NCBI GenBank assembly: GCA_964016885.1 | Contig: OZ024740.1 | Span: 57,350,001-57,414,000 of the forward strand | DNA from: Eledone cirrhosa | Lineage: Eukaryota | Length of the DNA: 64,000 nt | Direction: 5' to 3' | Shown: piece after piece, positions 1 to 64,000 of the stretch | Numbering within the stretch: position 1 is the first letter of the stretch | How the letters are laid out: each line of letters begins with the position of its first letter | Notes under the pieces: model-generated | What the model saw: the letters and a program-made list of their open reading frames with translations, nothing else | Database searches by the model: none | Told to the model about the DNA's origin: nothing | Made by a program: the position numbers and the translations under genes

Positions 1-3067
<3,067 letters not shown>

Positions 3068-3674
3068 GGTGGCTGCCAACTCGTTTTCGAGTACGGCCAC
3101 TACTTTATAGCCATGTAGGAGAACCCCTACAGATGCGCTGAACGAGTGTGACTTTTTAGTCCAGCCAGCGACTTGAAAACTCTGGTACAAACACTACACT
3201 TGTGACAATTATTGACACATAGTACTGGGCCCATGGTACCATGTGATGACAAGTGCAGAGAGATCTCCAGATATAAAGCAATGCCTGTGCCGTGAAGCTT
3301 TTATAGTGAGCAAAGGCACTGCACAAAGCCAGTCCCACTCTCTTAACCAAGATGATATTTACCAAAAAGAAGAACAAGTCAACATCATTAGATACCATCA
3401 GGGTTGCGGGTGTTATATCAGAGTTTTCCTTCTCCTAGAATTCTGCCTTGACAAAGGCTAAGGGGTCATCTCTCCCGGTGATTTTGGATGGCCATTGACT
3501 CTTAAGAGCTCCTTTGCCCTTTGACAGGTTTTGTTTTTAGTCCTACAGGATGTCCAAAGTCACCCTCCTCACCAAGAAACCTTGGTGGGGTTGCCAGTTT
3601 AGTCGCCAACGACCCGACCATGAGACAGATTGTACTGGGATACATGTTACCAGTAGCACCAACTGGTGACCTGA
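3068..3674 (-). mobile_element. Short internally deleted (bipartite) RTE-like non-LTR element in a TA tract
   Basis: Minus strand carries an RTE-5'UTR-like motif (ctaggagaaggaaaactctga) joined to a C-terminal C2H2 finger [23 protein letters not shown] (3198-3127), then a short 3'UTR running into (TA)n; no APE/RT between them. Confidence 0.6.
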
Positions 3675-5721
<2,047 letters not shown>

Positions 5722-6109
5722 TAAATTAGCGAGAATCGTATTTCGGCTATTGGAAATTAGCGAAAAACAACTTCCGAGATGTGTGGCAAGCGCTCCATAT
5801 AAGCTAGATATATATTTATATATAACATATATAAATATATATATATATTGGAAAATGTGTGAAATCATTGGTAAAGTTAGTTATATTTAAAAAAGGAAAA
5901 GATTGACTTCACTTACAATTTAATTGAATTTTACAATATTATGATTTTATAATTTGGTTTTGTAGATCTAGTAAGTTCTTTGTTAATTTCGGTGGGGAGA
6001 TTTTTAAACTGATCTCAGTTTGACAATCGCCACCGGCAAATGCGAGAAAGTTCTCCAGCAAAGTTAACAAGAAATCTTTAAAAATGTATATGTATACATG
6101 TATATATAA

Positions 6110-6223
<114 letters not shown>

Positions 6224-6304
6224 GGTAAACAGAAGTAATAACACAATCGGTACAGTGTATGGAAGGAATATATTAGGTTAATGCTTGAAATAGCAGGAAG
6301 AGGG

Positions 6305-6340
6305 TCTTAACGTTTCGGGCACTATTCCTTCATCAGAAGA
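6305..6340 (-). ncRNA. Minimal type I hammerhead ribozyme motif (weak stem II)
   Basis: Minus strand: tctt-CTGATGA-aggaatagtgccc-GAAA-cg-TT-aaga. Confidence 0.5.
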
Positions 6341-6492
6341 AAGAATGAGAAATAAGATAGATTGAAGGAACGGGCGGGGTGGAATTGGAAAAAAATGTAT
6401 TTTATATATATATATCAGCATAGAAGCGGTAAAAACCAATTAGACCATTACTCACAATAGTACTCGATACTTTGGGTAGTAGAGTGGTTAAA

Positions 6493-6615
6493 ATGAAAAA
6501 TTCGGGACCCCGATGACGGAGCTCCTGCCGTTTAAACAGCTAGATCCGAACTCGAAGTTCGGATCTAACTGTTGAAACGGCAGGAGCTCAACCATCGTGG
6601 TCCCGGATTTTTCAT
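6493..6615. repeat. ~120 bp imperfect palindrome, probable inverted PLE terminal-repeat remnant
   Basis: atgaaaaat...gatccgaac / gttcggatc...atttttcat; contains gaaacggcaggagctc, similar to the HHR 3' half at 55663. Confidence 0.6.
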
Positions 6616-6622
6616 ATATACT

Positions 6623-6918
6623 TCTCTCTATATATAAAATTCTTTGTCGGTCTGTTCCTAAACATTCTCAAATGGCTGGACCAAATCAAATCAAATTTTA
6701 CAAGGTAATAGTATGAGACCCCGGGAGTGTCAACATGTAATTTTTATTTTCATTTGGATTAAAACAATGACATTTTATCTAAAATAATATTCCTATAGTG
6801 AACTATAGTAAACGACCACCACGGCTACGACGACGAAGACCGTCACATTTTGTATATGAGTGTGTATGTGCCTGTGTGTGTTTGCGAGTTCGTTGCGTGC
6901 GTTAGGCCTCAGAGAATT

Positions 6919-6990
<72 letters not shown>

Positions 6991-7208
6991 CTACACACAC
7001 ATATAGCCTTAGTAAGTTGCATACAACATTATCTTCACACACAGAGAATTAAACACACACATCTACACATACAGATACATATGTGATGACAGACAGGTGT
7101 GCGTGGATGTATGTCTGTGTGTGTCTGTCTCAGTATATGTATGTGAGTGTATGTGAGAGCAGCGACTGTCAAAAAAATGAGGTGAAAGCTATGCGTGTGT
7201 CTGCATGA

Positions 7209-7294
<86 letters not shown>

Positions 7295-7672
7295 ATTTTT
7301 ATTTTCATTTGGTGTAGCGACTGTCAAAAAATGAGGTGAAATGCTATGCGCGTGTGTCTGCGTGAATGTATGTCTGTGTGTGTCTGTCTTAATATATGTA
7401 TGTGAGAGTGTATGTGTGTGAGTGTGTAGCAATAATTTATTCATTTCGACACCAACAAAATATTACACAATGAATATTGTTTACCCTAAGGTGTTTCAAG
7501 ATTGACAGATTTTCATTTCTAAATTCTATTATCATTACAATTTTGACATTTTTTTATAAAATATAGATATTTTGAAATAATTATGAGAAAAAAAAACATA
7601 TCTTCATATTTATTGTTTACTAATCTGAATAAGAACAGCAGTAACCCAGGCAACACTGGGTAATTCAGCTAG
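6623..7672 (+). mobile_element. Non-autonomous Helitron-like element with internal CA/GT tracts
   Basis: 5' tctctatatataaa; 3' hairpin acccaggcaacactgggt followed by ctag. Confidence 0.55.
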
Positions 7673-7843
7673 TATATATATAATGAGAGTTTAGATCGAA
7701 ATACAATGATTTTGATCTCGTTGCATATAATTTGCTCATTGCATATACATACATACTCGTACTTACATACATACAAACATGCATGCATGCATTCATTCAT
7801 GCATACACACACACACATACATACGTACGTACATACATACATA

Positions 7844-7919
<76 letters not shown>

Positions 7920-8233
7920 TGTGTTATGTTTCTGTAGTTCAATGTAAACATATCTTTCTTTGATCAATGTCGCCCTAATGGAATGACACTTTAATTCATA
8001 CAAGCTTTCCGGGACACACGATATGTTCTAATCTTGTGTCTTTTCTCTTGACCGAATATTACATGTTCACTTTTGTATCGAGCGGAAATGACTGCTGCTA
8101 CCATAGAGCAACTGTATCAATATCTATGGTAGAACCCACAAGCACTTTGATCTTTCTATGGAAACACGTTTGATAACCACGAATGCAGAAAACGACATTT
8201 TTACGGTTATTTTTATTATTGCATTCGCCTAGA

Positions 8234-8451
8234 GCGGTGGATTGGCAGTATTGGTAGAGCGTCGGACAACAACATTCTTAGCAACATAGAGTTACAGCCC
8301 TTTACATTCTGAGTTCAAATCCCGCCGAGATAAGCTTTGCAATTCATCCTTACGGGGTCGATAAAATAAAGTATCAGTTACGCACTGGGGTAGATTTAAT
8401 CGACTTACTCCTCACCAAAAGTTGTTGGCCGTGTGCCTAAATCAGAAACCA
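8234..8451 (+). mobile_element. tRNA-derived SINE (Deu/Nin-like central domain)
   Basis: A-box-like tggcagtattggta, B-box gagttcaaatccc, central tcatccttacggggtcgataaaataaagt; more degenerate copies follow at about 8465-8660 and 8810-8950. Confidence 0.85.
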
Positions 8452-9117
8452 TTCTTACATTTGCATGAATTGGTGGATTGGTGCGGCAGACAAAAGGCTT
8501 TGCGGTGTTTAGTTACGACCTCCTACGTTGTCAGTTCAAATCCCGAGGACAACTTTACCTTCTATCCTTTCGGTGTGGATAAGTACCAGTTAAGTACAGA
8601 TCGATTTAATTGTCTTTCTCTTTACCTCAAATAGCTTTCTTTGTGCTTAAATTAGAAACGGAGACGAGTGGTACAGAGATCCCAGGTGAAAAATCACATT
8701 AAACGACAGTTTGGGGGGCATTATTCGTTCAAAACACGTAAAAAATAGGAAAACTAATTTCAACCTTCAAAATTCTAACCAAATCTATCAAATCTATCAA
8801 CTAACTACCCTTAAATTTTGTTGGATTAAATGCCTCGGTATTTGTTCCAGCCCACTGTGTTCTGTGTTCTGAAGCCAATTTTGTCTTTCATCTTTTCAAG
8901 GTCGTTAAATAAAGCGCTAATCCAGTATTGGAGGTTATTTTTCATCTACCTCTCTTATACTCTCTCTCTCTCTCTCTCTCTCATACACAGCCGTGTTCTT
9001 GTCTGAAGAAAGAGGAGCACCGCCAGGTTTAAAATGATCAAGACGCGCTGTCTTCATTTACAACTTCATTCGGAGTTAAGGGGCCAGGATCCCTTCCTTT
9101 CTTAGACTAACAAAATA

Positions 9118-9333
9118 ATGATTTCTACTATAGGCACAAGGCCAGCAATTTTGGGAAAGGAGAAAGTCAATTAAATCGACCCCAGTGCATTACTGGTACT
9201 TTATTTTAGCGACCCCCTAAGGATGAAAAGCAAAGCAAACCTCGGCGAAGATTTGAACTCAGAATGTAAATGGCCGTAACTCTATGTTACCAAGCATAGT
9301 GTCCGACGCTTTACCGATACTACCAATCCACCT
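9118..9333 (-). mobile_element. tRNA-derived SINE, same family
   Basis: Reverse complement of the family consensus. Confidence 0.85.
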
Positions 9334-9447
9334 AACAAAATAATACTGCCGAGTTGGACTAATATTAGATTATACGTTACTTAAACCAAAACTGTGCTGG
9401 ATAGAATGAATGCATCTACAGGTAGTGATGATATGAATGATCTAGAT

Positions 9448-9741
9448 CAGTCATGGGCAACCTGCGGCCAGCAAAGCTTTCTCAATGTCTCGCCTAAGTC
9501 ACCGAAGTGAAATCTTTCTGATTTTTTTACCCCAACTTTTCAGTCGTAATTTATCTTTCTATCATTTTTACGATCGAGGAAAACAACGTGTACGAATTCG
9601 GAACAAACAAATCAAAACAACCTGAGTTACCACCCTTTGTTTTTTTAATGTGGGCACGAATGTAAATTAGCGCTTGCGGCCCGCCTGATGATGAGCAATA
9701 TCTCATGCGGCCCGCTTCTCGAAAAAGGTTGCCCATGCCTG
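9448..9741. mobile_element. hAT (Charlie-like) MITE
   Basis: TIRs cagtcatgggcaacct / aggttgcccatgcctg; 8-bp near-TSD atctagat / gtttagat. Confidence 0.75.
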
Positions 9742-10377
9742 GTTTAGATGAAAAGAGTTCATAAATGAGGAGTTTAGAATGAAATCATCTCATTCTGGCA
9801 ATAAGTAAAGAACTGCAATAGAGGAACGACCAAAATCAAAAGTGAGTAAAACGTATAAATTTGGGTGGGAAATTGTAAAAATTAAAGAATATTAGCGGAG
9901 GAACACCATTGACCTTGGATGGTTCTTCAGCTGAATTCAATGATTCTTTTATAGTGACGAAAAATATATAGTGACGAAAAATATATAATAGGTGCAGGGT
10001 GGGTTAGTACTGAACGTCTTGCTCTTGGTTTAAGCAAGCGCCTTCTTCTAATGAGCTATTTAGTATTCGTTTAGCAATGTGTGCTAGTAAGGAAGGCCTT
10101 AGTATTGTGCTGTTTCACTTTCTGCAAATTTGATTGTTATTTCAATTTATTAATGACGAAAATGTAATTACAAATGAAAGCGAGGTCTGTTCGTTTACAA
10201 TTATGTACTTTTATTTTCGTAAACGTCTTTATCTTCGTGAACTACAATAGAAATCAGCTGCAAATATTCTGGCAATAGTAGGATCCTGATTGTCTTTATT
10301 TTATTATTTTTTTTTTTTTTTCGCCTTCAGATTTTGAATCTCTGTTATTCAAAAGATCGACTTTTTTAAGGCATGAT

Positions 10378-10895
10378 AATTCTAACATTGGCATAAGGCC
10401 AGCAATTTGGTGGAAGGAGAAAGTCCATTATATCAATCCAGTGCTTAACTGGTACTTTATTTTATCGACTCCAGAAGGATGAAAAGCAAGTAAACCTCGG
10501 CGATATTTAAACTCAGAATGTAGAAAGTGGTAACTAAATACCGCAAAGCAATTTACCCAAGGCTCTACCACTACTGCCATTCCACCGTCCTTTTTCAGGC
10601 ATAGTGATTGTTTCTACTTTTGGCACAAGGCCAGCAATTATGGTACTTTATTTTATCGAAAGTTAACCTCGGCGGGATTTGAACTCAGACCGTAAATGGG
10701 GCATAACTCTATGCTGAAGGCGTCCGACCTTCTACCGATACTGCCAATCCCCCATAATAATAATGGTTTTTATTATAGGCACAAGGCCAGCAATTTTGGA
10801 GTAGAGGAAAGTCGATTAAATCGACCCCAGTGCGTGAACGGTACCGTAAGAATAAAAGGCAAAGCTAACCTCGGCGGAATTTGTACTCAGAACGT
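10378..10895 (-). mobile_element. Cluster of three SINE copies
   Basis: Repeated ggcacaaggccagcaat ... aacctcggcgg(g)atttgaactcag blocks. Confidence 0.8.
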
Positions 10896-10899
10896 ACAC

Positions 10900-11165
10900 T
10901 GGACTTGGGGAGCTTCAGTGGCACAGTTTGGAAATATGGAGCTAGTGTGTCCCACCTATGGCAATGGGGAGATAGTGTGGGAAACTATGGTACTTTGAAG
11001 CTAGGGTGCCGCACAATGGCACTGCGGAGCTATGGTGGCACACAATGGAACTGGGGAGCTTCAGTGACATAGTATGGAAATATGGAGCTAGGGTTACCCA
11101 CCTATGGCAATGGGGAGATAGTGTGGAAAACTATAGCACTTTAAAGCTAGGGTGCCGCACTGCGG
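10900..11165. repeat. ~147 bp direct repeat, about 1.8 copies
   Basis: ggggagcttcagtg...cacctatggcaatggggagatagtgtgg...aagctagggtgccgcac occurs twice. Confidence 0.8.
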
Positions 11166-11802
11166 TGCCAAGCGGTTTCGGTTTGTATTATATAAAATTG
11201 ATATGCAAATTCCTGACTTGTATTATTTCGTTTTAAGACCACAGACAACTTCCGGTGAAAACAGTTGAGCGGTATCTGAAATAATTGTACGGTAAAATAC
11301 GGTAATAATAATACGGTAATAATAATACGGTAAAATTTTTCTGTAAAATGAAAAAGTTGAAATGATATATGAAGCTACAAAATTGTTTGTTTGGGGGTAT
11401 GGTTAGCATGTTAAGGTGTTAAAATATTAACGTATTTTAAAGTATATTTAGCTCTTCAGGAAGCTGACTGTCCAAGTAGCTCACAATTTCTATTGATAAT
11501 GAACACAACTACAAGGATATGGTCAGAACGTGAAAGAGCCGAACTCCCACTGTCATCGCCTCCATCTCTCTCGCCCCCCCCCCCCATTTCTCTGTATGGT
11601 GAGCAAATGGGGTCCATCGTGCTGGCCTCCCCTCAGCCCCGTCGGACAGAATAGAGAAGGCGTTTCCCCGGAGGATGTATATTATGCAAAGAATTATTAT
11701 TAAGGAAAATAAAATATGAAACCAAAAATGATTATAATAAAGTGATTTAATTTCAAGGAAAATTCAAGAGGAGTAGAGTCTGTCGCATTATTTAACTTGC
11801 AG

Positions 11803-11992
11803 GGACGGTGGATTGGCAGTATCGGTAGAGGGTCGGACGCCATGTTTTGACGCATAGAGTTACGGCCCTTGCCATTCTGAGTTCAAATCCAGCTGAGGTT
11901 AACTTTGCCTTTCATCCTTACAGGGTCGATAAAATAAAGTACCAGTAATGCACTGGGTAATTGCTGGTCTTGTGCCAAATGTAGAAATAATT
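11803..11992 (+). mobile_element. tRNA-derived SINE (short subfamily)
   Basis: Family consensus with the ctgggtaattgctgg deletion junction. Confidence 0.85.
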
Positions 11993-12986
11993 ATATAACT
12001 TGCATGAATATATAGTGTTGTTGGGTGGTGCGCCATCTAAATTTCTGAAGGTATGTTGAATGTGTCATGTATCGTCGAGCGATACTTTTGTTTTCCTTAG
12101 TTTTACATACCTTCTACTCTACGTGTGTTGATTCATCATTTGGTTCAACAAAATACAAGCTATGTTTAACGCCGAGGATTTACGAAGATGACCAGAAGTG
12201 TCATTCTCACTAGTAAACATTTACCAAAATTATCGGATTGTGCGTGATCTTAAAACGAAAGATTACCTATTTTATATAATATAATAGAACTTACCTTACT
12301 AAAGGTTATTTATTTAAAGTTCTTATCCGATGTTGATTGCTTGTTGCTTGTATTAAGAAGAATTTTAAAAAAGCAAAATATTTCACAGTACCACCCATCC
12401 CCGCAAAAAAATACCAGTGTCGAAAAATACCCACAACGAAATCAACACAAATAGTCAAAAGGTGTGGACACCCTAACTACGAACCTGCATCAACCTTATT
12501 GACACATCATATAGATTTAAATAACATTTTTTTTTCAAGCATTTCACCTGTCCTAAAAAGACTTAATATATGCTATTAAATGTAAAGGATGTAATGAAGA
12601 TTACATAAAACAAACAAAGCTGAATGACTATCCATCGTAAACTAGATACGGTATCTCAGTACTAAACAGATTCCACTTACTGAGTATTTTGATTTATGTG
12701 CAATAAACAAATCCCCTATATTTCATTTCTACCCAGCTTATCTTTATTTAGACAAAACCATCCATCTTAGATACATAGAGAATATATATTGATGAAAAAT
12801 ACAAACAACGACTAAATAAACTATAAGATACACTCACTAACAGTTATTCACACATAAGCACATAGACAACTATCTACATAGGTCCAGATTTAGACTTTGG
12901 GAGGTCCGGGGCTGTACAGGTTGGATGGGCCCCTCATATACCAACACACACATATATAGGTATATATCTATATATGTATGTATATA

Positions 12987-13216
12987 CAGGGTGTTTCAAA
13001 AAATTTTATATCAATGGCCTGTTCCCAAGGTTGTCACATTGAAATATATATTGTGAATTAATGTTATAACGTGGACATGTTTTGAGGAATAAATCTTGTG
13101 TTACTCAACATGGAGCCTGCTTAGTCTCGTTGTCCTAGACCTTGTAGTTTCTGGGATATTTACATATCAAATGATATTAAAATTTCAAATGATATAAACA
13201 TTTTTGAAACCCCTTG
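12987..13216. mobile_element. Tc1/mariner-type MITE
   Basis: TIRs cagggtgtttcaaaaaa..tttatatca / tgatataaacatttttgaaaccccttg, flanked by TA. Confidence 0.7.
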
Positions 13217-13297
13217 TATTTGTTCAAAATACGTATAATGAAATAAACTGGGATGGTCTAAAGTAACTCTCTTTCTTTTATGATTAGTATGTATGTA

Positions 13298-13475
13298 GGG
13301 CGGTGAATTAGTAGAGCGTCAGACACCATGCTTTACAGTTGTGACCCTTTACGTTCTGGGTTCAAATCACGCCGAGGTTAACTTTGCCTTTCATCCTTAC
13401 GGGGTCGATAAAATAAAGTACCAGTAATACACTGGGTAATTGCTGGCCTTGTGCCGAAAGTAGAAATAATTATTA
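13298..13475 (+). mobile_element. tRNA-derived SINE (short subfamily)
   Basis: Family consensus. Confidence 0.85.
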
Positions 13476-13476
13476 C

Positions 13477-13545
<69 letters not shown>

Positions 13546-13644
13546 ACAGAAGCAAAAAGAGAGAGGGGGGACAGAACAAAGAGGACAGATTTGAATGCAT
13601 TCAAATACATCAGCTCACTAACAGAACCAGGTAATGAGATCAAA

Positions 13645-14052
13645 TAATTGTTTCTACTTTTGGCACAAGGCCAGCAATTATCCCAGTGCATTACTAGTAC
13701 TTTATTTTATCGACCTCGTAAGGATGAAAGACAAAGTTAACCTCCGCGGGATTTGAACTCAGACCATAAAGGGACGTAACTCTTTGCTGCAAAGCATGGC
13801 GTCCGACCCTCTACTGATACTGCCAATCCACCGATAATAATGGTTTCTTATATAGGCACAAGGCCAGCAATTTTAGGGAGGGGAAAGTCGATTAAATCGA
13901 CCCCAGTGCGTTACTGGTACTTTATTTTATCGACCCCGTAAGGATGAAAGACAAAGTTAACCTCGGCGGGATTTGAACTCAGATCGTAAAGGGACGTAAC
14001 TCTATGCTTCAAAGCATGGCGTCCGACCCTCTACCGATACTGCCAATCCAAC
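13645..14052 (-). mobile_element. Two tandem SINE copies (short and long subfamily)
   Basis: Two reverse-complement consensus copies, about 13645-13834 and 13840-14052. Confidence 0.85.
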
Positions 14053-15006
14053 CCCATGAGATCAAATAATGGAGGTAGCAAAGGAATGATCATTGCGTAC
14101 ATACACACATTCACACACTCACACAAACATAAACACACATACACACACATAAATATATATACACATCAAGCACCATCATTGATAAACTATACATACACAT
14201 GTACATACACTTATATCATACTCATGCGTACATACAAGTACACCATCTACCGCAGCTCTCCCTTTGGCCAATTGGAGTCGCTAACGGAAATAAATTTTGA
14301 TAAATTGACACAAAAGCGACATCGATTGCATTTTAAAAAACATACTCTCTAAAAGATTCTATGTTTAGAATCATGGCCCCGTTTTTAAAAGGTAGCAGGA
14401 GCTCTGTTTGAAGAGGGGGGCTGCACGAAAAAGGGATCCTATTCGGAGAAAAGACCCTGTTTAATGGGGGGGGAGCTGTGACATTTACCCTCACTCTTCC
14501 CGATAAATATAGCCCTGTATCTACACTACACACGCATTACAAACGCTTGCTGTTCGTTTGGTCACGTGACATATTCGCTAAATTTACACAGCTATGATGT
14601 TTGGACTGTCGCATGACATATTCATTGGACCAAAGCAGCCTTAACTTTTAGTACAATTATTTCTTGTATTGTAATGTGACCCTAATGCAGAACGACTTGG
14701 AAAACTAACAAAATTCTATACCTGACCACGTGACCATTCTCAACCAATCAACCTGTGTCTTCAATTTGAGGTATGTTTTATCTATAAAATCGTGCGAATT
14801 TTCCAACTCCCACTAGATACTACGCAGTTACGGCATATCTCCATTCCATACTTCTTTTGAAAGTTATAAAATTGTGGAAGCAGTTAAGGTAAATAAATAA
14901 ATCTCTTTAAAGACTTTCAGTACATTTTCAACTTTCTTTCTTTATGCTTCTACTGATGTGCGAAAAATCCTATTCCTTATATGCACACGTACGCCTCATA
15001 TATATA

Positions 15007-15708
15007 CTAGCAGAGGTATCCGGCGTTGCTCGAGTATTAAATAGCAGTTGTGTATACCATTGATGTCAATACTTCAGTGCTACTTCGAAAACTATACTTT
15101 TACAAAATCATCGGCTTTTTCCAAAAGAGGGTTCCTACCCCCAAGGGTCCCCTACTCAATATGTGCCAATTCTAAATCTTCACTATTTACTTTTACTATT
15201 TTAATAACCTCTGTCATTTTCGTTTTCAATTTTATTTACATCATTCTTAAACTCCGGGGCTGGAAATCATTCTGTTATTTTAAATCGAATATTAGTCTAA
15301 CGACTCCATTTATACCATAAACTTGGTCTTGTCTTTGCATGAAATTGTTCTTCTCGGTCCACATAACGACGTATTATCCTCGCTTTTTTTCGTTCATTGC
15401 CAGGGAACGTCTTCACGAACCAAAATATCGTCTTCCTGTTTTCCTTCGGTTGCAACGTTTCTCGAAATATTTATTTCTGCTTTCACAGATTACTCTCAGT
15501 TCAATTTGAATGGGAAATTCCTGTTTCATCGATTTTCTCCGTAACCATAGAAGCTTGTAGCTTGAAAGTCGACCCAACGTCTCCTCGGGTCATTCTGCAT
15601 AACTGTGTAAATTTTCGCTGCATTCCATCAAACCGTTTCGGCGTTTATCCCACTAGACCTACTTACTTAAATATACAACGTCCGACCACTTCCAATTTAT
15701 ATAGTAGA
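15007..15708 (-). mobile_element. Non-autonomous Helitron-like element
   Basis: Minus strand begins tctactatataaa and ends with hairpin ctcgagcaacgccgga...ctag. Confidence 0.55.
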
Positions 15709-15717
15709 TATATATAT

Positions 15718-15774
<57 letters not shown>

Positions 15775-16379
15775 TATACACACACATATATATATACACA
15801 CACACATATACACACACATATATATATATATACACACACACATATACACACACATATATATATACACACACACATATATATATACACACACACATATATA
15901 TATACACACACACACATATATATATATACACACATACATATATACACAAACATGTGTGTGTGTGTGTGTGTGCATACAAGACAAGTGTCTTATCTGATCA
16001 TTATAACTAGAGATGATGAACAATCAATTCGTCACAAAATTCTGGCAATATTACACTATTATTCAAACATTAAACATATTAAAGTTGTCCAGGAAAATGT
16101 TAAACATAGATGACGAAGAGTTAGGGGTGATGTGTTCATTCTTTGTCATTTCGGAAACATATTTTCAAATGTGGAAACAAATTCAAGAGACTCACAGTCA
16201 TGATACTAGCCACGGACGGAACATAGAGACCCTGCAGATCAAAGAAGCGCTTTTTATAAAGTAAATGCAACCGCCTATCAACAACAAACTGGAGAAGCGC
16301 GAGGCACAATTGGTAATCCGATCTGGTCACCATAACATATATATGAATTGACAGAACATTTGGTCATCAGAAAAAGAGA

Positions 16380-16850
16380 GGTAGGTGTAAAAGCCAAAGT
16401 CGCTGTCTTCAAATCGGTATTCGTACCAACTCTTACCTATAGTCATGAATCTTGAGTAATGACTGAAATATTGCGAATACAAGATGCCGAAATTGGGTTC
16501 CTCTGGAGGTGCTTATGAGTAACGTTACTCGATAGAGTACGTAGCTCGAAAATCAGAGAGTCGCTCCAGGTAGAGCCGCTACTTCTACGAATTGAGATAT
16601 CACAGCTCCAATACGACTGACATTTGGGTAGAATGTCGAAAGAAAGAATCGTTAGATTTTACGGAAAAAACCAACTGGCAGGAGACCCAGGTGTGGACCC
16701 AAAGTAAGAAGGTTGGATAACATCCATGAGCTCAAATGGTCTCACTTGGAAATCCAATCGGATCAATTGGAAACAGTTGCTTCTGGCATTACCCGGTGGA
16801 AGGCGCGTTTGAGGACGCTGTCCACACAACCCTTCCAGAAATAATAAGAA
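16380..16850 (+). pseudogene. Decayed RTE-clade LINE 3' fragment
   Basis: Translates as KAKVAVFKSVFVPTLTYSHES*VMTE..VTLLDRVRSSKIRESLQVEPLLLRIE..GRPR, with stops. Confidence 0.75.
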
Positions 16851-17317
16851 CAACTAGTACTACTACTACTACAAGAAGAACAAAAACAACAATATCTTTC
16901 ATTGTCTCTTTTTCCGCTTCTCTTCCCCTCCTCTACTGAACCTCAGAGTTCCGTTTCTTTACTCGAATTTGTTGCCAGAATATTTACTGCGCCATCTGCA
17001 TTGTAGACGCTTCTTAAAACATTCAAATTGCTTTCTCAGTTTCCGTCCATCAAATTCTATTCATAAAGTATTTGCCAACTCTGTTACAGTGGAGAGAAGT
17101 AGGATCAAATCTGGAAGCATATGGTTACTAAAAGAATGCCTTAACCACATCACCATGTGTGTATAGCATTAATGGCATCATATAACCCGCCCGTGTACAT
17201 GTGTATGTATGTGTATCATTTACAAATGAATTTTGTACGTGACTGAGTGTGGATGATGTACTAAAGTATTTGGTATATCTAAGACTTCATTGTACAATTA
17301 CACTTTCTCTCTCTCTG

Positions 17318-17353
<36 letters not shown>

Positions 17354-17459
17354 GTAATAATAATAAATTTGAAGACTAAAATCCAAAGAGGGCTCGATAA
17401 GGATAAATATATATCAAATATATAAGAACCGTAGAGCAAATATTTAATCTGTTATTTTA

Positions 17460-17498
<39 letters not shown>

Positions 17499-17618
17499 GT
17501 CGTGTGATTTGGATGATATTTGGATGCTATCTTTCACAGAAGAAATCAACACAAGCATGTTCCATTTTATTTGCTCATTACATTTAATGCTGTAGCTATT
17601 GTTATTTTATATATATGT

Positions 17619-17649
<31 letters not shown>

Positions 17650-18438
17650 GACAAGATCCAAGACCTCATTCGCTTAACGAGTGGGGTGGAGCTTGTCAAA
17701 TCAAACCGAAAAAAAAACAATGTTTCCATTGGTCTTTCCAATTACTACCAGTCGCAAATACAGTACAGGCGGCAGAAGCATCGTTAAATTCAGCTCACAA
17801 CCTCACGATCACGAATCAAATTCTTTAACCACTCATCCACGCGCTTTCAGTACCACATATTCACATATTCACATATATTATTTAGGTTGTCAATATTTTC
17901 CATTAATGTTCTTCTTTCATAGCCCCCACCACCACCACCACCACCGAATCTAAATAACCAAACGATCATAAATACCCATTAGAATTAATTTCAAAATATT
18001 TGTTAAAAAACACCAAAGCCTAACATATGCAATGTTTTTACTACTTCCAAGAATCCTTAATAAATTCTCTGTACTGCTGGTCTTTCTATTAGTAACAATG
18101 CAAATCTTCAATGCCATATCGTTGTTGAAATGAATTCCAAACGTTAAATTAAATATATTTTACTTTTATTTCCTGTTCAATTTTCTCAGTGTTGAAAACA
18201 TTCGTCATAAATTACATCGTGGAGACTGGAATAACTTTAAACTCGTTTCCTTGGGAACACGTTTACGAAATTCATTCGTATTGCATTTCAACTGGGAAAT
18301 ATTTTATAAATAATTGACACATCTCCAGAGCAATAACAAAATATCTCCTTAAATATACTTCAGTATACATACACTGATACAAACAGACATGCACATATAC
18401 TTTCATACATATATACAAATATATACATAAACTCACAT

Positions 18439-18502
<64 letters not shown>

Positions 18503-18548
18503 GATATTAACAAATGGAAACTATATTTATAAAACCATATTTATTTCA

Positions 18549-18604
18549 TTATACATATTTCAAGGACACCAAGTTAAATTATGGTGTGCTTTCTTCAGAT
18601 AAAA
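18549..18604 (-). ncRNA. Hammerhead motif in the inverted terminal repeat
   Basis: CTGAAGA-aagcacacca..tggtgtcctt-GAAA-tatg-TA; stem I imperfect. Confidence 0.55.
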
Positions 18605-18855
18605 CATAATATAGAGCAGTTTTATAAATATTGACTTACCCTTAAAGAATGCGACCATTACTGTTGGAAGCTCCCGGATAGTGGGGTTATAAATTTATAC
18701 TATTATGTAAATTAGTATTGGATATTTTAAATCAGAATAGATTTGAATAAGCCGTTGGGTTACGGAGAAAGAAAGAGAGAGAGAGAAGAACAAGAGAGAG
18801 AAAAAAATATAAATATAATAATATAAATATAAATATAATAATATAAATATAATAA

Positions 18856-20522
18856 TAAGTTTATTCAATTGGATATTGCTAATTATTACTCATCCATCAC
18901 TCCTAATCTACTTAATAAAGCACTAACTTGCGCATTTAAACATACAGACTTAACTAGTAATGAAATGCACATTATATTATCGGCACGGAAAACATTAATA
19001 GAATTTAATAACCAACTCTGGACTAGAGCAGATAGAAATAATAACTTTGATATAACTATGGGATCATCTGATTTCGCTCAGGTAACGGATCTTGTGGGCC
19101 TCTTTATAAATAATTCTCTACATAGGAAAATACCTGATGGCCGGAGGTTTATATCGTGACGACATGCTTTTACTTATCGAAAATAATAACTATGAACTAA
19201 ATAGGAAATGAAAAGAAATTATACAATTTTTTAATTACCTTAATCTAAAAGTAGAAATAGAGAATAACCATAAAATAGTTAACTTTCTAGATGTAACATT
19301 AAACCTTAACACATGTCTTCATTATCCATTTCACAAACTAAACGAGAACTTAAACTACGTTAATTTTAACTCTAATCACCCCAGATCCGTTAAAAATACT
19401 ATAGTGAACTCTGTACAGCAACGCATTTCTAGAATTTCAGTTAATAAGAATATATTTGATGAAAAAGCGCATTATTACAACGAAGCGTTAGGTAGAGCTG
19501 GGTATAGAAATAAAATTAAATACATTGATAATAATAATATAACAACTAATCATAATCTTAACAATTTTAACTATTTTAACAATTTTAACAATTATAATAG
19601 AAAACCTTACAATAATTCGGAAAACAAAAAAAGAAATAGAACTAGGAATATATTATGGTTCGCTCCTCCTTTCTCATTAAATATTAAAACCCCTATTGCT
19701 AAACTATTCTTTAAAGCTCTTGACAAATGCTTCCCTAGAACACATAGATATTACTCAATTTTTTATAGACATACTATAAAATTAACTTATTCATCCACCA
19801 AAAATTTAGCGCAAAATATTAATAGAATTAATAATAGAAATTTAAAACCTAACCAAAATACCACTAATAACTCAAGCAATATCAAATTGGATAAATGTAA
19901 CTGTAGAAATAAATCTAACTGTCCGTTAAATAACAATTGCTTAGCTAAAAATATAGTATATAATTGTAATGTAAATACTAATTTAAATTCATTTAATTAT
20001 GTGGGATCTACTTCCACAGGTTTAAATCCCGTTTCAATAATCATAAAAATTCTTTTACAAATCCAAACAAAAAATCTTCAACTTCTCTATCTAGCTTATT
20101 ATGGGACCTCAAATTAAAGAACGTTAAATATTTGTTGCTTTGGATTGGTGGATTGGCAGTATCGGTAGAGGGTCGGACGCCATGCTTTCCAGCATAGTTA
20201 CGTCCCTTTACGATCTGAGTTCAAATCCCGCCGAGGTTGACTTTGCCTTTCATCCTTACGGGGTCGATAAAATAAAGTACCAGTAATGCACTGGGTAATT
20301 GCTGGCCTTGTGCCTAAAGTAGAAACAGTTAAATATTTGTTGCTTTGGAATATTATTTCAGAAGCTACTCCTTTTAACTCCTCTTCAGAAAATTGTGATC
20401 TTTGTATAGAGGAAATATTCTTTATATTAATGACCAACAATTCCCTGAACCTAAGGAATAATTTATTCAGTTGCTGCAGACATAGATTGAACTCAACGTT
20501 TAAATATAAATTTAAAATATAA
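18856..20522 (+). pseudogene. PLE RT plus GIY-YIG endonuclease, frameshifted and SINE-interrupted
   Basis: KFIQLDI, FDITMGSSD, GLYRDD, SNHP, RNILWFAPPFS, CNCRNKSNCPLNNNCL, YVGST, CDLCIEE. Confidence 0.9.
20145..20327 (+). mobile_element. SINE inserted in the PLE endonuclease with a 22-bp TSD
   Basis: gttaaatatttgttgctttgga is duplicated at 20123-20144 and 20328-20349. Confidence 0.92.
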
Positions 20523-21134
20523 CATATAATTATATTGATATATTAAACCTATCGATAAATCATTAGATTCCTTCTTTTGACTGCTTAATCTCTCAAGTAA
20601 AAAAACTTTTTTCCTAAATATAAACAAATATAAAAAAAACTCTTCCAGAGAAACATACTGAAAGCTCTTAAAAGGGGAAAATATTATTTGATGGTTTCTC
20701 TTATTTTTGAAAGTTTCTCTTTTGAAAGCTTCTCTTTCTTTCTCTTATGGCTATAAAATTAAATTAAACATACGAAGAAAATTTTTATAATGAATCTATT
20801 AAACATCATTATTTTAAAATTATAACTTGAAATATTCTATAATATTTTTAAAATTATATTGATTTAAAGTTACATTGCTTATAATTATATTTCCATATCG
20901 TAATATAATTTTTTTTATTTTATTTTATTTTATTTTATTTTATATATATTATGTACTTCAATTATACTATGTACTGTATTTATATATATCTCTCTCTATA
21001 TGTATGGGTGTATATATATGTATATATATATGTATGTGTATATATATTTATGTGTGTGTATGTATGTATATATATATGTGTGATGCATATCTACCTATAT
21101 GTGTAGGTACGTCTATGTGTTTATATGTGGGGAT

Positions 21135-21165
<31 letters not shown>

Positions 21166-22159
21166 GCATACAATTCGATTACACTCGTTTATAAGGATTT
21201 TCTTAAGGTTCGTGATAAACAAACCTATATAATAACAGTCACAACTACATAACAGGTGGATTTTTTAGATATTTAACTTATATAAAAAATTTGTATAATA
21301 ACATAAAGTCTGTATAACCTACAATTTCCTTTAATATCTTAACATTTGTAACATTTATATAACTAAATAATGTAATTTCCTTCACGCTGTTTTGATATTA
21401 TATGGAAATGATTTTATCGGTTTTTCTAAGATTTTATCAGAAAAATCTATAAGTCTATGAAAATTCCTATATCTTAAATTAAAAAATCCTTTATACTTTG
21501 TATGTATATGTATGTAGATGTATGTGTGTATATATATTTGTATGTATATATATTTATATGTACATGTATCTGTGCGTGCGTATGTATATATATGAATATA
21601 TTCTTTTAATAATATATAGATTTTTTAATAATATAGTCTTAATAATATATAGATTTCTTAATAATATATAGATCTCAATTTTTAATGTATAGATCTCAAT
21701 AATTTAATTGATAAACTAACCATTTAACCATATTTAAACAATGGTTAAAATTCTCCTATTATGTATATATTTTCCATTCATGCTTATTTACATTTCTATA
21801 TTCATCCATCAAATATTTATTTTTTCATTTCATCTCAAATGTTAAGATAACTTATCATTTAGAGCTTTCACTTTCTCTCTCCTCTTCTTTTCTTTTCTCT
21901 CTCTTTTTTCTTAGTTTCTTCTTAAATATTTGCTCTATCTTGTTCTTATTTTTTCTCTCTCTTGTTCTTCTCTCTCTCTCTTTCTTTCTCCGTAACCCAA
22001 CGGCTTATTTAAATCTATTCTGATTTAAAAATATCCAATACTAATTTATATAATAGTATAAATAAATTTATAACCCCACTATCCGGGAGCTTCCAACAGT
22101 AATGGTCGCATTCTTTAAGGGTATGTCAATATTTATTAATAAAACTGCTCTATATTATA

Positions 22160-22215
22160 TTTTACCTGAAGAAAGCACACCACAATTTAACTTGATGTCC
22201 TTGAAATATGTATAA
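22160..22215 (+). ncRNA. Hammerhead motif in the PLE 3' terminal repeat
   Basis: CTGAAGA at 22166, stem II, GAAA at 22203; stem I imperfect. Confidence 0.55.
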
Positions 22216-22349
22216 TGAAATAAATATGGTTTTATAAATATAGTTTCCATTTGTTAATATCGTATTTTTACTCCAATTATTTGTTGAGTGATTTATATCA
22301 GTTATAAAAATATTTGCTTGTTGTATCCCAACAATTTAAATAGAATTTC

Positions 22350-22459
<110 letters not shown>

Positions 22460-22511
22460 CTTTATACTTTGTATATATATATATATATATATAAATTGTA
22501 TATATATATAT

Positions 22512-23316
22512 AAACAAACATAAATTATCGAGAATCATATTTCGGCCCACGAAATAACGAAAAACAACCTCCGAGATGTGTGGCAAGTGCTCAATGATTC
22601 AGATGAACGAGAGCTATAACATACGTTAAAGGCCAAACACACTGAGACGATGGTTAAACAATCATTCGCATAGCCAAAAAAAACGATCAAGTTATTCGGG
22701 TCAAACAAATAAAGAATATCTGTGATTGAAAATTTACCCGGACCCCTGGAAGGTTGGTAAAATCCAGTATTTGGGTTTCTGCGGCTCCTAAATCAAGTAC
22801 TGTCCGCTTACATAAATAATGTTAGGTTTCTGGTAAGATGGTTGAACAAGGAAGCCACTTTCTCAAGAGGTTTTAGTTCAATGTTAATACAAGGACTGAC
22901 TATTGCTGACCCCACGTGGGGATCGGCAATGGTGGCAACCCCTATATCAGGCGAATGAATTCAGTTGTGTATAAGTTTGCAAGAATGAAAAAACATCAAA
23001 AGTCGAATAGAGTTCTCAACAGAAGGGTTAAAATTAACATAAGCTATTCATCAGTCAATAGAATCAACTAAAAAATCAAGAAAATTAACTGGTCAATAGC
23101 TAGAGTCTGGAGATTAATACAAACATAAATTATCGAGAATCGCATTTCAGCCTACGAAATAACGAAAAACAACCTCCGAGATGTGTGGCAAGTGCTCAAT
23201 GATTCATATGAACCAGAGCTATAACAAGCGTTAAAGGCCAAACACACTGAGACGATGGTTAAACAATCATTGGCATAGCCAAAAAAACGATCAAGTAATT
23301 CGGGTCAAACAAATAA
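22512..23316 (-). mobile_element. Non-coding ~607 bp unit (1.3 copies) with a hammerhead; retrozyme-like
   Basis: 22512-22711 is repeated at about 23119-23316; TA flanks; HHR inside. Confidence 0.7.
22736..22871 (-). ncRNA. Type I hammerhead, U3:A8 variant, large stem II loop
   Basis: acctc-TTGAGAA-a-gtggcttcct..aggagccgc-a-GAAA-ccc..ctgga..tccag-ggg-TC-cgggt. Confidence 0.65.
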
Positions 23317-26907
<3,591 letters not shown>

Positions 26908-27131
26908 GGGGGGGGGTGTTAGTAGGCGTCAGTCATCTTACCATTCCATTCCTTCTAACTAGCCTCTGTGTCACGTGATTGATTCTTTAGAATCGGCCAT
27001 TTGACTTGAAGCAGTGAGAATTTCGGCACATAGAATCCAGTCCTCGCAAGCTGTTCGATCTACCGAATTATTATTATTTTTATATGAGCCGCCAGTGTCC
27101 GCGCATTGCCTGGAGACTTAACTGAGAATAG

Positions 27132-27213
27132 ACTCCCTGATGACGCAATGAATTCTCGACAGTTGGATTACGTAACTGTCTTTATCCCATTGCAGAAACT
27201 AATTAGTTGGAGT
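27132..27213 (+). ncRNA. Type I hammerhead ribozyme (unit 1)
   Basis: actcc-CTGATGA-c-gcaatg..cattgc-a-GAAA-ctaattag-TT-ggagt. Confidence 0.85.
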
Positions 27214-27452
27214 GAAAATTTAAGTAAGTAAAAAAAATTTTTTAAAAATTTTTTTTAAAAAATATTTTCTTATTTTACGTCCTTTATATTATTGTTCTGC
27301 ATTCTCCTGCATTGAACCACCTAGGTACTATGACATAACCTGTGTATTTGCTGGCATGGGCGTGCATCTGTGCGCTTATGTTAGTTGATATATTAAATTA
27401 TCTATATTTATCTCCAAATCACTGATTTGTCGAGCAAACTTGTCAAAACCAC

Positions 27453-27491
<39 letters not shown>

Positions 27492-27714
27492 TTTTGGGGT
27501 GTTAGTAGGCGTCAGTCATCTTACCATCCCATTCCTTCTAACTAGCCTCTGTGTCACGTGATTGATTCTTTAGAATCGGCCATTTGACTTGAAGCAGTGA
27601 GAATTTCGGCACATAGAATCCAGTCCTCGCAAGCTGTTCGATCTACCGAATTATTATTATTTTTATATGAGCCGCCAGTGTCCGCGCATTGCCTGGAGAC
27701 TTAACTGAGAATAG

Positions 27715-27796
27715 ACTCCCTGATGACGCAATGAATTCTCGACAGTTGGATTACGTAACTGTCTTTATCCCATTGCAGAAACTAATTAGTTGGAGT
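27715..27796 (+). ncRNA. Type I hammerhead ribozyme (unit 2)
   Basis: Same motif as unit 1. Confidence 0.85.
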
Positions 27797-28036
27797 GAAA
27801 ATTTAAGTAAGTAAAAAAAAATTTTTTTAAAATTTTTTTAAAAAAATATTTTCTTATTTTACGTCCTTTATATTATTGTTCTGCATTCTCCTGCATTGAA
27901 CCACCTAGGTACTATGACATAACCTGTGTATTTGCTGGCATGGGCGTGCATCTGTGCGCTTATGTTAGTTGATATATTAAATTATCTATATTTATCTCCA
28001 AATCACTGATTTGTCGAGCATACTTGTCAAAACCAC

Positions 28037-28071
<35 letters not shown>

Positions 28072-28294
28072 GGGGGGGGTGTTAGTAGGCGTCAGTCATC
28101 TTACCATCCCATTCCTTCTAACTAGCCTCTGTGTCACGTGATTGATTCTTTAGAATCGGCCATTTGACTTGAAGCAGTGAGAATTTCGGCACATAGAATC
28201 CAGTCCTCGCAAGCTGTTCGATCTACCGAATTATTATTATTTTTATATGAGCCGCCAGTGTCCGCGCATTGCCTGGAGACTTAACTGAGAATAG

Positions 28295-28375
28295 ACTCCC
28301 TGATGACGCAATAATTCTCGACAGTTGGATTACGTAACTGTCTTTATCCCATTGCAGAAACTAATTAGTTGGAGT
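28295..28375 (+). ncRNA. Type I hammerhead ribozyme (unit 3, 1-nt deletion in stem II)
   Basis: Same motif, gcaataattc instead of gcaatgaattc. Confidence 0.82.
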
Positions 28376-28614
28376 GAAAATTTAAGTAAGTAAAAAAAAT
28401 TTTTTTAAAATTTTTTTTAAAAAATATTTTCTTATTTTACGTCCTTTATATTATTGTTCTGCATTCTCCTGCATTGAACCACCTAGGTACTATGACATAA
28501 CCTGTGTATTTGCTGGCATGGGCGTGCATCTGTGCGCTTATGTTAGTTGATATATTAAATTATCTATATTTATCTCCAAATCACTGATTTGTCGAGCAAA
28601 CTTGTCAAAACCAC

Positions 28615-28664
<50 letters not shown>

Positions 28665-28887
28665 GGGGGGGGTGTTAGTAGGCGTCAGTCATCTTACCAT
28701 CCCATTCCTTCTAACTAGCCTCTGTGTCACGTGATTGATTCTTTAGAATCGGCCATTTGACTTGAAGCAGTGAGAATTTCGGCACATAGAATCCAGTCCT
28801 CGCAAGCTGTTCGATCTACCGAATTATTATTATTTTTATATGAGCCGCCAGTGTCCGCGCATTGCCTGGAGACTTAACTGAGAATAG

Positions 28888-28969
28888 ACTCCCTGATGAC
28901 GCAATGAATTCTCGACAGTTGGATTACGTAACTGTCTTTATCCCATTGCAGAAACTAATTAGTTGGAGT
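28888..28969 (+). ncRNA. Type I hammerhead ribozyme (unit 4)
   Basis: Same motif as unit 1. Confidence 0.85.
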
Positions 28970-29041
28970 GAAAATTTAAGTAAGTAAAAAAAATTTTTTT
29001 TAAATTTTTTTTAAAAAATATTTTCTTATTTTACGTCCTTT

Positions 29042-29076
<35 letters not shown>

Positions 29077-29108
29077 CTTTGTATATATATATATATATAT
29101 ATATACTT

Positions 29109-29149
<41 letters not shown>

Positions 29150-29151
29150 TT

Positions 29152-29234
<83 letters not shown>

Positions 29235-29338
29235 TAATTCCGATCTTTGTATGTATATATATATACATATATCTATATACTTTGTATATATATCTATATA
29301 TATATATACTTTGTATATATATATATATATATATACTT

Positions 29339-29376
<38 letters not shown>

Positions 29377-29379
<3 letters not shown>

Positions 29380-30237
29380 TAAAACCTGTCTATAGAATCA
29401 ATCAGATATTAAAATATATACTATTTCTTCCTCTAATCAGCATAATTAACCATATACATAATCAAATCCAGCAAGCTTTAAGAGTAAATTTTCTAACGGG
29501 GAAATCTCCGACAAACAATTGATCGCAGCCAGTTCGCGTTAACTCCGTTCCATTATTTATCAAACACTTCGGCAGCATACAGAATCCGATCAAATATATC
29601 GTCAACCGCACGTAATTAGTAGTAAAATTAAACTTAGAAGAAATACGCACATACCGTAATTATATCTCTACCATGGTTTCTTCCTTGTTTAGGACATCCA
29701 AATAGTATGGACTTGCCCAGAGTCAGGTTATCATCAGGAGATAAACTCAGAAATAGACATTTAATTTCTCAGACCGACCCCGCCAAATTTAGATTCAAAA
29801 ATGGCTAAGATCGCTATGTAGCTGTGTACCAGCCAGATAGAAAGCGTGTGATTGGTCGCTTACGGCGGGTAGGCATGCTGCTAGAAAGCGCAGCCATATA
29901 TCGCCAAATTTAATCTCAACCGATAGGGAGATTATTAAATATAGAGGTTATCACATACATAAAATTAAATTAAATTAAATCAAGGATACATATATGTGTT
30001 GCAACTGTTCACTTTTAAGCTCAATGAAGAATTAATAAGTTAAAATCAATAAATCAGAGCATTATATCATAAAACCTGTCTATAGAATCAATCAGATATT
30101 AAAATATATACTATTTCTTCCTCTAATCAGCATAATTAACCATATACATAATCAAATCCAGCAAGCTTTAAGAGTAAGTTTTCTAACGGGGAAATCTCCG
30201 ACAAACAATTGATCGCAGCTAGTTCGCGTTAACTCCG
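29377..30237 (-). mobile_element. Non-coding ~690 bp unit (1.25 copies) with a hammerhead; retrozyme-like
   Basis: About 29377-29547 is repeated at about 30067-30237; TA flanks. Confidence 0.75.
29663..29743 (-). ncRNA. Type I hammerhead ribozyme
   Basis: tatctc-CTGATGA-(long stem II)-GAAA-ccatgg-TA-gagata. Confidence 0.8.
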
Positions 30238-30260
30238 TATATATATATATATATATACTT

Positions 30261-30345
<85 letters not shown>

Positions 30346-30380
30346 TCTTTGTATATATATATATATATATATATATACTT

Positions 30381-30419
<39 letters not shown>

Positions 30420-30421
30420 TT

Positions 30422-30462
<41 letters not shown>

Positions 30463-30464
30463 TT

Positions 30465-30501
<37 letters not shown>

Positions 30502-30503
30502 TT

Positions 30504-30544
<41 letters not shown>

Positions 30545-30583
30545 TTTGTATATATATATATATATATATATATAAATATACTT

Positions 30584-30636
<53 letters not shown>

Positions 30637-30638
<2 letters not shown>

Positions 30639-31078
30639 ATGTATATATAATGTATTTTGCAATGCACTTCATGCTTAATTAAAAGCATTTTGAAGACCGT
30701 AAGCTATTGTTTTAAAGTAGTAACAAATTCACTCACTTTGATCTCAGCAAACAGGGGAGATAAGCCGACAAGTCTTGTTTCGCTTTGGTTGAAGCTTATC
30801 AAGGCCAACTACCCCGCCTGTCTACTGAGATCATTGATGTTATATTCTTATAGAAATCTAGTAAATAATCAGGAGCTGATTATGCAGAGCGGTTGTTGGT
30901 CAGGCAGAAATTAAAAATTAGAATTGGAGCTCTGAAACAGCAATATATATATCAAAGTGAGTGAATTTGTCACTACTTTAAAACAATAGCTTACGGTCTT
31001 CAAAATGCTTTTAATTAAGCATAAAGTGTATTGCAAAATACATTATATATACATCCATATATATATTGCTATTTCAGA
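30637..31078 (-). mobile_element. Copy of the ~315 bp hammerhead repeat with a partial inverted copy
   Basis: Homologous to 55917-57162; about 30951-31078 is inverted. Confidence 0.85.
30763..30806 (-). ncRNA. Minimal type I hammerhead, U3:A8 variant
   Basis: ggcc-TTGATAA-gctt caacca aagc-GAAA-caag a cttg-TC-ggct. Confidence 0.8.
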
Positions 31079-31352
31079 GTGAGGTTTTTTTTACAAAATG
31101 AAAAATAACCGAGGTGTCCTACACGAGTGAAAGTATAAAGAAAAAGAGATGAAATCGAAAATGCAGCTGGAGTCTTATTTTTTTACAAATATATATATTT
31201 ATTTATAAATATATATTTAAAATATATATATTTATATATATATATTTATTTATATATATACATTTATTTATATATATATATTTAAAAATATATATATTTT
31301 TTAAAAAAATAAGACTCCAGTTGCATTTTCGATTTCATCTCTTTTTCTTTAT

Positions 31353-31372
31353 ATATATATATATATATACTT

Positions 31373-31407
<35 letters not shown>

Positions 31408-31461
31408 TTTGTATATATATATATATATACTTTGTATATATATATATATATATATATACTT

Positions 31462-31525
<64 letters not shown>

Positions 31526-31584
31526 CTTTGTATATATATATATATATATATATATATACTTTGTATATATATATATATATACTT

Positions 31585-31623
<39 letters not shown>

Positions 31624-31625
31624 TT

Positions 31626-31668
<43 letters not shown>

Positions 31669-31670
31669 TT

Positions 31671-31713
<43 letters not shown>

Positions 31714-31720
31714 TTTGTAT

Positions 31721-31751
<31 letters not shown>

Positions 31752-31843
31752 CTTTGTATATATATATATATATATATATATACTTTGTATATATATATAT
31801 ATATATATATACTTTGTATATATATATATATATATATATACTT

Positions 31844-31878
<35 letters not shown>

Positions 31879-31882
31879 TTTG

Positions 31883-31922
<40 letters not shown>

Positions 31923-31925
31923 CTT

Positions 31926-31968
<43 letters not shown>

Positions 31969-31970
31969 TT

Positions 31971-32011
<41 letters not shown>

Positions 32012-32240
32012 TTTGTATATATATGTATATATATATATAATTTGTATATGTATATATATATATAATTTGTATATATATATATATATATATAATTTGTATA
32101 TATATATATATATAATTTGTATATATATATATATATATAATTTGTATATATATATATATATATACTTTGTATATATATATATATATACTTTGTATATATA
32201 TATACATATATATATATACTTTGTATATATATATACATAT
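31353..32240. repeat. (TA)n-CTTTG satellite
   Basis: Simple compound repeat. Confidence 0.95.
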
Positions 32241-33564
32241 ACATACCTACATCAGCATACATCCTATATACATCTCTATCCACATATAAACACAATGACA
32301 TACGTAAACACACATGTTCTATGGTGCAACACAAATATACACAAATTTGCATACCTTTTGATGTCTATAGATATAAACGTGCCGACACACACACATACAT
32401 ATACGCACACATGCATTGCACACTGATGGGCACATACATATTTGTACACAAGTATTCCCATACGGCAGGGCCTAATGGATTCCCCTTGCAGTACGTACAA
32501 TCTGGACACTCACACACACCTTGGTGTTATGACAATACTATACATCATTTCACACCTTTCATTATTAATGTTTTTGATGTTCTTTTGAGAGAATCGTTTT
32601 TGCAAATTACTGAAAATATCGAATAATGTACACCATTTTTACCAGTGTCACAAATATACTGGTCCATACACACACACACACAAACACATACACACATATA
32701 CACACACACACATATACACACACACATACACACGCGTACACTAACAGACATATACACACACACACACTTCTCCGTATAAGACAAGAGCTGAAAAATATCT
32801 TTCAACATGCTAAAATATCCCCCACACACGTACAGACATTCCTACTGACAGAATCCCTCTACCACGAATCACTCTGCTACACACACACACACACATTTGT
32901 CTTAATAGACACCTGAACTGTTGACCTTTCAACATGACTGCAACTCACACACACATCCCTACTGACCATTATCACAACAATGAACCTCTTTACTACACAC
33001 ACATACACATATTTGTCTTAAAAGACTTATTTTTCAGTGACTTCTCAATCAGGCGAAAAAGGACACTCTTCGACAAACCCATATTTGGCGGAAAATCAAT
33101 TTTTAACATTCACATGACCTCTACCGATCAATCAAAATTGTTTTGACTACAAGAATTTTTGCAACACGAATTGGCGCGAAACTTATAGTACTCATTCACG
33201 TGACATTCAACAACCATCCAAATCTTAATACCTCTGGAGCCACTTTTTTCACATAAAACAGGTAGAATTTCCAAAACCGCTCTATCTCAAAATTATTTTG
33301 GAAAAGCATTAGAAATGCGCAACCGGTAAAAACTTAAAACTAAAACTGAATACTAACCAATACTTATTACTAATTTTTACTTATTCCTAATTAAACTATG
33401 TTTCACTGGGAACAATTTGTCAGCATTTTCTTTTCCTTTTACTAATATATATATATATATACTTCGTATATATATATACTTTGTATATATATATATACTT
33501 TATATATATATATATATATTACTTTGTATATATATATATACAAAGTATATATATATATATATAT

Positions 33565-35548
33565 AAAATCGAAGAACCTCATCTACCTCCCCTCCGACAA
33601 GGGAAAAGAATTCTGCGTCATCAACAGAGAGGCCTACAACACCCTGGCCCTCCAACACCCTGGCCCTCCAATACCCTGGCCCTCCAACACCTTGACGATG
33701 ACAACCTCTACTCCAAGGTCACTCTCTACACCTCGCTCCCGGCACTCCCGGCCGTCAATATACTGATGGAACGCGTCCAATCCGCCGACCTACACTGCTT
33801 CGGGCTCACCACCACTGACATCCACTAACTCCTATCCATCGTCGTCGACAACACCTACTTCGGATTCCTTGACCAAACATACCAACAAACCTCGGGACTG
33901 TCCATGGGATCAAGCCTGTCGGGTGTGCTAGCGATCTCTTACATGGAGAGCCTCGAGCGCAAGGCACTCAACGCCTGCCACCCCAACGCCGTCACCTTTT
34001 TCTCAAGGTACGTGGACGATATCCTCATCCTTACATCTTCCCAAGACATGGCGAACAGAATCTATGAGACGTTCAACAACACGGACGAGAACATTGACTT
34101 CAGTGTTGAACACCCCAACGACGAATGGGTTACTTGCCCTCCTCGACTTCCGAATCAACATCACGGAACAGGGAGGGATCCACTGCAACTTCTACCGAAA
34201 GGCTGCCTGCAGGGACCTGTTCGTCCACTACAAGTCCGCCCTCCCTAAAAGTGCCAAAAGAGAATACATCACGAACGAGATCGCGCGAATCAAAAACAGA
34301 TGCAGCGATCCCGTGAGTGGTGTCACTCATACCAAGCGATTCCACGAGGTGCTGGAGACAAACGGGTACCCTACCTCGCTCACAGACAGAGTAGGAGACA
34401 CCAGACACAAGAGACAGAGAGGCACCCAAGGCAAATTCTTCCTTAAAATTCCACACCTGGGCGAGAATACCACCAACGCTATCCGCAGAGCTATACGGAG
34501 GGAGGGCCTCGACATCCACCTGGCCCACTCGGGCCCCTCCCTGCGAAGATGCCTTTCCAGGAAACCCGGGAAATCAACTGACGCGTGCTCCCTCAGAGAC
34601 TGCCCGATGCGCCATGCGAACTGTTGCCTACGCACATACGTCGTGTATAAGATAGAATGTAACAGTGCAACCAATACTATATAGGTAGCACAATCCGGCC
34701 GTTGCACATCCGGATCAAGGAACACACTAAAACCAGGGCCTCGTCTTTCCGGAAACACAGACAAATGCGGAAACAAAGACGGAAGGCCCATTGTCACAAT
34801 TCTAGCGACAGAAAGAAACGTCGGCACGTTACGTATCAAGGAAGCACTTTGGATCAAACGCCTAGGGCCACAATTAAACAACCGATCCGAGAGAAGCGAA
34901 ATGAGGTGGTTGGTTTAAGTTAACAAACGATGCAGCAACACATGCACACACACACACACAAACGAGACAGCAACACACACACACACAGTAGCATTCCACC
35001 ATACGAACATACTACACTGCCAATACAGAGGAACAAGGCAACAACACACGCACACACACTCAAGCAAGACAACAACACACGCACACACACATTAACATTC
35101 ACCAAACAGGCAGAGAATGGACTGACAGCTAGCGCCACCCCACTCCCACAATTGAAAGAACTACTTCGGCCGCTGACCTCTGCCTGACCGACCCCATTTC
35201 ACGCACACGCGCGCTCTGCTGAATACCTCAGATATTCAAAATAACGAACAGCGGAGGACACGTTTTGAACCTTTCCGACAGACAACCTCCCCCCCTCCCC
35301 AAAAAACCCAATTGATGGATGTGAATCCGAAATATATAGGGACAATTAAATCTCTCCCAAGGTAACTCTTTCTTGTGTTGTTATTTTTATTTTTATCCTT
35401 TACGCTCTTTGCTTCATTCCTCTACACAGTCTTATACACGCCACGCATCTCAACGTACACCCACTTACATCTCTCTCTCCACCACCGGATCTTGTTACCC
35501 GGAGATTTACCCATCTGCATTGTCGAGGCTTCCAAACGACTTAAAGAG
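33565..35548 (+). mobile_element. 5'-truncated, frameshifted Penelope-like element (non-Naiad; RT, Cys-rich linker, GIY-YIG)
   Basis: SLYTSLP, SGLSMGSSLSGVLA, RYVDDI, LDFRI, FYRK, CSLRDCPMRHANCC, YVVYKIEC, YIGST..LHIRIKEH; TA-CTTTG flanks. Confidence 0.88.
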
Positions 35549-35627
35549 ATATATACTTTGTATATATATATATATATATACTTTGTATATATATACTTTG
35601 TATATATATATATATATATATATACTT

Positions 35628-35660
<33 letters not shown>

Positions 35661-35782
35661 TTTGTATATATATATACTTTGTATAAATGTATATATATAC
35701 TTTGTATATATATATATACTTTGTATACATATATATACTTTGTATATACATATATATATATATACTTTGTATATATATACTT

Positions 35783-35816
<34 letters not shown>

Positions 35817-35842
35817 CTTTGTGTGTATATATATATATACTT

Positions 35843-35889
<47 letters not shown>

Positions 35890-35891
35890 TT

Positions 35892-35953
<62 letters not shown>

Positions 35954-36163
35954 GAGAGAGAGAGAAATAACCTGTATTTCAAATACTTTTATAAACGTAT
36001 GAAATGATTATCACACGTTAGATGACACTGTATATCAGTTGAGTATGCATATCAGCATATCACTGTTGCATTGAGTTCTGACATGACTAAAAACATCCTA
36101 CTTTGATACGAGACAGACTAATATATATATATATGTGTGTGTGTGTATGTGTTGGTGTGTGTA

Positions 36164-36400
36164 TAATTATATAATAAACAGCACAATATAATTATTCCAT
36201 TACCCAAGGTTTCACGAAGTTAGACGATTCTAACAGAAATGTCTGATATCGCTCATCGGAAGGAATCTTTATTTGGATATAAGATATGAAATTAAAATCT
36301 ATTAAAATTGAGCGATATCAGACGTTTCTGTTAGAATCGTCTGACTTCTTGAAACCTTGGGTAATGGAATAATTATATTGTGTTGTTTATTACATAATTA
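36164..36400. repeat. Inverted repeat with ~92 bp arms
   Basis: 36164-36255 versus 36309-36400. Confidence 0.85.
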
Positions 36401-36734
36401 CATAGCTCTGTACTATACATAGAGCACTCTTCTTTCCTTTACCTTTTCCACGGAAATACTTAACATATATATATATAGAGAGAGAGAGAGAGTGAGAGAG
36501 AGAGAGAGAAAGAGAGAGGGGTGGGTGGATAGATAGATAGATAAATAGATTGATTGAAGTAAACCACTGTTACTTTTAGTAAGTTGCGTTAAACTCTACA
36601 CGTTATTAGAGTCGGCAGCATGCTGGAATCCAAGTCAAAGGGGTCCTGCAAAGGGTTAAGACATTGGTAGTGAAAGCCGCAGAGCACCAATAATTAATAC
36701 AAAATGGAAACCAAAATTGTTATTCAAATTCCAT

Positions 36735-36795
<61 letters not shown>

Positions 36796-37419
36796 GTAAA
36801 TAAGACTGTTATTACTTCAATCACTCTACTAACCCTCGGCAAATACTCTAAACCGAACGCCAGCCTGTATCCATGACTCCTGCCAAACAAACCGTACGCA
36901 ACCTCCAAATTTGGTGAATTAAACACTGATAACCCATTCTCCCAAACTCAACTACTTAATAGCAATAGCTACTTAATAGGGAAGACAGATGTTATCCAGA
37001 TGCAGCTGTCATTTTACGTAGTTTCTGTATAATAAAGCGAAAGCTATTATTATCTGCAGCGGCTACGAACCCATTACGTAATAGGCCGTGCCCCACCTCC
37101 TCCCGTTGCCCTCGACTTTAAACCCCCAAAATTTCCACCAGATGACGTAATGCAGCACATTGGGAAGTTTAGTTCTTACAACATAACATACAAACCAAAA
37201 AGTAATAATAATCAAGAAAACACCCAAATTATTAATGAAATAAGTTAAATGAATCCAAGATGAAAAACATAAGTCTAGTTCTTACAACACAACATAAAGA
37301 CCAAAATAATATTATTCAAGAAAATACCCAATCTATTTAAGAAATATGCGAAATGAATCCATGACGGAAAATAGAAATATATCAGAAAATACGATAACAA
37401 AAGGCGACGCAAAATGTAT

Positions 37420-37528
37420 ATCCCGCCGAGGTTAACTTTGCCTTTCATCCTTACGGGGTCGATAAAATAAAGTACCAGTAATACACTGGTTAATTGCTGG
37501 CCTTGTTCCTAACGTAGAAACAATTATT
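37420..37528 (+). mobile_element. 5'-truncated SINE
   Basis: Family 3' half. Confidence 0.8.
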
Positions 37529-37544
37529 TACATAAAATAAATAT

Positions 37545-37900
37545 CATCATCGGGTGGCCTCAGCCGAAATGGACTCAACAATTGATCTCCACGTGGGTCT
37601 GTCGTTCATTGCCGTTGCCAAGTCCTGGATTTCAATACCAGAATCTCTGAGATGACATCAGGGTGGGAGAGCTTGCGCCCCCTATTATTAGTGACTGTTT
37701 GTAGTTTCCAAAGCACTAATGGGGACACAACCTCGTAGGTGGCACGATGGCAGTGGCCAGCAAATCTTACTCTCCTTTTACGTAAAACGACAGATATGCA
37801 TGGGAGGCCGGCATATATCTCTCTCAAAGGCAGATATTGCCAGCTTATGTTCTGAATGCGTTGAAGCAGGCGAGTTTAATTGCCATCAAGGTGCTTTTGT
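37545..37900 (-). pseudogene. RTE/RTE-X-like LINE 3' fragment
   Basis: RKRRVRFAGHCHRA..LVLWK..RGRK, with a (gat)n-like tail. Confidence 0.65.
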
Positions 37901-38205
37901 TGTTTGGATGAAATAAATATAATATATACACATAAATGCAAAACATAATTAAGATTAAATAATATACACAAACCTACGTGGATAAAGAAGTTCAAACATA
38001 CAATCAAATATAAGCAAAATAAATTAATGAAATCATGACTTACCTATCTGGATCGTCCCTAACAATGTGACCATCCTTCAAGGCCAATACAGAGAAAATA
38101 AAAGACGAAGACAGAAGCTGTGACACTCCGGTCAATTATCGGCCAAACTAAAAAAAAAAACGAACACAGGCCTTTAAACATTTTTATTACTTCTAAATAA
38201 AGTTA

Positions 38206-38425
38206 GGGCGGTGGATTGGCAGTATCGGTAGAGCGTCAGATAGCATGCTTTGCAGCATAGAGTTACGGTCTTTACGGTCTGAGTTCAAATCCCATCGAGG
38301 TTAACTTTGCCTTTCATCCTTACGGGGTCGATAAAATAAAGCACCACTAACATACTGGGTCGATTTAATCGACTTATCCCGCCCCCCAAAATTACTGGCC
38401 TTGTGCCTATACTAGAAATCATTAC
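38206..38425 (+). mobile_element. tRNA-derived SINE (long subfamily)
   Basis: Full family consensus. Confidence 0.87.
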
Positions 38426-39082
38426 TTCTAAACAAAACTAAATTTCTCCCAAGTATGTCAGATCAGACAATAGTAGAGTCTCCCTTTAATAACCACTTCA
38501 GTACAAATAGGAAAGCGAATGTATGTATTAGCGTAAATATTAAATATTACCAAAGTATCTGCACAGAAGAACAGAGACACGAACAAATACGACAGGAGCG
38601 AAACATAACACAATGTTCGCTCATCAGCCGCCATACTAGACTGGAGCTGTGTGATTTCAACTGAATTACTGACGGTATCAAGGATCTGTCTCAGGATGTC
38701 GGCAGATATAGGTACGGATATTAAACAGGATATGACGTGTGTTACTGAAAGAAATATACTCCGGGCGGAAGACATTTAAACATTACAATAAGGCAACAAA
38801 ATAAAATAAAACAGGAAACGGGCTTTAATATGTGTACACGCATGCGCGTGTGTCGGTTGTATGTAAGCCTATGTTCGCTTTGTACTGAGAAATTAGAAAA
38901 TGTACACCCACAAGACTATATATATTTTATTTCTCACGTCACCGGATAAGTAATAGTAGCAATTATTCTGATTTATGAATTTTCTTTATATTAAAATTTG
39001 ATTGTTTATATACAGGGGCGGTGGAAGCATTTCTGAATTGGGGGAGAGGAAATTTTGACAATTTAGTGTGATTAGTTTAGCT

Positions 39083-39659
39083 CAGAGGTTCTCAAACTTT
39101 TGGGGCTACCGCCCCCCTCACGGCCACGTAATACCCTCAGCGCCCCCACCGTCAGCAACCCCACCACCAGTCTGTGATGACACATCCAAACCTTACTAGC
39201 AGAGACAGTGGACATTAAACAATGATGGTGATGATGTTAGTTTATCATTAGTAACATAGATGTAAAAAGAATGTGATTTTGCCAATAAGAATAAAGACAT
39301 CTATGAGATTGTGTAGAATCTACACAATCTCATAGATGTCTTTATTATAGATGTCTATATGTCTTTATTATAGATGTCTATATGTCTTTATTATAGATGT
39401 CTATATGTCTTTATTATAGATGTTTATATGTCTTTATTATAGATGTCTATATGTCTTTATTATAGATGTCTATATGTCTTTATTATAGATGTCTATATAA
39501 ATGCTTAATATACATATACAATATATTTGTAAAAAAAAGAAAAAAACAAGCTATTTATTGTTTAAAATTTAATTTTTTAATACTACAGTGCCCCCCACCC
39601 CCGCGACATCAAAGCACCGCCCCCAGGGGGGACGGTACCGCCCACTTTGGGAAACAATG
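39083..39659. mobile_element. hAT MITE with an internal palindrome and 23-bp minisatellite
   Basis: TIRs cagaggttctcaaact / ctttgggaaacaatg; perfect 8-bp TSD gtttagct (39075-39082, 39660-39667). Confidence 0.85.
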
Positions 39660-39811
39660 GTTTAGCTCTTTGCACTCTAAAATGGTCAGAAAAATTGGAT
39701 ATGCGATAAACATATCATGTACATAAATTGTAGCCCATATCCAAATAGATGTGTGCTTTGGTAGTTTGGGGATAAAATATAATTATTTTAAAATATCTAT
39801 ATCTATATATG

Positions 39812-39980
<169 letters not shown>

Positions 39981-41004
39981 AGTGGTTACACTTCTACCTA
40001 ACTCGTCCCATGGACTGAGTGCTCTACCACTACGGATATTACATTCCAGTGTTCTACTACTATATATATATATATATATATATATATTCATTTATTACGA
40101 CTATTCGTGAGCTTTGTTACTCTAAAGTTTCACCTGCGCACCCACAGGATCACCAATCTTGCCTGGTGAATACGGCGGTGAGACTCCAGAATAACAAGGT
40201 TTAGCCATAATAAATGAATACTTAAACTCTACTTCGGTATTGAGTTTTCATTATCACGTCCGTCAATAATTCAAGTACTCTCAGGTCTTGAATAATCGTC
40301 CCCACCTCCGCTTATTATTTTGTCTGATTTTTTCCACTCTCTTCCAATCCCCCTCTCTATATCAATTAACGTCAAACTCTCCCGCTCTGTATATTTAATA
40401 TACAACACACTCTCCCAACCTTCCTCTCTATATCAATTACCATCAAACTCTCCCCTCTTTATATCTATATCTATCTCTCCCATCCGTCTTTACATAACAT
40501 GTAGATAAATTGGAGCGCATATACAAATAGATGTGTGTATTGGTGGGTTGGGGAAAAATATAAACAAATACCCCGTACTGCCGAGCCCCGCAAGATCGAA
40601 ACGTCAGCGGCCCATCTGAGGAAGGAGCCCTGCGAGGTGGGGTGGCTGTTGCAGTGGGTGTCGCTGGCCATTGTCAGTGAGAATGCTTTTGCATTCTTGT
40701 CCATTGAGCACAGCCTCAATACTACCTCGCCCTAGGCCCAGAGCCCATGATCCTGCCCCTTCCCTTTCCTTTTTTTATGACACTAGAGCCCTTGCCGTTT
40801 TCTTCCTTATCCGTTTTCATAACCACAAAAGACACTTGAATATTTAATGTATCTTCACTTTATACTGTTTTTATTTGCTTATATATGTTCAATATTTGAA
40901 TAAACCTATGAAATATTTTGAAAAAATGAAGAATAAATATGAAAAAGAAAGATAAATATTGCGAATTAAGTTTCATTTAGCTCTATAGATATACACTCGA
41001 CACT

Positions 41005-41430
41005 AATAATGGTTTCTTATGTAGGCACAAGGCCAGCAATTTGGGGGGGAGGGGAAAGTCGATCAATCGACCCCAGTATATTACTGGTGCTTTATTTTAT
41101 CGACCCCGTAAGGATGAAAGGCAAAGTTAACCTCGGCGGGATTTGAACTCAGATCGTAAAGGGGCCGTAACTCTATGCTGCGAAGCATGTTGTCCGACTC
41201 TCAACCGATACTGCCAATCCACCGCCCTCAACACTCCACAATAATAATTGTTTCTACTTTAGGCACAAGGCCAGCAATTATACCAGTGTATTACTGGTAC
41301 TTTATTTTATCTACCCCGTAAGGATGAAAGGTAAAGTTAACCTCGGAGGAATTTGAACTCAGAAATTAAAGGGCCATAACTCTATGCTGCAAAGCATGGT
41401 GTCCGACCCTCTACCGATTCTGCCAATTCA
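41005..41430 (-). mobile_element. Two SINE copies
   Basis: About 41005-41228 and 41243-41430. Confidence 0.85.
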
Positions 41431-41514
41431 AAATGAATCAGCTCTTTTGCTGGTTTCTGTCATTCGATTGGTCTCTGGTCATACTGGAGCAATCAATTCC
41501 AATCTAGTTCAATT

Positions 41515-41765
41515 GTAAGGTTGTGAGTTCGATTCTTGGACCGTGCAATGCGTTGTGTTTTTGAGCAAAACACTTCATTTCCCGTTGTTCCTCTTCACTC
41601 AGCTGAAGAAATGAGTTGCAATGTCACTGATGCTAAGCTGTATCGGCCTTTGGTTTTCTCTTGGACATCATGGTGGCGTGGACAACGGTGACTGATATGT
41701 ATGGGTGACTACTGGTCTGCCACAAAAACATCTTGCCCGGACTTGTGCCTTTCTTGGTGCATACT
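41515..41765 (+). mobile_element. Second, different tRNA-derived SINE
   Basis: B-box gagttcgattc followed by gttgtgtttttgagcaaaacactt. Confidence 0.5.
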
Positions 41766-41785
41766 TTCTTGGTGCACACACACAG

Positions 41786-41869
<84 letters not shown>

Positions 41870-41886
41870 TATATATGTGTGTGTGT

Positions 41887-41948
<62 letters not shown>

Positions 41949-42103
41949 AGTGTGTATATATATACTTAGGGAAGGTCATATTGTTATAATAATATTGCCA
42001 GAAATAATAACAGAACACACTCACTGTTTGGTTGGTTTTCGCTTCTGTATCTTTTATATCTCCAATATTTGTTTCGACACACGATTTCATATAAAAAAAA
42101 CCT

Positions 42104-42174
<71 letters not shown>

Positions 42175-42271
42175 GCACACATACATATATATATATATAT
42201 ATGTGTGTGTATGTGTATATATATATACACACACATACATATATATATATATATATGTGTGTATGTATGTG

Positions 42272-42332
<61 letters not shown>

Positions 42333-42559
42333 AAATTCAACTCAACAGGTTAGAATTTACTTCATTTATTCATAATCGCTGTTATATATATTTCGGTGAT
42401 AATTGTTATGCAACAGTTATAACCTCATCAGACAGCTAGAAGTTGAACAGGAAAATACAGAAAAACATGAAGAAGAAATAAAGATTACCTTTGTTGTTAT
42501 CGAAACAACAAGGGTATTTTTTATTTCTTCTTCGTATTTTCCTTTTTTTTCTGGGTTTG

Positions 42560-42960
42560 ATTTAGCACCATTTATCCGAACACAAATTCTCGGACATTCG
42601 TATAGAGACATTGGAGCAATAAAAAGCTACCATCGATCCCATACTCCTGCAGAACCTTCCACCGCAGGTTCCATGGAACGCGGTCATATGCCTTTTCGAG
42701 GTCTACCAAGCAAAAATACATCTCTTGGCAATATTCTCACGATTTTCTCATAGACCTATCGCAGTGTGAATATTTAGTCGGCTGTGCTGCATCTGGTGCG
42801 AAAGCCACACTATCAGCTAGCTTGGACTCGAAAATCTCTCTACATCTCTTTGTCAGATATTTAGCATAGAATTTACCAGCGAGGCTTAACAAGGAGAACC
42901 CTCTATAACTGGAGCAATCTTTCTTGTCTCCCTTTTTGAAAATTAGGATTATCACTCCTT
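42560..42960 (-). pseudogene. RTE-clade reverse transcriptase fragment
   Basis: IILIFKKGDKKDCSSYRGFSLLSLAGKFYAK; STAD*IFTLR. Confidence 0.8.
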
Positions 42961-43942
42961 CATCCAGAGCTTCATTTTTCTAAATTTATATTTAGGTGTA
43001 AAAATTTACAGTAAAAACCCGATTAAGTTTTAGTTTTCAGAAGTGCAAAGATCCTTTCTATCAGTTTCTTTAAGCTCAGTCGTTCAAGTGTGTGGTTTCG
43101 CATTATTTTTAGAATTCAAATGTAATTAGAAATGGAAACAAAATATATGTCTTCTCTTATCATCGTGTATGTGCACTGTAAACATTTTGAGAAAGTGGAA
43201 ACGAGTCCCAAGTTGTGTACATTCTCCTAGTCCCCCGTCTCTCTTCTTTATTCTCCTACATTTTATCTTTCTCTCGTGTACATACATAGATATGTGTGTA
43301 CATGAGTATGTAAATGCAATTTGTTTGGTCGTACACATCACCAAATTCACATTCCTCTTCACTCTCTCTCTCTCCTTCTCTCTACCTATCTCTCCCTCTT
43401 TTCCTCTCTCTCCCTCATTCCCTCTTTATCATCTTCTCTTTCTCCCATGTCCTGTTCTATCTATCTCTTGCATTGTCTAATCTATCTTGTTATATGTGAC
43501 TCAATCACCCAGTCTCTGTCTTTCTCTTTCTCTTTCTCTCTTTCTACCTATTCCTCACACAGTACAGACGTCCGTTGGGACACAAAGAAACGTTCTGCAA
43601 ATATATAAATTTATCTAAGAGAATTTCTGTACAGACAATGTTCTCTGAAAATGATTCATTTCCATTTTTCATTTTTCATTCATGCCATAACATAAACATC
43701 CACTTGAATTTCCTACTCTGGACATAGTCTAAAATTAGAACTTAGTTATGGAAAAGCTAGAAATTAATTCATTCCCATCTTTTTAGGGCTTAATTCTTAA
43801 TTCAAGCCGAAAAATACATAAAAGTATAAATATCTGTTTCAGAACATTAAAGTCTCTGTTAAAAATATAAAAAAGATAAATTTGCTTTTTGCCTTCTTTA
43901 GAAGTTGGTGCCTTCGTGTTTCTTTTATTATATCTACAAGAT

Positions 43943-44058
<116 letters not shown>

Positions 44059-44127
44059 TATCCTTTGTTCTGTCCTACACCATCTTGTGTGGGACAGAAC
44101 AAAAGAGAGACACAAAATAAAAAGCTA

Positions 44128-44170
44128 GTTACTGAAGAGGTCACAGAATGTGTGACGAAAGAGCTTTGAC
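44128..44170 (+). ncRNA. Minimal type I hammerhead motif
   Basis: gtta-CTGAAGA-g-gtcaca gaatg tgtgac-GAAA-gagc-TT-tgac. Confidence 0.65.
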
Positions 44171-44314
44171 AATATGTAAACAACCTTCCGGTTATCGAAC
44201 CAGCCAACCGGAAACTTATAATAAATTATAGTGAAAACCAACAGGTGCGTGAGTTTTTATTGGCAGCATGACCCTCTCTAAGTATAACAATATATATATA
44301 TATATATATATATA

Positions 44315-46000
44315 GCGGCGATGAATTAGTTTTGCGAGGTTTTTTATATGAAATCGTGTGTCGAAACAGATATTGTTATATTTGGGGAGGGTCATATTTG
44401 CGTAATATTGCCAGAATTAATAACAGAACACACTCACTGTTTGGTTGGTTTTCGCTTCTCGCTGTCTTTTATATATATGTATCTGCGATCTAACTTACTC
44501 GGTCCTCAATGTTGCCATTGACTGACCGGCGGTCAAAAATAATACAGATACAATATAGACAAACACATATATATATAGTTTACATAAATCTTTCGTTGCA
44601 CATCTGCAACATCGTCAGTGGTGTTATATTCATTGTTCCTCCTGTTGTGTTGTATGTCTACGCCATTTTTTTTGTTCAGTCTGTCTATATATTTATTTAT
44701 TTATTTGCTTGTTTGTTTATCTTATTTTATTTTGTCTTCTTTGCGCATGCGTTTGCGTGTGTGTATAGTGTTATGTGTGATGTGTGACTAGTGTGTATAG
44801 TGTTGTGTCTGCTGGGTGACTAGTGTGTGTTTATGTGCTTGTGTATGTATTTATTTATCTTATTTTATTTAATTTAATTTACTTATTTATTTATACTTCT
44901 CTTAGGTCAGTGTTGTTTGTTTGGGTGTTGTTGTTGTTCCACTCATTCTTTCTGTTTAGCTTTGGTCTTCTAATTTCTATTTCACTGGCCTCTCTGATTT
45001 GCCTATCTGCTGGGTCATTCCTATGTTTAGATATTATTCTAATTTCTATGTTGTCTATGTTACCGTCATGATGTTGTCTAGCATGTTCGTATAGTACTGA
45101 CCCGTTTTTTCGTCCTTTTAGTTCCCCCCAGTGTTGGTCTATCCTTTCACCTAGCATAAGATGTACAGAGGGTACTTGCAGAAACACGACAACAACATAC
45201 ATAGGTGAGACAGCTCGTAGCATAGGTGAAAGGATAGACCAACACTGGGGGGAACTAAAAGGACGAAAAAACGGGTCAGTACTATACGAACATGCTAGAC
45301 AACATCATGACGGTAACATAGACAACATAGAAATTAGAATAATATCTAAACATAGGAATGACCCAGCAGATAGGCAAATCAGAGAAGCCAGTGAAATAGA
45401 AATTAGAAGACCAAAGCTAAACAGAAAGAATGAGTGGAACAACAACAACACCCAAACAAACAACACTGACCTAAGAGAAGTATAAATAAATAAGTAAATT
45501 AAATTAAATAAAATAAGATAAATAAATACATACACAAGCACATAAACACACACTAGTCACCCAGCAGACACAACACTATACACACTAGTCACACATCACA
45601 CATAACACTATACACACACGCAAACGCATGCGCAAAGAAGACAAAATAAAATAAGATAAACAAACAAGCAAATAAATAAATAAATATATAGACAGACTGA
45701 ACAAAAAAAAAATGGCGTAGACATACAACACAACAGGAGGAACAATGAATATAACACCACTGACGATGTTGCAGATGTGCAACGAAAGATTTATGTAAAC
45801 TATATATATATGTGTTTGTCTATATTGTATCTGTATTATTTTTGACCGCCGGTCAGTCAATGGCAACATTGAGGACCGAGTAAGTTAGATCGCAGATACA
45901 TATATATAAAAGACAGCGAGAAGCGAAAACCAACCAAACAGTGAGTGTGTTCTGTTATTAATTCTGGCAATATTACGCAAATATGACCCTCCCCAAATAT

Positions 46001-46006
<6 letters not shown>
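44315..46006. mobile_element. Penelope-like element 3' end as a ~780-bp-arm palindrome
   Basis: 44372-45153 is the reverse complement of 45223-46006; GIY-YIG C-terminus and HHR cores at 44591-44618 (-) and 45760-45787 (+). Confidence 0.9.
45162..45485 (+). pseudogene. GIY-YIG endonuclease C-terminal fragment
   Basis: TYIGETARSIGERIDQH..SVLYEHARQHH..RQIREASEIEIRRPKLNRKNEW. Confidence 0.85.
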
Positions 46007-46064
<58 letters not shown>

Positions 46065-46084
46065 GTATATATATATGTATGTAT

Positions 46085-46125
<41 letters not shown>

Positions 46126-46240
46126 TATATATGTATGTATATATATATATATGTATGTATATATATATATGTATGTATGTGCATATATATGTATGTATAT
46201 GTATGTATGTATATGTAGGTGTATGTATATATAATATGTG

Positions 46241-46293
<53 letters not shown>

Positions 46294-46392
46294 CTTCATA
46301 TGCAAATGAGATTAATCACTTCATTTACACAGACGAGAAAAGTATATATTCTCGCCTGTCTTCTAGTCCAGCAGTCGCAAGCGGTGGGAGGG

Positions 46393-46436
46393 ACCGTCCT
46401 GACGAAGGCCAGTTAAACCTGAACCGCATAGACGGT
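46393..46436 (+). ncRNA. Decayed hammerhead (GAAA changed to GAAC)
   Basis: accgtc-CTGACGA-agg..cct-GAAC-cgca-TA-gacggt. Confidence 0.5.
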
Positions 46437-47016
46437 TGTCCCCCTTGCTTCTGCTGGACATCACCAGAGGGCGTTAGCCCCCGGTGTTTGCATAGCTACG
46501 GCTTCCTAAAACCGTATTTCTTTGGAGATGCGAAATATTTATACATATTGTATAAAGCTATGCTTGAAGCGAAATACTATTTCTCTCGATATATATATAT
46601 ATATATGTGTAATCTAGCTGTCGTCTGTTCTACAGTGTGGATGTAATTCACTTCGCACAGAAGTTTTGTTCAAATTTATTGAAGAAATTTTGTGAGTTCA
46701 AACTTAATTTTGATACAATTGTGTAGCTTGACCCTCCGTCTGAACTGTCAGGCGGTGGGTCAGCTCATCTTTACCCCTCCTAGAGGTGAAAAACCTGTTT
46801 TAAAAAATTTTGTGTAAAAAATTTCAATCGTCTAACAGAAATGTTAAACGCAGCGAACGAAAATAGTGGTGGGGGGACAGCGGTAAGAGTTGTAAGCTCG
46901 CACGCTTTAGTCCCCCCCCCTTTCTTCCCAACTAACGTCATAGAGAAGGAAGGAAAAATTAAAATAAAAACAGACGAATCTGCGGAGAAAAAAATGACGA
47001 AAACACAAATCTGGAC

Positions 47017-48849
47017 ATGGATTCCAACAACGGAAAAAAAAAATTTGAAAAGTTGCATGACAATACTAATAACACAAACAAAGACACAACAAACACAAAA
47101 ATAACATTTGAAAATAACACCATAACAGAAAGCAAAGCAGACGACAAGATTTCATTTGCACAGAAAACAAAGAAATCTTTGACTTATATAGCGGAAAATA
47201 TTTCAGATGTGGCACGAAGGATCACAGACGCCAAACAATACATAAGTGAAGGAGAGAATGGTATTTTATCGGTAAAAATGCCTCAAGAATTCACCAAAGA
47301 CATTGAAAGCCGAACGGTCAAGTTTCGGACCATCAACAACAGTACAAAAAAACCTGAACAGCCTTCTCAAGCAGATATCAAAACAGTACTCACAGAAGTA
47401 CTTAATGAAACCACTTTCATAAGAAAAGACAGACTGTATGGAAGCCTAGCAATTATCATGAAGAACGAATCGGCGGCAAAAAAATGTGTTTTGTCACCAA
47501 TTCGTTCGAAAAATTTTACCTTTTATCCATCTTATATGCGTAAAAGAACTCAACGCATATGGCTGGATGCAATGATGCCAGATGTGGACTACTGCTGGCT
47601 CATAGCTGGCTTCATCGATCCAGTGAATGACAACGTGATTTCCATTGGGAAAACCACAGGCAATGCGTTCAGTGGAACAGGTATAGAGCTGGTAGTGCAA
47701 ATGAAGCCTGAACGCATCGCCCAAATACCCGACAGAATCCTATTAGAGGACCACGGGTATATAAACATTAGCGTGGAGGGGAGAAGGCCGTCCTGCCATA
47801 TCTGTGCAGGCAGAGGGCACCTGAAGGCCGCTTGTCCCCAACTCAACAAAAAGAAAACCCTGCTACCAACACCAGCTCCACCACCACCAACACAACAGAT
47901 AAACAAACAACAAAACTCAGTCCCACCCAACCCGTCCCTCAGTAAAACCACACCACCACCACAACACAAACAGTCACAACACATTACCCCAAAACAAAAT
48001 ACAGGCCCACCCAACCTCTCACTCAATAAAACAACACAACCACCGCAGACACAACACACAACACAGTCTAACATAGTGACATCCATCTCCCCCACAAAGA
48101 AAACCAACACGGAAACATTACCAGCAAACATACCTCTTCCCTCCAACACTGAAGATAACCCAACGAATTCGGAGGAAGAAACGGAGTCCTTCAGACAGAT
48201 TAAAAGGAAAAAAAGAAAACATGTGCAAAACACACAAGGCCAAACAACCCCCACCCAAATCTCAACACAATCCAACAAAACAGAAAACACCCCTCCAGCA
48301 ACAAACAAAACCAAACCTGCCCCTCCCCTCTTCGAAACACTCACACCATCCGAAAAAAAGACATTACACTATACTTACATCAACAGAAACAATAATAAAT
48401 TAAATGAACTCATATACAATAATCCTTCGGTACAAACCGAAGGGGTAAACTTTGTTTCCTCAGAAAACTACCCACATTTAAAACTAATAAAGATCCCAAT
48501 GAATCTCTACCAAAAACTAAAAAAGGATTTTAAGGAGGACGTAGGACCACCCTCTGTCAAACCCATAAACCGCGTCCTACTAAAAAGCTTTCCCCTCCCC
48601 TTCCCCTCCCCAACACAACTCCAAACACCCAAACCCCACCACACACTGACGACCCCACACCACCACAAGACATCCCTTCACCCAACACCCCCGACCCCAT
48701 GGAAGTCATGCAACCCGAACCCGGGAAGCGGAAAGGTAGGTCTCTACACTCTCCTTTGGCTCTGCCGCCCACATGGATGTGTTAAGAGTAGGATGTTTGA
48801 ATGCACATGGCCTGGGCTCAACTTGGAAGCAAGCAAAGCTTCTAAATGA
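47017..48849 (+). CDS. LINE ORF1 (gag-like, CCHC knuckle, P/T/Q-rich tail)
   Basis: 610 aa ORF containing CHICAGRGHLKAAC; overlaps the ORF2 start. Confidence 0.8.
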   Translation: MDSNNGKKKFEKLHDNTNNTNKDTTNTKITFENNTITESKADDKISFAQKTKKSLTYIAENISDVARRITDAKQYISEGENGILSVKMPQEFTKDIESRTVKFRTINNSTKKPEQPSQADIKTVLTEVLNETTFIRKDRLYGSLAIIMKNESAAKKCVLSPIRSKNFTFYPSYMRKRTQRIWLDAMMPDVDYCWLIAGFIDPVNDNVISIGKTTGNAFSGTGIELVVQMKPERIAQIPDRILLEDHGYINISVEGRRPSCHICAGRGHLKAACPQLNKKKTLLPTPAPPPPTQQINKQQNSVPPNPSLSKTTPPPQHKQSQHITPKQNTGPPNLSLNKTTQPPQTQHTTQSNIVTSISPTKKTNTETLPANIPLPSNTEDNPTNSEEETESFRQIKRKKRKHVQNTQGQTTPTQISTQSNKTENTPPATNKTKPAPPLFETLTPSEKKTLHYTYINRNNNKLNELIYNNPSVQTEGVNFVSSENYPHLKLIKIPMNLYQKLKKDFKEDVGPPSVKPINRVLLKSFPLPFPSPTQLQTPKPHHTLTTPHHHKTSLHPTPPTPWKSCNPNPGSGKVGLYTLLWLCRPHGCVKSRMFECTWPGLNLEASKASK

Positions 48850-51800
48850 CCTCAGGTCATGTAGTATAAATGTAATGGTTATCTGTGAGACTCGAATCAG
48901 CGTCGTGCGGCAGCTGGCCCCCACCTTCGATGACTTTGAGGTGCATGCATCTCTCTGTCAACCTGGAGGTGGGGGTGGGGTTGTCGTACTGCTGCAAAAA
49001 CACCTGGGTCTTGCCGTACAGGTTGTGCACTCGGACCCGGAGGGTCGTTTGTTGGTGCTAGACGTTGGCAATAGTGAAAGTGCGACCTTGAGACTGGTCG
49101 CCGTCTACTCCCCTTTCGGAGCTGAACGGCCCGACTTCTTCCAGCGTTTGGAGACTTTTCTGGGAACGTCGCGTTCCCTGCTTCTAGCGGGGGATTGGAA
49201 TGACATCCTAGATGCACGTTGGGACTATGCAGGAGCATGTCCTAATAGAGGGCGGTGTAACAGCCTCAAGGGGTTACTCGACCGTTTTAACTTGGTCGAT
49301 AGATATCGACTAGATTTTCCAACTGTGCCTACCTGGACTTGGAGAAACCACAGTGGTCAATCTAGATCGTACTTAGATAGATTCTTAATTAGAAGTAAGG
49401 ATAGGGACATATTAAGCTGTCCAGAAATGCGCACGGTTGGCTACACGGATCACAAATTAGTGACCTGCGTAGTCAATCTCGAGAAAACACATAAACAGGG
49501 TCCCGGTTACTGGAAACTTAATTTGTCTTTACCGGAAAAAGAGACTTACAGAAACCGGATTAGCAGATTAGTTAAGGAGAGGTTGACGGGTGCAATCGTC
49601 AACAACCGATGGTGGGCATCTCTCCAAAGAGAGATTAGAACAGAATCAATAAGTTATAGCAAGATGTTAGCTGCCGATAGGAATAGAAACGAGAAAGAAT
49701 TAACAGGTAAATTAGAAGAGGCAATCAAGAGCGAAGATGTGGCCAGAGTGCTGGCATCGAGGACGGCCTTGAACCAGTTTTTCGATGCAAAGCACGAAGG
49801 CTGCGTCATTCGAAGTAAAATACGTGCTCTAGGCAATGAGGGGGCCAAAGCCGTTGGCTGGGCCCGCGTGACAGAAGCTAAGAGTGGAAATTGATCCACC
49901 ATCCGGTCGTTGCAAGACGAAGATGGACGGGTCATCCGGGAGCCTAAGCAGATGTGCGAGGCCTTTCAAAGACACTTTGCCCGATTGTTCGGGGGAGGCG
50001 GGGGTCCGGGCGGGGGCGTGGATTTCGGTCCATACCTCGACGGCCTGCCGCGTCTCTCGAGCGAAGAGGCAGAGTCCTGCGAGGGACCAATCTCGGCTGA
50101 TGAGATCGGAGATGCGCTGAGCCAATGCAGCAGACGCAAATCTCCAGGTCTCGATGGTATACCTTACGAACTTTATTTAGCAATGCCGGTCTTCTTCTCC
50201 GAACTCCTCGAAGCGGTCTACTGCAATTGGCAGCAGAACGGGAGAATTCCTTGTTCTGTAGCCAAGGGCGTAGTCACGCTGGTGAGGAAGGACGAGAACA
50301 AGGGAGATAGTATAAATAATTTTCGGCCCATAACCCTGCTAAACACAGAGTCAAAGATTTTGGCCAAGGTGTTAGCAAAGAGGTTGGCGCTTGTCGTGGG
50401 TGGCCTGGTGGGAGATGCGCAGACATGTGCTATCCCATCCAGGTCCATTCACGATAACCTCCACCTCATGCGATACATCATAGAGAGGGTTGGCAACAAA
50501 CCCGGCTTCGGTGGGGCCCTGATCAACTTGAATCAGTCTAAGGCCTTCGATAGGGTCGACCATGGTTACCTGGATGCGGTGCTAGCGGCGGCTGGGTTCG
50601 GTCCTGTTTTCAGAGGCTGGATCACTGCCTTACATAGCAACCACATCTGTTCTAGGATCAAGGTGAACGGCTACCTTTCGAAGCCGTTCGAAATCACACG
50701 ATCCATTCGACAGGGGTGCCCTCTCTCCTCCCTTCTGTACGTATTGACTCTCGAGCCTTTACTGAGGAAGTTGGAGTTGTTGCAGGGTATCCCCCTGGAA
50801 CCAGGATTGAGCAAAGCGGTGTCGGCCTACGCCGATGACGTAACAGTAATGGTATCGACCGACTCGGAGATCGAGGCGATCGGTACCTTACTGGAGGAGT
50901 ACGAAAGGTTGTCAGGAGCGAAACTGAACCGGGAAAAATCCATCGGGCTGCAACTCGGAACGTGGAGAGGCAGACCGATGCCTCCTGACGGTGTCGTCGG
51001 ACACTGGACGGAGGGCCCGGTAAAGTTGCTTGGGGTCTGGTTTGGACCGGACCTCCAGGTGGAAAAGAACTGGAACGAGGTTACGAACAAGGTGTTTGCA
51101 CTAACCCAGAAATGGGCCAAGTGTAAGCTGTCCCTAAAAGGCCGGGCGGAGGTGGCGAACATTTACATAGCGTCCGTCACTTACTACCGCCTGACTGTCG
51201 TGCCTTGCCCTAAGGAAACACTCACCACCATGGAACGCATGCTCTTCCAATTTCTTTGGAAGAAGCGCCCTCCTATGGTGAGAAGATCCATCTGCTGCCA
51301 ACAACCTTCGAAAGGAGGGCTGGGGATGCCGTGGTTGATGATGCGTAGGCACGCATTAAGGCTACGGCACCTACAGGTATTCCTCACTGGTCAACCGGTG
51401 TGGGCTCCGTTCGTGAAACGAGCCTTTCCGAGACTCGTCTCGCTCACCGAGCTACAGTCCTGGGTCAAGCAAAGATCCGGAAAACTGGGAGACTGGCACA
51501 CTGAGTGTGCTCAGGCGCTCAGGGCTCTCTGGCAAGCGGGCCAGGCCATCGGTGGAGAATCCACCTCATCATTCTATAGAGGGCTGGTGGCTAGCAGGGG
51601 CGATGACACCCTTGGAGAGTCGCTAGACATGGAAGATGACGAACTGGCCAGCCTGTTCGGTAGGACTTTCGGCCCAGGACCAATGGACAACTTCCAGAAG
51701 TCACTGGCCTGGCAGTGCTACCGGGGGGCTCTACCCGTTCGAGAGAGGCTCTACAGACACGGGCGCCCGGGCAGGGATCCCTCAAAAAAGATTTGCCCTA

Positions 51801-52210
51801 GATGCGTGCGTCACGAAGAAACCGTTGCGCACGCATTGGTGCAATGTCCGGGCGTGGCTGATCTGTGGGGCTACGCCGAACGACTGCTGTCGCGGGTGGC
51901 GCCGATTAAATTGACCGCCGAGTCCGTGATGACAATCAAACCGCCTCCCTTCTTCACAAAGGAAGCAAAGGCGGTTTTTCTGTGCGTAATAGCCATGTTG
52001 AAAGAGGTTGTTTGGTGGACACGATTGAAAGGTCTGAGGTCAGGCAACTTCCTCTCTGGCCATAGTCTGGTCTACTTCTTCCGATATCACTTCGGAAGAA
52101 GGATAAGAATGGAGAGAGAGGTGCTTGGCCACAGGCAGTTTTATGAAAGGTGGGTGATAGTGGCGAGAATGGCTCGTGTAAATGGGCCTTCTCTGTATAC
52201 CATCCTGTAG
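48773..52210 (+). pseudogene. LINE ORF2 (APE endonuclease, RT, Zn knuckle) with one in-frame TGA at 49892-49894
   Basis: CLNAHGL, GDWN, SYLDRF, TDH, KSPGLDG, NFRPITLLN, RQGCPLS, YADD, CPRC..ETVAHALVQC; the two track ORFs share a frame. Confidence 0.92.
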
Positions 52211-52465
52211 GTAAAGAAGTAAAGGAGAGGGGAGCACCTTCTCCATGTGCTCCCCGGGCAAAGGATTGCACACTTTTTCGGGGGGGTGTGCAACCCCCAT
52301 CACGTCCCCTCCCTTTTGAGGTTATTTTCGATTATTTTCATGTTACACCCTTTTTACTCGATTATATGTAAACTCCCCCTTTGTATTTGTCACTTCTTTT
52401 TATGCCTTTATGGTAAATAAAGAAATATATATATATATATGTGTATATATATATATATATATGTG

Positions 52466-52502
<37 letters not shown>

Positions 52503-52551
52503 GTATATGTATATGTATATATATATATATGTATATATATATGTATATATA

Positions 52552-52582
<31 letters not shown>

Positions 52583-52815
52583 GTGTGTTCCTTTTATATA
52601 TATATATATGTGTGTATATATATATGTGTGTGTGTTCCTTTTATATATATATATATGTGTGTGTGTGTCTATGTAGTTATGTATACATATACGCGTATAT
52701 TGCTTAGGATAAGAGTTATGTAAATTGAAAAAAATGATGAAATGATTCACATATTTTTACATTTTGACAATTTACAGGGAAATTCGTATTTTCTGGCCTG
52801 TTTACATGTCTCCAT

Positions 52816-52850
<35 letters not shown>

Positions 52851-52860
52851 AACCAGTAAG

Positions 52861-52954
52861 ACCCCGACAGCTGAGCTCAAGCCGTTTCGACGGCTAATTC
52901 TGGACTAAATGAAAATTTATCCTGGTATTTAAATAGCCGATCTTCTCAAGGGGT
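52861..52954 (-). ncRNA. Type I hammerhead (U3:A8), sense copy
   Basis: acccc-TTGAGAA-gatcggcta..tagccgtc-GAAA-cggct tgagctc agctg-TC-ggggt. Confidence 0.85.
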
Positions 52955-54064
52955 AATTCCATATATGGTCAAAGTGATTGTCAAAAATCAGTAGTAATTC
53001 TGTGGTTGCAGATTAGTAGGGGAGATGGTGGCTAAACCTGCCAGTAGGAGAAAGAGGGGAGGGGGTGGAGTAGACCCAATCAAGCGTTGGTAGTGCCAGC
53101 TACAGCTGGGCATGAGGTCAAAGAAGATACAGGGGAGGGGGAGGGGGAGGAAGTCGGAACGGTAGGTAGAACAATGGGGGGTAGAAATAGGAAAGAAAAA
53201 ATACTGAGAGTGAAGAAAAGCAAATAAGTGTAAAGAAAAAGAAAAAGTAAAGTAAATTAAATTCAACGACCTAGGTGTCAGGCTATTGTTAGGCGAGAAT
53301 AAAATAAAGAAAGAAAGAAAGAAGTAAATAAATAAATAAATAAATAAATAAGGAAATAAGTAAGAGAACTAGGTGGGACGGATTAGGCAAGGACCCTTTT
53401 AAGAGGTATAAGTACGTAAATGATACGGTGACGGGTCAACAAAAGGGGCCAAAATACTAAAGAGACTACCACGAAATAAACAATAAAGGTTTCCATCCCG
53501 GGCCAGCAACGACCCAGTGCAGCAAAGTGAACTTGTACGAGATAATAATTCTGAGTCCCGGGAAAAATATATACTAATGCTAACTCTAAAAGATCTAAAA
53601 CAAGCTACATGAAAGTTCGTACGAAATAAAGGTAGAATACGGAGAAATAAATTCAGAATCCACCCCGCCCAGAAGAAAAGCGAAGCAAGAAATACTGAAA
53701 CGAAAAAATAAGGCATAAGTGCCACTAAGAAATATAGAGGGCACAGAGAATAGTGGGAGCGGTCGGAAAAAGGGGGAAAGTATCCGGGGTCTAAGCCAAC
53801 TGCTATAAAGGGCGGAGTCCACCAAATCTATCAAAGACTAGGGGAGGGGGGGGGGGTACTAAGGCTACATGGGGCCAAAAGGCAGCCTCGGGTGGGCGAG
53901 AAAAGACGCCGACAAAGGAGAAGAGCTGGGGTAGAAGGACAAAGGAGAGAGGGGGGAAGGAAATAAAGGAAGCGATAAAAGAATACAAAGAAGATCTTAC
54001 GTCTTCCTTGGCAAGCAGGGGTTACCCATTGCAAAATCGGCAACTGGGGTGTTATAGCCCTAGT

Positions 54065-55504
54065 CTACCCCCCCCCCCCCCCCGGGTCATTATGGGGTTT
54101 GAGGGCGAGGTAAGTCCTACGCAATCTATGTTTACATGCAGTAACCAGTTCATCTTTCTTGTTTAGGAGTTGGTCCGTCGAAAACAGCATTTGTAAAGTT
54201 TCCTCCGAGCATAAATTGCACGGACGGCGTCCTCCCGTGTAAGAATTGGCTCTGGACAGTAATCTCCAAGTGAGATCATAGGTGATGTTGTTGTCCTTGA
54301 GGTCCCATATGTGGCCCGAAAGTGTAGTGGCGTGACGCCGGGCCGGGTTTCGGAAGGTATGTCTATGTTGGTATAGCCGGGTCTTGAAGTCACATGCGGT
54401 AAGTCCTATATAGGCTTTGTTGGAGGTATCCGTCCTCACGTTGCACTGGTAGATCACATTACGGTCTCTGCATCTATTGTCGAGTGGGCAAATAGATCTA
54501 TCCGGGCAGTTACACCTCCTGGTCGGTTCTCCACTGCTAATTAGGTTATTTCTGCCATCGGGGTTGAGTTTTTTGTTGTTAGAGGAGACGATGTTTTGTG
54601 CGAAGTTTGGTGTAGTGCTGTAAGAGAGTTTGATGGTATTTTTGTTAATTATGTTGTGGTAGCGGTGTTGTAATGGGAAGTGTTTTTCAATGAGCCTAAA
54701 GAATAGTTTCCCGATGGGAGTAGTCACCTCTGCGTTGTGGGGAGGATTGAACCATGTTACATTGCGTGAGCGGCGGTGTCTCCTGCTGGTTCCGCTAATG
54801 GGAGCTGGGCAGTAGGATATTTCCTCCCGGAAACCACTCCGCTTGAGGGCCTGATTGTAATAAGGCGCATGTTCATCGAATATCCGCTCATTAGCTGACA
54901 AACGGGATATGCGGAGGGAGATGTTTTTGACCAGGTTGTTTGTGATGTTCCTAGGATGGTTTGATCGGCGGTGGATGTAGTGCAGATTGTCATTAGGTTT
55001 CCTGTATGGGTAGTACAGGTCGTTTTCGAGATCGAGGGTTACGTCCAGGAAGTTTACTCGGGTCAGGGACGTTTGTAGGGTTATTTTAAATCCCCAGTCG
55101 CGGAAGAATCTGATTAATTGTTTCCGGACCCGATCTGTACTACTGGGGTTGTACCCTTTAAGGGTAAGGAGCCCATCATCACGGTACAATCCACCACCGA
55201 ATGCAGGAAACATATCAGTGAGTTTGGCTATTAGGAATAATCCTATAAGATCAGTGACCTCCGCCGAATCCGTGGCGCCCATGCTGACGTCGAAGGGTGA
55301 GTCAGGAGCTCTTTTTATCCATTTAGAGTTGTCAAAGAGTAAGACTGTCTTCCTGGCGTGGAGGATGATTTTTCTTTCCTGGTCGGTGATGGGCACGAGT
55401 GTTTCGGCGAAGTCCAAGGCGGCAGTAAGTAGCGGTAAGGTGATTGAAGCATAGTAGCTCTCTATGTCGAACTGTATGAATTTAGTTTCTCGTTTATCCT
55501 CCAT
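54065..55504 (-). CDS. Naiad-type PLE RT (C-terminal part) plus GIY-YIG; open 479 aa but N-terminally truncated
   Basis: FIQFDIESYY, FDVSMGATDSAEV, GLYRDDGL, PYRKPN, SNHP, WFNPP, CNC..CPL..C, YIGLT, CNLCSEE. Confidence 0.9.
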   Translation of the reverse strand: MEDKRETKFIQFDIESYYASITLPLLTAALDFAETLVPITDQERKIILHARKTVLLFDNSKWIKRAPDSPFDVSMGATDSAEVTDLIGLFLIAKLTDMFPAFGGGLYRDDGLLTLKGYNPSSTDRVRKQLIRFFRDWGFKITLQTSLTRVNFLDVTLDLENDLYYPYRKPNDNLHYIHRRSNHPRNITNNLVKNISLRISRLSANERIFDEHAPYYNQALKRSGFREEISYCPAPISGTSRRHRRSRNVTWFNPPHNAEVTTPIGKLFFRLIEKHFPLQHRYHNIINKNTIKLSYSTTPNFAQNIVSSNNKKLNPDGRNNLISSGEPTRRCNCPDRSICPLDNRCRDRNVIYQCNVRTDTSNKAYIGLTACDFKTRLYQHRHTFRNPARRHATTLSGHIWDLKDNNITYDLTWRLLSRANSYTGGRRPCNLCSEETLQMLFSTDQLLNKKDELVTACKHRLRRTYLALKPHNDPGGGGG

Positions 55505-55596
55505 ATTAGGCAGGTTTAGCCACCATCTCCCCTACTAATTTGCAACCACAGAATTACTACTGATTTTTGACAATCACTTTGACCATATATGGAATT

Positions 55597-55690
55597 ACCC
55601 CTTGAGAAGATCGGCTATTTAAATACCAGGATAAATTTTCATTTAGTCCAGAATTAGCCGTCGAAACGGCTTGAGCTCAGCTGTCGGGGT
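55597..55690 (+). ncRNA. Type I hammerhead (U3:A8), inverted copy
   Basis: Same motif; predicted cleavage after C55685. Confidence 0.85.
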
Positions 55691-55781
55691 CTTACTGGTT
55701 CCTATTACCCACTCTACTACCTCAAGTATTGAGTACTTTGGTGCGTTATGGTCCACCTGGTTCCTTACCACATTTCCTTCG

Positions 55782-55829
<48 letters not shown>

Positions 55830-55866
55830 ATATATATATATGCATATATATATATATATGTGTGTG

Positions 55867-55897
<31 letters not shown>

Positions 55898-55916
55898 ATG
55901 CATATATATATATATA

Positions 55917-57162
55917 TGGATGTATATATAATGTATTTTGCAATACACTTTATGCTTAATTAAAAGCATTTTGAAGACCGTAAGCTATTGTTTTAAAGTA
56001 GTGACAAATTCACTCACTTTGATCTCAGCAAACAGGGGAGATAAGCCGACATGACATGTTTCGCTTTGGTTGAAGCCTATCAAGGCCAACTACCCCACCT
56101 GTCTACTGAGATCAATGATGTTATATTCTTATAGAAATCTAGTAAATAATCAGGAGCTGATTATGCAGAGCGGTTGTTGGTCAGGCAGAAATTAAAAATT
56201 AGAATTGGAGCTCTGAAATAGCAATATATATATGGATGTATATATATTGCATAATCAGCTCCTGATTATTTACTAGATTTCTATAAGAATATAACATCAT
56301 TGATCTCAGTAGACAGGTGGGTAGTTGGCCTTGATAGGCTTCAACCAAAGCGAAACATGTCATGTCGGCTTATCTCCCCTGTTTGCTGAGATCAAAGTGA
56401 GTGAATTTGTCACTACTTTAAAATAATAGCTTACGGTCTTCAAAATGCTTTTAATTAAGCATAAAGTGTATTGCAAAATACATTATATATACATCCATAT
56501 ATATATTGCTATTTCAGAGCTCCAATTCTAATTTTTAATTTCTGCCTGACCAACAACCGCTCTGCATAATCAGCTCCTGATTATTTACTAGATTTCTATA
56601 AGAATATAACATCATTGATCTCAGTAGACAGGTGGGGTAGTTGGCCTTGATAGGCTTCAACCAAAGCGAAACATGTCATGTCGGCTTATCTCTCTGTTTG
56701 CTGAGATCAAAGTGAGTGAATTTGTCACTACTTTAAAACAATAGCTTACGGTCTTCAAAATGCTTTTAATTAAGCATAAAGTGTATTGCAAAATACATTA
56801 TATATACATCCATATATATATTACTATTTCAGAGCTCCAATTCTAATTTTTAATTTCTGCCTGACCAACAACCGCTCTGCATAATCAGCTCCTGATTATT
56901 TACTAGATTTCTATAAGAATATAACATCATTGATCTCAGTAGACAGGTGGGTTAGTTGGCCTTGATAGGCTTCAACCAAAGCGAAACATGTCATGTCGGC
57001 TTATCTCCCCTGTTTGCTGAGATCAAAGTGAGTGAATTTGTCACTACTTTAAAACAATAGCTTACGGTCTTCAAAATGCTTTTAATTAAGCATAAAGTGT
57101 ATTGCAAAATACATTATATATACATCCATATATATATTGCTATTTCAGAGCTCCAATTCTAA
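55917..57162 (+). mobile_element. ~315 bp hammerhead repeat: one inverted copy plus ~2.9 tandem copies; retrozyme-like
   Basis: HHRs at 56044-56087 (-) and 56327-56370, 56643-56686, 56958-57001 (+): ggcc-TTGATAG-gctt..aagc-GAAA-catg t catg-TC-ggct. Confidence 0.88.
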
Positions 57163-57178
57163 TATATATATATATATT

Positions 57179-57268
<90 letters not shown>

Positions 57269-57300
57269 ATTTATATATATATATATATATTTATATATAT

Positions 57301-57733
57301 GGAAAGTTATATTTAAATTGTTGGGTTCCAACTAGTAAATATTTATAACTGATATAAAAGCACTCGACAAGTATTTGGAGTATATTTACAATATTAAATA
57401 AATGGAAACTATATTTATAAAACCATATTTATTTCATTATATATATTTCAGGGATATCATATTAACAATATGCTATGCCTTCCTCAGACAAAATACAATA
57501 TAAACAGTTTTATAGATAAATAGATTCGACATACCGTAACAACATCGGCTTGTATTTGAAAAGGTTGATTTGGCAGTGAAACAATTGTACACAGAGAGAA
57601 AGAAAGAGAGAAAAAAAGAGAGAAAAAAGGAAAGAAAGACAGAAAACGAAGAAAAAGAAGAAATGCATGGAACAAAATAGAGAGATGGAAAGATAGATAA
57701 AGAGAAGAACTTCATGTAAAGAAACAGAGAGAG

Positions 57734-57765
<32 letters not shown>

Positions 57766-60225
57766 GAAATAGAGATAGATACATATATATAGAAAACTAG
57801 GTAGTGGGACGTCTGTTGGGTAAACGTATCAATGATACATTTATTTATTTATTTATTTATTTAGCTCTAGTATTAATGTAAGGGAGATATATGGAGAGAA
57901 ACCAGCTGTTATATAGAGAGAGAAAAAATATAGAGAGAGAAAAAAATATAGAGAGAGAAAAAATTTAAAAATAACCAGACATAGGCGAGGCGTAAAAACC
58001 CTATGTTTTAATGTAGAGGTATTAGTATTTATAAAAACCAGCCACTATATTGTAAATATCAGTATTCCTGAATGAGACATGTATCCATAATGTGTGAAAA
58101 TTAATGATCTTATGTTTAGTTTTTTAAAAAAAATTCATATGTTTATGTGATAACTACAAACATCTATGTGAATTTACATGATCAACTCTGCAAACCCTAA
58201 GTTCACGGAAAACATTCTCATTGTGGTATAAAAATTTAAGTATACATATATGTGTATATATATACACACAAATATATATAGAGTCAATATTACTATTCCT
58301 GTCTTTACTCTACAAGATTATCTATCAAGCAGAAATAGAGAGCAGATTTCAATATACTAATAAAAATATATATCAGAAACAAAACTAAAAAATAACAATA
58401 ATAATAATAAGTAATAATAAAATAGAAAACTAAAAAATATTACGAAAGAATATTACATATTAAAAATATTACATATTAAAAAAATTTACATATTAAAAAT
58501 ATTAAAAATAAAAATATTAGAAAATACTACAATAATAAAAATAAAAATAAACCACAAAGATCAACCCTTCAAAATTAATTGACAATATATTGCCAAGTTC
58601 ATTATAAGCATCAGAGTTGAAAAACAGATAAAGCCAAAAATTATCTATCAAATCGCATCTAGCAAAGATCATTTCAAAAAGTTTAGGATGCCCATTTGGT
58701 CTACATGTGTTCTTATATTTAATATAGAAGTTTATCTAGTGTAACGTTTATTCGAAATATTTGGAGCATCAACTTTTAGGGTAGCTTAATTTTTCATGAA
58801 GAATGTTTAAATAAAAATAAAATAAAAATAAAAAGAATAAAAAGAAGGAATCAAAGATTTATCGGCTAGTTTCCCATATAATTATAAATCAAACTAAATA
58901 TACTACATTTTAAATTTAAATTTATATTTAAACGTTGAGTTTAATCTATGTTTGCAGCAACTGAATAAATTTGTCCGTAGATTAAGGGAATTTTTAGATT
59001 TTAGTATAAAGAATATCTCCTCTGCGCAGAGGTCACATGTCTCAGAGGATGAATTAAAAGGAATCCCTCTTGAGACTATATTCCAAGCCGTCGAATATCT
59101 AACGTTATCTAGCTTAAGTTGCCAGAGTACGCCTGATAGTGCCGTTGAAGATTTTTTGCTTGGATCTGTGAAAGAATTCTTGTGGTTATTATAGCGAAGT
59201 TTAAATTCCGTCGATGTGGAACCGACGTAGTTAAAAGAATTAGAGTCAGTATTAACATTACAATTGTATACTATATTTTTAACTAAGCAGTTGTTATTTA
59301 ACGGACATTTAGATCTATCTCTACAGTTACATTTGTTAACTTGTATATTATTTATGCTATTATCACTAGGTTTTAAGTTCCTATTATTTATTCTATTAAT
59401 ATTTTGAGCTAAATTTTTGGTGGATGAGTAGGTTAATTTTATTGTATGTCTATTGAAAATTGAGTGATACCTATGTGTTCTAGGGAAGCGATTATCAAGA
59501 GCTTTAAACATAAGATCATTAATTTTCACACATTATGGATACATGTCTCATTCAGGAATACTGATATTTACAATATAGTGGCTGGTTTTTATAAATACTA
59601 ATACCTCTACATTAAAACATAGGGTTTTTACGCCTCGCCTATGTCTGGTTATTTTTAAATTTTTTCTCTCTATATTTTTTTCTCTCTCTATATAACAGCT
59701 GGTTTCTCTCCATATATCTCCCTTACATTAATACTAGAGCTAAATAAATAAATAAATAAATAAATGTATCATTGATACGTTTACCCAACAGACGTCCCAC
59801 TACCTAGTTTTCTATATATATGTATCTATCTCTATTTCCTCTCTCTCTCTATATATATATATATATATCTGTTTCTTTACATGAAGTTCTTCTCTTTATC
59901 TATCTTTCCATCTCTCTATTTTGTTCCATGCATTTCTTCTTTTTCTTCTTTTTCTTCTTTTTCTTCGTTTTCTGTCTTTCTTTCCTTTTTCTCTCTTTTT
60001 TTCTCTCTTTCTTTCTCTCTGTGTACAATTTTTTCACTGCCAAATCAACCTTTTCAAATACAAGTCGATGTTGTTACGGTATGTCGAATCTATTTATCTA
60101 TAAAACTGTTTATATTGTATTTTGTCTGAGGAAGGCATAGCATATTGTTAATATGATATCCCTGAAATATATATAATGAAATAAATATGGTTTTATAAAT
60201 ATAGTTTCCATTTATTTAATATTGT
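57301..60225 (-). mobile_element. 5'-truncated Naiad-type PLE with a ~720 bp inverted copy; relative of the 18.5-22.3 kb element
   Basis: About 57390-58118 is the reverse complement of about 59504-60225; HHR cores at 57446-57487 (-) and 60126-60167 (+). Confidence 0.9.
58903..59507 (-). pseudogene. PLE linker plus GIY-YIG fragment
   Basis: FKALDNRFPRTHRY..CNCRDRSKCPL..YVGST..CDLCAEE. Confidence 0.88.
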
Positions 60226-60252
60226 ATATTTATATATATATATACATATATT

Positions 60253-60283
<31 letters not shown>

Positions 60284-60344
60284 ATTTTTCATTTTGTAAA
60301 AAAAACCTCACTTTCTAATATATATATATATATAAATATATATG

Positions 60345-60447
<103 letters not shown>

Positions 60448-60498
60448 ATATATATATTTATATAAATATATATATATATATATAAATATATATATATA

Positions 60499-60657
<159 letters not shown>

Positions 60658-60660
60658 ATT

Positions 60661-60745
<85 letters not shown>

Positions 60746-60878
60746 GTGAGGTTTTTTTTACAAAATGAAAAATAACCAAGGTGTCCTACACGAGTGAAAG
60801 TATAAAGAAAAAAAGATGAAATCGAAAAGGCAACTGGAGTCTTATTTTTTTTTCTAAATATATATATTTATTTGGTTC

Positions 60879-60914
60879 CTTTACCGGTTTCGCAGTTCTT
60901 CTTCTTTTCAAAAG
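60879..60914 (-). ncRNA. Minimal type I hammerhead (U3:A8)
   Basis: ctt-TTGAAAA-gaag aagaa ctgc-GAAA-ccgg-TA-aag; host repeat 60740-60950 is also seen at about 31078-31190. Confidence 0.55.
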
Positions 60915-60966
60915 TAGAGTTGAGATGGAGGGTCTGTGGTTTTTCTCACATATATATATATATATT

Positions 60967-61153
<187 letters not shown>

Positions 61154-61202
61154 ATTTATATATATATATATTTATATATATATATATTTATATATATATA
61201 TT

Positions 61203-61237
<35 letters not shown>

Positions 61238-61238
<1 letters not shown>

Positions 61239-62596
61239 ATTAAGTTAAAAATGTACATCCACATATGTATACTGAAATACTAGTATGCATATGAATACAC
61301 ACACGTGTACATATGTAGATGTACCGAGTTTTTCACTGGACACTTTACTGTGAGTGTCCAGCTATTCTGTATGTAAACACACAGACAAACCGGTTTTTAG
61401 AGTCATACTAGTTTTCGAGGAAACACCTTTCCTCTATTCTCCAGAAAGCCAGACAGGAATATTGGACTAGTTTCGATGTTGTTACATCTCATCAGCAATA
61501 TTTACCTATCTTCCGGCCTTTCTAGAGAATCGTAAAAGCACATATCGTTATATGCTTTTTCTATGAAAATTAGTAGTGGGCAGACTAATTTGCATAGAGC
61601 GTGAGTACGTACCGGTTCAGCGGAGACGATAAAAACAAATAACGAAACGAAATTAAATTTCGTTTTTATCGTCTCCGCTGAACCGGTACGTACTCACGCT
61701 CTATGCAAATTAGTCTGCCCACTACTAATTTTCATAGAAAAAGCATATAACGATATGTGCTTTTACGATTCTCTAGAAAGGCCGGAAGATAGGTAAATAT
61801 TGCTGATGAGATGTAACAACATCGAAACTAGTCCAATATTCCTGTCTGGCTTTCTGGAGAATAGAGGAAAGGTGTTTCCTCGAAAACCAGTATGACTCTA
61901 TAAACCGGTTTGTCTGTGTGTTTACATACAGAATAGCTGGACACTCACAGTAAAGTGTCCAGTGAAAAACTCGGTACATCTACATATGTACACGTGTGTG
62001 TATTCATATGCATACTAGTATTTCAGTATACATATGGGGATGTACATTTTTAACTTAATTGTTTAAGCGTCAGTCATACAAAAGTGAGTTACAAACGAAA
62101 CGAAATTTAATTTCGTTTCGTTATTTGTTTTCATCGTCTCCGCTGAACCGGTACGTACTCACGCCCTATGCAAATTAGTCTGCCCACTACTAATTTTCAT
62201 AGAAAAAGCATATAACGATATGTGCTTTTACGATTCTCTAGAAAGGCCGGAAGATAGGTAAATATTGCTGATGAGATGTAACAACATCGAAACTAGTCCA
62301 ATATTCCTGTCTGGCTTTCTGGAGAATAGAGGAAAGGTGTTTCCTCGAAAACCAGTATGACTCTAAAAACCGGTTTGTCTGTGTTTACATACAGAATAGC
62401 TGGACACTCACAGTAAAGTGTCCAGTGAAAAACTCGGTACATCTACATATGTACACGTGTGTGTATTCATATGCATACTAGTATTTCAGTATACATATGT
62501 GGATGTACATTTTTAACTTAATTGCTTAAGCGTCAGTCATACAAAAGTGAGTTACAAACGAAACGAAATTTAATTTCGTTTCGTTATTTGTTTTTA
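61238..62596 (+). mobile_element. 465 bp hammerhead repeat: inverted copy plus two tandem copies; retrozyme-like
   Basis: HHRs at 61458-61502 (-), 61796-61840 and 62261-62305 (+): aatattg-CTGATGA-gatgt aaca acatc-GAAA-ctag-TC-caatatt. Confidence 0.9.
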
Positions 62597-62680
62597 TATA
62601 TATATATATTTATATATATATAAATTTATATATATATATATTTATATATATATATATTGATATATATATATATATTTATA

Positions 62681-62755
<75 letters not shown>

Positions 62756-63290
62756 ATATATATATATATATTTATATATATATATATATTGATATATATA
62801 TATATACATATCATGTTAGATGTCTGTATATTTTTTCTGTAACAACATATTTTTTCTGTAACATCATAATTGTTCCCTGTACCAATATAGTTTTTTTGAG
62901 TATTATTGTATTATATTATATGATTGATATTTCCTCATTTATTATGTAACCCAGTATGAATCATGTTGTACATATTGTTTATGGTAATTGTTAATATAAT
63001 GTTAACATTTTATCATTGTATTTCACTGTGACATCTATATTGTTTCTGTAAATTAACCGGGGATTATATATTCTACTTTATTATATTGTATTGTATTATA
63101 TAATTTTGTTGTTTATTATTTATTATAAGTGTTTCTTGTAATTATATCATATTATTGCCTCATGTATATTGGGTAGATGTATTAGCATTATTTTCACTAT
63201 TACCATGCTTATTTTTGATATTTTTGATGTTCAAACTTCCAATAGGGCTTAATTTCTGTGTAATAGAAAATAGATATGTGCATTGTAATA

Positions 63291-63322
<32 letters not shown>

Positions 63323-63653
63323 CACATATATACATGTATATATTGTACCTTTTGATTTTTAATTTGGAATTTTAATGTTGGTATAGATATATTATTATTA
63401 TAATGTATTATACTGTGTTATATATAATTCCTGCTCTATATAACCAAATTTGTTTAGATTTAAGTTGGTGACTTTGGACTATATTTGTAATATGGTTCTT
63501 AATGTTATCTACATCCTTAGTTATTATAATTTTATTATTTTTATCTTCATTTTTATTATCGTATATCTTTGTAAGACATTAGTGTATGTAAACTCCATAT
63601 TCTTCAGAGTTTCTGGCTTGTATCTGCCGAAATTACCTCTTGTTGTTTTGATT

Positions 63654-63691
63654 GCCCTGATGAGTCCTTAATAGGACGAAACATTGTCGGC
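63654..63691 (+). ncRNA. Minimal type I hammerhead at the end of an AT-rich PLE-like 3' region (about 62810-63740)
   Basis: gcc-CTGATGA-gtcct taat aggac-GAAA-cattg-TC-ggc, followed by aataaa. Confidence 0.85.
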
Positions 63692-63736
63692 TAATAAAAA
63701 CTTTTGGTGTATTAAAGGATTCTTTGTTTTACTCTC

Positions 63737-63838
<102 letters not shown>

Positions 63839-63845
63839 TATACAA

Positions 63846-63876
<31 letters not shown>

Positions 63877-64000
63877 TATATACTAGTTGCGACGGTATTT
63901 GAGGACACATGCATTTTTAGTCATTATCTTATTTGACTAATTTTCATTGAAATTCTATTTGAGAAAATAACAATGAAGATAACTATGCTTACTAATGAAA

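Follow-up and report, generated by a model that had tools for sequence, protein, structure and literature searches.

A non-LTR retrozyme family of Eledone cirrhosa, with tandem and inverted arms set in (TA)n and probably copied by a PLE enzyme

Non-LTR retrozymes have been described in animals (Cervera & de la Pena 2020, PMC7229834; Li, Clavereau & Pollet 2026, bioRxiv 10.64898/2026.07.22.740005); when they have a target-site duplication, it is given as longer than 4 bp. Hammerheads are also found in Penelope-like elements (PLEs). In the Schistosoma element Cercyon, with about 1,300 matches, U3-A8 covariation has been reported (Cervera & de la Pena 2014, PMC4209133). U3:A8 is a known natural hammerhead variant (PMC4209133, PMC3088659), and A9 belongs to the consensus core (PMC3088659). 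As for the insertions of PLEs, the sources consulted describe inverted pLTRs of which one has a tail (PMC3846280, PMC8557442), (TA)n as the target of the Hydra clade (PMC8557442) and, for the PAc element, two internal RT start sites with extension of both target strands (PMC11167929).

The window we have analysed is a 64-kb stretch of the Eledone cirrhosa genome. At 55.9-57.2 kb a motif which resembles the type I hammerhead is present in four copies, one inverted and three in tandem. Copy 1 (56044..56087, minus strand) has its core TTGATAG starting at 56083 and its C17 at 56048, with U3:A8 and G9. Copies 2 (56327..56370), 3 (56643..56686) and 4 (56958..57001) are on the plus strand, and the same core starts at 56331, 56647 (56647-56653) and 56962. 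The helices of copy 3 are GGCC/GGCT in stem I and GCTT/AAGC in stem II, with GAAA, and a quasi-palindromic stem III. The C17 positions of the tandem copies (56366, 56682 and 56997) give cleavage-site spacings of 316 and 315 nt, in agreement with a previous sequence-only reading of this locus; TRF finds a period of 315 bp, 2.9 copies and 98% matches. All four copies depart from the canonical C3, G8, A9 consensus by U3:A8 plus G9. The Rfam model HH9 matches each of them (E 7e-4 to 4e-3, 24-26 bits) under its gathering score of 52, as expected from the variant core. The Rfam scan of the entire window was dominated by microsatellite matches.

A second insertion is found at 30627..31079. Its minus arm (30627-30952) contains the sole hammerhead of that locus, with core TTGATAA starting at 30802 (-), A9 and C17 at 30767. 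In its plus arm (30951-31079) unrelated sequence breaks off the unit at position 152. Across 291 bp the two loci share 96% identity, and they belong to one family, as had been proposed; the letters of both cores, the U3:A8 pair and the G9 of the four copies are also as they had been read. Stem III is CATG-T-CATG in the four copies at 55.9-57.2 kb and CAAG-A-CTTG at 30.8 kb. The pairing-preserving change seen between them is real, but it involves three letters rather than the two that had been counted, since the loop letter differs as well.

The insertion at 55.9-57.2 kb has two arms. The inverted arm (55908..56252, minus strand; 864-1208 of locus L001) contains about 1.1 unit, namely unit positions 111-315 plus 1-139, and its 3' end, in what we call the short register, runs into (TA)n near 55917. 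The forward arm (56248..57163, plus strand) has 2.9 tandem units of 315-316 bp and overlaps the inverted arm by 5 nt; its 3' end is in the tail register, at unit position 165, and is also followed by (TA)n. On the left the insertion is flanked by a (TA)n/(TG)n microsatellite (55783..55930) and on the right by a (TA)n microsatellite (57162..57300). The GC content of the 2-kb bin which contains it is 30%. It is non-coding: no stop-to-stop ORF in it reaches 150 aa, so the element has no RT/GIY-YIG ORF.

The window has other repeated elements. A second, unrelated retrozyme-like family, with a unit of about 465 bp, is found at 61238-62590 with the same inverted-plus-tandem layout in (TA)n; its core is the canonical CTGATGA, at 61495 (-), 61803 (+) and 62268 (+), and it scores 33.7 bits with Rfam HH9. 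A canonical hammerhead at 63640-63740 (core at 63657, +) ends in (TA)n, and there is a minimal-hammerhead-like motif at 42390-42445 (42431, -). A LINE occupies 46963-52210. Its frames are ORF1-like (628 aa), endonuclease-like and RT (RVT_1 and zf-RVT), and a single stop at 49894 lies between the endonuclease-like and the RT frame. At 44370-46008 there is a 1.6-kb palindrome with arms 97% identical, possibly another two-armed insertion, and 26873-29044 contains a tandem of units of about 586 bp, which have poly(A) runs and are 97-99% identical.

A hammerhead pattern of 35 places is matched 600 times in the 3.0-Gb host genome and its reversed control not once, so the hammerhead family is not due to chance. 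Its copies, at least 600, are dispersed on many contigs, with arrays of up to 104 units. With its non-coding tandem units of 315-316 bp, each with a type I hammerhead, and its dispersed copies, it is the retrozyme-like family which the first reading had suggested. Located 3' of the ribozyme is a 22-letter motif with 8,505 genomic matches, so that the superfamily has at least this number of matches; the motif led us to sister families, the most distant of them 73% identical. The family alignment contains 341 units from 83 loci, drawn from the best matches of two DNA searches, from the pattern matches on contig 1 (the first 100) and from the list of copies with T:A in stem III. In this sample, which is biased towards intact hammerheads, the mean divergence between loci is 2.7%, and by this measure the family is young. 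In public runs coded as other organisms the contigs yielded 0-2 pieces each, so we make no claim across species. Some arrays of the family, of up to 35 kb, are similar to satellites: L124-L127 (G000:C3:114.92-114.96 Mb), L259-L260 (C8:32.25 Mb) and L149-L151. They have higher-order repeats and a decaying stem III, which indicates expansion at the DNA level after insertion.

The fold of the hammerhead is best judged from the superfamily. We aligned 24 copies, the two forms of the window and 22 rows out of 31 from sisters or relatives; near-duplicates were omitted, and so were three rows whose 5' side was truncated or aberrant. In this alignment 92.4% of the cells are paired (35-47% in slid control structures) and both sides have changed at 18 of the 29 pairs, in every helix. 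None of 500 shuffles reaches the observed covariation, a control which overstates significance because the copies share ancestry. RNAalifold recovers the same fold with no structure imposed. The core pair 3:8 is U:A in 18 of the aligned copies and C:G in 6; an unbiased tally of 50 called sister cores has U:A in 27, C:G in 22 and another pair in 1, and 33 further matches to the 3' module gave no core call. The stem III palindrome is perfect or near-perfect in every family. For the family of the window no stable lone hairpin of stem III is predicted; its self-duplex is predicted at -8.7 to -10.5 kcal/mol, with mismatched intermediates at about -5. Such pairing between two copies is the dimer arrangement already described (PMC4209133). 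In a single copy the predicted hammerhead fold lies 5-6 kcal/mol above the minimum.

Once inserted, the copies decay neutrally. Sporadic changes per unit-site (181 units from 80 loci, large arrays and one duplicate omitted) have similar frequencies in the core (14/2534, 0.55%), in the stems (14/2896, 0.48%) and elsewhere (216/38922, 0.56%; p=1.0). The 11 variants which define lineages, each present in at least 5 loci, are of a different nature: none of them lies in the core or in the proximal stems I/II. Sporadic changes are thus even and lineage variants spare the core, which points to selection on the templates which found lineages and not on inserted copies. A long distal stem around the hammerhead (56612..56713, plus strand) covaries among sister families and has nearly all the changes which define lineages in the family. 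When boundaries are set post hoc at 56615-56714, all 11 variants fall inside this 100-nt ribozyme hairpin and none in the other 150 nt assessed.

Selection on the structure of the ribozyme had been deduced from the stem III swap between the two loci of the window. The conclusion is upheld by the covariation across the superfamily, but the swap itself is no argument for it. Pair 15.4:16.4 of stem III has A or T on both sides in 599 of the 600 pattern matches: 48 are T:A, 2 T:T and 2 A:A (both at one locus), which by subtraction leaves 547 A:T. On a tree with one unit per locus the T:A copies form one derived group (support 90/75, a rough value), so the difference between the two loci is a single event. 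Such a swap could be a mutational artefact, due to template switching which perfects a quasi-palindrome. The single origin fits this explanation, as do the shortness of the palindrome and the existence of single-change intermediates (T:T and A:A); it does not explain why pairs have changed on both sides in stems I and II, in the distal stem and at 3:8. We consider it unlikely, though worth serious thought, and it can apply to the stem III swap alone, in which case the main conclusion is unaffected.

The layout found in the window is general in the family. We have studied the 86 insertions clear of the fetch edges; they include two duplicated pairs and two array fragments. Two outward-pointing arms are present in 60 of them: 48 have one short and one tail end, none has two short or two tail ends, and 12 have a non-standard end. 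None of the duplicates and array fragments is among the 48. The 3' ends fall in two registers after the cleavage site, unit positions 133-140 (short) or 160-173 (tail), and almost always run into (TA)n; with its ends there, a target-site duplication would be masked. Among 21 sister loci, 16 are short+tail (one uncertain), 1 short+short and 4 other. A 3' module conserved superfamily-wide (57015..57163, plus strand) is predicted to fold into a junction of several hairpins, closed by stems which pair with the tail; the short end is placed at an AC-rich loop. Double changes are found in just 4 of the 35 pairs of this predicted fold. The module is likely the site where the mobilising protein recognises and primes the RNA. 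Inverted arms, short and tail ends and (TA)n targets constitute together the signature of PLEs, so the family has likely been moved by a PLE. In the literature searched we found no description of a strict short+tail rule for retrozymes. The unit also contains the motifs GTRAGT ... TTTCAG, which could suggest an intron; this idea was rejected as weak, with no spliced junctions in the genome and both motifs in predicted stems.

The arms also inform on their templates. The cleavage site is crossed by 127 of 141 arms and 47 of the 141 span two sites, in a sample chosen by intact hammerhead which favours read-through. No arm of the family sample ends exactly at the site; the nearest ends are at -2, -4 and +4. 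In four loci (L001, L026, L027 and L129) rare variants are present in every unit of the insertion, which fits a monomer circle. In three others (L134, L079 and L101) variants are in phase on both arms, which fits uncut multimers or later conversion between arms; they show that not all templates were monomer circles. Of 86 arms chosen solely by the 3' module, 19 stop 0-25 nt past the site and at most 7 within the preceding 24 nt, after dropping one row from the first bin and three from the second as full copies of divergent families. Three of these 19 end exactly at the site, in L186 and L192. The excess hints at cleaved linear templates, and stalling in the long stem explains it equally well. 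Templates have probably been mixed.

It is conceivable that a PLE moved the family while the hammerhead fold was only a signal for binding or folding, or a rare cutter, so that uncut multimers were the templates and circles had no part. Variants in phase on both arms and the absence of family arms which end exactly at the site agree with such a reduced role, as do two reports on PLEs: PAc hammerhead mutants still inserted in vitro (PMC11167929), and metazoan PLE hammerheads are low in activity (PMC4209133). It is hard to reconcile with catalytic positions which remain fixed while the stems turn over among families only 73% identical, with the covariation of the tertiary pair 3:8 and, unless due to stalling, with the arm ends in excess past the site. 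We find a reduced role of the hammerhead quite unlikely.

In hammerheads A9 pairs with G12, and altering A9 reduces activity. Genome-wide, 21 copies of the family have another letter at this position: 12 have G (at 6 places), 5 C and 4 T. The copies with C or T are found at 9 places, with A9C twice within one locus. Only two multi-copy insertions have G9 throughout, the one at 55.9-57.2 kb (4/4) and another in contig 2 at C2:114.8 Mb (2/2, on both arms), and they cluster on the tree (support 92/80). Elsewhere G9 is found in 1 of 2 copies at C3:198 Mb, in 3 of 35 in the C8 array, or in a lone copy on another sublineage. A9 is kept in 48 of 50 sister cores and in all contigs of two public runs (27/27 and 19/19).

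From its presence in all four copies it had been argued that A9G was amplified and hence may be tolerated. The data do not support this argument: G9 has 12 matches in all, at 6 places, A9 is retained in sister cores, and in inserted copies the core mutates at the same rate as the rest of the unit. Some insertions look as if copied from mixed uncut multimers and a PLE hammerhead was dispensable for insertion in vitro (PMC11167929), so being copied is uninformative on cleavage; G9 tells us no more than that it was present in the template of this insertion. If G9 were nevertheless an active, amplified core variant, one would understand that it fills both the window copies and the two arms at C2:114.8 Mb, in loci which group on the tree, that no other core variant fills any of the 55 multi-unit insertions sampled, and that the predicted folding is identical for G9 and A9. 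One would not expect it at so few places, in two of them partially (C3:198 Mb and the C8 array), nor A9C/T at 9 places, nor such retention of A9 in sister cores, in public runs and in the consensus core (PMC3088659). We regard an active G9 as very doubtful. More likely A9G came along as a passenger in the template copied here, and is a dead end. U3:A8 is already published, also for PLE hammerheads, and A9G is a rare local variant. Our literature search found no paper on the activity of A9G hammerheads; Luense et al. (PMC5785218) may cover such variants. A competing hairpin created by G9 was rejected, as its predicted probability is 0.01. Both G9-filled loci adjoin a Hydra-like PLE of the same group, which may be a coincidence.

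That Hydra-like PLE is, in the window, a young insertion at 52846-55780, separate from the adjoining retrozyme and with an unrelated pLTR. It has a 488-aa open RT/GIY-YIG fragment (ORF 54065-55531) with a CxCX5C linker and no Pfam match, and its 197-bp terminal repeat is inverted and tailed on one arm. In this repeat, near 55602 (+) and 52949 (-), we read by eye a hammerhead-like motif which has U3:A8; its sequence is unrelated. The genome also has a very young family of Neptune-like PLEs (99% identical copies, 1,643 candidates, a GIY-YIG match), which end in (TA)n with short and tailed ends. The 3' module is absent from both. In the loci examined, a small share of the 8,505 module matches, neither tblastn with three PLE proteins nor a search with the most divergent sister unit found a PLE ORF which leads into the module. 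A retrozyme arm is joined to an intact Neptune-like ORF in L133 (3711-5415), through a mere 2-nt TA microhomology, and to a Hydra-like ORF in L148 (3773-4775); nested insertion in (TA)n explains both joins too, and we did not accept them as linkage to a partner PLE. That the copies are truncated pLTR stumps of an autonomous PLE, with tandems due to local DNA duplication after landing, is scarcely credible: the copies do end like PLE pLTRs, Li et al. propose a local tandem expansion from PLE termini, and large arrays (C3, 104 units) have higher-order repeats of DNA origin, but arms of up to 2.9 kb go from unit into unit with no ORF sequence, a third of all arms (47/141) span two cleavage sites, no PLE ORF runs into the module in the loci examined, multi-unit arms retain the short and tail ends, and the stem III type is uniform in 48 of the 55 multi-unit loci.

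The element at 55.9-57.2 kb is a non-LTR retrozyme, likely moved by a PLE; its cleavage and its circles are predictions. The copy number, the covariation, the two fixed 3' registers, the two-armed layout and the neutral decay have been established directly, and we consider it probable that a non-coding hammerhead family with a 316-bp unit has been inserted in (TA)n, in arms both tandem and inverted, and copied in trans by a PLE enzyme. Its tandem arrays would be transcribed, and neighbouring hammerheads would exchange the strands of their palindromic stem III and cut as a dimer after GUC. Monomers would thus be freed and some of them circularised. The RT/GIY-YIG protein of a PLE would bind the structured 3' module, nick both strands of (TA)n and prime once at each of two internal sites of the RNA, with one short and one tailed arm, pointing outward, as the result. 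Most arms read through the cleavage site, which suggests that the templates were mostly circles or uncut multimers, and only lineages with an intact fold would go on founding subfamilies. A preprint in which only 1 of 9 Xenopus retrozyme dimers was cleaved in vitro counts against this explanation, as do the hammerhead fold being above the predicted minimum in a single copy, the in-phase variants on both arms, and the search of the loci examined, which found no autonomous PLE with this 3' module.

More tentatively, and with somewhat less than even confidence, the superfamily may be read as a record, on the scale of a genome, of the life cycle of retrozymes: ORF-less hammerhead RNAs would be cut in vivo, circularised and written as ready-made arrays by a PLE enzyme which always fires both start sites, one per target strand, and C3:G8 would have switched to U3:A8 inside the superfamily while selection was kept. 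If so, animal retrozymes would be parasites of PLEs which are moved whole, and not locally expanded terminal repeats. These results bear on how animal retrozymes move and on why PLE hammerheads stay conserved though dispensable for insertion in vitro. They offer a countable in vivo match to the two-start-site mechanism of PLEs, and natural pairs for comparison: C3:G8 and U3:A8, A9 and G9, perfect and imperfect stem III palindromes.

Compared with the animal non-LTR retrozymes as they have been described, this family has the same non-coding tandem units in the range 150-450 bp, low GC, a type I hammerhead in each unit, copies from dispersed monomers to large arrays, and PLEs in the same genome. 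It differs from them by the U3:A8 core in most sister families, by the two-armed inverted insertions with a strict short+tail rule, and by a homologous autonomous pLTR not being found in the loci examined. It shares with the PLE hammerheads (PMC4209133) a small palindromic helix III suited to dimers; unlike them, the motif here has a long distal stem and belongs to ORF-less tandem units, and one superfamily includes C3:G8 as well as U3:A8. As in EN+ PLEs (PMC3846280, PMC8557442), there is an inverted 5'-truncated arm, a tail of about 30 bp at one end and an AT-rich target; in contrast to them, the element has no RT/EN ORF, and the young Hydra-like and Neptune-like PLEs of this genome both target (TA)n. 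As in the PAc PLE (PMC11167929), the 3' ends are internal to the RNA, near an AC-rich loop. Judged by its sequence, the element has every testable feature of an animal non-LTR retrozyme and behaves as a non-autonomous PLE.
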